Origin: Spirochaetota bacterium | GTDB taxonomy: Bacteria > Spirochaetota > UBA4802 > JAGODF01 | Assembly: GCA_036846345.1 (NCBI GenBank) | Contig: DAIUCD010000001.1 | Coordinates: 258,723 to 322,722, forward strand | Length of the DNA stretch: 64,000 nucleotides | Direction: 5' to 3' | Shown: positions 1-64,000 of the stretch, one piece after another | Position numbering within the stretch: position 1 is the first letter of the stretch | Layout of the letters: every line of letters begins with the position of its first letter | Notes under the pieces: generated by a model | Told to the model about the DNA's origin: nothing | The model's database searches: none | What the model saw: the letters and a program-made list of their open reading frames with translations, nothing else | Translations under genes and position numbers: made by a program

Positions 1-2
1 AT

Positions 3-920
3 ATGGTTGTAACCATTACCAATGACGGTTTTATCCGAAGGCTGTCCGTGGATATCTTTAAAAAGCAACGCCGGGGTGGCAAGGGTGTCAGCGGTATCAG
101 TATCAAGAAAGAGGACTTTATTAAAATGATGAGCATCTCCTCCACTCACGATACCATGTACCTCTTTTCCAACAAGGGAAAGATCTTTGGTTTGAAAACC
201 TATGAGCTTCCCATGGCAAGCAAGGTTGGTCGGGGAAAATCGATTAAGGGGATCATCAATCTTTCTACAGGAGAGGATATATCCGCCATATGCTCTGTAC
301 CGGATACAGAGACCGATGCCTATATGTGCATGGTAACCCGGGAGGGGATCTTAAAGAAAATCGACATCGGTGAATTCAGGAACGCTAAAAAGGGCGGTAT
401 TATAGCCATAAATTTAAAAAAGGAAGACGAACTGGTAGATGTCAAGCTTGTTGAAAAAAATGATGATATCGTCATAGCAACGAAGATGGGGCTGATTCTT
501 CGAACCAACTTGAGCAAGATGAGATCGATGGGACGAAATGCAGCCGGGATTATTGGTATGCGTCTTGCAAAGAATGATGAGATTATCGGTCTTGATGTAG
601 TAAAGGAAAAATCGAGCTTATTCATGGTTTCCTCGAAGGGCTATGGAAAGAGAATGGAGTATAAGAATTTTCACAACAAAGGCCGAGGCGGTAAAGGGAT
701 GACATATGCCAAGGTCATGGATAAAAACGGTGTTGCGATAGGCATACGTTCGGTTTTCCCTGAGGATGAGATTATCATAGCCTCCAAAGGGGGTATGACT
801 ATACGCCTCAATGCCAAAGACGTTTCCATGCAGGGCCGTGCCACGGTTGGTGTCAGGCTTCTGAATGTTCCTGATGAGGACAGCGTCTCGGATCTTGCGG
901 TTATTTCAGACGAGCAGTAG
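3..920 (+). CDS. gyrA: DNA gyrase subunit A, C-terminal beta-pinwheel domain (5' end truncated by window edge)
   Basis: Repeated GyrA C-terminal blade motifs (GKGVSGI..., GRGGKGM..., GRATVGVR...). The ORF runs from the window edge to the stop at 920. Confidence 0.85.
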   Translation: MVVTITNDGFIRRLSVDIFKKQRRGGKGVSGISIKKEDFIKMMSISSTHDTMYLFSNKGKIFGLKTYELPMASKVGRGKSIKGIINLSTGEDISAICSVPDTETDAYMCMVTREGILKKIDIGEFRNAKKGGIIAINLKKEDELVDVKLVEKNDDIVIATKMGLILRTNLSKMRSMGRNAAGIIGMRLAKNDEIIGLDVVKEKSSLFMVSSKGYGKRMEYKNFHNKGRGGKGMTYAKVMDKNGVAIGIRSVFPEDEIIIASKGGMTIRLNAKDVSMQGRATVGVRLLNVPDEDSVSDLAVISDEQ

Positions 921-998
921 AAAAACTCTGCAATACTTTTAATTGTTTAAGGGAATGATTGTTAAGCTAGTTGTCTGTAAAGAAATTGTCAGACCTTA

Positions 999-1026
999 TT
1001 GAACGATTGTGAACTGAATGTAAAAT
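999..1026 (+). promoter_or_regulatory. sigma70-like promoter (TTGAAC-16 nt-TAAAAT) upstream of the HMGL/Cache gene
   Basis: TTGAAC at 999-1004 and TAAAAT at 1021-1026 with a 16-nt spacer. The downstream gene has an AAAGGAG RBS 6-7 nt before the ATG at 1101. Confidence 0.4.
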
Positions 1027-1100
1027 TATTTCAAAACCTGCGAGTTTTGGTGATAAAATCTATTCATTAATAAGGAAGGTGATATGAAAGGAGATGGGTC

Positions 1101-2951
1101 ATGAGATTTAAGCATAAGCGAGGTATCAGGATGCTTACGGAAATGAATGATGTGCTGGATTTTGCTACTCTGAATAAGGAATATGAGATTGAAAACACGG
1201 AAAAGCCCAACCTGTATAGAGAGATTTTTCCCTACGAAAAAATAAGCCGTGTTCCCTTCGATAATAAGTTTATTCCCATCATGCCTTCTGCGAAGTTTCG
1301 TCTTTCTGACACCACCTTTAGAGATGGACAACAGGCACGACCACCCTATACAGTAGAACAGATCAGTAAAATATTCGATTACCTTCACCGGTTGTCAGGT
1401 CCCAACGGACTCATCACCCATTCGGAGTTCTTCCTCTATACAGCCAAGGATCGGGAGGCCGTAGAAGTCTGCAGAAAAAAGGGATACAGGTTTCCCTATA
1501 TAACTGGGTGGATCAGGGCCAACAAGAAGGATTTTTCCCTGGTTAAAGAGATGGAACTGGAGGAAACGGGCATTCTTGCATCAGTTTCCGATTATCATAT
1601 ATATCTCAAACTGAATAAAAACAGAAAGGAGGCGGCGGAGGATTATCTGGCAATAGTCGACACATCCCTTGAGAACGGAATTATCCCTCGATTGCACTTT
1701 GAGGATATAACAAGGAGCGATATCTATGGTTTTGTGGTTCCTTTCGTTCAGAAGCTCGTTCGGCGGATGGAGGAGACTAAAATACCCATCAAGGTGAGGC
1801 TTTGTGATACGATGGGATATGGCGTTACTTATCCGATGGCCGCTCTTCCCCGATCTGTACCGAGATTGATTCGGGCTGTTATAGATGACGGGGGAATGCC
1901 GGGCGAGAACCTGGAATGGCACGGGCACAATGATTTCTACAGGGGATTTACCAATGCGACCTATGCCTGGCTTTATGGCTGTGATACAGTTAATGCAACA
2001 TTCCTTGGGTTCGGGGAGAGAACGGGGAATACTCCCCTGGAGGCGATGGTTATCGAATATATTTCACTCACCGGGGATGATGATGGCATCGATACCGCAG
2101 CCATTACGGATATGGCGCATTATTTTGAATCTATCGGGTTTTCTATTCCGGAAAATCTGCCCTTTGTCGGTGCTGACTTTAATGTGACCAGGGCGGGAAT
2201 CCATGTCGATGGGCTTCTTAAGAACGAGGAGATATATAACATATTCAATACGGAAAAAATTCTCAATAAACCGCTGGGTATCGGGATTACTGACAAATCG
2301 GGAGTGGCGGGAGTTTCCAAATGGGTCAACAGTCATCTGGGGTTGACCGGGGATTATGCTATCGACAAAAAAGATCCCGGGATCACACGGATGCATACAC
2401 GGATCATGAAGGAGTACGAAAATGGTCGTGTGACCGCCATGTCCAATGAAGAGCTGGAAATGTACGCCCGGAAATTTCTGCCCCTCTACTTTATTTCGGA
2501 TTTCGACAAGATCAAGATGCGGGAGCAGAAGCAAGCCGTTTCACTGCTCATCAAATACTTGAACCATGAAGACATCAAATCGATGAATCCTGAAAAACAG
2601 GAAGTTGTTCTGGGAGAACTTGTAGAGAACGATCCATATATCTGTTTTGCTTATGTTGTGGATTCCACGGGAAAGAAGATTACGAGGCATATTACACAGA
2701 TTACGGATAAATCGAAATACGATAAGGGATTAATCGCTACGGATTATTCCGATAGGGATTGGTTCATCAATGTCATGCAGACTGGTAAGACTTATGTCTC
2801 GGATATATTCGTGTCTAAAATTACAGGCAAACTTTCCCTTACAGTCTCCGGGCCTGTCGTGGATTCCGGGGACCGTATCGTGGGTGTATTGGGTTTGGAT
2901 ATACGTTTTGAAGATCTTGCCAAGATTGAGGATGATGAAGATGTCATTTGA
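1101..2951 (+). CDS. DRE-TIM metallolyase (HMGL-like; isopropylmalate/citramalate/homocitrate synthase superfamily) fused to a C-terminal Cache/PAS-like ligand-binding domain
   Basis: DRE-TIM motifs LSDTTFRDGQQ and EWHGHNDF. The last ~130 aa carry Cache signatures (DYSDRDWF; SDIFVSKITGKLSLTVSGPV). A strong RBS precedes the start. No TM segment or signal peptide is visible. Confidence 0.7.
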   Translation: MRFKHKRGIRMLTEMNDVLDFATLNKEYEIENTEKPNLYREIFPYEKISRVPFDNKFIPIMPSAKFRLSDTTFRDGQQARPPYTVEQISKIFDYLHRLSGPNGLITHSEFFLYTAKDREAVEVCRKKGYRFPYITGWIRANKKDFSLVKEMELEETGILASVSDYHIYLKLNKNRKEAAEDYLAIVDTSLENGIIPRLHFEDITRSDIYGFVVPFVQKLVRRMEETKIPIKVRLCDTMGYGVTYPMAALPRSVPRLIRAVIDDGGMPGENLEWHGHNDFYRGFTNATYAWLYGCDTVNATFLGFGERTGNTPLEAMVIEYISLTGDDDGIDTAAITDMAHYFESIGFSIPENLPFVGADFNVTRAGIHVDGLLKNEEIYNIFNTEKILNKPLGIGITDKSGVAGVSKWVNSHLGLTGDYAIDKKDPGITRMHTRIMKEYENGRVTAMSNEELEMYARKFLPLYFISDFDKIKMREQKQAVSLLIKYLNHEDIKSMNPEKQEVVLGELVENDPYICFAYVVDSTGKKITRHITQITDKSKYDKGLIATDYSDRDWFINVMQTGKTYVSDIFVSKITGKLSLTVSGPVVDSGDRIVGVLGLDIRFEDLAKIEDDEDVI

Positions 2952-2954
2952 ATC

Positions 2955-3560
2955 ATGAACATCAGGCCGGAAAAGACCATAGAAAGAATGAAATCGGGGT
3001 GTCTCGTGAAAATTGTGGCACTGGGGGATTCATTGACCCAGGGCTGGATGGTCAGTAAGGGATATCTGGATTTCCTCTATGAAATGTTGAAGACTAGATA
3101 TCCTGAGAGCAGGTTAACTATCCTGAACCGGGGTGTTCCTGGGGATACTGCGGAGGGGGGTCTCTACCGTCTTCGAGAGGATGTACTTGACTGCGATCCG
3201 GATTGTGTATTGGTACAGTTTGCTCTCAATGATGGTTTCATGGGAATCCCTCCGCAGGTTTTTCAAAACCAATTGGGGACCATAATTGATCATGTACAAA
3301 ACGATACAGAAGCGGATATAGTTTTGCTTACCTCGGTTTTTCTGGATGATAATCGGGAAAATGAAATGGCTATGAAATATTATCAGAAAATTCAAGATCT
3401 GGCTAGGAAGAATCATCTGCCCATGGCAAGGGTTCATGAATACTGGAAAACAAAGATTGCGGAGGGTGCGGAGTTCAGCAATCTGGTTCAGTATGACAGG
3501 GTTCACCCTACGGTCGAGGGATATCGCCTGATGGCGGAAGCGGTTATGGAGGTTTTTTAG
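2955..3560 (+). CDS. SGNH/GDSL-family hydrolase
   Basis: GDS(L) block VALGDSLTQGW near the N-terminus, plus a downstream DG and a C-terminal H block. The start codon is uncertain; an alternative ATG lies at 2988. Confidence 0.7.
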   Translation: MNIRPEKTIERMKSGCLVKIVALGDSLTQGWMVSKGYLDFLYEMLKTRYPESRLTILNRGVPGDTAEGGLYRLREDVLDCDPDCVLVQFALNDGFMGIPPQVFQNQLGTIIDHVQNDTEADIVLLTSVFLDDNRENEMAMKYYQKIQDLARKNHLPMARVHEYWKTKIAEGAEFSNLVQYDRVHPTVEGYRLMAEAVMEVF

Positions 3561-4843
3561 AGGCGTTCCTCTTTTTGATAAACGAGTTTTCCGTTGCAGA
3601 TAGTGTACTCGACAGATCCCGTCAACTCCCTCCCCATGAAGGGGGTGTTCTTGCAGCGGGAGATGATAAAGTCCTCATTGATTGTGATCTTCTTCTCAGG
3701 ATCGATGACTGTAATATCCGCAGCTCCTCCTTCTTTTAAACGGCCTTTGTCAATTTTTAATATTCCCGCAGGATTGACTGTTACGGGTTTAAAAGCCTGC
3801 AGCGGGGTGAAATCATACTGGTTGATCAGTATGGAAATGATGAGCGGGACCGCTGTTTCCAGTCCTATAATACCGAAAGGTGCGTATTCAATTTCCTGCA
3901 TCTTTTCATTACGCAGATGAGGAGCGTGGTCTGTAGCGATGACATCGATGGTTCCGTTCCTGAGTCCTTCGATGATAGCCAGTCTGTCCTGCTCGGTTCT
4001 CAGCGGGGGATTCATCTTGGCCATTGACATGTGTTCCTCAATACAGTCATCTGTGAGAGAGAAATAATGGGGAGCGGTTTCACAGGTTACCTGAATCCCC
4101 TCCTCCTTTGCACGGCGGATGATCTCGACAGAGCCGCCTGAAGAGACGTGAGCGACATGGAGTCTTCCACGGGTCATCCTGGCAAGGATGACGTCTCTTG
4201 CGATCATGATCTCTTCTGATTCCCGAGGGCTTCCCTTTAGTCCAAGCCGGATGGAGTTTTTGCCTTCGTTGATGATTCCCTCATCCGTAAGGAGAAGATC
4301 CTCGGAATGAGTGATGATGGGGGCATCAAACATGCGTGCGTATTCCAATGCACGCCTCATGAGAATGGAACTCATGACAGGCCTGCCGTCATCGGAAAAA
4401 CCTACTGCACCCCCTTTGACCAATTCCCCCATTTCGGAGATTTCTTCGCCCCGGGCGCCCTTGGTGATGGTTGCGATAGGGAATACGTTGATCGGACCCT
4501 TTTCTGCTTCGAGACGGATGAAGCGTACAAGGGCCTGATTGTCTATGACAGGATTCGTGTTGGGCATGGTACATACGGATGTAAATCCGCTTTTTGCGGC
4601 GACAGTGGAACCGCCAATAATGGTTTCCTGATCCTCCCTTCCGGGTTCGCGGAAGTGAACATGCATATCGATGAGGCCCGGCAGGACAAGACATCCCCGA
4701 GCATCGATGATAAGGGCGTCTTCAGGAGCGCTGATATTACTGCCGATTCGTGCAATGGTTCCCGACTCGATAAGTACATCAGCTACCTCATCAAAATTGG
4801 AGGATGGGTCCAGCACCCTCCCCTTCTGTATTAAAAGTTTCAT
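3557..4843 (-). CDS. pyrC: dihydroorotase (class I / multifunctional-complex type)
   Basis: PGLIDMHVHFREPG metal-binding motif and amidohydrolase fold, 428 aa. Sits directly downstream of pyrB on the same strand. Confidence 0.9.
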   Translation of the reverse strand: MKLLIQKGRVLDPSSNFDEVADVLIESGTIARIGSNISAPEDALIIDARGCLVLPGLIDMHVHFREPGREDQETIIGGSTVAAKSGFTSVCTMPNTNPVIDNQALVRFIRLEAEKGPINVFPIATITKGARGEEISEMGELVKGGAVGFSDDGRPVMSSILMRRALEYARMFDAPIITHSEDLLLTDEGIINEGKNSIRLGLKGSPRESEEIMIARDVILARMTRGRLHVAHVSSGGSVEIIRRAKEEGIQVTCETAPHYFSLTDDCIEEHMSMAKMNPPLRTEQDRLAIIEGLRNGTIDVIATDHAPHLRNEKMQEIEYAPFGIIGLETAVPLIISILINQYDFTPLQAFKPVTVNPAGILKIDKGRLKEGGAADITVIDPEKKITINEDFIISRCKNTPFMGRELTGSVEYTICNGKLVYQKEERL

Positions 4844-4846
4844 CGT

Positions 4847-5818
4847 TTAGTCCTTGTCGATTCCTTCGAGTGGTGTTCCCCCGGCTAAAAGGTAAAAAAT
4901 GGACATACGAACAGCAATTCCGTTGGTCACCTGCTCATTGATAATAGAGTTAGGGCTGTCCGCAACGTCATTGTCGATTTCAATGCCACGGTTGATTGGT
5001 CCCGGGTGCATCACAATGATATCCTTTTTACATTTTTTAAGCCTGTCGGTTGTAAGGGCGTATTGGCGATGATATTCCCTGATTGAAGGAAAGAGGGAGC
5101 CCTTCTGACGCTCTTTCTGTATGCGCAACATCTGGATCACATCCAGTTGGGGAAGGAGCTCATCAAGGTTATAATGTATATTCACATCATAGATCTTGAA
5201 TTCATCGGGAACGAGGGTGGGGGGTCCGCACAGGTGAACCCGGGCGCCCATCCGTTTGAATACTTCAATATCAGACCTGGCTACCCGGGAATGCTTGATA
5301 TCGCCCACAATCCCAACATTGAGTCCTTCGAGGGTTTCCCGTTTCTCCAGAATGGAGTAAGCATCCAGCAGGGCTTGGGTCGGATGGGCGTGAAATCCGT
5401 CACCGCCGTTAATAACTGAGGCCTTGATGTTCTTGGATAAAAAATGCGGTGCCAGGGACACCGCATGACGCATCACAATGTAGTCGGCTTTCATGGCCTC
5501 AAGGGTATGTACCGTATCGATGAGCGATTCCCCCTTTACCACGCTTGATGTGGCCACGGAGATATTTATCAGATCGGCTGAAAGTCTTTTGGCAGCCAGT
5601 TCAAAACTGAGTCGCGTCCGTGTAGAGGGCTCGTAGAAAAGACAACAGACCGTTTTTCCTCTGAGAACGGGAACGGTTTTAATGGATCGAGTGAAGAGGT
5701 CTTTGAAGTAACGGGCGGAATCACAAATAAGTTGAATTTCCTCTGTCGTGAGGGACTCAATATCCAGTAAATCTTTTGATCGCAATCCGCTCATGGTCTT
5801 AATGATCATAGGAAACAC
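4847..5818 (-). CDS. pyrB: aspartate carbamoyltransferase catalytic subunit
   Basis: STRTRLSFE carbamoyl-phosphate motif and HPTQALLD aspartate-binding motif. The long ORF begins with GTG at 5818; an internal ATG at 5794 is the more likely true start (see promoter feature). Confidence 0.9.
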   Translation of the reverse strand: MFPMIIKTMSGLRSKDLLDIESLTTEEIQLICDSARYFKDLFTRSIKTVPVLRGKTVCCLFYEPSTRTRLSFELAAKRLSADLINISVATSSVVKGESLIDTVHTLEAMKADYIVMRHAVSLAPHFLSKNIKASVINGGDGFHAHPTQALLDAYSILEKRETLEGLNVGIVGDIKHSRVARSDIEVFKRMGARVHLCGPPTLVPDEFKIYDVNIHYNLDELLPQLDVIQMLRIQKERQKGSLFPSIREYHRQYALTTDRLKKCKKDIIVMHPGPINRGIEIDNDVADSPNSIINEQVTNGIAVRMSIFYLLAGGTPLEGIDKD

Positions 5819-5834
5819 TAAATATATATGTCAA
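5805..5834 (-). promoter_or_regulatory. near-consensus sigma70 promoter (TTGACA-18-TATGAT) inside the annotated 5' end of pyrB
   Basis: Minus strand: TTGACA at 5834-5829 and TATGAT at 5810-5805. The predicted transcription start is about 3-5 nt upstream of the ATG at 5794. None of the three candidate start codons has a Shine-Dalgarno sequence. Confidence 0.4.
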
Positions 5835-5862
5835 ACCAAATATTGCCAGAGAGACATAAAAT

Positions 5863-8800
5863 CTAAACGGTTGACCGCAGGGCATTTGCATTGTCCTGCA
5901 GTACTTTCCGGATTTTTCCCTGGGGAAGGGGAATATGATTGAGATAAAATCCCTGAATCTCGTCGCATCCTATCTTTTGAAGAATTTCAAACTGCCCCTT
6001 GGTCTGAACCCCTTCAGCAACAACCTTTAAACGGTTGGGTTTGAACCCATGAACCATGTTTATAATATTTTTGACCAGGGTAACATAATTTGTATCTATC
6101 TCGAGATGCTGAATAAAGGATTTGTCCAGCTTAACAGTATTGATGATGTCCGGCAGGGCGGGCAATTTGGCGAGGGCCGAGTATTCCGTTCCAAAATCAT
6201 CGATAGCCAGATGGCATCCCAAACCCTTAATCTGATTGAGTATGGTGATGCTTTCGTCTTTAACGACCTCCCGCTCAATAATCTCCAGCTCAAGCAGATG
6301 CGGAGGAATGCCGGTTTTTTCCAGAAGGACCTTCAGCGAACTGAGCAGTGTTTCATTCAGGTGACGCGGGGAGATGTTAACGGATAATTGAAGATCCGGA
6401 GTGATTTTATGCCACAGTTTCAGCTGATGACAGGCCCTTCGCAGTATTTCATCCTCAATGAGCTGTATCATGCCGGTCTCCTCAGAGATGGTTATGAAGG
6501 AGGAGGGCGGAAGAAGGCCTCTTTGGGGATGCATCCAGCGCATGAGGGCTTCGAGACCTACGATGCGGCCTTGCATGTTGATACGGGGCTGATAGAATAT
6601 TTTGAATGCCTTGGATATGGCCAGTTTTCCCGTTGCCAAGCGTAAATCCTTTTCAAGGTCCAGTTTTTCAATGAGTTCCCTGTGAAGCCTCTCATCGTAA
6701 AACATATAGGGCTTACGGTTGTCTCTGGCGGTTTTAGCCGCCTGGCGACTCGTGGACAGCACCTTGGAGGGATTGCCCGGCTTGCTCGACTTATAGTCCG
6801 TGGGATAGATGGAGAGTCCAATACTCACATCCAGTTTTGTCTGGCCCCTGAAGTCCCGGGAGAAGTGTTTGATGGCTTTGTTGACGATTTTAATCGCTTC
6901 ATCTTCAACCTTCTGATATGTCTGAAGGGGTAGAAGAACCGTAAATTCACACTCATCGGTTCGGGCAATGGAATCCCGCTTGAAGAATATATCCGAGAGA
7001 CTGTCTGCAATGTCCTGTATCAAAATGTTCACCATGTCATTTCCGAAACCGGGATTACGATGTCTTATCTTGTCGAGTTCTTCTCTCGAAAGATCAATAG
7101 TCATGACGGCGAAAAACTTGTCGGATTTCTCAGTAGCAAGGATTTCCTCAGAGAGCTTTCTTTCAAATCCCTTCAAATTGAGGAGGTTGGTGAATTCGTC
7201 ATGAAGTTCAAGAAATTCCGAACGTTTTCGTTCTGATATGTCCCTTATGTTAAAGACGGCACCGACGATCTCGTTATTCCAGCTTGTAACGTTTCCAGTT
7301 ACCTCGACCCATATAAAGGATTTATTGGCGTGACGAACTCTCAGTTCCAGGGGTACAGGATCCTGCTTCTCAATCAGGACCTGTTTGATTACAGAGTTGA
7401 TAGTCTCTACATCATCGGCATGAACAAATTCAAAAAGGGAATGCCCTACGACTTCAGAGACCTCATATCCGGTCATGCGTCGGGGAGTGCTGATGTATTC
7501 GATGATTCCCTTCCTATCGATCTGACAGATGATATCCACCATGTTGCGGGTTATCTGCTCAAAACGTCTTTGGCTTTCCTTCAGCAGAGACAAGTCGCGA
7601 ACAGCAAGAACGGTCATCTCGTCCCCCTGGAATATTATCGTATCACAACGCAGTTCCACAGGCAGAATATGACCGTCGTTATTGATCAGGTCGACTTCAA
7701 AGGGGTGTTGGTATCGATTGAGTGTGTTTTTCAGATAAATGTCATGGTGTTCCAGGGTGATGTATTCGAGAAGATTTTTTCCAATTACCTGCAGGGGGTT
7801 GTATCCGCTCATGCGAAAAAAAGCCTGATTGGCGATGATAATCCCGTTGGCATCGTGGATGATGATTCCGTCGAAGGTGGCGTCTGCCAGCAGGCGAAAA
7901 CGGCTTTCGCTTTCAGATAAAGCCATTTCAGCCCTTTTCCGGATTGTTGTGTTGCGGCATACTATATGGTAACCGGATATGTCCTTTCCAGAAAAGGTGA
8001 TCTGGACATTTTGCTCAATCCAGATCTCGTCACCATCCTTTGTTAGTATTGGGAATTCCATATAGGTACTGGGTATTCTTTTTTGATTCTGATTTCTATA
8101 AAACTGAAAAACTGTTTTTTTGTAATCCTCCCTGACAAAATCCAGATAGCTTTTACCGACAAGATCAGTTTCAGAATATCCGGTGGTTTTATAGGCGGCC
8201 GGGTTACAATAGATAATATTACCCTTCAAATCCAGAGTGTATATAATGTCACTGGTTGAATTGACGATTTGTTCGTATTTCTTCTTATTGAATTTGAGTT
8301 CCTCTTCGAAGGCCTTCTTTTCGGTTATATCCAGCATGGCAGACATAACAATGTTTCGATTGCTTACCCGTACTGATTTGGAATACAGGGAGACCCATCT
8401 CAACTCACCTGATTTGGTGATTATCCTGAAGTCATAATTGGGGATTGCGTGAACACAATCGCCACTCATCTTTATCAGGGCCTGTCTTTCCACGAAGGGT
8501 CTGTCGTCAGGATGAACCAGATTGAGGAAACCGTTGATTTCCCAGAGCAGTATTTCTTCCCGGGAATATCCGGTTAACTGCAATATGAGATCATTGGCAT
8601 ATCCTATCTTCCCATCCTCAATGGTGTATATTCCCAGGATGGACTGATCTGTCAGGGCCCGGAATTTTTCCTCATTGTCCCGCAGGATGGTTTCAATCTT
8701 CTTTTTCTCGGTAATATCTCTGACGATAACCACTCTTCCTCTCTCAGTACCGGCTATGGGGCCCCCCAGTAGTTCAAGGTAGAGAGTCTCTCCGTCTCCA

Positions 8801-9069
8801 CGTCGGGTTCGAATCTCGTAGGGTGCGGGAAAATTATTTTGAATATTAAATTCAATTAATTCTCTATCATTTTTGTCAACGAATTCGGAGAAATGGCGTC
8901 CTATAATCTCTGATGGGGAGATGCCGATTATGCGGGAAAGCTGATCATTGACTTCACGGATGATTCCGTTGCAATGGACCAGGTATCCGTCCTTCATGCT
9001 GTTGATGACCTTATGGTAGTACTCCAGTTTTTGCTGGAGCTCCTTTGATGCGGTTGAATCATCCGTCAT
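5863..9069 (-). CDS. multi-PAS sensor protein with a degenerate GGDEF domain and an intact EAL phosphodiesterase domain
   Basis: Several PAS/PAC blocks, each preceded by a TEKK/ERK linker. The GGDEF motif is replaced by TDECEF. EAL motifs are intact: GLEALMRW, LELEIIEREV, DDFGTEYS, AEGVQT. Confidence 0.85.
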   Translation of the reverse strand: MTDDSTASKELQQKLEYYHKVINSMKDGYLVHCNGIIREVNDQLSRIIGISPSEIIGRHFSEFVDKNDRELIEFNIQNNFPAPYEIRTRRGDGETLYLELLGGPIAGTERGRVVIVRDITEKKKIETILRDNEEKFRALTDQSILGIYTIEDGKIGYANDLILQLTGYSREEILLWEINGFLNLVHPDDRPFVERQALIKMSGDCVHAIPNYDFRIITKSGELRWVSLYSKSVRVSNRNIVMSAMLDITEKKAFEEELKFNKKKYEQIVNSTSDIIYTLDLKGNIIYCNPAAYKTTGYSETDLVGKSYLDFVREDYKKTVFQFYRNQNQKRIPSTYMEFPILTKDGDEIWIEQNVQITFSGKDISGYHIVCRNTTIRKRAEMALSESESRFRLLADATFDGIIIHDANGIIIANQAFFRMSGYNPLQVIGKNLLEYITLEHHDIYLKNTLNRYQHPFEVDLINNDGHILPVELRCDTIIFQGDEMTVLAVRDLSLLKESQRRFEQITRNMVDIICQIDRKGIIEYISTPRRMTGYEVSEVVGHSLFEFVHADDVETINSVIKQVLIEKQDPVPLELRVRHANKSFIWVEVTGNVTSWNNEIVGAVFNIRDISERKRSEFLELHDEFTNLLNLKGFERKLSEEILATEKSDKFFAVMTIDLSREELDKIRHRNPGFGNDMVNILIQDIADSLSDIFFKRDSIARTDECEFTVLLPLQTYQKVEDEAIKIVNKAIKHFSRDFRGQTKLDVSIGLSIYPTDYKSSKPGNPSKVLSTSRQAAKTARDNRKPYMFYDERLHRELIEKLDLEKDLRLATGKLAISKAFKIFYQPRINMQGRIVGLEALMRWMHPQRGLLPPSSFITISEETGMIQLIEDEILRRACHQLKLWHKITPDLQLSVNISPRHLNETLLSSLKVLLEKTGIPPHLLELEIIEREVVKDESITILNQIKGLGCHLAIDDFGTEYSALAKLPALPDIINTVKLDKSFIQHLEIDTNYVTLVKNIINMVHGFKPNRLKVVAEGVQTKGQFEILQKIGCDEIQGFYLNHIPLPQGKIRKVLQDNANALRSTV

Positions 9070-9319
9070 TATTGCCTCCCAGTTAACCGATCAGATGATG
9101 ATCTTAAGCGCATAGAAGAGAGAATGAGAACATATGAAAGAGTTGTTAATATTTGCCGCGAGTACATTCGACGGTAAACCCGAGAATGTGATATAGTCGC
9201 AACTGCAATAGCACCGAAATGCATCACGTCTATCCTTTAAAAACACCCCTGACAATAAAGATAGGGAGGCTGTTTTTGTAAAGCAGCTATTTGAGTATGA
9301 TGATAAAAATATTCGGTGA

Positions 9320-10504
9320 TTATTGAAGTTTGCCTTTACCCTGCAAGAGAAATCTAACGCCCTTGTCAAGACCATCGAGAGTCAATTCGAACATGGGAAA
9401 GAATTCTCTTATCATGCGGGTGGTTTGAATATAGTTCCAGGATCGCTCAGGCAGCGGATTCAACCAGATGGAGTCACGGAATTTTTCCCTGATCCTTTGC
9501 AGCCATACGACTCCCGGGGTATCGTTATAATACCAGTAGTCGATGGCGCCATTGGTCCATGTCAACTCGGAAGGGGCCATCTCTGCATCACCGACGATGA
9601 TAAGCTTATAATCACTGTCTTCAGTTTTAAGGAGCTCCAGTGTGGATTGGCTGGCACTTCTCTCCATGTCCGTCCATAGATCCTGATAAATGCAGTTATG
9701 AAAGTAAAAATGCCTAAAGCGGCTTATCTGGGATGAGGCGGCTGAAAAAAGGCGCTCGACCAGAGTTGAATAAGGTATCATGGAACCTCCTGTATCCATG
9801 AGGAGGATGACTTTTGAGGTTTTCTTTTCCTTATCCTCCCATACAAGCTCTATTTCGCCGGCATTTTTACAGGTTTCATCAATGGTCTTGTCTAGATCCA
9901 GTTTTTCACCAAGGCCCATGGGCAGGAGGGATCTAAGGTGGGACAGAGCTACTCGCATCTGACGTGTGTCAAGGGTAATGTCACTGGAATAATTTTTGAA
10001 ACTGCGTTTTTCGGCAATCTGAACGGCTCTTTTGTGGCGGGACTCACCCTGCCCTATTCGGATACCTGCGGGATTATAACCCCATGCTCCCTGGGTGGAT
10101 CGGCCTCCGGTTCCGATGGCCTTGTTCCCTCCAACGTGATCTTTGTAATGCCCCTGGCGCATCTGCTCTTCAAAGTTGCGGAGAATTTCATCGAGGTTAA
10201 GTTCATCGATTTTTTTCTTTTCCTCTTCAGAGAGATTGAGCTCCTTCACCTTTTGAAGACCCTCTAATATCTTTTCCAGCATATCATCGGTTGTTTCTAT
10301 ATCCTCGAAAGTATCAAGAAATGCCATGTCATAACGGTCGAAATGGATCTCATTCTTGACTAGGACGGAGCGCCCCAGGTAATAGAAACGGGTAAGGCTG
10401 CAGTCATTGAGATGAATGGATAGTGCCTTGTGAAGGGTTATCCATTCATGCAGTGATACAGGAACTCCTCTCGCCTTGAGGTTGAAGAAGAAATTAATAA
10501 ACAT
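9320..10504 (-). CDS. VWA domain protein, CoxE-like (partner of MoxR/CoxD-type ATPase)
   Basis: CoxE-type N-terminus MFINFFFNLKARGVPVSLHEW. VWA MIDAS motif ILLMDTGGSM. Start placed at the internal ATG (10504), which has an AGGAG RBS and avoids a 65-nt overlap with the MoxR gene. Confidence 0.8.
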   Translation of the reverse strand: MFINFFFNLKARGVPVSLHEWITLHKALSIHLNDCSLTRFYYLGRSVLVKNEIHFDRYDMAFLDTFEDIETTDDMLEKILEGLQKVKELNLSEEEKKKIDELNLDEILRNFEEQMRQGHYKDHVGGNKAIGTGGRSTQGAWGYNPAGIRIGQGESRHKRAVQIAEKRSFKNYSSDITLDTRQMRVALSHLRSLLPMGLGEKLDLDKTIDETCKNAGEIELVWEDKEKKTSKVILLMDTGGSMIPYSTLVERLFSAASSQISRFRHFYFHNCIYQDLWTDMERSASQSTLELLKTEDSDYKLIIVGDAEMAPSELTWTNGAIDYWYYNDTPGVVWLQRIREKFRDSIWLNPLPERSWNYIQTTRMIREFFPMFELTLDGLDKGVRFLLQGKGKLQ

Positions 10505-11348
10505 TACGGCTCCTGTTGCTCGTGTTATAAGCGTAATGGTTCTTTCCGGAATTGGCAACGAGATCCACGTCCTCTTTCTTTTTCAGGAGGGTTCCCAGGA
10601 AGGGAATTTCCTTATCAACGGTTTTTGGAGGTATGCCCCCGATGATCAGGGCCTGAATCCAGTCGATTAGTTCGCTTGTAGAAGGTTTTTTTCTGAGCAT
10701 GTCAAACTGACGGATACTGTAAAATTTTTTCAAGCATTCGTGGAGAAGTTTTTTTTCAATATCGGGGAAATGAACCCTAACGATCTCCTCCATGAGGTTA
10801 TCATCGGGAAATTCGATGTAGTGAAAAATACACCGCCTCAGGAAAGGATCGGGGAGCTCCTTTTCACTGTTGGATGTGATGATGACGATGGGGCGATTGG
10901 CAGCCTTAATGGTAACTCCGGTTTCTGGAATGTAGAAACTCATCTCGTCCAGCTCATTGAGAAGGTCGTTGGGAAACTCTATATCGGCCTTGTCGATTTC
11001 ATCAATAAGAAGAACGACCTGCTCCTCCGAGGCAAAAGCCTCTCCCAGCTTGCCCAGTTTGATGTAGAGACTGATGTCGGAAATATCCCGATCGCCAAAA
11101 CGCGCATCATTGAGGCGTTGAACGGTATCATAGACGTAAAGTCCCTCCCGGGCCTTCGTTGTGGATTTGATGTTCCAGATGAAAAACTGTTTATTCAACC
11201 CTTTTGCTATGGAATGAGCCAGGAGGGTTTTTCCCGTACCGGGTTCGCCTTTGACAAGAAGGGGGCGTCCCAGGGCGATGGAAACATTAACATTGTCTTT
11301 GAGTTCCGGTGAGAGTACATATTCTTCGGTTCCCTTGAAATAATTCAT
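10494..11348 (-). CDS. MoxR-like AAA+ ATPase (CoxD-like)
   Basis: Walker A GEPGTGKT, a Walker B LLIDEID block, and MoxR-like size (284 aa). Confidence 0.85.
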   Translation of the reverse strand: MNYFKGTEEYVLSPELKDNVNVSIALGRPLLVKGEPGTGKTLLAHSIAKGLNKQFFIWNIKSTTKAREGLYVYDTVQRLNDARFGDRDISDISLYIKLGKLGEAFASEEQVVLLIDEIDKADIEFPNDLLNELDEMSFYIPETGVTIKAANRPIVIITSNSEKELPDPFLRRCIFHYIEFPDDNLMEEIVRVHFPDIEKKLLHECLKKFYSIRQFDMLRKKPSTSELIDWIQALIIGGIPPKTVDKEIPFLGTLLKKKEDVDLVANSGKNHYAYNTSNRSRNVY

Positions 11349-12142
11349 TGTTTACTCCTAGTTAATTTAATGATGTCAAGATCGTCGGGGAATATGAATC
11401 TATTCTCATGCTCTCCCAATAGATCACGGTTGCGTAAAACCTGCTCAGCATGGGATACTCCCTCGGGCAGGTACATATGCGTTATATAGATACGGTCTGG
11501 TAAGGCATCCGTCTTAATGAGTTTAATGATATCACTTGAGGATATGTGACCGGGGTAGGTGTTAAAATCTGCAATGCTCCATTCCATTACGGTTGTCTGG
11601 GATTTTTCTAAAAGAGATAACAGTTTATCGCAATAACCGGTATCCCCTGTGACGGCAAGATTCATGCTCGTCATTTCAAAAAGATATCCGGAAGAAAAGT
11701 CGCCGTGAGAAAGATGGTAGGCAGTAGTGCTGTAAAAGGTTCCTGTATAGGTCTCGCCATCAGCTATTTCATGAAGGACTACATCAAAGGGTAGCGGATA
11801 GTCCCCCATGAAGGGGAGAAGACGTTCGCTGTAGAAGTTATTGAGACCATGGGGACCCACAAGGTGCAGTGGTTTTTCCCTACGTCCCGAGACATCCCAC
11901 ATACTGCCCCAGAAAAAGTCTGGAAGGCCGGAGATATGATCCATATGGAAGTGGGTCAGGAAGATGGTCGATATTTCTTTGTAATGGAAATCAGCGGAAT
12001 TTAATCGGGAGATCTGATGATAGGCCCCACCACCGAAGTCAACGGCTATCATGTCCTCACCAGACGAGAGCAGCAGTGAGGACGGGTTACGGGATGCCGC
12101 ATTGCAGGTGCCGGTGCCCAGAAATGCCAGTTTTACGTCCAT
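11345..12142 (-). CDS. MBL-fold metallo-hydrolase
   Basis: HFHMDHISG metal-binding motif and an AAGGAG RBS. The stop overlaps the MoxR start (ATGA). Confidence 0.8.
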   Translation of the reverse strand: MDVKLAFLGTGTCNAASRNPSSLLLSSGEDMIAVDFGGGAYHQISRLNSADFHYKEISTIFLTHFHMDHISGLPDFFWGSMWDVSGRREKPLHLVGPHGLNNFYSERLLPFMGDYPLPFDVVLHEIADGETYTGTFYSTTAYHLSHGDFSSGYLFEMTSMNLAVTGDTGYCDKLLSLLEKSQTTVMEWSIADFNTYPGHISSSDIIKLIKTDALPDRIYITHMYLPEGVSHAEQVLRNRDLLGEHENRFIFPDDLDIIKLTRSKQ

Positions 12143-12315
12143 TATTCTCCTTTTAATGTTTTATATACCAAATAGAAATCATGAATATAAAAAATGATGT
12201 AGGGTTAAATTATCAGTAATGATATCATTATAGCAAAAAATCATCATTTTTCATTGTTTCAGGAATTCTTATTTGAGAGAGAGGTCGTATGCAGTCAAGA
12301 GGAATTTTAAAAGGC

Positions 12316-12342
12316 AGTACCGGTTCCCTTTGAACCGGTACT
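12316..12342 (-). terminator. rho-independent terminator hairpin downstream of the FecR-domain lipoprotein gene
   Basis: Perfect 11-bp stem AGTACCGGTTC/GAACCGGTACT with a 5-nt loop, 12 nt past the stop codon. A U-rich tract (CCUUUUAAAAUU) follows on the minus-strand transcript. Confidence 0.5.
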
Positions 12343-12353
12343 CCTGGAGAATA

Positions 12354-13352
12354 TTACATTTTTGGTTTCATGGAATCCTTATCGATCTTCATTTTGTCGA
12401 TCTTCGGTTTCATGTCACCAGCTTTTTCCAATGCGGCTTTTTTAGACGCATCCTTATCCACATCTTTCACTGCGTCCATTTTGCTCTTGGCGTCGCTGAC
12501 GGATTCCTTCATCTTCCCGGTTGTTTCGTCTTTAATCGCCGCCTTGTTTTTGTCCAGCATGGCGCGGTCTCTGGCCTTCTGATCTTCAACGAGGGCTTTG
12601 TCGCCTTCCTTCTGTTTGTCAACAAGAGTTTTATCCTTTTCCTTCTGATCAATAACGTACTGTTTGATCTCCTCGCGCTGTTTTCTCATCTTCTCCCAGA
12701 TCTCTTCCCGCATCGCTTTGATCTCCAGGAGGATATTGAGGGCCCTCAGCCTGTCAGCGCTCAGCTGCTTTTTCACCATGTCCTGTCCAGATAGAACGTC
12801 CACTTCTTCTTTTCCATCCAGCATAACCGGTTTGGCATCTGCTTTGGTCGGGTTGAGCACCTCAACCTTTCCATCAAGACAGGCTATATTGGCTTTTCCG
12901 TCTTCCTGAGTTACGAGAAAATCTGTTCCCCTGACACCGGCAGTGGATGTGGGGGTTTTAACCTTGTAGTCATCCTCTTTGGAAAGTTTTTTGATTTTGG
13001 AAAAAACCTGTCCCTTTTCCACGAAAAGCTCGGATTGTTCGGAATTTTTGTTCACATCGAGAATGAGCTTTTTAATATCCACAACTGTATCACCGAGAAT
13101 CTTAATGGCATTTTCCCCGAAGTAGACATCAACAATGGACTTTTTCCCGGTGGTCTTGATTTTCATGCCCTCTTTTACTGAATCACCAACCTTAAGGTCT
13201 AGTTCCTTACCATCGGCGCCAATAGCCTTGACATTACCGGTTATAAAGTTAACGAGACCTTCACGGGGTATAACTTTTTTGACATCCTTTTTACAGTTAA
13301 AGCTCGTAAAAAAGAAAAGCAAGACAATAGAACCTATTAATATTTTTTTCAT
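12354..13352 (-). CDS. FecR-domain lipoprotein (LipL45-like) with a Lys/Asp/Glu-rich repetitive C-terminus
   Basis: FecR core TAGVRGTDFLV. Start at the internal ATG, preceded by a GGAGGAA RBS. Signal peptide with lipobox LFFFTSFNC. C-terminal KDK/KQK degenerate repeats. Confidence 0.75.
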   Translation of the reverse strand: MKKILIGSIVLLFFFTSFNCKKDVKKVIPREGLVNFITGNVKAIGADGKELDLKVGDSVKEGMKIKTTGKKSIVDVYFGENAIKILGDTVVDIKKLILDVNKNSEQSELFVEKGQVFSKIKKLSKEDDYKVKTPTSTAGVRGTDFLVTQEDGKANIACLDGKVEVLNPTKADAKPVMLDGKEEVDVLSGQDMVKKQLSADRLRALNILLEIKAMREEIWEKMRKQREEIKQYVIDQKEKDKTLVDKQKEGDKALVEDQKARDRAMLDKNKAAIKDETTGKMKESVSDAKSKMDAVKDVDKDASKKAALEKAGDMKPKIDKMKIDKDSMKPKM

Positions 13353-13520
13353 GGATTCCTCCTGAAAGTTGGATGAATGAAATTTGCGCTCCGAAGTAAG
13401 CGTCTCTTTACAATAAAGAATTATTGATAAACTATAAACAATTAAACTCTTCGTCAAGCATTAATTGATGGATTGCTAAAGATAGGAAACATCTATTCTC
13501 AAAATATACTCAGCAGCATG

Positions 13521-14426
13521 TCATTTCAGGATCAGGGTCATTTTAAGCTGTACAATCTGTTCATAACGGTCGGGATCAAGGGTTTTCATTTCTTTAAAGT
13601 GCTTTCTGAGAAATGTTATCGCACTCCTTGCTTCAGTCACCTGATTCAGTATCCTTTGTTGTTGTCTTTTCAATTCCCTGGCAAGAGGCCTGTTATTATT
13701 TTGTAGGCGTTGAATATCTTCCTTGTTTATTACACATAATAGGAATAGGAGAGGGTCTGTTCTGTTGAGACGTAACAGGGTATAATAGGTTTTGTTAAGA
13801 TCATCGAGGTGATGGGGGGAGTTTTTATAGAGTTTGGCCAATGCGGGGGAACTGGTTTGGATGAAGCCCTGAGCAGGAGGGATTCTCACACAGATAGGAT
13901 CAGGGCGATGTCGTGATTTCAGCAGGACCATCCTAAGATATATCTCGGAGTAGTGTTCAAAGGGTACAAGATATCCTGTGATTATAGCATCCAGAGGACA
14001 GGGAGGGCTATTTTTTAATGATTTGAGGAGGGGGCGGTGAAAAATCTCCCTCTCGAACCGGGAAAGACATGGATGAGTTTCGTCTTTATCCGCCAGTTTC
14101 CATTTACTACGATATTCCAGTTCTTTTTGTATACTATTGCTGATTCTCCTGCCCATCGGGATTATTTCTCCTGATAAGGATCTCAGGGAGAGAATCCCTA
14201 TTCGCTGTGCCTTATATTTTTTTTGCAGGCGAGTCAGTTCATCCGCCAGATGGCAAATAGCCTCTTTTTCCGTTGAGAAACAATCCGGAGGTTTCTTGGG
14301 CGACAGGGTCATACACCGAGTGTTGCTCAGTACGCAGAAAATAAAAAGAATCACGAGGAGTAATGATTCTTTCTCATTAAGGCTTGTGGTCTTAAATATT
14401 CTTTTTGGAGGAAAGGTTCTACCCAT
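13521..14426 (-). CDS. hypothetical protein (N-terminal hydrophobic segment)
   Basis: 301-aa ORF between the FecR and HEAT genes on the same strand. No recognisable domain. Confidence 0.45.
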   Translation of the reverse strand: MGRTFPPKRIFKTTSLNEKESLLLVILFIFCVLSNTRCMTLSPKKPPDCFSTEKEAICHLADELTRLQKKYKAQRIGILSLRSLSGEIIPMGRRISNSIQKELEYRSKWKLADKDETHPCLSRFEREIFHRPLLKSLKNSPPCPLDAIITGYLVPFEHYSEIYLRMVLLKSRHRPDPICVRIPPAQGFIQTSSPALAKLYKNSPHHLDDLNKTYYTLLRLNRTDPLLFLLCVINKEDIQRLQNNNRPLARELKRQQQRILNQVTEARSAITFLRKHFKEMKTLDPDRYEQIVQLKMTLILK

Positions 14427-14442
14427 GATTCATCTGAAATTG

Positions 14443-15765
14443 TCAAATAAAACGATCAATGGCGTGCCTGAGAAATGCACGGAGCTTATCCTTGAAAATC
14501 GGATCCTTCTCGCCGACGTATCGATCAAAAAGGGGTAATACGGCTTTTTTTTCCTTCATACGTTTAATCGCATATAAAGAAGCTGTTCGAACATAATTTT
14601 CAGTGTCATCGTTAATGATGCCGAGGAGATATGGTAGAATCCTTTTATCTTTGAATTGACCGAGTGAGCTGCAGACCTCTGCTCTGACTCGGTAATCTTT
14701 ATCCCTGAGCCCTCGCAATAGGGAGGGGAGGGATTTTTTATTGCCCAGTGTCCCATAAGCATAGGCGGCATGGATTCTCAATTCGGGGTTTTGATCATTC
14801 AGGAGGACCTTTTCGAGTCCCTTGAAGCCCCCGCCGTCTTTGAGGCGAATCAGGGTATCAATAATCAACCGCTTGATGTCATCCTCGGTTTCTTCATAGA
14901 GCTGGCGGGAGAGGGGTGAGGCAGATTTTCTGGTTTTCATTTTATACAAAGCTTTTACGGATGCATAACGTATGTCTCGATGGCTGTCATCAAGGCATTT
15001 TAGAACAACACTATAGGCGCTGCTGTCTTTCAGCACTCCTAAAACCTCAATGGCCTTAACCCGGACTTCATGATTCTTGTCTTTGAGAGCGAGGGATCGG
15101 ACGTTGGATGAGGCTTTATTCAGACGGTTTTTCTCAATGCATCTCAGGGCATAATAACGTACGGATTTGTTGGGATCATCCAGCAGGCTGAGAATGATGG
15201 GATACAGTCTGATGTCATAGAGATAGTATATGGCTTCTAGCGCGTAGACCCTAAACACGGGATTATCATTCCGGGCCATGTTGAGGATATAGGGAAACAT
15301 TCGATCATCTCCATATCGTTTAAGTGCAAATATCGCACTTTCCCGCACCGTGTAATAAGGACTGCTTAACTGCTCAACGAGGGGTACGATGATCTTACGA
15401 TTGTTGGTTTTAATGATTATTGAGATGATTTCCTTTTTAATAATGAAAGATGGCGTCTTTCTTAATATTTCGAACCAGATATCAAGGTATTTGGTAGCAG
15501 AAAAGGAGGAGAGCGCTCTAAGAGCTATCGCCCGGGATTCATTCTCCTCATCGGGGGAGATGAGGATATTCCTGAGCCGGGGTATAAGTTCCACCGGTTT
15601 GTTTTTGATAATATAAGCCAGTGCCTGACTGGATTCTGCCTCATCGCGGCTTAACAGCAAGAGAATGATATCCTCCTGTTGTTCCTCTGCCGCATGAACT
15701 GCAGAAAGGGTTGTACTCACAAACAACAGGAGGGCCAGGAAGAATAGAATGTGTTTTCTTTTCAT
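14443..15765 (-). CDS. secreted HEAT-repeat (PBS-lyase-type) protein
   Basis: Signal peptide MKRKHILFFLALLLFVSTTLSAVHA, followed by multiple ~30-aa HEAT-like repeats (D.N..VR..A...LG). Confidence 0.75.
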   Translation of the reverse strand: MKRKHILFFLALLLFVSTTLSAVHAAEEQQEDIILLLLSRDEAESSQALAYIIKNKPVELIPRLRNILISPDEENESRAIALRALSSFSATKYLDIWFEILRKTPSFIIKKEIISIIIKTNNRKIIVPLVEQLSSPYYTVRESAIFALKRYGDDRMFPYILNMARNDNPVFRVYALEAIYYLYDIRLYPIILSLLDDPNKSVRYYALRCIEKNRLNKASSNVRSLALKDKNHEVRVKAIEVLGVLKDSSAYSVVLKCLDDSHRDIRYASVKALYKMKTRKSASPLSRQLYEETEDDIKRLIIDTLIRLKDGGGFKGLEKVLLNDQNPELRIHAAYAYGTLGNKKSLPSLLRGLRDKDYRVRAEVCSSLGQFKDKRILPYLLGIINDDTENYVRTASLYAIKRMKEKKAVLPLFDRYVGEKDPIFKDKLRAFLRHAIDRFI

Positions 15766-15806
15766 TGAAAATACCGTTCAGGAAAAGATACATTGCTAAT
15801 CAAAAA

Positions 15807-15832
15807 GAAAACCCGGCTTCTTCCGGGTTTTC
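15807..15832 (-). terminator. rho-independent terminator downstream of the TetR gene
   Basis: Stem AAACCCGG/CCGGGTTT with loop CTTCTT. A TTTCTTTTTG tract follows on the minus strand. Confidence 0.55.
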
Positions 15833-15855
15833 ATCGATTACAATAGTCGGGAGTT

Positions 15856-16464
15856 CTATTTAATGACGCCCGTCAGGTAATTGTTAACGATACCGTCGAT
15901 GATGTCCTTGTCTAGGACATCCTTGTCCTTGCGCATAAATTCATAAACTAGCAACAGTATGCCTCCGATAAGCATGGAGGCTGTAACCTCGGAGTTTATG
16001 GTTTTCTTGTAAATGCCCTTTTTCTTGATTTCATCCACATCGCGAATAATGATCTTGGAAACGTATTCCAGGAATTTATTGACCCGGGTGATTACCTCTT
16101 CATCTATACCCACTATGTCCTTGAAGATTAGCTTTATTACTATGGGCTCGCTCATTATGGTATTGATACATGCCGTAATGCGGTCAGAAACAAATTTCAT
16201 AATTGCTTTCTGTGTGGGGTTGGATTTATGAAAATCCCTCATGTCATCGGGATCGAGAATATCGTCTATTTTTTCCTCAACCTGGTCAAGAACAGCATAG
16301 AGGATTTCCCTTTTGTTCCCGAAGTACTGATACACTGTTCCTCTGGCGATGTTAAGCTTTTCGCAGACCTGGCCGATATGAGTGCTTTGAAAACCATTCA
16401 TGATGAACATGTCTTTGGCGGTATCAATTATCTGTTGTTTCCTTTTCTGTCCTTTTGCTGGCAT
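15856..16464 (-). CDS. TetR/AcrR-family transcriptional regulator
   Basis: N-terminal HTH GFQSTHIGQVCEKLNIARGTVYQYFGNKREIL, 202 aa. Confidence 0.9.
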   Translation of the reverse strand: MPAKGQKRKQQIIDTAKDMFIMNGFQSTHIGQVCEKLNIARGTVYQYFGNKREILYAVLDQVEEKIDDILDPDDMRDFHKSNPTQKAIMKFVSDRITACINTIMSEPIVIKLIFKDIVGIDEEVITRVNKFLEYVSKIIIRDVDEIKKKGIYKKTINSEVTASMLIGGILLLVYEFMRKDKDVLDKDIIDGIVNNYLTGVIK

Positions 16465-16976
16465 GACTACCTACCTCGTCGTTGATCTTGTATGAACATT
16501 ATTTACGGTGATCTCTATGGGGATCATCATATTTGATCTTCTTTATTTCTTCAGTAATGGGAACGAGAGCTTCTTCAAGCTCTTTTACGACTCTGTCAAC
16601 CCTTTCTTGTAATTCGTTGTTCATGGAGTGACAATCATCCCTTTATGATTGAATTATACCATCTCGCTTATTATGTTATCGAATTTTTTTTTACTATTCT
16701 TTATGAATTTATCTAATTACCAAAAAGGTGAAAAACAATATTTAAAATATACTAGAAATATGATATTGAATATAAATAAACACCCATTTTGGTCAACAAG
16801 AATTTGGAAACAGTTCATATTTATTTTTTATATGAATTTCGAAGAAACTGATGATTCTCATCTTCCTGGGAGGTTGTCATCAGATATAAGCATATGTACT
16901 TTTATCAAATATGGTTCTTGAGGTTTAGTTTTAATAAAGTCATTTCGGATTATGCAATCAGGATTAACCGGCTATC

Positions 16977-17276
16977 CTACGCGAACTGGTTGATATGGGA
17001 ACCAATCTTTTCCGATGATGCGGATTGATGGACCCCTCTTCCCCGGATTACCATGAAAAGAAAACTCTGAACCTCCTCCAGGTTCATTGTGGTGGTTTCC
17101 ATAGCGTTTTCCTCTTTTCCCGTAAGAGAAACGGGTTTGAGTTCATTAGAACCGGTATCTCGCATGCCTGCAGGCTGAGAGAACATCGGTGACTGATTAA
17201 GAGTTGTTATTCCCATTTCCCATTCCTCCTTATCATTATCAGAATGTAAAGTAGTCCACACCTTTATTGTCGTCAT
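16977..17276 (-). CDS. hypothetical small protein
   Basis: 99-aa ORF with no clear RBS and no recognisable domain. Confidence 0.3.
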   Translation of the reverse strand: MTTIKVWTTLHSDNDKEEWEMGITTLNQSPMFSQPAGMRDTGSNELKPVSLTGKEENAMETTTMNLEEVQSFLFMVIRGRGVHQSASSEKIGSHINQFA

Positions 17277-17319
17277 TGAGGTAGAGAAAAATAACAGAAT
17301 TTTGAGATTGTTTCGGGCG

Positions 17320-18015
17320 TCAGGGGATTTTCAATAGGTGATTGATATGTTCGCGGATTTCAGGGGAATCAGGAGCCAGGCTCAGGGCCTTTTTGAGAAA
17401 TTTTCTAGCCGATTCCGTGTTCCCCTTCTTGTAATGAATAAAACCCAGGGTATCCAGATAAGCCGGATTGTCAGGATTAGAATCGCATATCCTTTGAGCG
17501 TACATAATTGCCTCGTTGAGATCTGCCCCTGTCAGGGCCAGGAGATAGGCCAGTGAATTCATGGCATTGATATTGTTATGATCTATTTCAAGTATTTGAC
17601 GGTATAGGGTAAGAGCTTCGTTTTTCCTGTCGTCCTTTTCATAACAATATCCCTTGAGGTTCATGAGCGTAGTGTCGGAGGGAACAAGCCTTAGGGAATC
17701 ATCTATCACCTGGAGGGCCCTTTTGAAATCGTCTATCATCATGTAGCAGTATGACAGAAGCTTGTTGACCGTGATTACTTCAACAAAGGTAAAGGGGAGT
17801 GCTTTTACTTTTTCGAAATACTGCAGGGCGGTGTGATATAACCCCATACGACAATAGGCGATGCCCAGATTGTAGAGTATCTCCGGATTATCCTTGTCCA
17901 GTACTTCTGCAGCTTTGAGGTTTTCCACCGCCCTGTCGTAATCTCTTTGATTGAGTCTGGTCAGGGCTTCCTGAAGGAAATGCTGAATTCTCTGATTGAG
18001 TTCCGTTTGGCTCAT
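17320..18015 (-). CDS. TPR-repeat protein
   Basis: Tandem TPR motifs (W-LG-Y and A--F--A spacing). Confidence 0.8.
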   Translation of the reverse strand: MSQTELNQRIQHFLQEALTRLNQRDYDRAVENLKAAEVLDKDNPEILYNLGIAYCRMGLYHTALQYFEKVKALPFTFVEVITVNKLLSYCYMMIDDFKRALQVIDDSLRLVPSDTTLMNLKGYCYEKDDRKNEALTLYRQILEIDHNNINAMNSLAYLLALTGADLNEAIMYAQRICDSNPDNPAYLDTLGFIHYKKGNTESARKFLKKALSLAPDSPEIREHINHLLKIP

Positions 18016-18779
18016 TATGGTTTGGTTGGGGTTATCTCTCGCAGTAAGGTATAATCTGTACAGTCCAGAGAGATGGGAGTTATGGAAATGTAACCCTGTC
18101 TTAACTCAGTGATATCGGATCCATCCTGGTCCCGGGATTCGATAGTACCGTCGAGCTGCAGACTCATCTCTGTCTTGTTTTCGTGAATGATTCGATAATG
18201 GTCCCGGTATTCCCGTTTCCCCATAGACGTGTAGCGAATGCCCTTTATTTGGTCGGACGGCAGGTCGGGATAGTTGACATTGAGGCAGACCGGACTGCGG
18301 GATTTCGCGAAGGGGAATTCAGATATATAATCATTTATGAAGAGGGAGGCCTCCCTAAAGTAATCTGATGTACGAAGACAGTCAAGGGAAACGGCAATCC
18401 CTGAAACCCCGAAGATATAAGCCGAACGGGCCCCAGCGACAGTTCCGGAAAAATAGATATCATCTCCCAGATTGGGTCCATGGTTTATGCCGGAAATTAC
18501 TAGATCGATATCGGGTATCAGGTTTCCGTTAAGACCAATGTTTACGCAGTCTGCTGGAAAACCGTCTATGGCAAATTTGTTTTCCTGATGTATCAACAGC
18601 TTGATATGTGAACGAACAGTGATGGCGCTGGAGCAGGCACTTCGTTCCTCCATGGGCGCTATCATATAAACTCTGTGATCCTGGCACAGCACATCAAACA
18701 GTGCGTTGATTCCCTCCGCATGGATCCCGTCATCATTAGTGAGGAGTATATTCATCTTCTTCGGTTGTTTCCCTGTCAA
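18015..18779 (-). CDS. surE: 5'/3'-nucleotidase SurE
   Basis: N-terminal ILLTNDDGIHAEGINAL signature, 254 aa. Translationally coupled to the downstream TPR gene. Confidence 0.9.
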   Translation of the reverse strand: MTGKQPKKMNILLTNDDGIHAEGINALFDVLCQDHRVYMIAPMEERSACSSAITVRSHIKLLIHQENKFAIDGFPADCVNIGLNGNLIPDIDLVISGINHGPNLGDDIYFSGTVAGARSAYIFGVSGIAVSLDCLRTSDYFREASLFINDYISEFPFAKSRSPVCLNVNYPDLPSDQIKGIRYTSMGKREYRDHYRIIHENKTEMSLQLDGTIESRDQDGSDITELRQGYISITPISLDCTDYTLLREITPTKP

Positions 18780-19019
18780 AACATTTCCTGTTACTATTAA
18801 TAGTGTTGATATTTATGCAACAATAAATAAGAATCCCCGTTGATTATTCATGTCTTTTTTTGAATCAATCCTGTTAATTTACTTTTTTTGTCTGAGTTTT
18901 ACAGAAGGAAAGAAACGACTGATTTCTACAGAATTTGAAGTGCTGGAATTGTCATACAGGTATTTAAAATTCTAATGATACTTGACATAGATAAATAAAA
19001 GTACTGCAAGGCTTAAAAG

Positions 19020-19865
19020 ATGGGAGACATTCTCAGAGTGGTGATTAAGGATAAGATTCAATTGTTGAAGAGGGATCTGGAACAGTATGGATCTATGGCT
19101 GTTGCTTTATCCGGGGGAAGGGATTCAACATTTCTGACCTGGCTTGCGGCAGAAGTTTTGAATCATAATATAACAGCCGTGACGATCAGTTCGCCCTTTT
19201 CAATCAAGGAGGAACTGGAATTTGCCGGTTCCTTTATGCGATCTATTGGTGTTGAACATGAAATTCTTATGCTGGATCCCCTGACTATAAGGGAAATAAG
19301 ACTGAATCAACCTGACAGATGTTATCATTGCAAAAGATATCTGTTTCATGAAATCCATCAATATGCCCGTAAGCGGGGAATTAGTCATATTGCAGATGGC
19401 TCTCACCTGAGTGATGATGAGGATTACAGACCCGGGACACGCGCCTTACAGGAGCTGGGTATCCATTCCCCATTAAAAACTGCCGGCTTCCGTAAGGAGG
19501 ACATCGATGAGGCCATTGCCCTTTACGGCCTGAACATACCATTCCGTTTTCCCAATGCCTGTCTGGCCTCACGAATACCCTATGGTATGGAGATTTCGAA
19601 ACAAATTTTAGGCTTGATTGAGAGGGGAGAAGAGTTACTACAGCAGCTGGGTTTTAATCCTGTGCGAGTTCGCTATCACAGGGAAATCGCACGTATCGAA
19701 CTCTCGGAGGCAGGGATTCAGCGTATTGGCCGCGATCCCGGTTTAAGGGAAATTCTTTTACGGGAATTCAAGATCATAGGTTTCTCCTATATCTGTCTGG
19801 ATCTTGAGGGTTATAGGAGGGGCAGTTTAAACGAAGTTATTTCCACTCAATCATCACAGAAGTGA
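19020..19865 (+). CDS. larE: LarE-family PP-loop ATP pyrophosphatase (ATP-dependent sacrificial sulfur transferase-like)
   Basis: PP-loop ALSGGRDSTFL, a conserved Cys-containing region (DRCYHCK) and TIGR00268-like length. Confidence 0.75.
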   Translation: MGDILRVVIKDKIQLLKRDLEQYGSMAVALSGGRDSTFLTWLAAEVLNHNITAVTISSPFSIKEELEFAGSFMRSIGVEHEILMLDPLTIREIRLNQPDRCYHCKRYLFHEIHQYARKRGISHIADGSHLSDDEDYRPGTRALQELGIHSPLKTAGFRKEDIDEAIALYGLNIPFRFPNACLASRIPYGMEISKQILGLIERGEELLQQLGFNPVRVRYHREIARIELSEAGIQRIGRDPGLREILLREFKIIGFSYICLDLEGYRRGSLNEVISTQSSQK

Positions 19866-19903
19866 GCCCTTTTATTTAAAGAAGTATTCGTACTGATTTT
19901 TTC

Positions 19904-19931
19904 TTGACTTGTGACCGAATTATTATATAAA
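19904..19931 (+). promoter_or_regulatory. sigma70-like promoter (TTGACT-16-TATAAA)
   Basis: TTGACT at 19904-19909 and TATAAA at 19926-19931, ~55 nt upstream of the ATG at 19988. Confidence 0.4.
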
Positions 19932-19987
19932 TACTGCGGATATCCTATTACGTCATGATACGCAATCATAAAGAAAGGAGTCAAGTG

Positions 19988-20740
19988 ATGGCAAAGGGAG
20001 TGAAATTGATTCTTGCAGCGCTGATCATTATAGGGGGATCAGTGTTTGGACAGGCCCAGGATAAAGAGAGAATGTCGGGGGAATATGTCCCCTTGTCGGT
20101 GGTACACAGGCTCAGTTATGAAAATTTCCGGGATATCAAACTTCTCCATACCGCGATAATTAACTATGGCGGAGGGGAAGAAGAGTTCGATAAGCTGGTC
20201 GAGGAATACGCAGAGGCTGTATCCCTCTATTTCCGCAATGAGTATGAGCCGTCTGCTAAGAAGTTCAAGGAAAATGAAAAGAATATTCTGGAAGTAGCCA
20301 AGAGGATTGCTGAGAAATACAAGCAGGATACTGAGAAAATCCAGAATGAGGTTATAAAGATCAAGACTAAGGCAGCCCTTAAAATAGCCCTTGCCAAGAA
20401 GGATTACCGTATGCATCCGGCTATCGATGCTGCTGTCACCGATGGATCCTACACCCTTGCCAAGGCCAATGATTTCAATGTCAGAACCCGGCCGATCGAT
20501 GCCATTGCCTACTATCGCAGGGCGAAGGAGAGATATTTTAAGGTTTTTAGCATCTTTGAAGCCCAGTTGAGGGAGTTGTCTGACAGGTCCACTAAAAGGT
20601 CTGATGTGAAGTTTTATGAACGAGAGGCCAATAAATACCGGCTACCGGAAAAGTATAACAGGGATCTGGCAGACAATCAAAACAGCGTCTATCAGGGGGG
20701 TGAAGGCGGAAAGTCGGATAATAGAGAAAAGGAAAAATAA
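19988..20740 (+). CDS. hypothetical secreted protein (Lys/Glu-rich)
   Basis: AAAGGAG RBS 7 nt upstream. Signal peptide MAKGVKLILAALIIIGGSVFGQA. Confidence 0.55.
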   Translation: MAKGVKLILAALIIIGGSVFGQAQDKERMSGEYVPLSVVHRLSYENFRDIKLLHTAIINYGGGEEEFDKLVEEYAEAVSLYFRNEYEPSAKKFKENEKNILEVAKRIAEKYKQDTEKIQNEVIKIKTKAALKIALAKKDYRMHPAIDAAVTDGSYTLAKANDFNVRTRPIDAIAYYRRAKERYFKVFSIFEAQLRELSDRSTKRSDVKFYEREANKYRLPEKYNRDLADNQNSVYQGGEGGKSDNREKEK

Positions 20741-21592
20741 TTATTCCTCGTACTTTTCTTTGTCTCTCAGTCTTTTATCATCTAGCAATACCCTGTAGGC
20801 CCATATGCGGATGTCTCGGTTTCTGTGTACAAGAAGATCGATGATGTATTTTCTTGTTTTTCGGTCTAGACGATATCCTCGCAAGGCCTTCAGGGCCGAC
20901 ACTCTCAGGGTGAGTTTGTGTTCCTGGGATTTTAAAAGCAGAGATGCAATCCTGGCGTAAATTTTATCATCCTTTATCCTTACGTTCAACAGAGTTGCAA
21001 TGACAACGCTTTCGTTTGGATCATTTAAAGCTTCCAGGATGTACGTAATGGATAAGTAACGGATAGCGAAGTCATCAATTTTCAACAAACCCTTTATGGA
21101 TTCCTCGCGGATCAGCCAATCCTCGCTTTTTAATCCTTTAGCGAAAACCAGTGCGAAGGTTGATTCCCGGTATTGTGATAGCGTTTTTATGGAAAACCAC
21201 CGCACATTGGCATTTTTCTCCTTTTCAGCCATATCCATGATCCTTCTTTTAGCAGAACTATCGTGAAAGTGGCCAAGGCCTCTAACCGCTTCAATGCGTA
21301 CGAGCGAATGGCTGTCCTGGGAAGCCTCTATGAGTAAAGGAATAGTATCATTGTCCTTATAGCGAGAGATGTTCCTTACGGCAGCTCTTCGGATTTTCCA
21401 ATCATCGCTCCTTAAATCCTCGGAAAAGGGTGCGAGATTGATTTTTTTCTTTTTCAGGAGTTTGCCTGTACAGCCTGGGGCGGTGATGAGCGCCAAAACA
21501 ATTAGTAGAGTGATGAACCTGACTCCATTCCGAACATGAAAACGGCCCCCTTTGAATTTAAGGGGTATGATAATACGATCAGATAATTTCAT
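20741..21592 (-). CDS. HEAT-repeat (PBS-lyase-type) protein
   Basis: Repeated DW.IR..A...L / D....VR..A...LG units with an N-terminal hydrophobic segment. Confidence 0.7.
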   Translation of the reverse strand: MKLSDRIIIPLKFKGGRFHVRNGVRFITLLIVLALITAPGCTGKLLKKKKINLAPFSEDLRSDDWKIRRAAVRNISRYKDNDTIPLLIEASQDSHSLVRIEAVRGLGHFHDSSAKRRIMDMAEKEKNANVRWFSIKTLSQYRESTFALVFAKGLKSEDWLIREESIKGLLKIDDFAIRYLSITYILEALNDPNESVVIATLLNVRIKDDKIYARIASLLLKSQEHKLTLRVSALKALRGYRLDRKTRKYIIDLLVHRNRDIRIWAYRVLLDDKRLRDKEKYEE

Positions 21593-21610
21593 GTGGAACA
21601 GGTCCAGTGA

Positions 21611-22300
21611 TTAAAAATTCCTCTTCCGCAATAGTTTATCGATAAAACCCTCTTCCTTCTTTCTGATGATTAAGGATTTATTCTCCTCATCCACATCATA
21701 GTGTTCAAACCATTCCCGAAGCATGTCGGCAGGAACTGTAACCGGCCTTGTGGGGGGGGCATTATGTTTAACAGAGGTCTCTTCTCTTGCGATGAGGATA
21801 TAGGATTTTATGATATCCGCGTTTTCATTGGCCACTTCCACCTTACCCTCATAAACAAGGAAACGTGTTTCGAATTTACTGGCGATAACTCCAAAATCTG
21901 TGCCTCTGACGCCAGCGAGAGCCGTGGGAGTTTTCAGAATCAATGCCCGGTTGCCGAAGACTTTCTTTAATGATACGCGTACTTTACCGGTCAGGAGTTT
22001 AATACGGGTTGGGGGATCGGATTCCTGTCTCTTGAGGGTGGAAACATTCAACACGGTGATTTCCCGTATGAGCAGTTTGGTCCCGTCATTGAGGAGTATC
22101 TCGGTGAAAGATCTTTTCCCGGTTCTAATCTTATGATCAGTTCGAACGAGGCTGCCAATTTTAGGAGTACTCTTTTTGCCGGTTGACAGGGATGTTAAAT
22201 CCACATCTCCTACTATCTGAACAATTTTGCCTATGGGGGTTGCCGCAGACAGAGGTTGTATCAGTAATATCATTGCTGTTATGACTAAACAATATTTCAT
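21611..22300 (-). CDS. secreted FecR-domain protein
   Basis: FecR motif TALAGVRGTDFGV. Start at the internal ATG with a GAGGAGGG RBS. Signal peptide MKYCLVITAMILLIQPLSAA. Confidence 0.7.
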   Translation of the reverse strand: MKYCLVITAMILLIQPLSAATPIGKIVQIVGDVDLTSLSTGKKSTPKIGSLVRTDHKIRTGKRSFTEILLNDGTKLLIREITVLNVSTLKRQESDPPTRIKLLTGKVRVSLKKVFGNRALILKTPTALAGVRGTDFGVIASKFETRFLVYEGKVEVANENADIIKSYILIAREETSVKHNAPPTRPVTVPADMLREWFEHYDVDEENKSLIIRKKEEGFIDKLLRKRNF

Positions 22301-22386
22301 AGTCCCTCCTCTAAATTTGTGCAATACGAAGCAAGGTAAAATGTGATGCCACAAAATTGATTCAGACTGAAAACAGTGCAGCTTCT

Positions 22387-24678
22387 TTACCTGTAAAGGA
22401 TTGCTCCCTGAATGACAAACTTTTTGGTTCTTAGAATATAATATCGTGTCTCTTCGAACGGCAGCAACTCCGTAAAAATATCCAGGTCATCGGTGTTTAA
22501 ACTATCCTTCCACTTTTGTGCGTTTCCAGGACCGGCATTGTAACCTGCCATGATCAACTCAACATTTCCGTTAAAGTATTTACTCAACCAGGCAAGGTAA
22601 TGGGCCCCGAAGGTGATGGACGTGCAGGGTTTCTTCAGGTCGAAGCTCTTGACCTTTAATTCCCTTGCAATCCCCCTTGCAGTAGCGGGCATCAGCTGCA
22701 TGAGTCCTACAGCGCCTGCAGGCGAGACAACGTCGGTATTGTAAAGTGATTCCGCTTTTATAACTGCGTATAACAGGGGGATGCTTATCTTGAATTTTCG
22801 GGAGGATTCCCTGATACACTTTTCAAAGGCCCTTGGAAAAAGGCGCTCAAGTGTTTTTTCCGGGAGGAGGGAAAAGTTGTTTTTCACGTCGCTGAATTTA
22901 AAGAGTTCAATTGTGGAAAGAACAGATAGATAATAATTCTGATAATCATAACCGAACTTGGCTATGGCTATGCTTTTATCCCTTTGAACTTTGGAATCCT
23001 CAGGAAGAACGGCCAGTTCCCGGTTAATGCCGTTAAGATAGCCGATACAGAAATATTTTTCCAGGCCCTTCAGCTGATCGGCAAAGGGCGATTGCAAGTC
23101 CAAGGATTCAATGGACTTTTCAAATTCTCTGTATTTCCTAGCATCCAACAGTTTCAAATCACCCGCTCTTTCTGTTCTCTTGCCGATGTCCTTTTCAAGA
23201 AGGAGAAGAAGGCTGTGGTAAAGAGCGGTTGCCATTTTATCCTTCCTGTCGAGGAAATAAAGATATTTCCGGTAAGCATCGTTGGCGTTGATGGTCCTTG
23301 CAAGATTGCTGAGGAGTATCCAAGTATAATTGGATTCCGGATTGAAGTAGATCATTTCCTGGACCTGGGCTATAGCATCATCGCTGTTCTTTCGACTCAA
23401 GTAGATTTTATGAAGCCAGAATCTCATTCTATCGGAATATTTACCCCCGGGGAAGCTTTTCAGAGAGGATTTGAATAAGTTTTCTGCTTCATTATAGTTC
23501 TTCCTTTTAAGATAATTTTGTCCTAGCAGCCAGTAGAAGTTCTCAGAAGCAATATCGTCAGGATAGGTGCGAATAAATTGAAGGAGATGATTTTCAAAGC
23601 CAATCAGCTTACGCTTACCATAATAGGATGCGATCCGTTTGAGAGATTCTTTCGAGATGGTGTCCAAGCCCTGAGATGAAAGGGTTTTGTAATCCTGAAG
23701 TGCCAGGGACCAGTTCTTCATCGACCAGTATTCATCAGCTCTGATTTTCAGCGCTTCAAAGTAATCCTTGCTCGGCTTAAAGGATTCCACGATTTGGTTG
23801 GCCTCCTTCATGCGATTAAGCCTCAGATAAGTGCGTAACTGATAATAGGCTGCCTTTTTTCTCTGAGAGTCTTTAAGTTTTTCAGGTTTAAGTTCCTTTA
23901 AAAACTGGGCGGCCTTTAAATAGTACCTGCAGTGATAAGCGGCGGTTGCGTAATGAAATTTCTGTATATCAGAAAGCACCAGTCCCGACTTCTTCATCAA
24001 ATCACCGATCTGGTCAACCGCGATTTTTGCCTGCCAGCCTCGATTGTTGATCATAATTACCCTGATGTAGGATGATAGAGCCTTCTGGTGGTCCGGTATT
24101 CTCATATAGGCTGATGCTCGCCGTATGTGCATTAGGCATTGTGATTGCGGATCACTGAAGAGAGGGAGAGCTTTCTCAAGCGTTTGAGCGGCCACATCAT
24201 ATTTTTTCATTTCAATCAAAGCGCGTGACTTAAGGAGGGAGGCGTCACGGTACAGTGCTGTCTTATCCTGTTTCATCAAATCAATAAATTTAATAACGTA
24301 ATCGTATTCCTGGTAGAGGAAAAAGAGACTGGCAATCTCGAACAGGGCATCGTTGTAATATTCCGATTTCAGGTGATAACCATCGGCAAAGTTGTATATC
24401 ACAATCGGATATATTTTCATGGACAGGTTTTGTTCATAAAGAAAACAACTGTTAGCATAATGCAGAATAGCCTTTTTATAACTTTTAAGGTTCTTATAGA
24501 CATTACCAAGCATAAAATGATGACGGTATGTTAATTTATGAGTACGGAAGGCATCGAGGATTTCCTGATTGCTGGAATAGAATCCGTACTGGGACAGATT
24601 CGTCCCTTCGGTGTCGCTGGAAAAACAAGAGAGCATGAGTATCATGAGAAAAAGAGGTACCAGTCGTTTCGTCTTCAT
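22387..24678 (-). CDS. soluble lytic murein transglycosylase (Slt-like; superhelical TPR-like N-region plus SLT domain)
   Basis: C-terminal SLT catalytic motifs AVIKAESLYNTDVVSPAGAVGLMQLMPATA. Signal peptide present, 763 aa. Confidence 0.8.
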   Translation of the reverse strand: MKTKRLVPLFLMILMLSCFSSDTEGTNLSQYGFYSSNQEILDAFRTHKLTYRHHFMLGNVYKNLKSYKKAILHYANSCFLYEQNLSMKIYPIVIYNFADGYHLKSEYYNDALFEIASLFFLYQEYDYVIKFIDLMKQDKTALYRDASLLKSRALIEMKKYDVAAQTLEKALPLFSDPQSQCLMHIRRASAYMRIPDHQKALSSYIRVIMINNRGWQAKIAVDQIGDLMKKSGLVLSDIQKFHYATAAYHCRYYLKAAQFLKELKPEKLKDSQRKKAAYYQLRTYLRLNRMKEANQIVESFKPSKDYFEALKIRADEYWSMKNWSLALQDYKTLSSQGLDTISKESLKRIASYYGKRKLIGFENHLLQFIRTYPDDIASENFYWLLGQNYLKRKNYNEAENLFKSSLKSFPGGKYSDRMRFWLHKIYLSRKNSDDAIAQVQEMIYFNPESNYTWILLSNLARTINANDAYRKYLYFLDRKDKMATALYHSLLLLLEKDIGKRTERAGDLKLLDARKYREFEKSIESLDLQSPFADQLKGLEKYFCIGYLNGINRELAVLPEDSKVQRDKSIAIAKFGYDYQNYYLSVLSTIELFKFSDVKNNFSLLPEKTLERLFPRAFEKCIRESSRKFKISIPLLYAVIKAESLYNTDVVSPAGAVGLMQLMPATARGIARELKVKSFDLKKPCTSITFGAHYLAWLSKYFNGNVELIMAGYNAGPGNAQKWKDSLNTDDLDIFTELLPFEETRYYILRTKKFVIQGAILYR

Positions 24679-24717
24679 GTGGGATATCCTGAATGATGTT
24701 TTATGATGAGATCTGTT

Positions 24718-25611
24718 TTATTCCGTAGTGTCTCTATACTTTTTATAGTCTTCCAGTTCTTCCAGACGGGAATCCTCCCACACCTGATCATAAAAGGATT
24801 TACTGTCCCGCGATTTGTAATAGCTGTCCTTGTGCAGGACCAGGAAGGGAGCCAGGGAATCCGATGGAGCAACTCTTTTAATCTGTCTTTCAATTTTCAG
24901 ATACTCTCTTTCCCGATGACTGAGATAGTCTTCATAGTTCGGAAGTGCGTTCATGACAGTGTCATAAACCTGGTTGAAAAGCCCAGCTGATGTTGCCTCC
25001 AGCTTTTTCCTGTTAAAGGCGATGTAGCAGAGAAAGGCATACCGTTTCCCGTGCTTGGCTGTCTTAATGGCATGTACGTATTTGTAGAGCCGCATGGAGA
25101 AGAGATCTTCGCGAAAATTGTCGCCCATTTCGAGATAGGTTTCTGCCACCTTCATGTCGCGGTATCCAAGACGGAGATAATGCTGAGCGGTTTTATCCAT
25201 GGAGGAAATCACCGGAGGAGCGAAGCTGTTAAGGAGCTTCCGGGTATCCTCGATGTCCCTTTTCAGTATACTCCTGTAGAGGTCGATCAGAATCTTCTGG
25301 GATTTCCTTATCTCACCGTAGGATTCCATAAAAAGAAATTTCATGTAGAGAAGCTGGGCAAATATATCTCGTTGTATGGCCTCCTTGAAGGACCTCTTCT
25401 CCATGTCCGTGCCGAAATTTGTGATGGAGGCATTTATAAAATAAAAGTAATAGCGGTTGTCCTTTAATCCTTTCTCAGCCTTCACCTGTTCTCCGGCCCG
25501 TTGACTGGACTTGGTTCGCTGACCCCACAATACCGGCTGGAACAGGAGTCCTGTCGCTAAAATAAGATTTATGGATACAAACAATTTGTTCTGGATTCTC
25601 ACTCTTATCAA
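24718..25611 (-). CDS. hypothetical secreted protein
   Basis: 297 aa with an N-terminal hydrophobic segment. No recognisable domain. Confidence 0.5.
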   Translation of the reverse strand: MIRVRIQNKLFVSINLILATGLLFQPVLWGQRTKSSQRAGEQVKAEKGLKDNRYYFYFINASITNFGTDMEKRSFKEAIQRDIFAQLLYMKFLFMESYGEIRKSQKILIDLYRSILKRDIEDTRKLLNSFAPPVISSMDKTAQHYLRLGYRDMKVAETYLEMGDNFREDLFSMRLYKYVHAIKTAKHGKRYAFLCYIAFNRKKLEATSAGLFNQVYDTVMNALPNYEDYLSHREREYLKIERQIKRVAPSDSLAPFLVLHKDSYYKSRDSKSFYDQVWEDSRLEELEDYKKYRDTTE

Positions 25612-25898
25612 GCCTCGGTAATTATTACGTTATGTGTGATTATCATGGAAAATGCCATTTTTGCAAGTATAAAACTGGCATTCAGATCATGAATGGAGGA
25701 TTCTTGTCTTTGAGGCAAGAGTTTTCCAAAAATGATTGTGATTTTCGAGTGAACCGGGGATTCAAAAAATAGGAAATGGCCGGAAAGGGGGTTGACTTGC
25801 AGTCTGATAGGATGTAGATGTAGAATTGTTGTAAAGCTGCCCAGGAAAACTGCAAAAAATACTGGAACAAACTGATGCAGTATTAAGGAGGATATATT

Positions 25899-26900
25899 AT
25901 GAGATTTGCCGGAATTCAACAAATTGTCATCGTCTTTCTGCTGGTTATGTGTTCGTCGGTGGATTCATCCCTAATGGATAATCTGAGCAAACTGAAAAAA
26001 CCGACAGCGACTATAGAAAAGGTGGATATCGATTCCATAAGCTTTCGGGACGTCAATCTTCTCTTCAATATTGGGATCGATAATCCCTATCCCCTTGGGA
26101 TCAAGCTGGATAATGTGAAGTTTCGATTTGATATTGAAAACAACAAGCTCTTCGAAACGAGCACTCCCAAAGGACTCTCCATAAAAGCGCGGGATAAGAC
26201 AATCACACCCTTCATCGTTAATCTGGAATACTTAAAGATTCAGAAGATCGTAAAGAATTACTCCAAAAAGGATTATCTGAATTGCGAGGTAACCAGTACG
26301 GTGGTGCTGCATGTTCCTAAAAAACTCGCCGGTCTGAAGGACTACCTCACTTTTACCTATAAGCATAAGATTAAAATTCCTGCTTTGAAACCGGTCATCA
26401 AGATCAAGAACTTCAAAGTCAATGCACCCTCCGTTGCTGATATCTCCAACGCGATCAAGGAGAGCGGGAAAAAGAATCTCAATGCCGAGAAGGTTGCCAG
26501 TTTGTTCGGGGATCTCCTCAAGGGGAAAAAGGTGAGCAGTGACGATCTGGTTCCCTCCGATCTGGATGTCAAACTGGATGTGAATTTTGATATCGAGATT
26601 GAGAATAAAACCCGTGCCAAGATGTTTTTCAAAGATCTCTCATACAGCTTCTTCATGAATGGCGAGGACATCTTCAAGGGGAACACGAAGGATACGGTGA
26701 CCAAGGGGAACAAGATGATCCTCAAGGTAGCCAATCAGCTCAGCTCCAAAGCCATGGGTAAGGGGGTTATGAAGGTTTTTAAGGATAAAAAGGGTCTTTT
26801 CGGTATCAAGGGCCAGACCTTCATCAATCTCCCCGAGAAGATAAAGAAGGAGCCTTTGAAGCTCGCTATTGATGAAAACGGGTCCTTTGATGTGAAATAA
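25899..26900 (+). CDS. secreted tandem LEA_2/WHy-like (LEA14-like) domain protein
   Basis: AAGGAGG RBS and a signal peptide. Two repeats matching the LEA_2 pattern (VDIDSISFRDVNLLFNIGIDNPYPLGIKLDNVKFRF...). Assignment is tentative. Confidence 0.5.
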   Translation: MRFAGIQQIVIVFLLVMCSSVDSSLMDNLSKLKKPTATIEKVDIDSISFRDVNLLFNIGIDNPYPLGIKLDNVKFRFDIENNKLFETSTPKGLSIKARDKTITPFIVNLEYLKIQKIVKNYSKKDYLNCEVTSTVVLHVPKKLAGLKDYLTFTYKHKIKIPALKPVIKIKNFKVNAPSVADISNAIKESGKKNLNAEKVASLFGDLLKGKKVSSDDLVPSDLDVKLDVNFDIEIENKTRAKMFFKDLSYSFFMNGEDIFKGNTKDTVTKGNKMILKVANQLSSKAMGKGVMKVFKDKKGLFGIKGQTFINLPEKIKKEPLKLAIDENGSFDVK

Positions 26901-26955
26901 AGGTGGGACCGGGACAGCAGAAAACCGATTTTTCTTTGATTAGTAAATAAACTGG

Positions 26956-26981
26956 AACCCCCGCATGGGGGTTTCGTTATT
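26956..26981 (+). terminator. rho-independent terminator after the LEA-like gene
   Basis: Stem AACCCCC/GGGGGTT with loop GCAT, followed by TCGTTATT. Confidence 0.45.
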
Positions 26982-26991
26982 GGAGGTCATA

Positions 26992-28200
26992 GTGAAGAGT
27001 GTTGAGAACCGTAAAATGTTCAGGGATGATCTTTGCCGGGAGTGCGGAATCTGCCTTTCCGAATGTGTTTATCTGGGGTTAAATCAGGAACAGGCTGTTC
27101 AGGCAATACAAAGATTAAAAAGCGGAGAGGGAGATAAGGGGGTATTGAAAAACTGTATCAGCTGTTTTGCCTGCAATGCCTTTTGTCCGAATGATGCGCA
27201 TCCCTATGAACTTATCCTATCCTATTGGCATCGAAGGTATCAGGAGAAGGGTCTGCCTCAGCGGGCCCTTTACCTGACTCCTCATGCAGAGCCAAATTTC
27301 CGAACTCGAATCATCCCCACTATGGATGATGAGGACCGGTATTTGATTGACGCCTGGAGACGGGAGGATCCAAAAGGAAAGACCATTCTTTATCCGGGAT
27401 GCAATCTCCTGACCCTGCCTTATCTGGCACGGACCGAACTCCTGAGTGATCTTCCCGTGGCTGGAGGATTTGATCTCTGCTGCGGGGAGATGTATTTCCG
27501 GATGGGCCTTTTTGACAAGGTGAGGGAAGTGGCTGCCCGGCTGACGGAATATTATAAGAGGCATAATCCCAAGCGCATGGTTTTTATCTGTCCGGCCTGT
27601 TATAACATGTTTACCAATATTTTACCGGGCCAATTCGGTGCCAGTTTTTCCTTCCAAACACAGTTGTTGACGGATTATCTTCTGGAAAAAATTGATAAGG
27701 GTGAAATAATTCTCAAGAATAAACTATCCCTGAAGGTCACCGTGCATGATTCCTGTCATGCGAGGGTCATGAAGAACGGATTGATGGAATCGGCAAGGGA
27801 ATTGCTGAAACGGCTTGGATGTACCATTCTTGAGATGAAACATAACACCGCTACGGGATATTGTTGCGGAGTAGCGGCAGGCTGTTCCAGTTACAGCGGC
27901 TGGGATATGACCCGGGAATCTCTCAGAGCCATGCGTGAGGCTAAACGTTCCGGAGCTGATATATTAGCCCTCTATTGCAGTGGTTGTCTCGTGGGTCTTT
28001 CCGTTGTCGGAAAGATCTATCCTTCTGCACTGGATAATTATCACCTGCTTGAGCTGGTGCAAATGGCAATTGGAGAAAAACCCATGCATCGTCATAAGCG
28101 CTATTCCGGGCAGATATTAAAGGGTATCATCCGGCATGCTATACCAGGTTATTTAAGCAGGAAGCGGATCAAGCTGCCAGTAATTGATAAGCTCGAATAA
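26992..28200 (+). CDS. Fe-S oxidoreductase with two CCG (Cys-rich) domains (HdrD/GlpC/LutA-like)
   Basis: 4Fe-4S ferredoxin Cys clusters (CRECGICLSEC; CISCFACNAFCP) followed by two CCG motifs (CCG..Y; CCGVAAGCS). Start taken at GTG 26992, downstream of a GGAGG RBS. The long ORF from 26965 would start inside the upstream terminator hairpin. Confidence 0.7.
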   Translation: MKSVENRKMFRDDLCRECGICLSECVYLGLNQEQAVQAIQRLKSGEGDKGVLKNCISCFACNAFCPNDAHPYELILSYWHRRYQEKGLPQRALYLTPHAEPNFRTRIIPTMDDEDRYLIDAWRREDPKGKTILYPGCNLLTLPYLARTELLSDLPVAGGFDLCCGEMYFRMGLFDKVREVAARLTEYYKRHNPKRMVFICPACYNMFTNILPGQFGASFSFQTQLLTDYLLEKIDKGEIILKNKLSLKVTVHDSCHARVMKNGLMESARELLKRLGCTILEMKHNTATGYCCGVAAGCSSYSGWDMTRESLRAMREAKRSGADILALYCSGCLVGLSVVGKIYPSALDNYHLLELVQMAIGEKPMHRHKRYSGQILKGIIRHAIPGYLSRKRIKLPVIDKLE

Positions 28201-28232
28201 AACCTCTCATCGTATCATATTCCTATTGGGCA

Positions 28233-28769
28233 TCAGGTTTGCCCGTCCTTACTGGTGAAAAACTCTTCATAGAGCTTTCCGAACCTAAGGATGTCATGAT
28301 AACTGCCATTGTAATACAGCTCTTTACGGTATAGTCCTTCCTGCAGGTACCCGAGTTTTAAGGCCAGGGATGACATGGTGGGATTATAGCTCGCCGTATG
28401 GAAAAAGAGTTTATGCAGATTTAGGACGCAAAAGGAAAAGCGCTCCAGGTCGCGGAGAATCCAGGAGCCATATCCCTGCATGCGAAAATCAGGAGAAACT
28501 ATCAGGGATATTTCTCCGCAGCGGTTTTTAGGATGAAGGTAGTGTATCATTCCCAGAGCGACAGCTTCATTGGGGTTATGGTATATACAGAGATAAGCGC
28601 CATCGTCCCTTTCCTTTTCATACCATTCCTGAAGCTGCCACAGGCTAAGGGGGCGATAGAGGTTGTAGAGATTCTTATAAGTGTCCTCATCGTTGAGCCA
28701 TTGCTGAATAAATTGGAGATCAGCCGGCTCGAGAGGTCTTCTGAGCAGTTCATCCATCCAATACCTCAC
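28233..28769 (-). CDS. GNAT-family N-acetyltransferase
   Basis: GNAT motif A (ISLIVSPDFRMQGYGS), 178 aa. Confidence 0.8.
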   Translation of the reverse strand: MRYWMDELLRRPLEPADLQFIQQWLNDEDTYKNLYNLYRPLSLWQLQEWYEKERDDGAYLCIYHNPNEAVALGMIHYLHPKNRCGEISLIVSPDFRMQGYGSWILRDLERFSFCVLNLHKLFFHTASYNPTMSSLALKLGYLQEGLYRKELYYNGSYHDILRFGKLYEEFFTSKDGQT

Positions 28770-29052
28770 ATGATTTTATTGACGGTTAACAAAAAACTAC
28801 TTTCGATAAAATGAAATAATAAGACTCTTTATAGGAGAAATAAAGTCCTTGACGGAAAAAAAATTTTTTATACATTGGTTCAGGAGCTTGATGGCAAAAA
28901 TTTAATATTAATTGGATGCTTATTTACTAAACCCATTTTAAAACTGTTTATGAAGCCGCCAGGAAAAGACAGCCGGCATAATTATAAACGCGAAGACTTT
29001 AATTACTTAAAAGCCCATAGGTATACTATGGGCTTTTTTGTGTTGGGGATCT

Positions 29053-29619
29053 ATGCTGAATAATGATGTATTGGTACTAAACTCTGGATTTATACCCATC
29101 CGTATTTCCAATGTACGGGAAGCGGTCTGTCTTATCAGCGCAAGAAAGGCCGTTGCGGTAGTGGAGGAGAATGCCTTCATCCGCTCTCCTTCCATTTCTC
29201 TGAGGGTTCCCTCGGTCATCTCCATTCTCGGTTATAATAGCTTTCCCAAGCGAAAGGTGGCTTTTTCCAAACTCAATGTACTGTATCGGGATGACATGAT
29301 ATGCCAGTATTGCGGAAGGAGATTTTCTGTCAGGGATCTTACTGTAGATCATGTCATCCCCAGGAGCCGCTGGGAGCAGATTACCGGGAAATCACCCAGG
29401 GAGGGATTTTCAAGCTGGCAGAATCTCGTTTGTGCCTGTCGCTGGTGCAATAATCGCAAGGGAAACAGGCTCCTTGCAGAAATTGGGTGGCAGCTTCCGA
29501 GAGATCCCTATGAGCCGGAATATATGCCCTATATTGTCCTGTCCTATGACAAGGCTCGCAATCGCGGCTGGCTGCCTTTCTGCTCCTTCAATGTGCGTCT
29601 GATCAGTATGATACCCTAG
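29053..29619 (+). CDS. HNH endonuclease (McrA-like small HNH family)
   Basis: HNH motifs CQYCG...DHVIPRS...CRWCNNRKGN. Family-typical N-terminus MLNNDVLVLNSGFIPI taken as the start (ATG 29053). Confidence 0.8.
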   Translation: MLNNDVLVLNSGFIPIRISNVREAVCLISARKAVAVVEENAFIRSPSISLRVPSVISILGYNSFPKRKVAFSKLNVLYRDDMICQYCGRRFSVRDLTVDHVIPRSRWEQITGKSPREGFSSWQNLVCACRWCNNRKGNRLLAEIGWQLPRDPYEPEYMPYIVLSYDKARNRGWLPFCSFNVRLISMIP

Positions 29620-31544
29620 ATCCGGCTCTTAGTGTAATTCAACAGTCCTCCCAGAAGCAATATCTCCCTTTGACGCGGGCTGGCGAGAAGGGAAGTTTTG
29701 AAAACATGCCCGGATATCTCCACTTCGATTTCCTGCCCCCTGTCCACCTGTTCCCGGCTTTTTTTAATCAGAAAACGGTCTCCCTGCTGGATCTTTTCAT
29801 AATCATCGGGGTTCGTGAAAACTAGCGGAAGAATACCAAAGTTGATGAGATTGGATGTATGGATGCGTTCAAAGGATTTGGCCAGTACAGCGCGTACTCC
29901 CAGATACATGGGGCAGATGGCGGCATGTTCCCGGCTGGATCCCTGACCATAGCTCAACCCTCCTATGATCATGGTGAACTGTCCCCGTTTTTTGTTTTCC
30001 AGAGCCCGGGATGAGAAGTCCTTGTCCACGTTTTCGAAGACGTATTTTGAATATTCCGGTATATTTGAGCGGTACTTCAGATGCTGCCCGGCGGGCATAA
30101 TATGGTCGGTGGTTATTTTATCCCCCACCTTGAGGCCGATGATACCGGCAATCTCCTCCTGTAAAGGCTCCGTGTAAGGAGGCTCACCGATGTTGGGTCC
30201 CCGGAAGACGGGACTCTTCTTCTCAGCGGGAGGGAGTATCATTGAATCATCGATAAGAAACCGTTCCGGCATGGGGACAACCGGGGCTTCCTGTGCGGGA
30301 TAATCGAGGGGGTTGACGAGTTCCCCCATGAGGGCTGACAGGGCAGCGGTTTCGGGGCTTACGAGAATGATCTGGGCCGATTGGGTTCCGGAGCGCCCCT
30401 CGAAATTACGATTATTCGTACGGAGGGAGACTCCCTCCGTTTGAGGGGCCAGACCGTTTCCGATGCAGAAGCCGCAAGCGGATTCCATGATTCGGGCACC
30501 GCTGGCGATCATATCGGCCATGGCTCCGTTTCGGGATATCATCTCCATGACCTGACGGGATCCCGGCGCTACGGCCAGGCTTACATCAGGATGGACCTTC
30601 CTGCCCTTGAGAATGGACGCAACCGTCATGAGATCTTTGAAGGATGAATTGGTACAGCTTCCAATGGCCACCTGATCGATTCTTATCCCCTTGACATCGG
30701 CCACTCGCTTGACATGGTCCGGCGAATGAGGAAGGGCCGCCATCGGTTCTATTGTATTAAGATCAATTTCGATGGTTCTATCGTAGACAGCGTCCGGACC
30801 CGCTGTAAGCTCTCTCCACTTGTGCCCGCGGTCCTGGGACTCAAGAAAGCCGCGGGTGATTTCATCGCTGGGAAAAACGGAGGTTGTAACCCCCAGTTCT
30901 GCTCCCATGTTGGTGATAGTGGCTCTCTCCGGAACGGAGAGTGAGGCGACTCCGGGACCCGTGTATTCCACGACACATCCCACATTGCCCTTGGTGGTAA
31001 GTATTTCCAAGACCTTGAGGATGATATCCTTGGCGGATACCCATGGCCGGAGCGCTCCAGTGAGCCTGACATTGATGACCCGGGGAGCTGTGAGATAGAA
31101 GGGCCCCCCGCCCATGGCGACCGCCACATCCAGACCCCCGGCGCCAATGGCGATCATACCGATGCCGCCCCCTGTGGGCGTGTGACTGTCGGAGCCCAGC
31201 AGGGTTGCTCCCGGACGCCCGAACCGTTCCAGATGAACCTGATGGCAGATCCCGTTCCCCGCACGGGAGTAGTAAATGCCGTGATTGGCGTTCATCGTCT
31301 GGAGATATCTGTGATCGTCCGCGTTCTCAAAACCCATCTGGAGGGTATTGTGGTCCACATAGGATACCGAGATTTCCGTTTTAACCCGATCAATCCCCAT
31401 GGCCTCGAATTGCAGGTAGGCCATGGTTCCCGTGGCGTCCTGGGTCAGAGTCTGGTCGATTCGAATGCCTATTTCGCTTCCGGGTATGAGATCTCCCTCC
31501 ATGAGGTGTTCTTGAAGTATTTTATAGGTAACAGACTGGTTCAT
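29616..31544 (-). CDS. aconitase-family hydratase with fused large (catalytic) and small (swivel) domains; putative aconitate hydratase
   Basis: Aconitase/LeuC-type N-terminus (ILQEHL...IRIDQTLTQDATG), Fe-S ligand region (GSCTNSS; CGFCIGNG) and a C-terminal LeuD-like swivel domain. 642 aa. Confidence 0.8.
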   Translation of the reverse strand: MNQSVTYKILQEHLMEGDLIPGSEIGIRIDQTLTQDATGTMAYLQFEAMGIDRVKTEISVSYVDHNTLQMGFENADDHRYLQTMNANHGIYYSRAGNGICHQVHLERFGRPGATLLGSDSHTPTGGGIGMIAIGAGGLDVAVAMGGGPFYLTAPRVINVRLTGALRPWVSAKDIILKVLEILTTKGNVGCVVEYTGPGVASLSVPERATITNMGAELGVTTSVFPSDEITRGFLESQDRGHKWRELTAGPDAVYDRTIEIDLNTIEPMAALPHSPDHVKRVADVKGIRIDQVAIGSCTNSSFKDLMTVASILKGRKVHPDVSLAVAPGSRQVMEMISRNGAMADMIASGARIMESACGFCIGNGLAPQTEGVSLRTNNRNFEGRSGTQSAQIILVSPETAALSALMGELVNPLDYPAQEAPVVPMPERFLIDDSMILPPAEKKSPVFRGPNIGEPPYTEPLQEEIAGIIGLKVGDKITTDHIMPAGQHLKYRSNIPEYSKYVFENVDKDFSSRALENKKRGQFTMIIGGLSYGQGSSREHAAICPMYLGVRAVLAKSFERIHTSNLINFGILPLVFTNPDDYEKIQQGDRFLIKKSREQVDRGQEIEVEISGHVFKTSLLASPRQREILLLGGLLNYTKSRI

Positions 31545-31693
31545 GATGTACCTTTATAAATTATGGGATAGGGGGAATTCTAATTGAAGAAATAATACCC
31601 TCAGTATTTACTTCCTTCTGTTCATGCTGTTGCAGTAACTGTGGAAAATATTTCCTGTCAATAAATATTTCTGGAAAGGGAAAGGGAACAGCT

Positions 31694-32101
31694 ATGGGTT
31701 CTGTTTTATGGGATAAAAGGTTAAGTGTAGGTTCCGCCATTCTGGACGAGGACCATCGCGGTATGATGGATGCCCTTAATGAATTAAACGAAAATTTGGA
31801 CAGCCCAGAGAGACTTCAGGATGTTTTCAACCGATTTGTTCATCTGACGGGGGTCCATTTTAAAAGGGAGGAGGCAATGATGCGTGCGTCGGGATTCATG
31901 GAAATTAAAGAACATGTCCGCGAGCACCAGGGATTTATTTTGAGCATAGGAAACATGCAGGAACAGCTGAAAAACCGGCGGGGGGTCATTAACGGGGAAC
32001 TGCTTGAAATTCTCAGGACCTGGCTGTTAAGTCATATCATGAAAATGGATGGGAAATACAGGGGTCTTCTCCATGATCAGGGGAGTAAACCGCTGCAGTG
32101 A
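31694..32101 (+). CDS. bacteriohemerythrin
   Basis: Hemerythrin HHE cation-binding signatures (DEDHRGMMDALNEL; H..E; HI..MD), 135 aa. Confidence 0.85.
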   Translation: MGSVLWDKRLSVGSAILDEDHRGMMDALNELNENLDSPERLQDVFNRFVHLTGVHFKREEAMMRASGFMEIKEHVREHQGFILSIGNMQEQLKNRRGVINGELLEILRTWLLSHIMKMDGKYRGLLHDQGSKPLQ

Positions 32102-32760
32102 TTGCCAAGAGCCTTAAAATATTCAAGGGAGTCTGTTTCTGGATCGGTATAGTATGCCTGACAGCCTTTGTTTTGCTGCTTTTATATTCCAATATTATCA
32201 TTCATCGATTTGCTGAACCCTATATCTATAGGGATATCGGGAGTCTTGATCGATATCATACGGGTCTGCTCCTGGGTACCAACAAATATCTCCGTGGACG
32301 CTCGCTCAATCCCTTTTATCAGAGCCGAATCGAAACAGCTGCTCAGCTTTACCATAAGGGTAAAATTCGATTTATCATTGCCAGCGGGGCCAATCCCGGG
32401 CCTTATTACAATGAACCTCATCAGATGAAGGAGGATTTGAAGCAAAAGGGAGTTCCCGCCAGGATGATCTTCCAAGATTATGCCGGATTGCGCACATTGG
32501 ATTCTGTTGTCCGCTGCAGATACATCTTTGGCCAGTCAAGGTTTTTGATTATCTCTCAGGATTTTCATAACAGGAGAGCTGTTTACCTGGCTCGGCAGTG
32601 GGGGATGGAAGCGGTCGGTTTCAACGCTCCCGGGGTCAGGGGGGTGCGAGTATGGAAAACAAGGATCAGGGAGATGTTTGCCAAACTCAAGGCCTTTCTG
32701 GACATACACATCTTTAAAACCCAGCCCCGGTTTCTAGGAAAGAGGATTAAAATCCCTTGA
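32098..32760 (+). CDS. SanA/YdcF-family (DUF218) membrane-anchored protein
   Basis: N-terminal TM segment plus SanA core LLLGTNKYLRGRSLNPFYQSRIETAAQLYHKGKIRFIIASGAN. GTG start overlaps the hemerythrin stop. Confidence 0.8.
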   Translation: MIAKSLKIFKGVCFWIGIVCLTAFVLLLLYSNIIIHRFAEPYIYRDIGSLDRYHTGLLLGTNKYLRGRSLNPFYQSRIETAAQLYHKGKIRFIIASGANPGPYYNEPHQMKEDLKQKGVPARMIFQDYAGLRTLDSVVRCRYIFGQSRFLIISQDFHNRRAVYLARQWGMEAVGFNAPGVRGVRVWKTRIREMFAKLKAFLDIHIFKTQPRFLGKRIKIP

Positions 32761-33983
32761 ACGGTTACGAGGATGTGATTATCGTAGGGGGTGGGCCGGC
32801 AGGATTGTTCTGCGCCGTCTGCTGTGCAACTGCAAAGCATGCCTCGGTTTTAGAAAAAATGCCGGAACCGGGTAGAAAGCTCCTCCTCTCGGGGACCGGA
32901 CGATGCAATCTGACTCATGGGGGGAATATCGATGATTTCCTTGAGCACTATGGAGAGAAGGGCCGTTTCCTGAAGCATGGCCTATACGCTTTCAGCAACC
33001 ATGATCTTCGGACATTCTTTCAGGAAAGGGGGGTGATGTGTGCCGAGGAGGACAATGGCAAGGTGTTTCCAGTTTCTGGCGGGGCTTCGAAAATTCTGGA
33101 GGTACTCCTGCGGGAGGTTGAACGGGCGGGAGCATCCGTGAAGACTGCCTGTTCGATAAAGAGCGTCAGCAGGGGGGGAGAGGTCTTTATGCTTCAGACG
33201 GATCGGGGGGAGATGACATCCAGGGCGCTGGTCATCGCTACCGGTGGAAAATCCTATCCTTATACGGGTTCCACGGGTGACGGCTTCCGTTTTGCCGAGT
33301 CTCTGGGTCATACCCTGATCGAGCCGGGTCCCGCCCTGGTTCCCGTCTATCCCGAGGACTATCCTTTTGGGGATCTCGCGGGGATTTCTATTCGGGATTC
33401 AGCTCTCATTCTCTACAGGGAAGGCCGCCGCCGGGGGGTGCATCAGGGGGATGTACTCTTCACTCACCGGGGGCTCTCCGGTCCGGGCATTCTGGATTTC
33501 TCCCGCAAGATTCGTGAAGGCGATCTATTATGCCTGTCTCTCATTTCGGCAGGTTTGAGGGGAGATTTCCCGGAACAGCTGGGATCCCATCTGAAAAGCC
33601 GGGCTTCACAATCAGTGAAAGGGGTCCTTTCACAATGGAGTATACCGGAAAGGCTCGCCGTCAGGATACTGCAGATGACGGGAATCCCGATGGATTTAAA
33701 ATGCGGGAACCTCAGCAGGGAAAAACGCAGAGCGATGGAGGAGATGATACTGTCCTGTACCATGAAGATAGGCAGGCTGGGGGATTTCCGCGAGGCGATG
33801 GTCACGAGGGGAGGAGTGGATTTACGGGAGGTGGATGCCCGAACCATGGAATCAAAAATCGTTTCGAACCTCTTTTTTATCGGGGAGGTACTGGATATTG
33901 ATGGAGATACGGGCGGTTATAACCTCCAGGCCTGCTTTTCCACCGCTTTTCTGGCGGGGATGAGTCTCCGGCAAAGAAAGTGA
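32757..33983 (+). CDS. HI0933/BaiN-family NAD(P)/FAD-dependent flavoprotein (aminoacetone-oxidase-like)
   Basis: Dinucleotide-binding motif DVIIVGGGPAGLFCA and the family-typical C-terminus (GGYNLQACFSTAFLAG), 408 aa. Confidence 0.85.
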   Translation: MNGYEDVIIVGGGPAGLFCAVCCATAKHASVLEKMPEPGRKLLLSGTGRCNLTHGGNIDDFLEHYGEKGRFLKHGLYAFSNHDLRTFFQERGVMCAEEDNGKVFPVSGGASKILEVLLREVERAGASVKTACSIKSVSRGGEVFMLQTDRGEMTSRALVIATGGKSYPYTGSTGDGFRFAESLGHTLIEPGPALVPVYPEDYPFGDLAGISIRDSALILYREGRRRGVHQGDVLFTHRGLSGPGILDFSRKIREGDLLCLSLISAGLRGDFPEQLGSHLKSRASQSVKGVLSQWSIPERLAVRILQMTGIPMDLKCGNLSREKRRAMEEMILSCTMKIGRLGDFREAMVTRGGVDLREVDARTMESKIVSNLFFIGEVLDIDGDTGGYNLQACFSTAFLAGMSLRQRK

Positions 33984-34052
33984 TGATGCCTTGATGTTAT
34001 TTCATTGAAAAGTTTTTTGCCGCTGTATAGTATGGAAAAAAAATAACTGTTA

Positions 34053-34688
34053 ATGAGGGACAATCCTATGCTTAAGATAGTGACAGGTACTTTACTGATC
34101 CTGTCATCAGTATGTCTGTTTTTTTATGGAAAACCGGCCCTTCTCAGTGAAAAGAGGATGGTTGAACGGTATAAATGGGTCAGGGAGCTGAAAGACGGTT
34201 CCTTCCGGGTAGGCGATCAAATCAGCATTGAGGGCAGGGTGAGCGACCGTAATCCGGTTCTGGTGCATAACTTTGTGGCTGCCAGGAAGGAAAAACGGGA
34301 TAAACAGGGGGGAAGCAATGGTGAATGGATCCCCGTCCATAAATACATTCAGCCCCTAATCATCGAGGTGCAGGGCGGCCAGATCCATCTTCTTGCTGAC
34401 GATATCTGTGTCATGGGGGATCATCTTCTCATCATTGAAACTGATGAGAAAACGGAACAGGGTGAGCCTGTTCGCTATGTCGGCGTGAAGCCCAAAGCGC
34501 CGGTCTTTCTTCTCGGAATTATAAAATCGGCAGATATCGTCACCATGCAGAAGAAGATCTCTTTTGTTGGGACCAGGGATCAATACCTCGATCGGATCGA
34601 TCAGGGCACTTTCACAATCAATGCCATCATCCTGCTCCTGCTCACAATGGGCATAGCCCTTGTCGGATGGGGTCTGTATAAAAAATGA
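34053..34688 (+). CDS. hypothetical membrane protein (TM segments at both ends)
   Basis: 211 aa with N- and C-terminal hydrophobic helices. Overlaps the downstream MFS gene start (ATGA). Confidence 0.5.
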   Translation: MRDNPMLKIVTGTLLILSSVCLFFYGKPALLSEKRMVERYKWVRELKDGSFRVGDQISIEGRVSDRNPVLVHNFVAARKEKRDKQGGSNGEWIPVHKYIQPLIIEVQGGQIHLLADDICVMGDHLLIIETDEKTEQGEPVRYVGVKPKAPVFLLGIIKSADIVTMQKKISFVGTRDQYLDRIDQGTFTINAIILLLLTMGIALVGWGLYKK

Positions 34689-36049
34689 ATACAGTGGAAA
34701 ATACGGCTCTTTTCATCTCCGCCCTGACCTCTTTTCTTACGGCGTTTCTCGGGTCTTCTATCAATATCGCCCTTCCTGTTATCGGTAAGGAGTTCTCCTC
34801 AGATGCCATCACACTTAGCTGGATTTCTACAATCTATCTGCTGACAGCGGCCATGTTTCTCGTCCCCTTCGGACGCATTGCGGATATTTGGGGGAACAAG
34901 AGGATTTTCAGTCTGGGGGTATTGGGGTTTACTCTGGCCTCCTTGCTCTGTTCCCTTGCTCAGACGGACCTTATGCTGATTATCTTCCGGGCCTTCCAGG
35001 GAATAGCCAGTGCCATGGTTTTCGGAACGGGCATTGCCATCGTAACCATGGTCTTCCCCCTGCAGAAGAGGGGTGCTGCTATCGGTATCAATGTGGCCAC
35101 TGTTTATATCGGACTGTCGATGGGACCTTTCCTGGGGGGGATGCTTACCCAGACGCTGGGTTGGCGCAGCTTGTTTCTGGTCAATGTTCCTCTCGGTGTC
35201 ATTGTATTTATACTGATTGGTCTGAAACTTAAGGGAGAATGGGCCGAGTCCAGGGGGGAATCCTTTGACCTGATCGGCTCCCTGCTCTACAGTATCAGCC
35301 TGGTTTCTCTCATGTACGGATTTTCCCACCTGCCGGAGCGCATAGGGCTACTCTTCTTTCTTGGGGGACTGGCTGGCATTACCGGATTCCTGATGTGGGA
35401 GATGCAGGCAAAACATCCCGTTCTTAACATCAATCTTTTCCGTCAGAACAGGGTCTTTGCTTTTTCAAATCTGGCAGCGCTCATTCATTACAGCTCGACC
35501 TTCGGGGTAACCTTTCTGTTGAGCCTTTATCTCGAGTATAACAAGCAGATGTCACCGGTACATACCGGGATGGTTCTGGTCGCTCAGCCGGTTATCATGG
35601 CCCTTTTCTCTCCCCTGGCCGGTCGGCTATCGGATAAGAGAGACCCGGGGAATGTGGCCTCCGCGGGTATGTTTCTGACCATTGTTGGGCTGGTGATCCT
35701 CATCTTCATTGATTCCTTCCAGGGATTGATTCCTATAATATTAACCCTCATGCTTCTGGGCTTCGGATTTGCGCTGTTCTCCTCTCCTAACACCAATGCA
35801 GTGATGAGTTCCGTGGAAAGAAAATTCTACGGTGTGAGTTCCGGCACTCTGGGAACCATGCGGCTTCTGGGGCAGATGCTCAGCATGGGCGTTGCCATGT
35901 TCATGTTCAGCCTTTTCATCGGCAGAAGGGAGATCGTTCCGGAGCATTATGACATGCTGCTGAAGAGCATCAGGCTTTCGTTCATGGTCTTTGCCGTCCT
36001 CTGCGTTGTGGGCCTTTTTGCCTCTTTGGTCAGAGGGAAGGCACGGTAG
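34685..36049 (+). CDS. MFS transporter, DHA2 (EmrB/QacA-like, 14-TM) family
   Basis: MFS motifs (GRIADIWGNKRIF; 14 predicted TM helices), 454 aa. Confidence 0.85.
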   Translation: MNTVENTALFISALTSFLTAFLGSSINIALPVIGKEFSSDAITLSWISTIYLLTAAMFLVPFGRIADIWGNKRIFSLGVLGFTLASLLCSLAQTDLMLIIFRAFQGIASAMVFGTGIAIVTMVFPLQKRGAAIGINVATVYIGLSMGPFLGGMLTQTLGWRSLFLVNVPLGVIVFILIGLKLKGEWAESRGESFDLIGSLLYSISLVSLMYGFSHLPERIGLLFFLGGLAGITGFLMWEMQAKHPVLNINLFRQNRVFAFSNLAALIHYSSTFGVTFLLSLYLEYNKQMSPVHTGMVLVAQPVIMALFSPLAGRLSDKRDPGNVASAGMFLTIVGLVILIFIDSFQGLIPIILTLMLLGFGFALFSSPNTNAVMSSVERKFYGVSSGTLGTMRLLGQMLSMGVAMFMFSLFIGRREIVPEHYDMLLKSIRLSFMVFAVLCVVGLFASLVRGKAR

Positions 36050-36223
36050 AAACATATACATTTAACTCATTGGGGGTAATTTCTTTCATTTATTGATTGA
36101 TCAGCATATACTGATGAGTTAGTATCAAAAAAGAGTCATACAAGCTTCGATTGGAAGGTTGACAATACTCCTTTAAGTGATCCTGGATAGTTCTCTCACC
36201 AAATATGATGTAAAGGAGCCCAT

Positions 36224-37780
36224 ATGAAAGCGATACTGGAGAGTTTCTTCTTAGGAAAGTACAGGGAAGCGTCCTTTCTGAAGCAGAGACTTGCCAAGAC
36301 CCTCATGTATTTCAATCTCGTGATATCCGCCCTTATTTTAACCCTGTTTGTCGTGGTTGTCATTCTCTCTCCCAGTGCGATTCGAACGGCAGGTCCGATC
36401 ATCGTCGTCATCGTCCTGGTCTGTCTCACGTCACTGTTTATACTGAGAAGCGGTCATTACAGTTTTGCCTCTAATTTTGTCGCTACGGTAATGGTTGTAT
36501 CTCTAATTCTGGGTATTTATGGCCGGGCCTTCAAGGATCCCCATACGGTTTATACAACGAATTTTTACTATCTCATGACCACCATCGTGTTTACAACCCT
36601 CTTCAGTACGCGACGATGGGTCATCAGCTTCACAGGCTTGATCATTGCCAACGATGTGATAGTGTTTTTGCTGATCAAAGATGTCCTGGATGAATCATCC
36701 CTTCAGGCGGCCCAGATAGGTATGATCTATTCCATATGCGCCATCGTAATAATAACCATACTGGTACAGCTTATCTATCAGATCTTTCAGTCTGCCATGG
36801 AAAAGATACGTGAAGAGCTATTAAAAAATCAGGAGCAGTATGGTATCATCGATAAGCTCTTTAACTCCGCCAAAGAGACCTCCAACCAACTGGCGGATCT
36901 CTCCAAGAACCTTTCCCTGACCTCTGAAAAGTTCTCCGGGAATTCACAGAATCAGGCCTCATCGATTGAGGAAATCACCTCGGCCATTGAAGAGATTTCT
37001 GCCGGAATGGATACCATGCACGAGGGCTCAAGCAGCCAGCACAGCGCCGTAATGGTGCTGATCGGAAAAATGAACGATCTTTCAGGAAGTATTAACGATG
37101 TGGGGGGCGTGTCCCGGGACACCTTGCGGTTGACTAACAGAATTTCCATCGAGGCGAAGGAAGGGGAGAACTCCCTCAAGCAGATGAATGAGAGTCTGGC
37201 TCATATCGTCAAGAGTTCTGATGACATCAAGAACATCATAGCCATTATTGATGACATTTCCGACCGGATCAATCTCCTCTCCTTGAATGCAGCCATTGAG
37301 GCAGCCAGGGCCGGTGATGCCGGGAGGGGTTTTGCCGTTGTGGCCGATGAGGTATCGAAGCTTGCCGATCAGACGGCGACGAGCATCAAGGAAATCGACA
37401 GCCTGATCCGGGTGACCAATGACGAAATCAACCATGGCATGAGCGATATGATGGATGTCATCAACAAAATCAGGACCATGATTGACGGCATCGGGGAGAT
37501 TACGTTAAAGATGAATAGCATTTTTGACTATGTCCAGAATCAGGTGGATCTGAATGTCGAAGTCAACAGGCATGTGGACACGGTCAAACTGAAGTCCGAG
37601 GAGATCAGAGTCGGTATTGAAGAACAGAAGAGGGCCTTTAATGAGATCCTCAAATCCATCGGAGAGATAAACGAATCCACGCAGGTTACGGTTTCAGAAG
37701 CTGATAAAATTGCGGACAACTCACGGCATATATCCGAGATGTCTGAAAATCTTGAGGAAATCATCAATTTCATCCGATAG
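36224..37780 (+). CDS. methyl-accepting chemotaxis protein with a multi-TM N-terminal region (no large periplasmic domain)
   Basis: Highly conserved MCP signalling hairpin [38 protein letters not shown]. About four N-terminal TM helices. Confidence 0.85.
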
Positions 37781-37801
37781 AAGAATAAAAAGGGGGTTCG
37801 C

Positions 37802-38836
37802 ATGTTTGGACGACAGAGCAGTATCGGAGTGGTCGGGGCTGGCGCCATCGGTGGCATCACAGCAGGTTTTATAGCCAAGATGGGGTATGATGTTGAGATC
37901 GTCTGCAAATATTCCGATCTAGCGGATAGGATTCGGCAGACCGGCATACACATCTTCGGAGTTAAAGGGGATTATACAGTCAGGATGTCTGCCGTTGCAA
38001 GAATACAGGAGCTCAAGGATAAAAAGGATGTCGTGTTCCTGGCAACGAAGGCGACGGATATGATGGATGCCGCCCGTTCCCTCCTGCCCTATTTGAAAGA
38101 AGACTCCCTTGTGGTATCTCTTCAGAACGGCATATGTGAGGACGCTCTGGCAAAGGTTCTGGGCCGGGAGCGTACAATAGGATGTGTTGTGGGATGGGGA
38201 GCAACGATGCACAGTCCGGGGGAGCTTGAGATGACCTCTACCGGTGAGTTTATCGTGGGCAACATAGACCAGAAGCCCGATGACCGGCTCCTGTATGTCA
38301 AGGAACTGCTGGATAACGTAGTCCCCGTGGAGATATCCGACAATATTATGGGCAATCTCTATTCCAAGCTGATCATCAATTCCTGCATCACGTCGCTGGG
38401 AGCCATCTGCGGTCTTACACTCGGAAAGATGCTGGCCCAGAAAAAGATACGCACCCTCTTCATCGAAATCATGAGGGAGGCCATGGCTGTGGCAGCGGCC
38501 ATGGAACTGCACGTGGAGCCGTATGGAAGGAAGCTGGACTATTATAAATTCCTCGACAAGGGGACGTCTCTGGCGAATTTCCAGAGGCATCTGCTCATCC
38601 GGCTGATCGGGCTGAAGTACAGAAAGCTCAAGTCTTCCAGTCTCCAGTCTCTCGAGAGGGGCAAACCCTCTGAGATAGATTATCTCAACGGTTACATCGT
38701 TTCTAAGGCCCGGGAGCATTCCATACCGACACCGGTCAATGACAAGATTGTTCAGATGATCAAGGAAATCGAGGGCGGCACCCGCAAGATAACCATGGAG
38801 AATTTTTACGATTCATTCTTCTCGTCTTTTGAGTAG
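37802..38836 (+). CDS. panE: 2-dehydropantoate 2-reductase (ketopantoate reductase, ApbA/PanE family)
   Basis: N-terminal Rossmann motif IGVVGAGAIGG and ApbA C-terminal domain, 344 aa. Confidence 0.8.
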   Translation: MFGRQSSIGVVGAGAIGGITAGFIAKMGYDVEIVCKYSDLADRIRQTGIHIFGVKGDYTVRMSAVARIQELKDKKDVVFLATKATDMMDAARSLLPYLKEDSLVVSLQNGICEDALAKVLGRERTIGCVVGWGATMHSPGELEMTSTGEFIVGNIDQKPDDRLLYVKELLDNVVPVEISDNIMGNLYSKLIINSCITSLGAICGLTLGKMLAQKKIRTLFIEIMREAMAVAAAMELHVEPYGRKLDYYKFLDKGTSLANFQRHLLIRLIGLKYRKLKSSSLQSLERGKPSEIDYLNGYIVSKAREHSIPTPVNDKIVQMIKEIEGGTRKITMENFYDSFFSSFE

Positions 38837-38874
38837 CCGGTGATGGCTCCAAAGCGAAAGCTGAGTTCTCCCAA

Positions 38875-39555
38875 ATGAGGGTGATACGGGTATCTGACAT
38901 CCCCAGACCGAAATACAGAGAACTCTGCCAGGCGATCCCCCATCTGTCAGACGTAGAGTCGAATCCGAAGATACGGATGCTGATAGAGGAGGGTTTGCGA
39001 ATATCTGAGCCTGCAGCCCTGTACCGAGAGGTACCCATTGATGAGAGAGGCGAGGATTCTATTCTCGCGGGTGGCGTTAAACTCGTCAGCCCCCTTCTCT
39101 CTGATATTACGGGGCATGCCAGGGCTGTTTTCCCTTTTGTTCTGACTATCGGTTCTGCAATGGATGCCTGGATGGATTCCCTTCAGGATCTGTATCATCG
39201 TTACTGGGCCGATCTCATTGCGACGGAAATACTGCACTGCTCGATTCTCTATCTGGACGGGATCATCCGGGAAAACCGAGAGATTAAACATCTCGCCATG
39301 ATGAACCCCGGTTCCCTGGAATCCTGGCCTCTGGAAGAGCAAAACAAAATCTTCTCTTTGCTCGGCGGGAACTGGCGGGATATCGGTGTAGAACTCCTAC
39401 CAACATTTTTTATGAAACCGCTAAAAACCGTTTCGGGTATTAAGTTTTCAACGGAATCGGTGTTCGAGGCATGTCAGGCCTGTTCCCGGGAGGGATGTCC
39501 GACACGAAGGGCACCACGGGATCCGCGTTTTGCCTCAAAGTATCAAATCCTGTAG
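38875..39555 (+). CDS. hypothetical protein with a Cys-rich C-terminus
   Basis: 226-aa ORF. C-terminal CQACSREGCPTRR. No confident domain assignment. Confidence 0.45.
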   Translation: MRVIRVSDIPRPKYRELCQAIPHLSDVESNPKIRMLIEEGLRISEPAALYREVPIDERGEDSILAGGVKLVSPLLSDITGHARAVFPFVLTIGSAMDAWMDSLQDLYHRYWADLIATEILHCSILYLDGIIRENREIKHLAMMNPGSLESWPLEEQNKIFSLLGGNWRDIGVELLPTFFMKPLKTVSGIKFSTESVFEACQACSREGCPTRRAPRDPRFASKYQIL

Positions 39556-40214
39556 ACTTCACGCAGTATCTCATAGCTCTGATTGAGCTTTTTCATGGGA
39601 GTTTCGTCCCCGCCATTGATATCCGGATGATATTGTCGGGCCAGCTGATAGTACTTCCTCCGAATGATCTTAATGCCGGGATTGGTCAAGCCAAAAAATT
39701 GCAGAGCCTCTTCAACCTCGCCTCTTCTGAATATATAGAATTTGATCCCGTTGTATATTTTTTGCAGGGAATCATCATCACCGTATTGAATGTTTTCAGG
39801 GTTGAGATAAAACTCCTCAAGAGGGTCATAAACCATGGTGCGGCGCTGGGGGTGATATTGACGTTCATGAAACCGGCAATAGCACGAGTTGCTGATTTCA
39901 TACGGGCAAAACTCGCCCTTGAGCGGGTGATAATGGCAGCATCGGCCATGGCGGGTACCATTGAGGAGACGTATGCGCATCGGATCTAGGTGCAAGTAAT
40001 AGCCTGCCGGGCCATAGCGCCGTTTTATTTTGTAGAGGGCATGATAAACGGAGAAATGCATCTGATACAGAGCGGGCGGGGAATCCGGATGATAGCTTTC
40101 CGTTTCCTTGATGAATCTCTTGATCAGGACTGTCTCCATAACCGGCGATGAGAGCGTAATGAGGAACTGGAATAGATCCTCTTCGGGAATCGGATACAGA
40201 AGGGGTTCTGTCAT
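39543..40214 (-). CDS. DnaJ-related protein: Cys/His-rich N-region with a C-terminal J domain
   Basis: J-domain with HPD motif (KYYQLARQYHPDINGGDE) at the C-terminus. Cys/His cluster RCCHYHPLKGEFCPYEISNSCYCRFHERQYHP. Confidence 0.7.
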   Translation of the reverse strand: MTEPLLYPIPEEDLFQFLITLSSPVMETVLIKRFIKETESYHPDSPPALYQMHFSVYHALYKIKRRYGPAGYYLHLDPMRIRLLNGTRHGRCCHYHPLKGEFCPYEISNSCYCRFHERQYHPQRRTMVYDPLEEFYLNPENIQYGDDDSLQKIYNGIKFYIFRRGEVEEALQFFGLTNPGIKIIRRKYYQLARQYHPDINGGDETPMKKLNQSYEILREVYRI

Positions 40215-40462
40215 TCCCTGAATGGATCCTTGCGATATTTTTCTTCCTGCCGTTTCTCGTCCTCAATTTCGTCCCTGAAAAGGTATCGATAATCCGTGGA
40301 GAAATCCCCCCTAAACTGTTCTACGGGAACCATGTTCACCTTTTCCTTCCTTGTGATACGAAACATGAAGATCAGAAGGAGAATGAAAATCACTGTAGCG
40401 GTGATCAGGACACCCTTCAGGGTAAACTTGGGTTCTGGTATGTGCGGTTTCATCATAAGCAC
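40211..40462 (-). CDS. small single-pass membrane protein
   Basis: 83 aa with one TM helix. Stop/start overlap with the downstream J-domain gene. Confidence 0.45.
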   Translation of the reverse strand: MLMMKPHIPEPKFTLKGVLITATVIFILLLIFMFRITRKEKVNMVPVEQFRGDFSTDYRYLFRDEIEDEKRQEEKYRKDPFRE

Positions 40463-40640
40463 TGGTTTTAAGGGCTGATAGTTGTTTGACAGCTTGTTTC
40501 TAATGTACTGCTTTTATAATTTAATCCAAACCACAACAGGAATCAATGTCAATTTTAAAAAATTGATTTCCCTAGTGCAAATCGATTGACAGAGATTATA
40601 TTATATAATAGGATTATAGCGTTCCAGGGAGGGAATTGCC

Positions 40641-41357
40641 ATGAAGATTAATACGGATGTTACGGAGATCATCCGGGGCCGATTCCGTCAAACATCCATT
40701 ATACCATCACCGCGGCCAGTAGCGGGAGAAGGCCAGAGGATTGTATCATTACAGGGGAATACGGCAGCTAGAATTGCCGGTCATCTCAGCAGGGAAAAGA
40801 GCCTGGGAGATGCGCTGGCGATTGCCCAGACAGCCAGAAGCCTTATTCAGAAAGCGATGGTACTATCTTCGCAGTTGCGGAATATCGCGGCGGAAGCCAT
40901 GGTTACCGGAAAAACCGATTACAGGGAACTGAATACCACCATGTCGGAAATCAGGGGTTCCCTTATGGCATCGGAAGCGGGAGGGGATATAGCTGTGATA
41001 AACCCGGTCATCGCCGGAGGCGGGCAGGCATCGAGAAAAATTCCTCTTCCTTCGAAGGAGCTTTTAGATCTGAATAGAATTGGATCGGAGATGGAGAGGG
41101 GTATTCCCGTGAGGGGTGATGTCCTAAAACCGCTGGAAGCGGCCCTTGAGAGGAAACGGGAAAGTGCGGATAAGGTGTTGGCCTCACTCATAGAACCGGC
41201 TCAGGAAATGGTCGGATTGTATTCCCGTGAGGGAGGAAACATTAACGCAGGGACCACTCTCAGAAATCTGGTGAACGAAATTCCTGCAAGGGATGCTTCA
41301 GCGATCAGGGTTCAGGGCAATATTCTCCATGAAAGGGCAAGACATCTGATCTCCTGA
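40641..41357 (+). CDS. hypothetical protein with flagellin-like helical segments
   Basis: GDALAIAQTARSLIQKAMVLSSQLRNIAAEAMVTGKTDYRELNTTMSEI follows the flagellin D1 helix pattern (QDGISLIQTAEGAL...LQRVRELVVQAGNTG...). RBS GGGAGGGAA. Confidence 0.5.
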   Translation: MKINTDVTEIIRGRFRQTSIIPSPRPVAGEGQRIVSLQGNTAARIAGHLSREKSLGDALAIAQTARSLIQKAMVLSSQLRNIAAEAMVTGKTDYRELNTTMSEIRGSLMASEAGGDIAVINPVIAGGGQASRKIPLPSKELLDLNRIGSEMERGIPVRGDVLKPLEAALERKRESADKVLASLIEPAQEMVGLYSREGGNINAGTTLRNLVNEIPARDASAIRVQGNILHERARHLIS

Positions 41358-41394
41358 TCTGGAATATAATCAATCTGTTTGAGGAACAGCGACT

Positions 41395-41799
41395 ATGGAA
41401 GTGTTTGACGGCTTTATAGCTGCCATTGCGGCGGAGTTCAGGATCCGGTTTCATAAGGATTCAGAAGGGGCTTACACAACGAATATTGAGTTTGATAATA
41501 ACCGCTCTCAGGAGGTTTTGATTACTCTGGCCAAGGATGAAGCGGGAGATAGAATTATCAACTATTACTCCATCGTGGCCAAGCTGAAGGGAGATTTTTA
41601 TGAGGTTTATAAATATGCCCTTCAATTGAATACGACTCTCAACTATGGTGCTCTGGGGCTTCTGAACGATACCCTCGTTTTAAGAAATTCGATTCTGCTT
41701 CAGGATTGCGATCCCCGGCGTTTTATGAAAACCCTGACTTACATCGCCGCAAAGGCGGATGAGTTCGAGGAGATGTTTATCAAAAAGAATATCTATTGA
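41395..41799 (+). CDS. T3SS-chaperone-like protein (CesT/SycE / YbjN fold, tentative)
   Basis: 134-aa acidic protein. Composition and size resemble class I T3SS chaperones / YbjN family. Lies immediately downstream of the flagellin-like gene. Confidence 0.45.
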   Translation: MEVFDGFIAAIAAEFRIRFHKDSEGAYTTNIEFDNNRSQEVLITLAKDEAGDRIINYYSIVAKLKGDFYEVYKYALQLNTTLNYGALGLLNDTLVLRNSILLQDCDPRRFMKTLTYIAAKADEFEEMFIKKNIY

Positions 41800-41809
41800 G
41801 AATAGGGGC

Positions 41810-42343
41810 TTATATCTGATTGAGCCGGTTTTCGATGATTTTTGATAAATCCAACAGAAGAGGAAAGGTCTTTACATTATCGACGAACATGATGACCGCA
41901 ATGTTGTTACGGATAAAAAGAATAACACGGTCTTTATTGAAATCTGAAAATTCGCGGATTTTTCTGATTTCATTTTTTGCGGAACTGGAATCATTGTAGA
42001 CGATGATATAACAGACAATGTCGTCGTTATAGGGTTTGCTCTTTTTGGCCAATATGGTTGAATAAAGGGCGCGAATTCTGCTGTAGTCACCACTGGGATA
42101 GATCAAACCTGTCAGTCTTTTAATGGCGGCTCTGTCCATGAGCCAGGGGTTATTTTTCAGAGTTTTCCTGGCAAAGTCCGGAATTTTTCCATAGATATAT
42201 CCAGCAGGAATGTCCTTCTCTGAGAGCTTTATTTTATCGATGACATCTGCCTTGAAGTCAGCTGCTCGAGCCGCCGTGATCAGGATAAATAGCAGAAAAA
42301 AGATGGATGTGTATAATTTACTTTTCATGGAATGAACCTTCAA
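41810..42343 (-). CDS. hypothetical secreted protein
   Basis: 177 aa with signal peptide KLYTSIFFLLFILITAARA. Confidence 0.5.
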   Translation of the reverse strand: MKVHSMKSKLYTSIFFLLFILITAARAADFKADVIDKIKLSEKDIPAGYIYGKIPDFARKTLKNNPWLMDRAAIKRLTGLIYPSGDYSRIRALYSTILAKKSKPYNDDIVCYIIVYNDSSSAKNEIRKIREFSDFNKDRVILFIRNNIAVIMFVDNVKTFPLLLDLSKIIENRLNQI

Positions 42344-42422
42344 ATGGATTGCATTTTATCCTTGATATTATCGGAATCGATTGGGAAAAAGATAATTTTT
42401 TTTAGCGACATAATATTTTTTA

Positions 42423-42450
42423 TTGACTAGAGACGTTTGTTGCCTATAAT
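42423..42450 (+). promoter_or_regulatory. near-consensus sigma70 promoter (TTGACT-16-TATAAT) for the nrdD operon, giving a ~235-nt leader
   Basis: TTGACT at 42423-42428 and TATAAT at 42445-42450. The nrdD ATG is at 42692. Confidence 0.45.
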
Positions 42451-42691
42451 AAAGCAAAATACCAAAAAGCAAACCCTAGATCTCATACTTGCTGCTCAAC
42501 AGGAATGAAATGGTTTCCTGCACTACTGTTGGGAGAGGAGCAAGCTGTTTTGGAACAGAGTGTATCAGATTGCCTGAATGTGCAGCTTGCCTCATTAAGT
42601 ATGTTATTATACTCGTGAATTCTGCCCGTCAGATCCCCCCTCGCCCGGGAGGAGCTGATGCTTTAATAAAATAACCAATCGGGAGTCCGGC

Positions 42692-44773
42692 ATGGAAGAG
42701 AACAATACGTCCATCAGATACATCCGCAAGCGGGATGGGCGTATCGTACCCTTCAATGAGGAAAAGATTACCGACGCTGTCTTCAAGGCTGCCCGGGCCA
42801 TGGGGGGGAGCGATAGAAATGCAGCGGATGCGGTTACAAAATCCGTTGTAAGCATCCTGGACCTTCTTTACAAAGATGACCGTATTCCCACTGTGGAGAA
42901 TGTTCAGGACCTCGTTGAAAAGATGCTCATTGAGAAAGGGCATGCTAAGGTCGCCAAAGCCTATATCCTTTATCGGGAACAGCATAGAAAGATTCGGGAG
43001 GGAAAGAGTCTTCTTGCTGAGGGTATCAAGCTTGTCGAGGATTATCTTGACCGGTCTGACTGGCGGGTCAATGAAAACAGCAACATGAGCTATTCCCTCC
43101 AGGGCCTCAATAATCACATTGCCTCTGCCGTTACGGCCAAGTACTGGTTGGATCATATCTACCCTCCGGAAATGAGAGATGCTCACAGGAACTGTGATTT
43201 TCATATCCATGACTTGGGTCTTCTCTCCGCGTATTGCGTGGGATGGGACATCAAGGATCTGCTGATACAGGGATTCCGGGGAGTGAGCGGGAAAGTGGAG
43301 AGCCGTCCGGCAAAGCATTTTCGGAGTGCCCTGGGGCAGGTGGTGAATTTTTTCTATACCCTTCAGGGAGAGTCCGCAGGAGCTCAGGCATTTGCCAATT
43401 TCGACACCTATCTGGCACCTTTCATCAAATACGACAATCTCACCTACAGCGAGGTCAAGCAGTGCCTGCAGGAGTTTGTCTTCAACATGAACATCCCCAC
43501 CCGCGTGGGTTTTCAGACTCCCTTTACGAATGTAACCCTGGATATGAAGGTTCCCTCCAATATAGCCGATGATTTTGTGATCATCGGGGGAGAAATACGC
43601 GACAGAAAGTACGGTGATTTCCAGGAGGAGCTTAATATATTCAACAGGGCCTTTGCCGAATGCCTGGTTGAGGGGGATGCCCGCCACCGGATCTTCACTT
43701 TTCCCATACCGACCTACAATATCACCCGGGATTTCGAATGGGACAATCCTGCCCTGGACCGGTTATGGGAGATGACAGCCCGGTACGGAATTCCCTACTT
43801 TGCCAATTTCGTCAATTCCGACATGGATCCTGAGGACGCCCGTTCCATGTGCTGCCGTCTTCGCCTTGACAACCGGGAGCTCAGAAGCCGCGGAGGAGGC
43901 CTTTTTGGCGCCAATCCCTTGACGGGAAGTATCGGAGTCATAACCATCAACATGCCCCGTCTGGCTTACAAGACTCGGGGGAATGAAGCTTCCTTTTTTA
44001 GTGAACTGGATTCCCTCATGGACCTGTCCCGGGATTCCCTGGAGATCAAGCGCAAGGTGCTGGAAAATTTTACCACCAACAATCTCTATCCCTATACAAG
44101 GCATTATCTGAAGGACATCTTTAACCGTACGGGAAAATACTGGGTAAACCATTTCTCAACGATCGGGCTGGTGGGCATGAATGAGGCCTGCCTGAATATA
44201 CTGGGTCAGGATATCTCCACAGAAGAGGGTAAAGAATTTTCAGTGAAGGTCCTCCATCATATGAGAGACCGGATACAGGGATATCAGGAGGAGTCGGGGA
44301 ATCTTTACAACCTTGAGGCCACTCCAGCCGAGGGGGTCAGTTACCGCTTTGCCAAACATGACAGGGAGACATTCCCGGACATCCTTACGGCAGGACAGGT
44401 GGAACCTTATTATACCAACTCCATACATCTGCCGGTGGGTTATTCCGATGATATATTTGATGTCCTGAATCATCAGAATGAGCTGCAGGCCCAGTTTACG
44501 GGAGGGACGGTGGTTCACTGCTTCATCGGGGAGAAGATTGATGATCCTCAGATGGTCAAGAAGCTGGTTCGGAAAATTGCCGAGAACTACGTCATCCCCT
44601 ATTTTACAATCACCCCAACCTTCAGCATATGTCCCGTGCACGGTTACATCCCAGGATCCCACAAATATTGTCCTCATGAACATTCGCCGGAGGAACTGGA
44701 AGCATACGGTATTGAGGTGTCTGATCCTGATGCCGATAATATAAAAGAGAAAGACAAGAAGATGGCCATCTAG
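42692..44773 (+). CDS. nrdD: anaerobic ribonucleoside-triphosphate reductase (class III RNR) catalytic polypeptide, ending before the glycyl-radical loop
   Basis: N-terminal ATP-cone (IRYIRKRDGRIVPFNEEKI), NrdD core and a C-terminal Cys/His metal site (CPVH...CPHEH). Terminates at TAG 44771-44773 with no RVxGY glycyl motif. Confidence 0.9.
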   Translation: MEENNTSIRYIRKRDGRIVPFNEEKITDAVFKAARAMGGSDRNAADAVTKSVVSILDLLYKDDRIPTVENVQDLVEKMLIEKGHAKVAKAYILYREQHRKIREGKSLLAEGIKLVEDYLDRSDWRVNENSNMSYSLQGLNNHIASAVTAKYWLDHIYPPEMRDAHRNCDFHIHDLGLLSAYCVGWDIKDLLIQGFRGVSGKVESRPAKHFRSALGQVVNFFYTLQGESAGAQAFANFDTYLAPFIKYDNLTYSEVKQCLQEFVFNMNIPTRVGFQTPFTNVTLDMKVPSNIADDFVIIGGEIRDRKYGDFQEELNIFNRAFAECLVEGDARHRIFTFPIPTYNITRDFEWDNPALDRLWEMTARYGIPYFANFVNSDMDPEDARSMCCRLRLDNRELRSRGGGLFGANPLTGSIGVITINMPRLAYKTRGNEASFFSELDSLMDLSRDSLEIKRKVLENFTTNNLYPYTRHYLKDIFNRTGKYWVNHFSTIGLVGMNEACLNILGQDISTEEGKEFSVKVLHHMRDRIQGYQEESGNLYNLEATPAEGVSYRFAKHDRETFPDILTAGQVEPYYTNSIHLPVGYSDDIFDVLNHQNELQAQFTGGTVVHCFIGEKIDDPQMVKKLVRKIAENYVIPYFTITPTFSICPVHGYIPGSHKYCPHEHSPEELEAYGIEVSDPDADNIKEKDKKMAI

Positions 44774-44803
44774 CAGATTCTTGAGGGCGCAAAGGAGAAA
44801 AAA

Positions 44804-44974
44804 ATGAATAAAGAAAAGAAGATTCCAGTAGAGGTCTATTCCCGAGTAGTCGGATATTTTCGTCCTGTGAACCAGTGGAACAAGGGCAAAAGAGAAGAGT
44901 TTTACGAGAGAAAAACCTTCAAGCTCGAACCAAAAGAAAAAGCCCCTGTCTATGAATATCAAAGGAATTCATAA
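44804..44974 (+). CDS. 56-aa polypeptide carrying the class III RNR glycyl-radical motif (separate ORF or readthrough extension of nrdD)
   Basis: SRVVGYFRPVNQWNKGKREEFYERKTF is the canonical NrdD C-terminal glycyl-radical loop. It has its own AAAGGAG RBS at 44791-44798. It is in the same frame as nrdD, 30 nt past the TAG. Confidence 0.6.
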   Translation: MNKEKKIPVEVYSRVVGYFRPVNQWNKGKREEFYERKTFKLEPKEKAPVYEYQRNS

Positions 44975-45647
44975 AACCTCGCTGATTGATTTTCCCGGCA
45001 AGATAAGCTCTGTTCTTTTTTCCGGTGGCTGCAATCTCAAGTGCCGGTACTGCCATAACCCCGATCTCGTATGCAGAAATTGCGAGCTGAAGGGCTTTTC
45101 CAATGAAGAAGCGATTGGGATTATCCGTAAACGCAAAGGGCTGATAGACGGTGTTTCCCTTTCGGGGGGTGAACCTACCCTTTCCCGGAATCTGGAGAGC
45201 TTCATCCGCTCCGTAAAGCAGATGTCGCTTTCAGTCAAGATTGATACCAACGGCCTGAACCCTTCAGTGATTGAGAATCTTCTCAGTCATGACCTGCTGG
45301 ATTATGTGGCTGTGGACGTGAAAACCTCTCCTGAAAAATATGAACTCCTTACGGAGAGACCGGTCGATTTCTCCCTCATCAAGAGAACTCTCAGCATGCT
45401 GAAGGAGTCCGGAGTCGACTATGAAATCAGGACGACCTGCATACCCTATTACGTTACTCTGGAGGATTTCCAGAGCATTCGTCGGGAGATAGGTTTTGTG
45501 AGAAGGTATTATCTCCAGCAGTTTGTGAACAGGGTCACGATTGACGAAGCCCTCAAGGATTGTGAGCCGTATTCCCTCAAAGTGCTGGAGGGTTTCAAAC
45601 GTTATGTGCTGGGTTTTTCCGAATTGTGCGAGATACGGGGTATCTAA
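44952..45647 (+). CDS. nrdG: anaerobic ribonucleotide reductase activating protein (radical SAM)
   Basis: Radical-SAM cluster motif GGCNLKCRYCHNP and NrdG-like size (231 aa). The start codon lies inside the glycyl-radical ORF. Confidence 0.85.
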   Translation: MNIKGIHKTSLIDFPGKISSVLFSGGCNLKCRYCHNPDLVCRNCELKGFSNEEAIGIIRKRKGLIDGVSLSGGEPTLSRNLESFIRSVKQMSLSVKIDTNGLNPSVIENLLSHDLLDYVAVDVKTSPEKYELLTERPVDFSLIKRTLSMLKESGVDYEIRTTCIPYYVTLEDFQSIRREIGFVRRYYLQQFVNRVTIDEALKDCEPYSLKVLEGFKRYVLGFSELCEIRGI

Positions 45648-45661
45648 TCTGATCGGATGGA

Positions 45662-46861
45662 TTAAGGCTCACCCTTGTCCCGGATGATTCTGAAAATCCT
45701 GCCTGTAACTGCCCTCTTGGCTCTTTTCCCATCTCCCCTCTTCAGGATTGTTTCTATCATTTTCAACTTCTGTTTTGCCCCGCTGTCCGAATGAAGATTG
45801 ACCATCCTTCGGAAATTTTCCACCATCAGCTTCGTAACATCATCCCGGAAGGGGGCCTTTTCCAGCATCCCGGACATCGCCTGGCTGTAATAGTAGATTC
45901 TTTCATCAACATGTTTCTTTTCACGCCGGTATTGTCCGAACCTTATACCTGCCGGAAGGGTCAGGAGAACGAGAAAGAGAACGATCTGCAGCAGGATGTA
46001 GGAGTATTCCTTTCTGGCCAGGAAATAGAGCAGGGTATAACTCTGGCTGAAACCATGATGATACTCGTCAAAATAAACCGTTCCGCCAGGTGAAAGGGAG
46101 AGAAGAAGGCGGTAGATAAAGAGCCCGTTGTCCTCCCTGCGAATATAATGATTGGAAAGGAACAGGGCGTCAGAGATGAGTACTATAGAGCCGCGTCCTG
46201 AGGGCTTGATGAGAGCCAGCGTGCCCTCGGTGTCCTGCAGGAGGACTTGCCAGGGAGAACCCCATTTGACGAAGCGTCTTCGGCTCTTAAGGAAGATCCA
46301 TTTGACTCCTTTCATCAGGCCCCGGGGATCATGGGTGATGCTGGTTCGCTCGAGCTTCACCTCTTTCAGGAATTCCGCCTTGGCGGAGATTTTAAACTTT
46401 GATGTCAGGTTCCGGCGAAGGAGTTCTGCCATCTTCTGCTCCTCCGAGGACGTGATGATGAAATGGAATCCCTCCTGGGCCCGGTTTGAAAGGGCTTCGA
46501 GGTCTTTATGGGTCAGGGGGATTTCAGGCTCAAGGATGAGAACGGTCCCCGGGATCTGACGGGATGTCCCGTCCGATGAGGGGAGGAACTTGACCAGAGG
46601 GCGCAGTATCTTCTCAGTTTTCAAACCCATGCTCTCGATAAATTCTCTGAGGGCCATGGATCCTGTTGAACCGGGATTATAGACGCTCGCGTTGACCTGA
46701 TGCTCCAGTTGTTTTTTTCTTTCAGAGCGTTTTTCCACGGTATAATAGACAGCAAAGAGGATAAGGGAGATGATCATCAGCCGGGCAAACAGGCTGCGAA
46801 TCTGTTTATCGTGAAATAAGGTCAGCAACGCTTGCCAAAATTTTTCTGCAGTCCGATTCAT
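45662..46861 (-). CDS. DUF4350-like membrane-anchored protein (GldG/ABC-auxiliary-like)
   Basis: YFDEYHHG motif typical of DUF4350. Start at the internal ATG with an AAGGAGG RBS. N-terminal TM helix. Confidence 0.6.
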   Translation of the reverse strand: MNRTAEKFWQALLTLFHDKQIRSLFARLMIISLILFAVYYTVEKRSERKKQLEHQVNASVYNPGSTGSMALREFIESMGLKTEKILRPLVKFLPSSDGTSRQIPGTVLILEPEIPLTHKDLEALSNRAQEGFHFIITSSEEQKMAELLRRNLTSKFKISAKAEFLKEVKLERTSITHDPRGLMKGVKWIFLKSRRRFVKWGSPWQVLLQDTEGTLALIKPSGRGSIVLISDALFLSNHYIRREDNGLFIYRLLLSLSPGGTVYFDEYHHGFSQSYTLLYFLARKEYSYILLQIVLFLVLLTLPAGIRFGQYRREKKHVDERIYYYSQAMSGMLEKAPFRDDVTKLMVENFRRMVNLHSDSGAKQKLKMIETILKRGDGKRAKRAVTGRIFRIIRDKGEP

Positions 46862-47513
46862 GAACCTCCTTTTCAAAATAGACTGAACGCTCAGATATCT
46901 GTACAATCTCTCTCAGTGCGTTGTAGTCCTCCCAATGATGCAGCTGTCTCAGGTATTCTCGGTTGGTTATGCTTTTTTCGTACTGCAGGGCTTTGCGGTG
47001 GTTGAAATAGAGCCAGAGGGCGTTGAGAATCAGGGAAATCGCCTCCCTGTAAGACCCCAGGGACATAAGTCGCTCCGCTTCTTTCAGCTCCTTCTCGTAG
47101 TCCAGGGAGTAGATGTCCAGCAGGGCGTTCTTATCGGCAGTGTTCAGGGACGCATCTCGATTCCTCTTCCATCTGCGCATCAGGCGGAAAAGGAGGAAGA
47201 GGACCAGTAGCAGAATGCCGGCGTAAAAAACGAGGGAGAAGTAGGGCGATATTCTGAAAGCCGCTGCGAGGAATTCCCAAAACCTGTTGAGAAGATCGTT
47301 TATCTTTTTAAGTAGCGAATCCGCCTCCGGGGGCAGTTTCTTGTTCCCGTCATCCTCCTGATAGAGATACTTCTGCTGGTTGACAATGGTATCCAGTTTC
47401 TGCCGCACATAAGACCGCTCATTTCCCCTGAGGGGAGATGAGAAAAGCGGCAGGCTGATCAGCAAGAGGGCGATGAGCCGTTTAGCGATGATCTTTTTCC
47501 TGCTGAATATCAT
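46806..47513 (-). CDS. DUF4129-like membrane protein
   Basis: N-terminal hydrophobic region, central TM helix and a DUF4129-like C-terminus. Overlaps both neighbouring genes. Confidence 0.5.
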   Translation of the reverse strand: MIFSRKKIIAKRLIALLLISLPLFSSPLRGNERSYVRQKLDTIVNQQKYLYQEDDGNKKLPPEADSLLKKINDLLNRFWEFLAAAFRISPYFSLVFYAGILLLVLFLLFRLMRRWKRNRDASLNTADKNALLDIYSLDYEKELKEAERLMSLGSYREAISLILNALWLYFNHRKALQYEKSITNREYLRQLHHWEDYNALREIVQISERSVYFEKEVHESDCRKILASVADLISR

Positions 47514-48384
47514 TGATCAGGGCGGTCCCCTCTTTCAGGTTTCTGATATTATAGTACTTCAGCGTCAGAGCGATGTTGAGGATGGGACTCATGAGCAGGA
47601 GAATGATATTGTTCGCGATCACCTGGATGATGAAGAGGTAAGCGTACTTCTGATAAAAGTCCACCATGAAGTTGGGGTCCATCTGCCCCTGATTGCTCAT
47701 AATGCTCTTGAAGAGATTGACGTAGGGAATGATCAGCATGCCGTAGGTAATGATGGAAGAGATGAAGGAATAGGTGAAGAAGTATACCAGCGGTATGACG
47801 AACGTGGACCAGAAATAACCGTTGACCAGGGAAAAACTTCGTCCGATGGCGCCGAAGACCCAGCGATCCTCAAGCATAACCGTCTGGGGGACGAAGGTCA
47901 TGTAAACGGCCAGGATGAAGAAGGGGATGACACAGAAGAAGAAACCGAAGGTCATAAGCATCATGGCGAAAATGGTCGTTAGGAACAGGGGAAAGAGCTT
48001 TTTCAGCGTTGCCACAGCCACATCAACTTCCGTGGTATTGATGCCTTTCAGTTTATCGTCGATGCCCCGTATCACTCCGGCGTTGACGCAGAGATAAAAG
48101 GCGGTATAGACGAGGCTAACGATAAAAACGTAACCCATCATTTCCAAGAGACCGGCAGCTCCCTGCTGGGACATGGATGCGGGGTCCATGTTCTTGAACA
48201 ATTCCGTATAGAGGTCGATCAGCCGGTAGGTAGTGAGCACCATCAGGATGATGGCGGGAACGAAAAAATAGCTGAGAATTTTTATAAAGAAGAGAAAATG
48301 CTTTTTATATAGAGCCAGCGTTTGATTGATGATGTCGTCAAATTTCATTTCCTTAATGAGATTTAGTTCCTGATCCATGATCAA
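47482..48384 (-). CDS. polytopic integral membrane protein (about 6-7 TM helices)
   Basis: 300 aa, highly hydrophobic, same operon as DUF4129 and DUF4350. Confidence 0.6.
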   Translation of the reverse strand: MIMDQELNLIKEMKFDDIINQTLALYKKHFLFFIKILSYFFVPAIILMVLTTYRLIDLYTELFKNMDPASMSQQGAAGLLEMMGYVFIVSLVYTAFYLCVNAGVIRGIDDKLKGINTTEVDVAVATLKKLFPLFLTTIFAMMLMTFGFFFCVIPFFILAVYMTFVPQTVMLEDRWVFGAIGRSFSLVNGYFWSTFVIPLVYFFTYSFISSIITYGMLIIPYVNLFKSIMSNQGQMDPNFMVDFYQKYAYLFIIQVIANNIILLLMSPILNIALTLKYYNIRNLKEGTALINDIQQEKDHR

Positions 48385-48432
48385 TGCCCCTACCTGTTCA
48401 TATAGTTTTCGGTCAACGGCGTTCTGCTGTTT

Positions 48433-48807
48433 TTATAGTTCCCGTGTTACACTATAGAGCAGAAAAAGAAAAGTAAAAAATATCAGGAGTATCCCTGAGA
48501 GATGTCTGTTGTTTCTGACTAAGGACGTTAGGGAGTTGAAGAGAAAGTCGGATAGCAGAAAGGGAATAGAGCCTATTAACATGAAAAAGAAAAGGATGCC
48601 AAAAGGGTGATAGTTAATGGCCTGGATAAGATCCCCCCGGGAGGTGTAATACACGCTGTGTGTCATTCCGCAGAGGGGACAGCGAAAATGGAGGAATTTC
48701 TTAAACAGGCAGATCTCCCCGTCGATTAGACCCGGGGGGAGGAGATACAGGAATATCAGCACCAGCATAATCAGGGAGAGGATGATATAACGTTCGGTTC
48801 GTCCCAT
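48433..48807 (-). CDS. DUF2752-family membrane protein
   Basis: CxxC-containing motif FRCPLCGMTHS and multiple TM helices, 124 aa. Confidence 0.6.
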   Translation of the reverse strand: MGRTERYIILSLIMLVLIFLYLLPPGLIDGEICLFKKFLHFRCPLCGMTHSVYYTSRGDLIQAINYHPFGILFFFMLIGSIPFLLSDFLFNSLTSLVRNNRHLSGILLIFFTFLFLLYSVTREL

Positions 48808-48831
48808 GGTCGTTTCGCTGAAAAAATTGGA

Positions 48832-49674
48832 TCAGTAGGTGTAAAATCCCCGTCCCGATTTACGCCCTAGATAACCGGCGGCCACATAGTTCTTCAGCAG
48901 AGGACAGGGCCTGTATTTGGAATCGGAAAAACCCCGGTGCAGTTCCTCGATGACAGCCAGAACCACATCCAGCCCTATCATATCCGCCAGCTTCAGGGGT
49001 CCCATGGGCATGTTCATTCCCAGGGTCATTACCTTGTCGATGGATTCTACGGTACCGGCGCCTTCATAGAGGGCGTAAATCGCTTCATTGATCATGGGGA
49101 TCACAATTCGGTTGAGCAGAAATCCGGGATAATCCTTGGATTCCACGAAAATCTTTCCGAATCGCTTGACGATGGATTTTACGGTTTCGAAGGTCTCACG
49201 GGTCGTAGCCATGCCGCAGATGATCTCGACGAGACGCATGGCCCGGACAGGGTTCAGGAAATGCAGGCCGATGACGGATTCGGGCCTCTTGGTGTAGGAG
49301 GCGAGCACCGTGATGGGGAGGGAGGAGGTATTGGTGGCCAGAATCGTGCCTCCCTTGCAGATGCTGTCGAGTTTATGGAATATCTCCCCCTTGGCTTCCA
49401 GGTTTTCAGGGGCACATTCGAGGACGATGTCGGCATTGACGAAATCCTTGAGGTTCTTATGCAGGCGGATATGGGAGATGATCTCCCCCACCCGGTTCTG
49501 TTCCAGCTTTTGTTCCCGTACATAACGGTTCAGGCGATCACGGATCATCTCAAAAGAGTTTCTCAGCTTGATCTCATCGATATCGTACAGCATGACCTGA
49601 AAGCCCTTTTCTGCAGCCAGCTGAGCAATGTCGGAGCCCATGATACCCGCGCCGATGATGCCGAAGACTTCCAT
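48832..49674 (-). CDS. hbd: 3-hydroxybutyryl-CoA / 3-hydroxyacyl-CoA dehydrogenase
   Basis: NAD-binding motif GIIGAGIMGSDIA and the 3HCDH C-terminal domain, 280 aa. Confidence 0.85.
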   Translation of the reverse strand: MEVFGIIGAGIMGSDIAQLAAEKGFQVMLYDIDEIKLRNSFEMIRDRLNRYVREQKLEQNRVGEIISHIRLHKNLKDFVNADIVLECAPENLEAKGEIFHKLDSICKGGTILATNTSSLPITVLASYTKRPESVIGLHFLNPVRAMRLVEIICGMATTRETFETVKSIVKRFGKIFVESKDYPGFLLNRIVIPMINEAIYALYEGAGTVESIDKVMTLGMNMPMGPLKLADMIGLDVVLAVIEELHRGFSDSKYRPCPLLKNYVAAGYLGRKSGRGFYTY

Positions 49675-49688
49675 AGGATTTCCTCACA

Positions 49689-50645
49689 TTAATTGACGAT
49701 GTTTCTTTCCTTCCCCTGAAGGAAGGATGATATATTATCTGCTATCTCCCTTACAAGCCTTTTTCGGGATTCCAGGCTGGCCCAGGCGATGTGCGGTGTC
49801 AGGATGAGACGGGGTGCGGAGAGGAGAGGATCATCAGCGTCCGGGGGCTCTTTTTCCATGACATCCAGTGCGGCCCCTTTGATGGTTCCGGCATGAAGGG
49901 CCTCGCAGAGATCCGCAGGATTAACCAGGGGTCCCCGGGCCATGTTGATCAGAAATCCCTCCCTTTTCATGTGATTAAAAAAGTCACGATTGATGATATG
50001 CCGATTCTCCGCCGTAAGAGGCATGTGCAGGGATACGAAGTCCGAGCATTCCGCCAGCGAATGGAGTTTCAGACGGGGGATTTCGTCGGGGTAAGACACG
50101 CCATCTCGTTTGAGGGCGACGACTTTCATACCAAAGGCCGATGCCAGCCGGGCCACCTCTCTCCCGATGGCCCCCAGACCCAGTATGCCCAGCGTCCGGT
50201 CCTTCAAATCGAAGGTGGGCCATGTGCCCAGGGTGTAGATGGGTGAGAGGCTCCAACTCCCGTTCCGGGCAGCTTCCGCGTAGGATATCAGGTTGGTTGA
50301 CAGAGCCAGAAGGAAGGTCATGGTGAGTTGTGCCACGGAGGTTGTAGAATAACCCGGAACGTTGGCAACGGCTATACTCCTTTGCCGGGCTGTAAGTGTA
50401 TCGATGTTGTTATAGCCTGTAGCGGCTACGGCAATGAATTTCAGATTCGGACAGCGCTCAAGTACGGCTCTGTCAATCAGGGTCTTGTTGGTAATGGCCA
50501 CTTCCGCATCTCTGAGCCTCGTTATGGTCTCCTCATGCGAGGAGACCGGGTAGTCATGGTACCAACCGATTTGCGAGAGGGGACTCATATCCATATCACC
50601 GTAGTCGACGGTGGATGCGTCCAGAAAAACGATTCGGGTCGTCAT
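49689..50645 (-). CDS. D-isomer-specific 2-hydroxyacid dehydrogenase (glycerate dehydrogenase / hydroxypyruvate reductase-like)
   Basis: NAD-binding GILGLGAIGREVAR and catalytic R/E/H pattern, 318 aa. Confidence 0.85.
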   Translation of the reverse strand: MTTRIVFLDASTVDYGDMDMSPLSQIGWYHDYPVSSHEETITRLRDAEVAITNKTLIDRAVLERCPNLKFIAVAATGYNNIDTLTARQRSIAVANVPGYSTTSVAQLTMTFLLALSTNLISYAEAARNGSWSLSPIYTLGTWPTFDLKDRTLGILGLGAIGREVARLASAFGMKVVALKRDGVSYPDEIPRLKLHSLAECSDFVSLHMPLTAENRHIINRDFFNHMKREGFLINMARGPLVNPADLCEALHAGTIKGAALDVMEKEPPDADDPLLSAPRLILTPHIAWASLESRKRLVREIADNISSFLQGKERNIVN

Positions 50646-50660
50646 ATCATGCTTCCTCCG

Positions 50661-51737
50661 TTATATGGCTTTTTCTATCCAGCCGCCGGCGAGGATGTCT
50701 CCTCCGGCATCATAAAAAACAGCGGCCTGGCCGGGTGTCACTCCCGTCTGGGGACTCTCGAAGAACACCTGTAAACCGGAATCAGTCTCCTCCAGTCGAG
50801 CGGGTACCCCTTTCTGGGCTGAGCGGATTTTGACCCATACTTCCCGGCCCTGGAGTCTTTGAGCCTTCATAAAATTGAGGTTCCGCGCCAGAAAACCCTT
50901 CCTGAATAGATCTTCCCGGGGACCGGCCACAAGAATGTTGTGTTCGGCATCTATCTCCACGACATAGAGGGGATGGGGGGCGGCTATACCCAGCCCCCGG
51001 CGCTGTCCTATGGTGTAACGGTGTATTCCCCTGTGCCTTCCCAGGATATTACCCTCTCTGTCCAAGATGTCGCCCGGAGGGGGGATCTGGGCGGTTCGCC
51101 TTTCTATATAGGAGGGGTAATCGTCATCGGGCACAAAGCATATCTCTTGGCTCTCCGGCTTGTTGGCCACCCTCAGGCCTATATTAGCGGCCATTCTGCG
51201 GATTTCGGATTTGGTGAAATCACCCAGGGGAAAGAGGGTATCCTTAAGGATTTCCTGGGGGAGCATTGCTAGAAAATAGGACTGGTCCTTGTCGAGGTCA
51301 TGCCCCCGGGAAACGTAAAAGGGATCGGGGGGCCCGCCGCCCATGCGGGCATAATGACCTGTGGCCAGCTTTTCGCATCCCAGGGAATGGGCCGTATCCA
51401 TAAGTTTCCTGAACTTGATGCGGGCATTGCAAACCAGGCAGGGGCTGGGAGTTTTACCGGAAAGGTATAGCCGGCAGAAGGGATCGATTATCTCGCGGGA
51501 AAAGACTTCTTCGACGTCGAGGAGATAATGACGAAAGTGATATTCTCGGGCCAGGGCCTGGGCGTCGGCGATGTTTTCCGGGGAGCAGCATACGTCAAAT
51601 CGGGGTCCGGAGTTGTCCATCTCCGAGCAGAGCAGGATCTTTGCCGTCAATCCAATGATTTCATGGCCCTGCCGCTGCAGCAGAACAGACGCGAGGGAGG
51701 AATCGACACCCCCGCTCATGGCAACGGCAATTTTCAT
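50661..51737 (-). CDS. mnmA: tRNA-specific 2-thiouridylase MnmA
   Basis: PP-loop KIAVAMSGGVDSS, MnmA catalytic Cys region (CVFKERIFG-type PLVCNARIKF), 358 aa. Confidence 0.9.
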   Translation of the reverse strand: MKIAVAMSGGVDSSLASVLLQRQGHEIIGLTAKILLCSEMDNSGPRFDVCCSPENIADAQALAREYHFRHYLLDVEEVFSREIIDPFCRLYLSGKTPSPCLVCNARIKFRKLMDTAHSLGCEKLATGHYARMGGGPPDPFYVSRGHDLDKDQSYFLAMLPQEILKDTLFPLGDFTKSEIRRMAANIGLRVANKPESQEICFVPDDDYPSYIERRTAQIPPPGDILDREGNILGRHRGIHRYTIGQRRGLGIAAPHPLYVVEIDAEHNILVAGPREDLFRKGFLARNLNFMKAQRLQGREVWVKIRSAQKGVPARLEETDSGLQVFFESPQTGVTPGQAAVFYDAGGDILAGGWIEKAI

Positions 51738-51791
51738 GACACACCTCGATGGGGAAAAAATCAGGGTAGCGATACCGGAAAATAGAGTGGA

Positions 51792-52787
51792 TTACCAGAT
51801 CTTGCGCATGTAGGGATAGGGATTAATAGCCACTCCCCCGAGATGAACCTCGTAATGACAGTGATTACCCGTGGCGTTCCCTGTCTGGCCCACATAGGCG
51901 ATGACCTGTCCCTTTTTGACCTTCTGCCCCGATCCTACAATGATTTTAGAGCAGTGTCCGTAAACCGTCTCAAATCCGTACCTATGCTTGATGCGCACCA
52001 TATATCCCAGACCCCCGCCCCATCCTGTTGAGGCCACTTCTCCCGGGGCCGTGGCGCGAATTTCCGTACCGCTGGAGGCTGCAATGTCTATGCCCCTGTG
52101 GAAATCCCTCCCGAAACCGAAGGGGGATCTACGCCACCCGAAAAGGGAGGTGATGTGTCCCCTGTTGGGAACGATAGAGGGGGTGTCGTTGATGATTTTG
52201 CTACGGACATCGATGAAGTTCTTTATCGTCTTAACGGTGTTGGTCGTACAAATGAGATCCTTCTGCAGGTTTTTCAGGATGAATATCTCTTCGGGAAGGA
52301 TGGTCTTCATCTTGTTGAGTTCCTTCATCTCCTCCTTGTCCATCTCGTAGTCCCAAATCCTGTCAGTGCCGCCGTCATTACCTGCGGACAGCTCATAGAG
52401 TTCCTCGATGTCCGGTTTGATCTCATCGAAGAGTTCCGATATCTTGTTGGTATGCTTCTCGAACCGAAGGAGATGGGAGCGGATGTCTTTGTAGTTATTC
52501 AGGAGCTCTCTTTCCTCACGCTTGATGCTGGCGTTCTTGATAATGGCGTAGGAGGAAGAGAGCAGAATGATTACAAAGAGTATGACGAAAAAGGAGATGA
52601 AAAACTTGGATATCTGAAAGTTAAAGATTCTCTTTTCATTGTGGGGAATGAACATGACGGTCATCTTCTCATGACCCTTTTCAAGAAATTTCTCCCATCT
52701 CTTGGAATAATCTCTCTTGTAGAGATAGAGCTTTTCGGAAAATCTTTGCCGAAAACGGCCCTGGTATTGTTTGATTTTAAACTTCAT
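51792..52787 (-). CDS. M23-family (LytM) peptidoglycan endopeptidase with an N-terminal TM/coiled-coil region
   Basis: M23 motifs HRGIDIAASSGTEIRATAPGEV and HCHYEVH. Confidence 0.85.
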   Translation of the reverse strand: MKFKIKQYQGRFRQRFSEKLYLYKRDYSKRWEKFLEKGHEKMTVMFIPHNEKRIFNFQISKFFISFFVILFVIILLSSSYAIIKNASIKREERELLNNYKDIRSHLLRFEKHTNKISELFDEIKPDIEELYELSAGNDGGTDRIWDYEMDKEEMKELNKMKTILPEEIFILKNLQKDLICTTNTVKTIKNFIDVRSKIINDTPSIVPNRGHITSLFGWRRSPFGFGRDFHRGIDIAASSGTEIRATAPGEVASTGWGGGLGYMVRIKHRYGFETVYGHCSKIIVGSGQKVKKGQVIAYVGQTGNATGNHCHYEVHLGGVAINPYPYMRKIW

Positions 52788-53001
52788 GATGTCTTCTCAC
52801 AGGTCTGTAAAATTGCTCATCAGGACGCCCCTAGGTTCTTATCGGTCCTCGTCCCGGTCAGGGATGACATCTTTTCTTGTGGGTAATGCCGGGCGTTGGG
52901 AGCGCTGCTGAAGGCTTAATAATTAAAACGGACAGGTCTTTAAAAGGAAATATAGAACAGATGGTTCTCTTTTTCAATCATTTTTTACAAACAAACCGCT
53001 C

Positions 53002-54096
53002 TCAGAACCTTTTCCGGTATTTTAATGACAGGTACAGGAGCAGGAAGGCTGCCGTGATCAGAATGCAGGAGGCCAGGGGGATGATCAGATAGATCATGCC
53101 CGTAAGGCTTATAAGAAAGAAAACTATGGAAAAGAATTCCTTTTTCGTAATGTATTTCAAGCTGAGAACGAGACGGGCGATCCTGTCATCCGCCGGCAGT
53201 TTCTGAAGGAATTCTTTATCGTAGGTGACCAGCGAGGCGGAGTCGGTATGTCTGTGCAGAAAGGAGATCATGACGGACAGCATGATGAGAAGGCCGGTAA
53301 AAAGCAGTCCTATGAAGATATAAGGAACGTATCCCAATGTATTGATAAAGAAGAGGTACGATGCGGCGCCCAGGAAAAGAAGCAGGGTCATATTGTCGCT
53401 GATCGTGTCCAGCCATCCTCCGATCTTGGAAACCTTAAAGGTGAACTTGGCCACCTCGCCGTCCACCCCGTCAAGCACCGAGGCTGTCTGAAAGAGCAGT
53501 CCTCCCAGGACGATATAGAGATATTCATTGAAAAGAAGAAAAACGGCGCTTAGTATTCCCGTGATCATGTTAATGATCGTAAGATAATTGGGGTGAATAC
53601 GGGTATTGGCCAAAAGGGAGCTGATGGGTATGGAGATTCGCTTATTGATCTTCTGGGCAATAAATCCCCCGGTATTACGAATGATGGTCTCCTTGGCCAT
53701 CCGGGCTCCCCTTGCAAAGGCGGTTGGTGTATCCAGGCGGAAGATATCCCTTCCCTCCTGAGGTGTCCAGAGCCCCTTACGGCCGGCAAAGTACCGTTCA
53801 GGATCGTTAAAATAGTGGATCTGCAGAAAGGCGTTCGTGGGGATCTCATAGACGGATGCCCCTTTGGGAGGGGATGTGTTCTCATGAATTATGGAATCCC
53901 CCAAATTCTTCAGATGCTTTTTGATATGATTCTCGTAAAATGCCTTCTCGTCAGGGGATAAATCGAGATACAGGTTTTTAATGCCTGCCCGGGAGAGTAC
54001 AAGAATGTTGCGTTCGAGCGGGTGGAGGCCGCAGATCTTATTCCGAAAGAGAGCGTTTTTTGACTCGGTACGAAGCAGGGCGGTATCTGGAATCAT
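53002..54096 (-). CDS. CDP-alcohol phosphatidyltransferase-family membrane protein with an N-terminal soluble extension
   Basis: CDP-OH_P_transf motif DGVDGEVAKF followed by TM helices. The ~130-aa N-terminal cytoplasmic region has unknown function. Confidence 0.7.
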   Translation of the reverse strand: MIPDTALLRTESKNALFRNKICGLHPLERNILVLSRAGIKNLYLDLSPDEKAFYENHIKKHLKNLGDSIIHENTSPPKGASVYEIPTNAFLQIHYFNDPERYFAGRKGLWTPQEGRDIFRLDTPTAFARGARMAKETIIRNTGGFIAQKINKRISIPISSLLANTRIHPNYLTIINMITGILSAVFLLFNEYLYIVLGGLLFQTASVLDGVDGEVAKFTFKVSKIGGWLDTISDNMTLLLFLGAASYLFFINTLGYVPYIFIGLLFTGLLIMLSVMISFLHRHTDSASLVTYDKEFLQKLPADDRIARLVLSLKYITKKEFFSIVFFLISLTGMIYLIIPLASCILITAAFLLLYLSLKYRKRF

Positions 54097-54228
54097 GGTT
54101 TCTTCCCCGGGGGTAATGGCTCTAAAATCCTCTGAGGGCCATGATCGATGGTTTCCGGGTATTGATCAAGATTAATTTCACGGTTTTTTTGTTGCGGCAT
54201 CGAGGGTCGGGGGTTATCGTAGGGTGAG

Positions 54229-54534
54229 ATGAAGACGGCAGGAAAGAACAGCCAGGAAAAGAGGGCGATAGTGGATATCCAGGTTACCCCCAAATCCTCA
54301 CGAAGCAAAATCCAGGTGGAAGAAGGCGGGATGGTCAGGGTCTATCTGAATGCACCGCCGGCGGACGGAAAGGCCAACGCGGAATGCCTGGCGCTGTTTT
54401 CAAAAACACTCGGCGTACCCAAATCGAGAATACACATTGAGAAGGGGGAGGCGGGCAGGCGGAAAAGGCTTCTCATCCTGGGCATGACGACAGAGGAGGT
54501 AATCAAAATCCTGAAGGGGGAGGAGAGAGGGTGA
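54229..54534 (+). CDS. DUF167 (YggU-family) protein
   Basis: VRVYLNAPPADGKANAECLALFSKTLGVPKSRIHIEKGEAGRRKRL matches the YggU/DUF167 core. Confidence 0.75.
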   Translation: MKTAGKNSQEKRAIVDIQVTPKSSRSKIQVEEGGMVRVYLNAPPADGKANAECLALFSKTLGVPKSRIHIEKGEAGRRKRLLILGMTTEEVIKILKGEERG

Positions 54535-54995
54535 TAAGCATTCGGAGGCGGTGGAGATTCCTGATCTTCCTGACAGCTCTTTGCATGGTGGAACTGATGT
54601 GTTCACCGAAATGGACACGCAATGACCGGATGGAGGGATTTTGCAAGGGCCATCTGCGGGTCTATGTGCGGGTGGACATCAGGGAGGACCAGGATGTAAA
54701 CAAGAACTCTCCGGAATTGGAGAAGGTCTTTCTCAGGGCCGGGACTGTCCGGGCGGAGGGATTGCTGAAGGGCTTCCTGATGAGCCGGGCAAAGGATAAG
54801 GGGAAGCCGGATATCTCCCCCACAACCAATATACTGAAAGCTCCGATTATCCGGTTCAGGGACTGTGAGGAGGACTATTGTGAGGCCTTTATAGACTATA
54901 AGGCGGAGGAGTTCATCCGTATCTGGAAGATTGATGACAGGGTCAGGGAAGAAGAAAAGGAGAAAGAGGTGACCGAAGATGAAGCTGATGAGTGA
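54531..54995 (+). CDS. hypothetical secreted protein with an acidic C-terminus
   Basis: 154 aa with an N-terminal hydrophobic segment. Overlaps neighbouring genes. Confidence 0.45.
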   Translation: MISIRRRWRFLIFLTALCMVELMCSPKWTRNDRMEGFCKGHLRVYVRVDIREDQDVNKNSPELEKVFLRAGTVRAEGLLKGFLMSRAKDKGKPDISPTTNILKAPIIRFRDCEEDYCEAFIDYKAEEFIRIWKIDDRVREEEKEKEVTEDEADE

Positions 54996-56268
54996 GATTA
55001 CCATCAATGTAAAAAAAGGCTTCCTGCCTCATCTGACCAATGAACTTTACAAGAGGAATTGTGAAGTACAATCGGTGAAAATGATGGAGAGCGAAGGGGA
55101 TTTTGACCTCTTCCATCTCGATGTGGTTTACAGCGGACTTGAGGTTCTCCAGGAATTCGTCCGTAAGATTGAAAAACACTCGGAAAACTTCAAGATACGG
55201 TCGGTTAAGAATGTCATGGAGGATGCCATCACCGGAGGTCTGCTGCGGGTATCCGGTAAGATGACGATCGAAACGGAAGCGGACTACGAGCTGAGGGTGT
55301 TGGGAGCATCGGAACTCATACAGAGCAAGATAAAACAGGGTCTCAAGGGGAGAGAATATGTTGGCATCTCCCGGAATGTGGGGATCATCCAGGGGGTGAA
55401 AAACAGGGAAGAGAGGGACATTCCGGCCCTTTTCGGCAACTATGTTCAGGAGGAGAAGGATGCAGCGGTCATCAGCCGTTTCTGTGGTCTCAATCCCTAT
55501 CCCCTTCTTATAGGGTTTGATCATATTGAGGATTTCATCAGAACCCTTCAGCGGCTGGAGCAAACCTTTACCCTGATTAGAATAGCCGGAATCGACGATG
55601 TTTTCGAGGCGGTCCAGTTTGAGCAGCTCTATTCTAGTCTGGATACGCCCATCCTGTCGCGTTCCTATGATGAGATACCACTTTTGCTTTTAACCGCCGT
55701 TCTGACCCTGACAGGCAAGAGCAGGGGAGGAATCAGCGACTGCAATGTGGGTCTGATCGGAATCGATGTTCCGTCTCAGAGGCTGACCAAGCTCCTGCTT
55801 TCCATGGGTTTTGCGAGAATCCTGGGTTATGATCACAATGAAAAGATCATGATGAGTTTCGAAAAAGAGGGTGGGCTGGCCACGACGCCGGACAATATTT
55901 TAAGCAATACAGACATCATCCTCCTGTTGAAAAGGCAATATACTGAGGAGGAGTTCAATAAGATACGGCCTGGCCAGATGATCATCTCCCTGCTGGGGGA
56001 GGATGAGGTGGATGAGAAGATCGTTCAGGAGAGAGGGGTGAAGCGCATCATCACCCGAGATCAGATGGACGAGACGGTTCTGCTACCGGGACTTGTGAAC
56101 GCTATGATCTCTGCCGGGCTTAGATTTCTGGATGATGACCGCATTATAACTGTGGCCCGGATGGTTGCCGGCCTGCAGCAGGGCGGGGATGTCCTCCCTT
56201 CCCTCTTCAGCGATCTCCATGAGAGAATCAGGGAGTCTCTCTCGGAACCCTTCAGCGCTCGGAAATGA
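54979..56268 (+). CDS. hypothetical ACT-like domain protein with a Rossmann-like central region
   Basis: N-terminal ACT-like beta-alpha-beta segment and a GLIGID dinucleotide-like loop. No confident family assignment. Confidence 0.5.
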   Translation: MKLMSEITINVKKGFLPHLTNELYKRNCEVQSVKMMESEGDFDLFHLDVVYSGLEVLQEFVRKIEKHSENFKIRSVKNVMEDAITGGLLRVSGKMTIETEADYELRVLGASELIQSKIKQGLKGREYVGISRNVGIIQGVKNREERDIPALFGNYVQEEKDAAVISRFCGLNPYPLLIGFDHIEDFIRTLQRLEQTFTLIRIAGIDDVFEAVQFEQLYSSLDTPILSRSYDEIPLLLLTAVLTLTGKSRGGISDCNVGLIGIDVPSQRLTKLLLSMGFARILGYDHNEKIMMSFEKEGGLATTPDNILSNTDIILLLKRQYTEEEFNKIRPGQMIISLLGEDEVDEKIVQERGVKRIITRDQMDETVLLPGLVNAMISAGLRFLDDDRIITVARMVAGLQQGGDVLPSLFSDLHERIRESLSEPFSARK

Positions 56269-57043
56269 TGATCCAGTATAGATTCCTATACTGATAGGGG
56301 ATGCAGGAATACTCCCGGCTTTCGACGCGAAAAGAATCTTTCTTCATTCCATTCAAACAGGAGGAGTTAATTCTGCTGAAATGGGGGTAGGGATGCAGGG
56401 CTGATTCCCTTTTTTCTGCAATCCTGTAAAGGCCGTCCTTCCCTATAATGCGGGTTTTGCTGTTTACCAGCTGCTCAATCCTTTCCAGGCTTACCTTGAA
56501 GATCATCACTGCTGTGATCACTCCTTCTTTCCTAACCGGGGATGATATGTACATATCGATATTGTTTGAGTAGCGCGGGTAATTGGTGAGATCCTCTACA
56601 TGAATGGCGCCGGCAATACTTTTGGAAAAGCAGAGGGGGTAGGGGGAGTCCGGAAGCCCCAGCGTGGCATTCTTGGAAAAGAGGGCTTGTTCCGTCATGG
56701 TGTAGATGATAGTCCCAGCGGGGTTGATAAGGATGATGTCCGAATACAGTCCCTTCGTAACGGCCTTTATCATTTCGGAGATGTTTTCCCTCTCCAGAAG
56801 ATAATACTTGCTTCCTCCGCTGTTCATCAGCTGGAGATGAGTGAGGTTTTTCACCAGGTTCTTCCTGTTTATAACCTCGTTCACCTTGGAGAAATCCTTT
56901 TCACAGACATCAAAAAAATTTTCCAGTGCATTGAAGCGGACTGTCTTAAGGGGCTCCTCCTGTTTGACAACTGTCAGGGGGGTTTGGGAGGCGCAGGAAA
57001 GGAACAGAGTTGATAGGATAAGGATAAAAAAAGTTCTTTTCAT
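56252..57043 (-). CDS. lipoprotein, possibly a Cache/PDC-like ligand-binding fold
   Basis: Signal peptide with lipobox LFLSCAS. Central region has Cache-like spacing (INPAGTIIYT...SPY...VITAVMIF). Tentative. Confidence 0.45.
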   Translation of the reverse strand: MKRTFFILILSTLFLSCASQTPLTVVKQEEPLKTVRFNALENFFDVCEKDFSKVNEVINRKNLVKNLTHLQLMNSGGSKYYLLERENISEMIKAVTKGLYSDIILINPAGTIIYTMTEQALFSKNATLGLPDSPYPLCFSKSIAGAIHVEDLTNYPRYSNNIDMYISSPVRKEGVITAVMIFKVSLERIEQLVNSKTRIIGKDGLYRIAEKRESALHPYPHFSRINSSCLNGMKKDSFRVESREYSCIPYQYRNLYWIIISER

Positions 57044-57197
57044 AGTCTACACCCTCTCAAAAAGATTGGCACAGGGGACTCCCTCTATACATTATCGTCC
57101 GAAAAAGTATGAATCTTGAGATTAGATCTAGGATGCGTGAAATTGTACTTGAAAAAATGACCGCGAACCAATATGTAAAACGAGCAGGGGGTTCGAT

Positions 57198-57941
57198 ATG
57201 AAAAGATTATTAATTCTGATGGGGATTATGGTTCTCGCCGGAACGGTTCCCGGCAATTCAGCTGCCCTCACAGCTGACGAGATCATGCAGAAAACCAACT
57301 GGGTCAGAAAACCGGCCACATCCCGGATTCTCTATACCGTCTATGCGAAGAGAAACGGAAAATCCATACGGATGGAGATGGTCTGTTTATCCAAATCCGG
57401 TCCGGAGGGACAAAAGACCCTGATGGATTTTACCAATCCTGCGGGCATGAAACTCCTCTCCTTCGTGTTTACGGGACGGGGTGTGGATCAGTGGGTCAGA
57501 AGACCTTCGGGTCAGGTAAAGAGGATCACCAACCTCAATAAGCACGAGCTTTTATTCTGCGGCAATCTCAACTTTGAGGACCTGGAGCCAAGGGATATCA
57601 GTTTTTACAGCTATCAGTTTCTGGGTGATTCCCGTGCGGCCGATGCTGATTGTTACAAGATTAAAACCATCCGGAAGATCGGCCCAACCGTTTACGATCA
57701 CCAGATCCTTCATGTGAGGAAGAGCGATTATTTCATTGTCCGCATAGAGTATCACAAAAACGGTTTAATGCAGAAGTATCAGGAATATCAGGGTATAAAG
57801 ACTATAGACGGTTTTATGACGGCTCATCGCGTAGTCGTAGCGACTATGGACAAGATGGAAACGACAGAGCTGAACGCGGAGTATGTGAAGTACAATATGC
57901 CCCTCAAGGACGATCTTTTCCTTGAAAGGCATTTGAAATAG
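57198..57941 (+). CDS. outer-membrane lipoprotein-sorting-like (LolA-fold) protein
   Basis: Signal peptide and a LolA-like/DUF4292-type beta-barrel pattern, 247 aa. Confidence 0.55.
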   Translation: MKRLLILMGIMVLAGTVPGNSAALTADEIMQKTNWVRKPATSRILYTVYAKRNGKSIRMEMVCLSKSGPEGQKTLMDFTNPAGMKLLSFVFTGRGVDQWVRRPSGQVKRITNLNKHELLFCGNLNFEDLEPRDISFYSYQFLGDSRAADADCYKIKTIRKIGPTVYDHQILHVRKSDYFIVRIEYHKNGLMQKYQEYQGIKTIDGFMTAHRVVVATMDKMETTELNAEYVKYNMPLKDDLFLERHLK

Positions 57942-57944
57942 GGC

Positions 57945-58871
57945 TCAGACGTAGACCAGTTCTATCTGAGGTCCCATCTCCACGAGAAGTTTTGAGCTGC
58001 AGTCAAACAGGTCCCCGTCCATGGTGTACTGGAAGGGTTCACGGCTTTCTATGCTGAGGGTGGAAACAAGGCCGTTAAAATTGAAGGCCCCTTTCATCGG
58101 GATGCCCTTCTTGATACGGAAGAACTGCTTGACGCCCTCAATCGGTTTCTCGCCAGAGATGATGATGTGAAAGGTTCCCTCCCGTTCGTTGCCTCTGGGC
58201 AGGGGTGTAAAACCCATGCCGACCTTCTCCACCGTTCCGGAGAGAATGGCCAGGATCTCTTCGAAGGGGAGGGGTTTCCCATCGATCAGTACCTTGGCGT
58301 TCAGCCTTTTAAACAGGGCTGAATCTCTCTTGTCCCTCAGACCTTCACTGAGGGCTCTGAATATCACTTTGAGATTTTTGATGGTTCCCTTCTCCCCCTC
58401 GTAAACAGCATTGAGAAAATTCGTCGTGAGTCCCGCACCAAAGAGGAAGCAGTACCGTTCTCCGATTTTCATCGTGTCGCGTTTGAAGGTCTGGACGGGT
58501 TTTCCCTGTTCGAGTGCAGCTACCAGCCGTTTCAGAATGGCGGGACCCTTGCTCTTCAGATCGATGGTTCTGGCTATATTGTCCATGGTTCCCCCTTTCA
58601 GGATCAGAAGGGGGGGGGCCGGGTTCGGCTTGTAGATGTTGATCATCCGGGAGACCACATGGTGAATGGTGCCGTCGCCGCCGGAAGTGCCAATATAGCG
58701 CATGTTGTTTTTCTTGAAATCGCTAAGAATTTCATCAACCTGTTCCAGAGAGTCGCTGAGACGCACGTCGGCGTATTCTCCCCCCAGGCTGCGGAAAAGG
58801 GCCGGCATGTCTCTCCTGCTTTTACGGATGCTCTTGGCAAAAGGATTAATGATGATTCCTATCTGCTTCAT
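57945..58871 (-). CDS. diacylglycerol-kinase-family lipid kinase (YegS/BmrU-like)
   Basis: DAGK_cat motifs IGIIINP and GGDGTIHHVV. Start placed at the internal ATG just before IGIIINP; the long ORF extends to 58952. Confidence 0.75.
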   Translation of the reverse strand: MKQIGIIINPFAKSIRKSRRDMPALFRSLGGEYADVRLSDSLEQVDEILSDFKKNNMRYIGTSGGDGTIHHVVSRMINIYKPNPAPPLLILKGGTMDNIARTIDLKSKGPAILKRLVAALEQGKPVQTFKRDTMKIGERYCFLFGAGLTTNFLNAVYEGEKGTIKNLKVIFRALSEGLRDKRDSALFKRLNAKVLIDGKPLPFEEILAILSGTVEKVGMGFTPLPRGNEREGTFHIIISGEKPIEGVKQFFRIKKGIPMKGAFNFNGLVSTLSIESREPFQYTMDGDLFDCSSKLLVEMGPQIELVYV

Positions 58872-59257
58872 CGGGGTGCCTCGGATTATTTGAAGTATTG
58901 GTTCTGAGACCATCACCCTGTCCCTGGACAGACATGGCAGGTTCTGGCACAAACACTCTTTTTCGTATAGAGCAGCAGTGAAATGTCAATGACAATTTCG
59001 GGGGGTGAGAGGTTGATACCTCGGCGATGTCAGGGACTTTCTCTGTTTTTTGCTTTATTTCTTGACTTCGGAGGGGTAGAAAATAATGGAATCATTGTGA
59101 TCTGTTATTACATTGTAAAATTAAAAAGAAAGCAGGGGCATACAATTAATTGTAGGGGATGATAGCCTCACCTTCACTGGGGCGATTGTGGAAATAAAAG
59201 TGACCGATGAATGCCGGGAATATTCTCAGGGTTGAATATTTAACGAGAGGCGTACTT

Positions 59258-59707
59258 ATGAAAAGGTTTATGCTGTTTGCTGTTTTACTTATGGCCGTAT
59301 CAACCGGGTCTTATGCGGAGAATCTTAAATTCCGGGATGTACAGGGGAAATGGAGTCTCATGTTCCGCGGTAATTATGGTTATGAATTCCGTTTCTCAAA
59401 GAGTTACCGGGCGATCTGCATTCTCTATCTGCGCAGCAGCTCTCTGATTTTTAAGGGAGTCTATACGATTGAAGAGGGCAACAAACTGCGGATTAATATC
59501 AGCGAGATGAAGAACGAGGAGTCGGTGAACGGCCTCAATCTCTCGAAAAAATTTGTCAAGACCACATCTTCCTACTTCGTATTTCAGGCGGAAGTTCGGA
59601 AGGAGAAGAAAGGAAAAATGCTCGTGCTCCGACCCCAGAAGATATTTATTGACGGCAATAATTCAGAGGGGTATTTTGAGCCTGAGATCAAGCTGGAGTC
59701 CCGTTAA
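59258..59707 (+). CDS. hypothetical secreted protein
   Basis: GAGAGG RBS. Signal peptide MKRFMLFAVLLMAVSTGSYA. Confidence 0.5.
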   Translation: MKRFMLFAVLLMAVSTGSYAENLKFRDVQGKWSLMFRGNYGYEFRFSKSYRAICILYLRSSSLIFKGVYTIEEGNKLRINISEMKNEESVNGLNLSKKFVKTTSSYFVFQAEVRKEKKGKMLVLRPQKIFIDGNNSEGYFEPEIKLESR

Positions 59708-59715
59708 TCCTGCCA

Positions 59716-60480
59716 ATGATTACCGAAAAAGCTGAATTTCTAAACAATCTGGGACAGAGGATATCCGGGAGGATATACCGGGAGGACCCGGTCTCCCGGA
59801 AGGGAATTATCTTCTGTCACGGGCTCTTCTCAACCAAAGACGGTTATAAGATTACAGCCCTGGCTGAGAACATCGTGAAGGCGGGTTATTCACTGATGAC
59901 CTTTGACTTTTCCTTCGTGGGAGAATCCGATGGTAAGCTGGAGGATCTTTCGGTCATTCAGGAAGTAAAGGATCTGGCGGCAGCCGCGGACTTCTTCCGG
60001 GATTATGGCATGGAGGAACTGCATATCATGGGCTCCAGCATGGGTGGGGTTGTTGCTCTGCTTTATCTGGAAAAACATCCGGATGCTTTTTGCTCCGCTT
60101 TTCTCATTGCCACCCCGGTTAATCTGACCGGTTTGATCGCCGGATATATAGACCCCTCGTCCGTTGATTCTCTTCCGGCAGATGGGTTCACGGTCCTGGA
60201 AGGGATACGGCTGAACAACGGATTTTTCCGTGAAATCGTTCAGATCGATGTGATGAGGGCCGCGGCCTCTATTCGTTTGCCCGTATTCATACTACATGGG
60301 GAGGAGGATCAGGTAGTATCCTGCGGGGATGCCCGGCTGCTCCATGACGGTCTCAATGGGGAGAAACAACTTTTAACAATAAAAGGAGGAGATCACAATC
60401 TGACATCCCCAGAACACCTCGACATGATATGGCAGACTCTAGACGTATGGTTGCAAAAACAGATGGGGCAGAAGCGATAA
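59716..60480 (+). CDS. alpha/beta-fold hydrolase
   Basis: Nucleophile elbow GSSMGG and C-terminal His (GGDHN), 254 aa. Confidence 0.8.
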   Translation: MITEKAEFLNNLGQRISGRIYREDPVSRKGIIFCHGLFSTKDGYKITALAENIVKAGYSLMTFDFSFVGESDGKLEDLSVIQEVKDLAAAADFFRDYGMEELHIMGSSMGGVVALLYLEKHPDAFCSAFLIATPVNLTGLIAGYIDPSSVDSLPADGFTVLEGIRLNNGFFREIVQIDVMRAAASIRLPVFILHGEEDQVVSCGDARLLHDGLNGEKQLLTIKGGDHNLTSPEHLDMIWQTLDVWLQKQMGQKR

Positions 60481-60728
60481 AGGAAAAAGAAGCGCTTGCC
60501 CCCCGCGAAGGAAATAATTACCCGGGCTGACAATTCTTAATTGACATAACCATCATCTTTAAAATTACTGTATAAGGAATATTATCCAATAGTGACTCTG
60601 ATATGAGAGGGTTTTGCCTGTTATTCAGGGATTTTGGACCTAGAGAATTTTGTCCCTTATGGCTCCGGATCCCTTGTTTGTTGATGTGCCATATGTTATT
60701 CTATTAGGCGGGCAATTATAAAGGAATT

Positions 60729-61811
60729 ATGAAAATTATACCTGTAATCCTGGCCGGCGGGGCCGGAACCAGATTATGGCCCCTGAGCCGTGAAGACAAA
60801 CCAAAACAGTTTCATAATCTTTCCGGAGAAGGTACTCTTCTGGAAGAAACCATTAAAAGACTGATCCCCCTTAATCCGGAAACCTATATCATAGTAACCT
60901 CCGGAAAATATGAAAAGGATTCCCTGGAGGAACTTGGAAAATGCGGTGTAAAAGGCAAGGTTCTTGCGGAGCCTTTTCCACGCAATACCGCAGCAGCGGT
61001 ACTCTATGCCGCCACCTATCTCGTCAATTCGGGTGAGGATTCCATAATGATAATGCTCCCAGCAGATCATTATATCAAACGCAAAGACGAATTCCAGCGT
61101 ATCATCTCCCTGGCCATTGAGGAAGCCCAGCAGGACAAGCTCGTATCAATCGGGATCAAGCCCACCTATCCGGAAACAGGATACGGGTACATCAAGGCTT
61201 TCGAGGGGAACGGGGAAGTACTGCAGGTGGAGATGTTTGTGGAAAAACCCAACATCGAAACAGCCCGTCGATATATCATGGAGGGCAATTATTTCTGGAA
61301 CAGCGGCATCTTTGTATGGAAAACCTCAGTGATCATGGAAGCCTTTAAGAAGCTCATGTTTCAGCATTACAAAGCCTTCGATACGCTGCGTGGGATGAGT
61401 ACAAAAGATCTTGAAGCCAACAGTCCCCAGGTGATGTCCGTGAAGGAAAAGGCCTTCCAGAATCTGGAATCCACTTCCATAGATTACGGAATCATGGAAA
61501 AGGCGGAGGATCGCGTTGTAATCCCCGGAGATTTCGGCTGGGCAGATCTGGGGAGCTGGAACTCCATCGATGATATCCTCCATCCCGACGGTAATATGAA
61601 CCGTACTCCGGAGCACGATCATGTCATCTTTCTCAACAGCAGAAACTGCTCTGTTTTCCCTGAGACCAAGCGCATCAGCATCATCGGGCTCTCCAACGTG
61701 GTGGTCGTGGAATCAGGAGATGATATCCTGGTGATGGACAAGAATGCGTCCCAGGAGGTACGCAAGGTAGTGGAAATGGTTAAAGGGAAGAAAACCCCGA
61801 CAAGGGAATGA
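60729..61811 (+). CDS. mannose-1-phosphate guanylyltransferase
   Basis: N-terminal nucleotidyltransferase motif IIPVILAGGAGTRLWPLSRE, 360 aa. Confidence 0.85.
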   Translation: MKIIPVILAGGAGTRLWPLSREDKPKQFHNLSGEGTLLEETIKRLIPLNPETYIIVTSGKYEKDSLEELGKCGVKGKVLAEPFPRNTAAAVLYAATYLVNSGEDSIMIMLPADHYIKRKDEFQRIISLAIEEAQQDKLVSIGIKPTYPETGYGYIKAFEGNGEVLQVEMFVEKPNIETARRYIMEGNYFWNSGIFVWKTSVIMEAFKKLMFQHYKAFDTLRGMSTKDLEANSPQVMSVKEKAFQNLESTSIDYGIMEKAEDRVVIPGDFGWADLGSWNSIDDILHPDGNMNRTPEHDHVIFLNSRNCSVFPETKRISIIGLSNVVVVESGDDILVMDKNASQEVRKVVEMVKGKKTPTRE

Positions 61812-61844
61812 GTCCTCTTTCAAGCCGTATCACCCGCTTTCAGT

Positions 61845-62531
61845 TCATGGAACGAAAAATCCTCGGATAAGTTGTATAATGCTTCTTTCCTCCTCCCGAT
61901 GATTTTCCTCTCTCAGAGAAACTCCCTTTTTATGAAGGTTGTATTCCGATGATGAATATTGGAAAAGGGGGATTTCCGAACGGGTAAGATATTCACCGTG
62001 ACGTAATAGAGCCACTTGTAGCGCTTTCTGAATCGACTGCCGCTGGGAATGGGGAGCGTCTAGAAGATCCACTCCCGTCATTCCCCTCAGGATGTTTATC
62101 ATCCATCGAAAGCTCTCCGGGTCAATTATGGCAAGGGTATAGGTATACCAGTCATCAATGTAGTTGATCAGGATGCATTTTTCATGATGACTCAACAGTT
62201 GATGAGCCGGGCAGAGAAAACCATCGCAAATGCGTGCCCCGAACAATGATAACCCCCTTTTTTCCACTCCCAGTACCCTGGGGTGCAGAAGACAACCTGG
62301 TTTCCCCGGAGCGATAAAACCCTGATAAGGACAGATGTGCGATGTTATGTCTCTGACCTGATTGGTGCTTGATAACAGAATTTCAAAATCCTCGGAAACA
62401 TTACTTTGGCGTTTCTGTCCCTCCTGTAGAAAGGAGTGGAGATGTTTTCGGGAGATGTCCCGGAAATTGAAAAGACCGCAGCAGGCGCTGCAACCCTTAC
62501 GATCATCCGGCTGGCAGAGTAGTAGATCCAT
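61845..62531 (-). CDS. YkgJ-like Cys-cluster (zinc/iron-chelating domain) protein
   Basis: CSACCG Cys cluster near the N-terminus plus additional conserved Cys residues, 228 aa. Confidence 0.5.
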   Translation of the reverse strand: MDLLLCQPDDRKGCSACCGLFNFRDISRKHLHSFLQEGQKRQSNVSEDFEILLSSTNQVRDITSHICPYQGFIAPGKPGCLLHPRVLGVEKRGLSLFGARICDGFLCPAHQLLSHHEKCILINYIDDWYTYTLAIIDPESFRWMINILRGMTGVDLLDAPHSQRQSIQKALQVALLRHGEYLTRSEIPLFQYSSSEYNLHKKGVSLREENHREEERSIIQLIRGFFVP

Positions 62532-62632
62532 TGTATAAAATCATGTCCTAAAAGGGAATTGGTATCAACGGAACATGAACACCCTTTGGAGGAGTATAGG
62601 GAAGGGAGGGGATTTTCATCAACTAATAAATG

Positions 62633-62653
62633 GGGATTCCGGGGGGGAATCCC
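62633..62653 (+). promoter_or_regulatory. GC-rich perfect hairpin in the cysK upstream region
   Basis: GGGATTCC-GGGGG-GGAATCCC: 8-bp perfect stem with a 5-nt G loop, ~120 nt upstream of the cysK ATG. A TTGACA hexamer sits at 62674-62679. Confidence 0.3.
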
Positions 62654-62770
62654 TGCAGGAAGCCGGAAAGGTATTGACATTAATGCCTTGCTGATCCATA
62701 GAGGTGGTGATATTGTTCTTTCTGCCCGTGGTAAACAGATAGAACTGAAAGGAGGCCATCGGTCTGATTT

Positions 62771-63703
62771 ATGCTTAAGAATATGATAGATAGCCTGGGC
62801 CTGTTGCAGGCCATTGGAAAAACGCCTCTCATTGAGCTGCGCCATGTTGCAGCGGAGGGGGATGCCCGGGTCATGGTCAAGCTCGAGGGAGCCAATCCTG
62901 GCGGGTCCATAAAAGACCGAACCGCTTATTACATGATAAAAAACGCCATTGATTCCGGTGAGCTCACGCCGGATAAAACGATCCTGGAACCCACCAGCGG
63001 TAATACGGGTATTGGTCTTGCCATGGTGGGCGCTGCCCTGGGCATAAAGGTAAAGCTCTGTATGCCCGACTGCGTCAGTGTGGAGCGAAGGAGGATACTG
63101 GAAGCCTTCGGAGCAGAATGTATTATTACGGCCGGATGCCAGCGAACGGACGGGGCCATCATGAGGGCCAGAGAGCTGATGGAGGAAAACCCGGGTCTCT
63201 ATTATATGCCGGATCAATTCTCCAATCCCGCGAACATCCAGGCGCACTATGAGACAACGGGGGCCGAAATACTGAAACAGACAGGAGGCGAAATCGCCGC
63301 CTTTGTCTCCGGCCTGGGTACGACCGGGACGATCATGGGCGTTACCAGCAGACTCAAGGAACATAGTCCCCGCATACTCTGTCTGGGGATCGAACCCACA
63401 CTGGGTCACAGCATACAGGGGCTGAAAAACATGCATGAGGCCATAGTTCCTTCCATATATAATCCCGCGCTCCTTGATGGAGTCCTTACCGTTCAGGATG
63501 AGGAGGCCTTCGAAATGGCAAGGGCACTCGCTTTCCGAGAAGGTCTGTTCTGCGGTATGTCCAGCGGGGCAGCGGTAGTAGGCGCTTTGCGGGTAGCCCG
63601 GGAAATTGGGGCGGGGACGGTAGTGACGATCCTTCCCGATCGTGGGGACCGGTATCTCTCCACCACCCTTTTCCGGTCCGTGTGCGCCAATTGTCCTCCC
63701 TGA
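62771..63703 (+). CDS. cysK: cysteine synthase A (O-acetylserine sulfhydrylase)
   Basis: PLP-lysine motif GGSIKDR, TSGNTGIGLA and a GTTGT glycine-rich loop. 310 aa with an AAAGGAGG RBS. Confidence 0.9.
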   Translation: MLKNMIDSLGLLQAIGKTPLIELRHVAAEGDARVMVKLEGANPGGSIKDRTAYYMIKNAIDSGELTPDKTILEPTSGNTGIGLAMVGAALGIKVKLCMPDCVSVERRRILEAFGAECIITAGCQRTDGAIMRARELMEENPGLYYMPDQFSNPANIQAHYETTGAEILKQTGGEIAAFVSGLGTTGTIMGVTSRLKEHSPRILCLGIEPTLGHSIQGLKNMHEAIVPSIYNPALLDGVLTVQDEEAFEMARALAFREGLFCGMSSGAAVVGALRVAREIGAGTVVTILPDRGDRYLSTTLFRSVCANCPP

Positions 63704-63935
63704 TTCTCCTGGATTATTTTTCGGATATCTCGATTTCCAGCCTGATTTACCCTCCCTGTGGGATTAATGGATTGACGCAGGAATTCTGGAAAAAATATAT
63801 TGACAAAACCATTTTTTGGACTGTGTTTCAAGGGGAAACAGACACCGCGCCGGTGGTCAGCGGCACAAGTCTTCTTTTGTCGTTCCTTCACGAATGGCTG
63901 TGACCCTGAAAGAGTTTTATGTGAAAGAGGATCCC

Positions 63936-64000
63936 ATGGATTATTCAAAAACCGTAAATTTGCCAACAACCGATTTCCCTATGCGGGCCAACCTCGCGAA
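63936..64000 (+). CDS. ileS: isoleucine--tRNA ligase, N-terminal fragment (3' end truncated by window edge)
   Basis: MDYSKTVNLPTTDFPMRANLA matches the conserved IleS N-terminus. AAAGAGG RBS at 63924-63930. Confidence 0.65.
   Translation, partial: MDYSKTVNLPTTDFPMRANLA

Follow-up and report, generated by a model that had tools for sequence, protein, structure and literature searches.

The window analysed here, a stretch of 64,000 nt, carries on its forward strand a complete open reading frame (ORF) at 1101..2951 (616 aa plus stop) that is predicted to encode a citrate synthase of the Re type (K05942) with a Cache module at its C-terminus. The ORF, its strand, its length and the quoted motifs were reproduced exactly from the original prediction, with LSDTTFRDGQQ at aa 68-78, HGHNDF at aa 274-279 and DYSDRDWF at aa 548-555; VSKITGKLSLTVSGPV lies at aa 571-586 of the 616-aa protein. 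An alternative start is available at ATG 1131 (M11, + strand), the position at which homologues begin, and both candidate starts are preceded at a distance of 7 nt by a Shine-Dalgarno-like sequence read directly from the DNA (AAAGGAG at 1087..1093 for ATG1101, and the weaker GAGG at 1120-1123 for ATG1131, both + strand). The intergenic region upstream spans 180 nt and contains two sigma-70-like promoter matches on the + strand within 999..1059 (999-1026, and 1030-1059 with an extended -10 TG), which are consensus matches only. A scan of positions 800-3800 against Rfam detected no riboswitch or other known RNA near the 5' region, returning only a chance snoRNA-like match (E 0.5). Because Kyte-Doolittle hydropathy over 19 residues peaks at 1.17 and the N-terminus carries charges, no transmembrane (TM) helix or signal peptide was assigned anywhere in the 616 aa; a secreted or membrane topology of the Cache domain was ruled out, as both a hydrophobic segment and a signal peptide are absent, and the fused protein appears from its sequence to be cytoplasmic.

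The catalytic part begins with a clade-specific extension (aa 11-65; 1131..1295, + strand), which contains a conserved P36-N-L38-x-R40-x-x-F43-P44-Y45 motif, is common to the Re-citrate synthases of Clostridium kluyveri and Syntrophus aciditrophicus, and is modelled by AF2 with low confidence. It is followed by an HMGL-like (DRE-TIM) barrel (aa 66-339; 1296..2117, + strand), on which Pfam (PF00682, E 9e-27, 94.5 bits against a cut-off of 29), alignment, the AF2 model of the synthase (pLDDT 76) and Foldseek agree, the last returning TIM-barrel isopropylmalate, homocitrate and citramalate synthases (IPMS, HCS and CMS; 6e1j, 6ktq, 4ov9, 3rmj, 3ble) at E 1e-18 to 1e-13. Together with the hydropathy profile, these matches bear out the assignment of the N-terminal part to a cytoplasmic DRE-TIM synthase. 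The barrel includes DTTFRDGQQ (aa 70-78; nt 1308-1334, + strand), E201 and the metal-binding H274-G-H276-N-D (nt 1920-1934, + strand), and the post-barrel subdomains (aa 340-461; 2118..2483, + strand), which gave a weak HCS_D2 match, contribute an invariant A365-G-x-H368-x-D370-G371 motif and end near the residue (~461) where the Cache-less C. kluyveri enzyme terminates. In an alignment of 38 homologues, R74-D75, E201, H274-G-H276 and the trans-subunit His motif A365-G-I-H368-x-D370-G were all invariant; the catalytic residues R74, D75, E201, H274, H276 and H368 are among them. The earlier argument that the Glu of the D-R-E triad is replaced, and that the substrate might differ for this reason, proved weak: the residue after RDG differs across the DRE-TIM superfamily, RDGQQ is invariant in this clade, and the Glu of the LiCMS 'YLEDW' motif, which we take to be catalytic Glu146, aligns with E201 and is kept. 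The closest solved folds include leucine-bound LeuA and an archaeal HCS (an entry with its RAM domain deleted). No solved chain exceeds 24% identity to the 616-aa protein, and we know of no solved structure of a Re-citrate synthase.

Two enzymes served as the main references, SYN_02536 of S. aciditrophicus, reportedly the Re-citrate synthase of Kim et al. 2013 (J Bacteriol 195:1689), and CKL_0973 of C. kluyveri, reportedly that of Li et al. 2007. Both are described as known, isolated Re-citrate synthases (PMC12016533), and the SYN_02536 sequence was taken from Table S1 of that paper. The protein is 54% identical to SYN_02536 over 585 aa, the Cache region included, and 47% identical to CKL_0973, which has no Cache module, over 436 aa (aa 28-461). 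SYN_02536 shares the whole arrangement, from the N-terminal extension through the DRE-TIM barrel and the post-barrel subdomains to the Cache module at the C-terminus, including SDR(E/D)WF and the SK(I/M)TG block in that module, but comes from Thermodesulfobacteriota rather than Spirochaetota and is ~25 residues longer at the C-terminus. CKL_0973 and the putative enzymes CAC0970 and Clo1313 belong to the same catalytic clade and carry the signatures PN.Y.DIFPY, DTTFRDGQQ and EWHGHNDF, but they end at ~residue 450-465 without a Cache module. In a neighbour-joining (NJ) tree the protein grouped with SYN_02536 and CKL_0973, inside their clade, while LeuA, NifV and the Dehalococcoides type lay far away, and it bears the clade signatures (the N-terminal PNL.R.IFPY extension and DTTFRDGQQ). 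Re-citrate synthases of the Dehalococcoides/Thermoanaerobacter/Heliomicrobium type (CAI83711, HM1_2993) share the overall reaction and the superfamily, but form a separate clade close to NifV, are ~28% identical to the SYN/CKL type, show RDGEQ or RDGVQ where that type has RDGQQ, and lack the Cache module. We show here, by sequence comparison, orthology to enzymes listed as known Re-citrate synthases, and family members carry the JGI label 'citrate (Re)-synthase', which is KO K05942; the identification of the protein as a Re-face-specific citrate synthase of the C. kluyveri/S. aciditrophicus type (EC 2.3.3.3, KEGG K05942) is thereby strongly supported.

The C-terminal module starts with long helices that serve as a linker (aa 462-511, helices 467-487 and 497-510; 2484..2633, + strand) and form the least conserved stretch of the protein, continues into a PDC core (aa 512-606; 2634..2918, + strand) delimited by Pfam, AF2, Foldseek and conservation, and closes with an acidic tail, KIEDDEDVI (2919..2948, + strand), which is unstructured in the AF2 model and occurs in essentially all fused homologues. 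Pfam matched MCP-like_PDC_1 at aa 504-607 (47.1 bits against a cut-off of 27) and dCache_1 at aa 495-606 (41 bits, slightly under the cut-off of 45), the latter only at profile positions 45-155 of 240, which indicates a single PDC module; neither this profile coverage nor the AF2 model, which has one module, revealed a second tandem PDC unit. The AF2 model of aa 462-616 (pLDDT 83, pTM 0.80) has a long N-terminal helix followed by a beta-sheet with the RxW[YF] helix, as expected of the PDC fold, and retrieved KinD with Foldseek at E 3e-9, then Tlp3, DctB, CitA, DcuS and WalK, with a probability of 1.00. No C-terminal match to LeuA_dimer (PF08502) was found by Pfam even at E<=1, and a LeuA_dimer or other known regulatory domain was rejected for want of any Pfam match. 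The module (aa ~495-607) is therefore, as judged from profile matches and the predicted structure, a true PDC/Cache fold, as had been proposed. The usual Cache topology, extracytoplasmic and near TM helices in a signalling protein, does not apply here: the protein has neither a hydrophobic segment nor a signal peptide, and its Cache module is joined to an enzyme of metabolism; a cytoplasmic precedent, YkuI, was among the matches.

The PDC core is conserved nearly as strongly as the barrel (0.71 versus 0.80), and its near-invariant positions are those of the ligand pocket: Y518, R552, W554, F555, F/Y570, S572, T575, T581, S583 and D600, with R552, W554 and F555 encoded at nt 2754-2765 and D600 at nt 2898-2900 (+ strand). 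R126, W128, Y129, Y144 and D173 of PctA align with R552, W554, F555, F/Y570 and D600, positions that are conserved in 140-142 of 143 fused homologues; residue 570 is F in this protein and Y in 106 of the 143 (74%). The pocket thus resembles that of the dCache_1AA sensors (PctA, Tlp3, Mlp37), in which the carboxyl-binding R/W and the amino-binding Y/D correspond to R552, W554, F/Y570 and D600, and the Y-to-D spacing of 29 residues falls within the range of 27-34 that Gumerov et al. 2022 (PMC8915833) quote for the C-terminal half-motif in eukaryotes. The AA_motif (YxxxxRxWY...Y...D) is nevertheless incomplete: R552, W554 and D600 are present, but the position of the first Tyr (R-5) is variable and lacks this residue, F555 stands in place of Y129 and F at 570, and, unlike the dCache_1AA sensors, the module is single and cytoplasmic with no TM helix after it. 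By both sequence and structure, the best match to aa 495-606 was the membrane-distal PDC of Bacillus subtilis KinD (PDB 4JGO/4JGP, pyruvate-bound), with E 1e-5 by phmmer, 1.5e-8 by profile and 3e-9 by Foldseek. KinD shares the SDxYxSxITG block and an arginine, R131, which is replaced in the R131A entries (4jgq/4jgr) and aligns with R552, but it is an extracytoplasmic double-PDC of a membrane histidine kinase. This closest relative has Phe at W554 and Ala at D600, hence no equivalents of either, and the two best analogies, KinD and dCache_1AA, therefore suggest different ligand classes.

The original prediction had considered the fusion unusual. It is real, but not rare: all of the 120 best-scoring database proteins listed have the Cache-fusion architecture, which is encoded in at least 74 species genomes from about ten phyla and is present in SYN_02536 itself. 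The combination of a Re-type citrate synthase with Cache is thus already known in one biochemically characterised enzyme and is widespread, and the novelty claimed for it was therefore overstated. A literature search, with the primary SYN_02536/CKL_0973 papers outside its reach, found no published discussion of the fusion. Cache-less forms, including the clostridial enzymes of the same clade such as that of C. kluyveri, were interspersed among fused ones in the NJ tree, and in sister clades the enzyme has ACT domains at its C-terminus or a receiver domain at its N-terminus. The Cache module occupies the same C-terminal slot as ACT in sister clades and as the domains of LeuA and archaeal HCS. 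The LeuA, CimA and homocitrate synthases likewise combine a DRE-TIM barrel and post-barrel subdomains with a feedback domain in this slot, which is LeuA_dimer, or RAM in Sulfolobus HCS, as opposed to the PDC/Cache fold found here; they are at most 24% identical and use 2-oxoisovalerate, pyruvate or 2-oxoglutarate, whereas oxaloacetate would be the substrate here by orthology. By analogy, the shared slot suggests the same logic of end-product control.

Taken jointly, the protein is probably a Re-citrate synthase with an allosteric small-carboxylate Cache sensor. A competing possibility is that the enzyme is another type condensing a 2-oxo acid with acetyl-CoA (a citramalate, homocitrate, isopropylmalate or methylmalate synthase), with Cache sensing the end product of that pathway, as generic database family names ('isopropylmalate/homocitrate/citramalate synthase'), the lead of NifV and LEU1_arch among NCBIfam matches by score and the ease with which specificity in this superfamily may shift with few substitutions would allow. 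We regard this as very unlikely: both leading models lie far below their cut-offs, as does every NCBIfam match, with only sub-threshold scores for the NifV, LeuA and CimA equivalog models (e.g., 120 bits versus 463), and the 47-54% identity to listed Re-citrate synthases compares with no more than 24% to any IPMS, HCS or CMS of solved structure. Fused homologues also occur in operons with genes for aconitase-type enzymes and NADP-dependent isocitrate dehydrogenase (IDH) rather than with leu, lys or nif. Of 80 homologous loci, 20 have a gene for an aconitase/HacA-type dehydratase and/or for NADP-IDH immediately downstream in the same orientation, frequently only 3-70 nt away, and aspS, hisS, IDH and aconitase-type genes are the recurrent neighbours across the 80 loci. 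With the identities to SYN_02536 and CKL_0973 and the NJ clustering, these downstream genes give substance to the Re-citrate-synthase role that had first been offered as speculation. In the window itself, an aconitate hydratase gene lies at 29616-31544, 27 kb from the synthase gene, and tblastn found no IDH gene in its 64,000 nt. The host was judged from its gene content to be an anaerobe because NrdD is present. A conserved operon with the downstream GDSL hydrolase was rejected, since the hydrolase is missing beside the synthase at the closest locus and is not a recurrent neighbour.

If the protein is a Re-citrate synthase, it would condense acetyl-CoA with oxaloacetate on its divalent-metal DRE-TIM barrel, and the citrate would enter the oxidative branch, which leads through aconitase and then isocitrate dehydrogenase to 2-oxoglutarate and glutamate in anaerobes. 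We infer that the Cache module binds a ligand, most likely a small carboxylate (a 2-oxo acid or an amino acid) held through R552, W554 and D600, and that this ligand affects activity, acting allosterically on the catalytic domain, probably by way of the long N-terminal helix and across the subunit interface. The more specific proposal, that Cache is a dedicated intracellular sensor of glutamate/aspartate or of pyruvate/oxaloacetate/2-oxoglutarate that directly gates carbon entry to the oxidative TCA branch, is put forward tentatively, at somewhat below even chances. Alternatively, Cache might be a ligand-free structural or oligomerisation domain that stabilises a tetramer or an oxygen-labile enzyme, its conserved residues serving fold and interface. 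The Cache-less members of the clade are functional, as in C. kluyveri, and are interspersed in the tree with the module gained or lost repeatedly, so catalysis does not require it and its role could be structural alone; PDC domains moreover commonly dimerise by the long N-terminal helix, and the fused enzyme of S. aciditrophicus is reported to form a homotetramer. However, the near-invariant residues are the canonical PDC ligand contacts (Arg and Trp in the RxW[YF] helix, Asp in the last strand), conservation is lowest in the helices expected to make a dimer interface, and in sister clades the same enzyme bears genuine ligand or signal modules (ACT, receiver), which makes a purely structural module rather unlikely. 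It is hardly credible that the module acts as signalling input or output for a partner, with the enzyme doubling as a one-component sensor that informs a separate protein of metabolite levels instead of regulating its own catalysis: Cache domains do normally belong to signal-transduction proteins, and the receiver domain of one sister clade implies two-component input, but no conserved signalling gene adjoins the synthase among the 80 loci and the protein has no output domain by Pfam. Sigma-54 regulator-like ORFs were seen in 20 of the 80 loci, but within a generic cluster.

Should the allosteric gating of a Re-citrate synthase hold, it would apply to a large share of anaerobes, including sulfate reducers, syntrophs, Nitrospirota and spirochaetes, and would be the first demonstration of a Cache domain serving as the allosteric unit of a metabolic enzyme, with one enzyme slot filled interchangeably by Cache, ACT and receiver modules. 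Such ligand-based control of an enzyme would also extend the roles of the largest bacterial sensor-domain family beyond signalling proteins. Many strict anaerobes enter 2-oxoglutarate and glutamate synthesis through Re-citrate synthase, and assigning this gene to that enzyme closes a gap in the TCA branch in metabolic reconstructions of the host and its relatives. In databases, Re-citrate synthases carry inconsistent or incorrect names such as 'histone-lysine N-methyltransferase', 'triose-phosphate isomerase' or 'cache domain-containing protein'.

Every motif named in the original prediction was found in the translation of the open reading frame at 1101-2951 (+), which is real and encodes a 616-aa product. 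Its assignment to the DRE-TIM synthases was confirmed by a Pfam HMGL-like match (aa 66-339, E = 9e-27, 94.5 bits against a cut-off of 29) and by Foldseek matches of the AF2 model (pLDDT 76) to solved MAM, HCS, IPMS and CMS barrels (E = 1e-18 to 1e-13). There is no solved Re-citrate synthase (Re-CS) structure, and these nearest solved barrels were at most 24% identical. The NCBIfam equivalogs for NifV, LeuA and CimA scored far below threshold (one hit, for instance, reached 120 bits where 463 were required), so the protein lies outside these three families. By comparison with two known Re-CS enzymes (PMC12016533), it shared 54% identity over 585 aa with SYN_02536 of Syntrophus aciditrophicus and 47% over 436 aa with CKL_0973 of Clostridium kluyveri, both values being slightly too low because of OCR errors in the supplement text of the reference sequences. 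The N-terminal PNL.R.IFPY extension, DTTFRDGQQ and EWHGHNDF are clade signatures common to our protein and these two Re-CS enzymes. A neighbor-joining tree of the catalytic region placed it within the SYN_02536/CKL_0973 clade, which a long branch separates from LeuA, NifV and the second (Dehalococcoides/Heliomicrobium) Re-CS type. Family members are named 'citrate (Re)-synthase' by JGI, corresponding to KEGG orthologue K05942. Collectively, these comparisons showed the catalytic core to be that of a predicted Re-CS, and the role first proposed as speculative gained support from both identities and the tree placement.

R74, D75, E201, H274, H276 and H368 were invariant across 38 homologues and aligned with the equivalent motifs conserved in citramalate and homocitrate synthases. 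E201 aligned with the Glu of LiCMS 'YLEDW', the catalytic Glu146 of that enzyme. The earlier suggestion of a replaced Glu in the DRE triad is thus not persuasive, since RDGQQ is an invariant clade signature and E201 is intact. AF2 confidence was very low in the GVTYPMAALPR loop (aa 240-250, nt 1818-1850) and in aa 354-381 (nt 2160-2243), where the invariant AGIHxDG motif lies; the latter segment may become ordered only in an oligomer.

The C-terminus proved to be a Cache module instead of LeuA_dimer, as originally read: Pfam MCP-like_PDC_1 matched aa 504-607 (47.1 bits against a cut-off of 27), dCache_1 fell just below its cut-off over aa 495-606 (41 against 45 bits, covering only the first-module half of the profile), and LeuA_dimer gave no match in the protein even at E ≤ 1. 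When modelled by AF2 (pLDDT 83, pTM 0.80), aa 462-616 adopt the PDC fold, comprising long helices at the N-terminus, a sheet of five strands and the RxW[YF] helix. Foldseek matches of this model were all solved PDC/Cache sensors (probability 1.00), namely KinD in its free and pyruvate-bound forms (E = 3e-9), Tlp3 bound to branched-chain amino acids, DctB to succinate and CitA to citrate, as well as DcuS, WalK and the cytoplasmic YkuI. KinD was also the best PDB match by sequence (phmmer E = 1e-5, profile E = 1.5e-8). The two share an SDxYxSxITG block, and R552 aligns with KinD R131, the residue mutated to Ala in entries 4jgq and 4jgr (R131A), whereas in KinD the positions of W554 and D600 are occupied by Phe and Ala, respectively. 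The AA_motif of the sensor PctA includes R126, W128, Y129, Y144 and D173 (PMC8915833), which in a profile alignment mapped to R552, W554, F555, F570 and D600, respectively; the first Tyr of the AA_motif had no counterpart in our protein. Among 143 fused homologues, R552 was conserved in 140, W554, S572 and D600 in 142 each, and F555 and T575 in 141 each, while position 570 was Tyr in 106 of them and Phe in 36. Mean majority-residue frequency in the PDC core (0.71) came close to that of the barrel (0.80), with the linker helices at 0.61. The C-terminal part was thereby shown to be one genuine PDC module whose canonical pocket is strongly conserved.

The entire protein, Cache module included, is cytoplasmic, given its charged N-terminus and the lack of any hydrophobic segment (maximum 19-residue Kyte-Doolittle mean of 1.17), which bears out the original placement. 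Either ATG1101 (+; AAAGGAG 7 nt upstream) or ATG1131 (+; M11, the start position in homologues, with GAGG 7 nt upstream) could plausibly serve as the start. The former adds a basic ten-residue extension, MRFKHKRGIR (1101-1130), ahead of the M11 start of most homologues; among the matches listed, only the closest relative, P0002, has a short basic extension of this type. An E/D-rich acidic tail (2919-2948 (+), aa 607-616) follows the Cache module, as a short one does in essentially all fused homologues.

By analogy, the most likely function of the module is allosteric binding of a small carboxylate. R552 and W554 would hold the ligand and D600 would contact its amino, hydroxyl or keto substituent, and binding of the ligand would modulate citrate synthesis. 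The module occupies the C-terminal position equivalent to the known feedback domains of the superfamily, and LeuA with bound leucine and a crystallised HCS with its RAM domain deleted are among the nearest solved folds. In sister clades of this catalytic family, other modules stand in place of Cache: a C-terminal ACT in P0173 and P0208, an N-terminal response-regulator receiver in P0148 (599 aa) and a fused ATP-grasp/L-amino-acid-ligase module in P0166 (833 aa). A purely structural role is a possible alternative, in keeping with the activity of Cache-less Re-CS enzymes and with the fused S. aciditrophicus enzyme being a homotetramer. As to the ligand in allosteric binding, the KinD analogy points to a 2-oxo acid and the AA_motif analogy to an amino acid; because these two best analogies disagree, we left the class at small carboxylate, for which glutamate, aspartate, pyruvate, oxaloacetate and 2-oxoglutarate are physiologically sensible candidates.

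The reading of a synthase-Cache fusion was upheld, but its rarity had been overstated. All of the best 120 of at least 8000 significant candidates had the HMGL plus Cache architecture (57-100% identity, ~605 aa), the nearest relatives among the matches listed being Spirochaetota MAG proteins. With one genome scanned per species, at least 596 genomes encoded a relative, and 74 of the 80 loci kept encode the fused form. These come from Thermodesulfobacteriota (Syntrophales, Syntrophorhabdales, Desulfobacterales, Desulfomonilales, Desulfovibrio, Bilophila, Mailhella and Thermodesulfatator), Nitrospirota, Spirochaetota, Omnitrophota, Armatimonadota, Elusimicrobia, Lentisphaerae and Termititenax. 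The six Cache-less forms (Bacillota, Auribacterota, Planctomycetota, Armatimonadota and one unclassified bacterium) were equally similar in the catalytic part (56-62% identity). SYN_02536 carries the Cache module, as our protein does, whereas clostridial Re-CS enzymes lack it; the tree intermingles forms with and without it, a pattern implying that the module was gained or lost repeatedly. The family and the fusion are already in databases and in one enzyme reported as characterised, and the function of the Cache module in Re-CS appears unexplored: full-text searches yielded nothing on citrate synthase with Cache, HMGL with dCache or related terms, a remark on the C-terminal domain in the primary Re-CS papers being possible. 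NCBI names of the fused family are inconsistent or wrong (P0022, P0023, P0065, P0090, P0091, P0126-P0130), ranging from 'cache domain-containing protein' to 'histone-lysine N-methyltransferase' and 'triose-phosphate isomerase', the last two being evident misannotations of Re-CS. The Cache module, conserved, cytoplasmic and attached to an enzyme central to the metabolism of many anaerobes, lends itself to a cheap, well-defined experiment.

Clustering of neighbouring ORFs across the 80 loci, with same-strand neighbours counted, placed aspS (37/80) and hisS (27/80) directly upstream of the synthase, mostly in Thermodesulfobacteriota; this conserved hisS-aspS-ReCS synteny occurs within the set L001-L074 (e.g. 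L005, L023). Downstream lay NADP-isocitrate dehydrogenase (15/80) and the large subunit of an aconitase/HacA-type dehydratase (13/80). One or both occurred at 20 loci, often starting 3-70 nt past the synthase stop and always beside a Cache-fused synthase, an order that is the operon expected for conversion of acetyl-CoA and oxaloacetate to 2-oxoglutarate. Within the 64,000-nt window, tblastn found no isocitrate dehydrogenase; an aconitate hydratase with fused large and small subunits (29616-31544 (-), 923 bits against NF005558), the next pathway enzyme, lies 27 kb from the synthase gene. A GDSL-family hydrolase gene (2955-3560 (+)) begins 4 nt past the synthase stop and is followed by a terminator-like hairpin (3559-3572), which suggests a two-gene transcript; this pairing was not seen at L050, the closest genome locus among the 80. 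An anaerobic lifestyle is supported by NrdD, an anaerobic ribonucleoside-triphosphate reductase with an ATP-cone (42692-44773 (+)). The window also encodes an MCP signalling-domain protein (36224-37780 (+)) and a 1068-aa ORF (5863-9069 (-)) that, read from its translation only, resembles a multi-PAS, GGDEF/EAL-type c-di-GMP signalling protein.

What the first reader, a model, noticed from the sequence alone, without database searches (positions are those of the whole stretch)
42692..44974. Class III RNR with the glycyl-radical loop separated from the catalytic body by an in-frame TAG
The 693-aa NrdD ORF has the ATP-cone, catalytic barrel and a Cys/His metal site. It ends at TAG 44771-44773 without the hallmark RVxGY glycyl-radical motif. 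Thirty nt downstream, in exactly the same reading frame, a 56-codon ORF (44804-44974) with its own AAAGGAG RBS encodes a textbook NrdD C-terminal loop (SRVVGYFRPVNQWNKGKREEFYERKTF). The sequence between them is a Lys/Glu-rich low-complexity linker. Reading through the single TAG would give a 760-aa contiguous NrdD. The nrdG start codon (44952) lies inside the small ORF, consistent with translational coupling. Possible explanations:
- a genuinely two-piece NrdD whose radical domain is supplied in trans, analogous to the GrcA/YfiD spare part of pyruvate formate-lyase, not known to me for class III RNR;
- programmed UAG readthrough or recoding;
- a sequencing error or a recent nonsense mutation.
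Any of the first three would be biologically notable for an essential anaerobic enzyme.
Basis: seen in the sequence. Interest (0 to 1): 0.7.

Follow-up and report, generated by a model that had tools for sequence, protein, structure and literature searches.

The report
Two-gene anaerobic ribonucleotide reductase
The enzyme that makes DNA building blocks without oxygen is here encoded as two genes, a large catalytic body and a separate 56-residue protein carrying the radical-bearing glycine; this split is conserved across many bacterial phyla and I found no description of it in the literature I could search.

Summary
The 693-aa NrdD ORF (42692-44773) ends at TAG without a glycyl-radical loop. 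Thirty nt downstream, in frame, a 56-aa ORF (44804-44974) with its own AAGGAG/ATG encodes that loop, and nrdG (44952-45647) overlaps its end.

It is not a sequencing error, a pseudogene or a recoding site:
- The same stop occurs in three independent assemblies.
- All 120 closest homologues lack the loop.
- 74 of the 75 species-representative genomes that could be scored have the same two-gene layout.
- The large-ORF stop varies (TAA 46, TGA 19, TAG 10), the frame offset is near-uniform (0/+1/+2 = 20/31/24), and the gap runs from -20 to +171 nt.

The in-frame TAG in this window is therefore coincidence.

The small ORF is under strong purifying selection and nearly always has its own SD and ATG. 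The split occurs in Spirochaetota, Desulfuromonadales (including cultured Malonomonas rubra), Omnitrophota, Planctomycetes-labelled MAGs, Aquificota, Deferribacteres, WOR-3 and TA06, and in intein-bearing and phage-like relatives.

Best reading: an obligate two-subunit class III RNR whose glycyl radical sits on a separately translated mini-subunit. It resembles GrcA/YfiD in function but is not homologous to it. Eight full-text searches found no description, and a 2026 review says spare-part proteins are known only for formate lyases.

The parts
42407..42427 (+). Conserved upstream element GACATAATATTTTTTATTGAC, abutting the -35 hexamer; a candidate operator
   Evidence: It is unique in the window, with 0 matches expected by chance. 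The 14-mer GACATAATATTTTT occurs once, on the + strand, about 160-290 nt upstream of nrdD in 29 Spirochaetota species-representative loci.
42423..42450 (+). Promoter-like site TTGACT-16-TATAAT for the nrdD-large / nrdD-small / nrdG operon
   Evidence: It matches 11 of 12 consensus positions. No convincing terminator-like site lies between the three ORFs; the two hits are internal to the large ORF and fewer than expected by chance. This is a consensus match only.
42692..44773 (+). nrdD large subunit (693 aa): ATP-cone (aa 10-99), catalytic barrel (aa 128-664), finger-loop M386-C387-C388-R389 (nt 43847-43858), and Cys/His site C647, H650, C660, H664 (nt 44630-44683). It has no glycyl-radical loop.
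   Evidence: Pfam NRDD E = 1e-183 and ATP-cone E = 1e-23. NF006126 scores 1043 bits. The named residues are invariant in 38 homologues. An AF2 model of the large subunit hits only solved NrdD structures at the top of the Foldseek list.
44684..44770 (+). Lineage-specific acidic C-terminal tail of the large subunit (SPEELEAYGIEVSDPDADNIKEKDKKMAI). L669 and G673 are invariant; the rest is variable.
   Evidence: Net charge from C660 to the C-terminus is -6. The AF2 model gives pLDDT below 50 for residues 678-693.
44771..44773 (+). TAG: the genuine stop codon of the large-subunit gene
   Evidence: It is present in three independent assemblies. Orthologous loci use TAA 46, TGA 19 and TAG 10. TAG ends 11 of 50 long ORFs in the window.
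44792..44797 (+). Shine-Dalgarno AAGGAG of the small-subunit gene, within the 30-nt spacer 44774-44803
   Evidence: A GGAG-type motif lies within about 15 nt upstream of the ATG of the small ORF in nearly all of the 75 split loci.
44804..44974 (+). nrdD small subunit (56 aa), the glycyl-radical loop protein. Core is PVEVYSRVVGYFRPVNQWNKGKREEF; the predicted radical site is G17 (nt 44852-44854). The C-terminal YEYQRNS overlaps nrdG.
   Evidence: Pfam NRDD profile positions 531-562, E = 1e-9. There are 442 database homologues, and the best 120 are all 53-89 aa. Variability by codon position is 0.03, 0.003 and 0.40 across 30 species.
44952..45647 (+). nrdG, the radical-SAM activase (231 aa). Its start overlaps the end of the small-subunit gene by 23 nt.
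   Evidence: TIGR02495 NrdG2 E = 2e-57, plus Radical_SAM. The overlap of -23 or -38 nt recurs in most Spirochaetota loci.

Best explanation
[quoted passage not shown] The large gene makes the ATP-cone, the ten-stranded barrel with the Cys-Cys finger loop, and a Cys/His metal knuckle. A separately initiated 56-aa gene makes the beta-hairpin that carries the radical glycine (G17, RVVGY) plus the short C-terminal helix.

Shown here: the two genes are separate translation units, both are under selection, and the arrangement is conserved across phyla together with nrdG.

Inferred: the small protein docks its Gly loop into the barrel of the large subunit, as the covalently attached C-terminal domain does in T4, T. 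maritima and P. copri NrdD. NrdG, which is translationally coupled to the small gene, abstracts the Gly hydrogen either on the free mini-subunit or on the complex. The radical is then passed to the finger-loop cysteine for ribonucleotide reduction.

The lineage-specific extensions probably hold the pieces together. These are an acidic tail on the large subunit with a basic N-terminus on the small one, or heptad-like helical tails on both.

A plausible benefit, not tested, concerns oxygen damage. Oxygen cleaves the chain at the radical glycine, so damage would destroy only a cheap, replaceable 6.5-kDa piece. That would be the GrcA/YfiD logic made constitutive.
For: 1. Complementary homology. 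The large ORF covers NRDD profile 1-528 and the small ORF 531-562. In NF006126 they cover 3-653 and 651-683.

2. Not an artefact. The identical 693-aa product and TAG occur in three assemblies. All 120 nearest homologues (74-81% identity, 674-713 aa) lack the Gly motif and end at the same place.

3. Separate genes. Of 80 GTDB species-representative loci, 74 are split, 1 is contiguous and 5 cannot be scored. With the window that makes 75 split loci. Stops are TAA 46, TGA 19 and TAG 10. Frame offsets are 20, 31 and 24. Gaps run from -20 to +171 nt, including ATGA overlaps in Omnitrophota. Nearly every small ORF has an ATG preceded by a GGAG-type SD.

4. Selection. The 20-codon core is identical in 30 species while third codon positions vary; minor-allele fractions are 0.03, 0.003 and 0.40. 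There is exactly one Gly loop per locus.

5. Breadth. At least 57 of the 150 best 50%-identity cluster representatives end just after the metal knuckle without a Gly loop. Of four such contexts checked, three carry an adjacent 45-67-aa Gly-loop ORF; two of the three were flagged PF13597 confidently and one weakly (L084, L087, L089).

6. Co-variation of docking tails. In Aquificota the large tail has charge -7 to -9 and the small N-terminus +2 to +4. L060 and L089 have heptad-like tails on both pieces.

7. nrdG is adjacent to, or overlaps, the small gene in most loci.
Against: There is no biochemical or proteomic evidence. Complex formation, the location of the radical and enzyme activity are all inferred.

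The model of the large subunit alone is mediocre (pLDDT 69), and its metal-site and tail regions have low confidence.

In this species the two ORFs are in frame with no further stop between them, so low-level read-through producing some 760-aa fusion cannot be excluded.

I could not check whether these genomes also carry a second, contiguous nrdD.

One phage-like relative (L085/L086) has a truncated NrdD with no small ORF within 2.5 kb.
Confidence: 0.85

Rival explanations
1. Programmed UAG read-through or recoding (for example pyrrolysine or a suppressor tRNA) joins the two ORFs into one 760-aa NrdD.
For: In this window the ORFs are in frame, 30 nt apart, with no other stop between them. The base after TAG is C. 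From general knowledge, not tested here, that is not the strongest termination context.
Against: Among 75 split loci the stop is TAA in 46, TGA in 19 and TAG in only 10. The small ORF is out of frame in 55 of 75 loci, and some pairs overlap. The small ORF has its own SD and ATG. ARAGORN found no tRNA or pylT in the window. TAG terminates 11 of 50 long ORFs here. An in-frame arrangement in 20 of 75 loci is no more than the one-third expected by chance.
Confidence: 0.04
2. The TAG is a sequencing or assembly error, or a recent nonsense mutation, making nrdD a pseudogene.
For: Coverage of the contigs carrying it is low, about 3.6-5.6x according to the contig names.
Against: The same stop occurs in three separate assemblies. 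The whole clade has the split, down to 60% identity and across at least eight phylum-level labels. Both pieces are under purifying selection. The small ORF has a conserved SD and ATG.
Confidence: 0.01
3. The small ORF is a GrcA-like spare part for a different, full-length NrdD encoded elsewhere, and the large ORF here is a radical-less paralogue with another role.
For: I could not inspect whole genomes for a second nrdD. GrcA sets a precedent for free-standing Gly-radical proteins (PMC8683613).
Against: The large ORF keeps the invariant finger-loop MCCR, the ATP-cone and the barrel motifs of an active RNR. The large gene, small gene and nrdG are syntenic and often translationally coupled in dozens of species. 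There is exactly one Gly loop per locus. The small ORF matches the missing C-terminus of this same NrdD subfamily (NF006126 positions 651-683).
Confidence: 0.04
4. The two halves are rejoined after translation (split-intein trans-splicing) or during translation (ribosomal frameshift or hop).
For: Relatives of this NrdD family are rich in inteins (Pfam Intein_splicing in L084 and L087).
Against: The extensions are far too short for split-intein halves: about 29 aa on the large piece and 8-11 aa on the small piece. Neither piece gives an intein Pfam hit. The inteins in relatives sit elsewhere, for example at the finger loop. Gaps of up to 171 nt carrying stops in the small ORF's frame argue against hopping.
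Confidence: 0.01

Closest known systems
Canonical single-chain class III RNR NrdD with activase NrdG (T4 1H78/1H79, T. maritima 4COI/4U3E, P. copri 8P23, S. thermophilus 9D3X)
   Same: It shares the ATP-cone, the barrel, the finger-loop cysteines, a metal knuckle just before the Gly loop, an RVxGY radical motif, and an adjacent radical-SAM activase. Sequence and fold matches are unambiguous.
   Different: In every solved and described NrdD the Gly loop is the covalent C-terminus. Here the chain is cut between the second metal knuckle and the Gly hairpin, and the hairpin is a separate gene product. The second knuckle is C-x3-H (CPHEH) rather than CPxC.
GrcA/YfiD (and T4 Y06I), the autonomous glycyl radical cofactor of pyruvate formate-lyase
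   Same: It is a small free-standing protein carrying a glycyl-radical loop. It is presumably activated by the cognate radical-SAM activase and inserted in trans into a barrel that lacks a functional Gly loop.
   Different: GrcA is homologous to the PFL C-terminus (Pfam Gly_radical), not to NrdD. It is a back-up for a PFL that has its own Gly domain and acts after O2 cleavage. Here the partner never has a Gly loop, so the small protein is obligate. It is also half the size of GrcA (56 vs 127 aa). The 2026 review states that spare-part proteins are known only for formate lyases (PMC13450708).
Split class II RNR NrdJa/NrdJb of Pseudomonas aeruginosa (Crona et al. 2015, as cited in PMC9669993)
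   Same: It is a ribonucleotide reductase catalytic protein encoded as two adjacent genes that must assemble.
   Different: It belongs to a different RNR class (B12-dependent), has a different cut site, and has no protein radical on the small piece.
Phage nrdD genes interrupted by group I introns, inteins or homing endonucleases (T4, Lactococcus phage 949, Aeromonas phiAS4; PMC3653736)
   Same: nrdD appears as more than one ORF.
   Different: Those interruptions are caused by mobile elements, are sporadic, lie at other positions, and are mostly repaired by splicing. Here there is a 30-nt spacer with an SD, no mobile element, and conservation across phyla.

Membership tests
Class III RNR catalytic subunit NrdD (PF13597 / TIGR02487 / NF006126) | Homologous ATP-cone and catalytic barrel | tested here: met
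   NRDD E = 1e-183, ATP-cone E = 1e-23 and NF006126 at 1043 bits against a cut-off of 548. Foldseek's top hits are all solved NrdD structures.
Class III RNR catalytic subunit NrdD (PF13597 / TIGR02487 / NF006126) | Finger-loop cysteine(s) that receive the radical (MCCR/MGCR motif) | tested here: met
   M386-C387-C388-R389 is invariant in 38 homologues. This is the double-cysteine type described in PMC9669993.
Class III RNR catalytic subunit NrdD (PF13597 / TIGR02487 / NF006126) | Glycyl-radical motif RVxGY at the C-terminus of the same polypeptide | tested here: not met
   It is absent from the 693-aa ORF and from all 120 nearest homologues. It is present instead on the adjacent 56-aa ORF.
Class III RNR catalytic subunit NrdD (PF13597 / TIGR02487 / NF006126) | Zn ribbon (four Cys in T4) preceding the Gly loop | tested here: inconclusive
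   C647-x2-H650 ... C660-x3-H664 is invariant in the Spirochaetota clade, so a Cys2His2-type site is plausible. Metal binding cannot be tested here, and this region has low confidence in the AF2 model.
Class III RNR catalytic subunit NrdD (PF13597 / TIGR02487 / NF006126) | Cognate radical-SAM activase NrdG encoded alongside | tested here: met
   TIGR02495 NrdG2 E = 2e-57 at 44952-45647. The gene is adjacent or overlapping in most split loci.
GrcA/YfiD autonomous glycyl radical cofactor | Small free-standing protein carrying a glycyl-radical loop | tested here: met
   The 56-aa ORF has its own SD and ATG and carries RVVGY. Its homologues are 53-89 aa and stand alone.
GrcA/YfiD autonomous glycyl radical cofactor | Homology to the PFL C-terminal glycine-radical domain (Pfam Gly_radical) | tested here: not met
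   The only Pfam hit at E <= 0.01 is NRDD; there is no Gly_radical hit.
GrcA/YfiD autonomous glycyl radical cofactor | The partner enzyme has its own Gly domain, and the small protein replaces it after O2 cleavage | tested here: not met
   The partner (large ORF) lacks any Gly loop, both here and across the clade.
Programmed stop-codon read-through or recoding (Pyl/Sec/suppression) | A conserved in-frame stop of one type at the junction | tested here: not met
   Stops are TAA 46, TGA 19 and TAG 10. Frame offsets 0, +1 and +2 occur in 20, 31 and 24 loci.
Programmed stop-codon read-through or recoding (Pyl/Sec/suppression) | Recoding machinery, or TAG not used as an ordinary stop | tested here: not met
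   No tRNA was found in the window. TAG ends 11 of 50 long ORFs. The rest of the genome could not be searched.
Mobile-element-split nrdD (intron, intein or HEG) | An intervening intron, intein or endonuclease at the break | tested here: not met
   The spacer is 30 nt. Rfam finds nothing in the window, and neither piece has an intein domain.
Pseudogene | Lack of conservation or selection on the fragments | tested here: not met
   Both pieces are conserved across phyla, with third-position-only variation in the core of the small ORF.

The most novel reading that the evidence does not exclude
The 56-aa protein is a diffusible, exchangeable 'radical cartridge'. NrdG activates it off-enzyme, which would explain why the small gene and nrdG are translationally coupled. 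It then plugs into the NrdD barrel, and after oxygen cleavage at the glycine it is simply replaced. That would make class III RNR repairable and its activity tunable through the supply of the small subunit. Recurrent fission at the same linker in many lineages would then be adaptive rather than neutral. This would be the first obligate trans-acting glycyl-radical subunit in any glycyl radical enzyme.
Probability: 0.35. Interest if true: 0.9.

Novelty: new variant of a known kind. Interest (0 to 1): 0.8.

Why it matters
Glycyl radical enzymes are described as carrying the radical glycine on the C-terminus of the catalytic chain. The only known free-standing radical domain is GrcA/YfiD, an emergency spare part for pyruvate formate-lyase.

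Whether other glycyl radical enzymes have such proteins was raised as an open possibility in 2021 (PMC8683613). A 2026 review still says they are known only for formate lyases (PMC13450708).

A widespread class III RNR whose radical loop is always a separate 45-70-aa protein would matter in four ways:
1. It answers that question for an essential enzyme.
2. It gives a natural minimal substrate for studying how NrdG recognises and activates the Gly loop, and how the loop enters and leaves the barrel.
3. It suggests a cheap repair route after oxygen exposure.
4. It warns that automated annotation and length-filtered RNR phylogenies will miss the radical subunit, or will take the large subunit for a complete enzyme. 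One such study kept only sequences of 400-1100 residues (PMC9531940).

Cultured Malonomonas rubra DSM 5091 has the system, so it can be tested experimentally.

Tried and rejected
- **Modelling the complex.** No heteromer model was obtained.
- **AF2 of the large subunit alone.** The alignment had 38 sequences and gave only pLDDT 69. The finger loop, the metal site and the tail were poorly defined. The model confirmed the NrdD fold and nothing more.
- **Rfam.** The whole window at gathering thresholds and the nrdD leader at E <= 5 gave nothing, so no known riboswitch or intron is present.
- **Read-through or recoding, sequencing error or pseudogene, split intein or frameshift.** All were considered and rejected on the comparative statistics.
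- **Viral scan.** A viral-contig scan with a phage-like truncated NrdD (P0418) returned only contiguous NrdDs fused to thioredoxin/glutaredoxin-like domains, not split ones.
- **Shared metal site.** I considered a metal site shared between the subunits, with a Cys supplied by the small protein. It is possible outside Spirochaetota, where the small proteins keep a Cys 2-7 residues before the Y/F-S-R strand. The Spirochaetota small proteins mostly lack it, and many contiguous relatives have CPxC as well as that Cys. It remains speculation.
- **Phylogeny.** A rough neighbour-joining tree with Fitch parsimony suggests many split/contiguous transitions (about 20). Deep branches are unreliable, so I do not claim a number of origins.
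- **Literature.** Eight full-text searches found no description of a split NrdD with a separate Gly-loop subunit. Subscription-only papers and RNRdb could not be searched.
Full report
**1. Observation.**
- A 693-aa ORF (42692-44773) ends at TAG 44771-44773.
- After a 30-nt spacer containing AAGGAG (44792-44797), an ATG at 44804 opens a 56-aa ORF (to 44974) in the same frame.
- nrdG starts at 44952, inside the small ORF.

The two ORFs are complementary pieces of one family model. In Pfam NRDD the large ORF covers profile positions 1-528 of 562 and the small ORF 531-562. In NCBIfam NF006126 they cover 3-653 and 651-683 of 684. The third ORF is an NrdG2-type activase (TIGR02495, E = 2e-57). The small ORF holds the only R[VI]xG[YFW] glycyl-radical-type motif in the 64-kb window.

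**2. Not an error or a recent mutation.** The identical 693-aa product, stop and small ORF occur on contigs from three separate assemblies. The 120 best database homologues of the large ORF are 74-81% identical, 674-713 aa long, and labelled Spirochaetota wherever a source name is given. All of them lack the Gly motif and end at the same point, a few to about 30 residues after an invariant CPxxH. The 56-aa ORF has 442 database homologues, and the best 120 are all free-standing proteins of 53-89 aa.

**3. Not read-through or recoding.** A scan of one genome per GTDB species returned 80 loci. I located the end of the barrel ORF and the Gly loop in each.
- 74 loci are split like the window, 1 is contiguous (L052), and 5 cannot be scored because of a contig end or masked bases.
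- Across the 75 split loci, window included, the large-ORF stop is TAA 46, TGA 19 and TAG 10.
- The small ORF lies in frame 0, +1 or +2 relative to the large ORF in 20, 31 and 24 loci.
- The gap ranges from -20 nt to +171 nt. Omnitrophota mostly show an ATGA overlap.
- Almost every small ORF starts with ATG preceded by a GGAG-type Shine-Dalgarno.

Within the window TAG is an ordinary stop, ending 11 of 50 long ORFs, and no tRNA gene is present. The in-frame TAG here is therefore the coincidence expected in about one-third of loci. Low-level read-through in this one species cannot be formally excluded, but nothing requires it.

**4. The small ORF is a real, selected gene.** Across 30 species sharing the core EVYSRVVGYFRPVNQWN[KR]GK, the mean minor-allele fraction is 0.03 at first codon positions, 0.003 at second and 0.40 at third. 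There is exactly one Gly loop per locus. In Spirochaetota the conserved C-terminal YEY[QK]xN of the small protein coincides with the overlapping, conserved start of nrdG (MNIKGI...). The overlap is typically 23 or 38 nt, which is consistent with translational coupling of the radical-carrying protein to its activase.

**5. Distribution.** By record titles, the split loci come from:
- uncultured Spirochaetota and Leptospirales;
- Desulfuromonadales, including cultured Malonomonas rubra DSM 5091 (L064), Desulfuromonas, Trichloromonas and Geoalkalibacter;
- Omnitrophota, including Ca. Omnitrophus magneticus;
- Planctomycetia-labelled MAGs, Aquificota/Aquificales, Deferribacteres, WOR-3 and TA06.

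In an exhaustive HMMER search of 1.84 billion cluster representatives, at least 57 of the best 150 end shortly after the metal knuckle without a Gly loop, and at least 52 are contiguous; the rest are fragments or did not match my motif patterns. Many of these are 1000-1800 aa because of inteins.

I checked four such distant cases in their genomic context.
- L084: a 1753-aa NrdD with at least two inteins on a 1.65-Mb bacterial contig, followed by a 60-aa NRDD-Pfam ORF.
- L087: gene order nrdR, nrdD, a 45-aa Gly-loop ORF, nrdG.
- L089: a phage-like contig carrying an overlapping 67-aa Gly-loop ORF.
- L085/L086: a phage-like contig where a terminator-like hairpin follows the truncated NrdD and no small ORF lies within 2.5 kb.

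A rough neighbour-joining tree places the window in a large clade that is uniformly split except for L052 and P0359. Split and contiguous states are interspersed elsewhere, so fission, re-fusion or both happened repeatedly. I do not claim a count.

**6. Anatomy of the cut.** Compared with solved NrdDs (P. copri 8P23, S. thermophilus 9D3X, T. maritima 4COI/4U3E, T4 1H78), the break lies between the second metal knuckle and the beta-hairpin that carries the radical glycine.
- The large subunit keeps the ATP-cone, the barrel, the finger-loop M386-C387-C388-R389, and a Cys/His site that is invariant in 38 homologues (C647, H650, C660, H664). The canonical CPxC has become CPxxH.
- The small subunit is essentially the last ~35 residues of a canonical NrdD plus short lineage-specific extensions.

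Those extensions co-vary between the two pieces.
- Spirochaetota, WOR-3 and TA06: an acidic tail on the large subunit (-1 to -10) and a mostly mildly basic N-terminus on the small one.
- Aquificota and Deferribacteres: a long, very acidic tail (-7 to -9) with a basic N-terminus (+2 to +4).
- L060 and L089: heptad-like helical segments on both pieces.
- Desulfuromonadales: both extensions are short.

Outside Spirochaetota the small protein keeps a Cys 2-7 residues before the Y/F-S-R strand. Its role is unknown.

**7. Mechanism.** The following steps are inferred.
- The small protein inserts its Gly loop into the barrel, as the covalent glycyl-radical domain does in other NrdDs. The extensions act as tethers.
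- NrdG generates the radical on G17.
- The radical passes to the finger-loop cysteine.

In all glycyl radical enzymes the radical domain must leave the barrel to reach the activase. O2 cleaves the chain at the radical glycine (background in PMC13450708 and PMC8683613). A detachable mini-subunit could make both activation and replacement after damage easier. That advantage is a hypothesis, and neutral fission at a permissive linker is the alternative.

**8. Comparison with what is known.**
- The system is a class III RNR by every homology test, but it fails the family's architectural feature of a C-terminal Gly loop on the catalytic chain.
- It works like GrcA/YfiD but is not a member of that family. 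It has no Gly_radical Pfam hit, and its partner has no Gly domain of its own.
- Known split nrdD genes in phages are interrupted by introns, inteins or endonucleases at other sites (PMC3653736).
- The known split RNR of P. aeruginosa is class II (cited in PMC9669993).
[quoted passage not shown] The eLife one filtered sequences to 400-1100 residues, which would hide the small subunit (PMC9531940, PMC9669993).
- Andorfer et al. 2021 say only the PFL spare parts are validated and speculate that other glycyl radical enzymes may have them.
- Eight full-text searches found no description of this architecture. I could not search RNRdb or subscription journals.

**9. Verdict.** The finding is much broader than one locus: a phylogenetically widespread, apparently undescribed two-subunit form of the class III RNR catalytic component. 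Confidence that it is a genuine two-gene, obligately trans system is about 0.85. The functional rationale is open.

Noticed in passing
window 42407-42427 (also about 160-290 nt upstream of nrdD in L004-L008, L012, L014, L015, L018, L021-L029, L031, L033, L035-L042, L044, L062): An exact 14-mer, GACATAATATTTTT, abuts the -35 hexamer of the nrdD promoter-like site. It is conserved upstream of nrdD in 29 Spirochaetota species whose NrdD proteins are only 72-81% identical to the window's. It is unique in the window. It may be a repressor operator, perhaps NrdR-like, though it is not an obvious 16-bp NrdR palindrome.
   Followed up: partly
window 42451-42691: A leader of about 235 nt lies between the promoter-like site and the nrdD ATG. 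It has no Rfam match even at E <= 5. Apart from the upstream element, the leader aligns poorly among relatives.
   Followed up: partly
P0241-P0390; L084 2501-7762; L087 2501-5110: Many relatives of this NrdD subfamily carry one to several inteins and reach 1000-1880 aa. A recurrent break in the match falls at the finger-loop Cys-Cys (query position about 386-388).
   Followed up: no
L091, L092, L094 (IMG/VR contigs); P0276, P0284, P0302, P0307, P0329, P0335: These are contiguous NrdDs with a thioredoxin/glutaredoxin-like domain (TCPNCK motif) fused after the Gly loop. The fusion suggests a built-in reductant.
   Followed up: no
L085 and L086, 2501-5704 and downstream: A phage-like contig carries a truncated, intein-bearing NrdD ending ...CPKCDAELLAKKANK. 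A terminator-like hairpin follows it, and there is no Gly-loop ORF within 2.5 kb. The radical subunit may be encoded elsewhere or supplied by the host.
   Followed up: partly
L060 (Spirochaetia MAG) and L089/L090 (phage-like contigs), junction of the large and small ORFs: In these split variants the CPxC knuckle is retained. Both the tail of the large subunit and the N-terminus of the small subunit are Lys/Glu/Leu-rich and heptad-like, resembling a natural zipper that holds the two pieces together.
   Followed up: no
Small ORFs of L047, L050, L054, L063-L083 (Aquificota, Deferribacteres, Desulfuromonadales, Omnitrophota): Outside Spirochaetota the small subunit keeps a conserved Cys 2-7 residues before the Y/F-S-R strand (VPCEVYSR, KCxVEVFSR, KCDAKTEVYSR). 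Desulfuromonadales also have RVCGF in place of RVVGY. This could be an extra metal ligand or a redox cysteine.
   Followed up: no
window 42629-43687 (-) and 44240-44962 (-): Long antisense ORFs of 352 and 240 aa overlap nrdD. They are most likely non-coding shadows of the strongly conserved sense frame.
   Followed up: no
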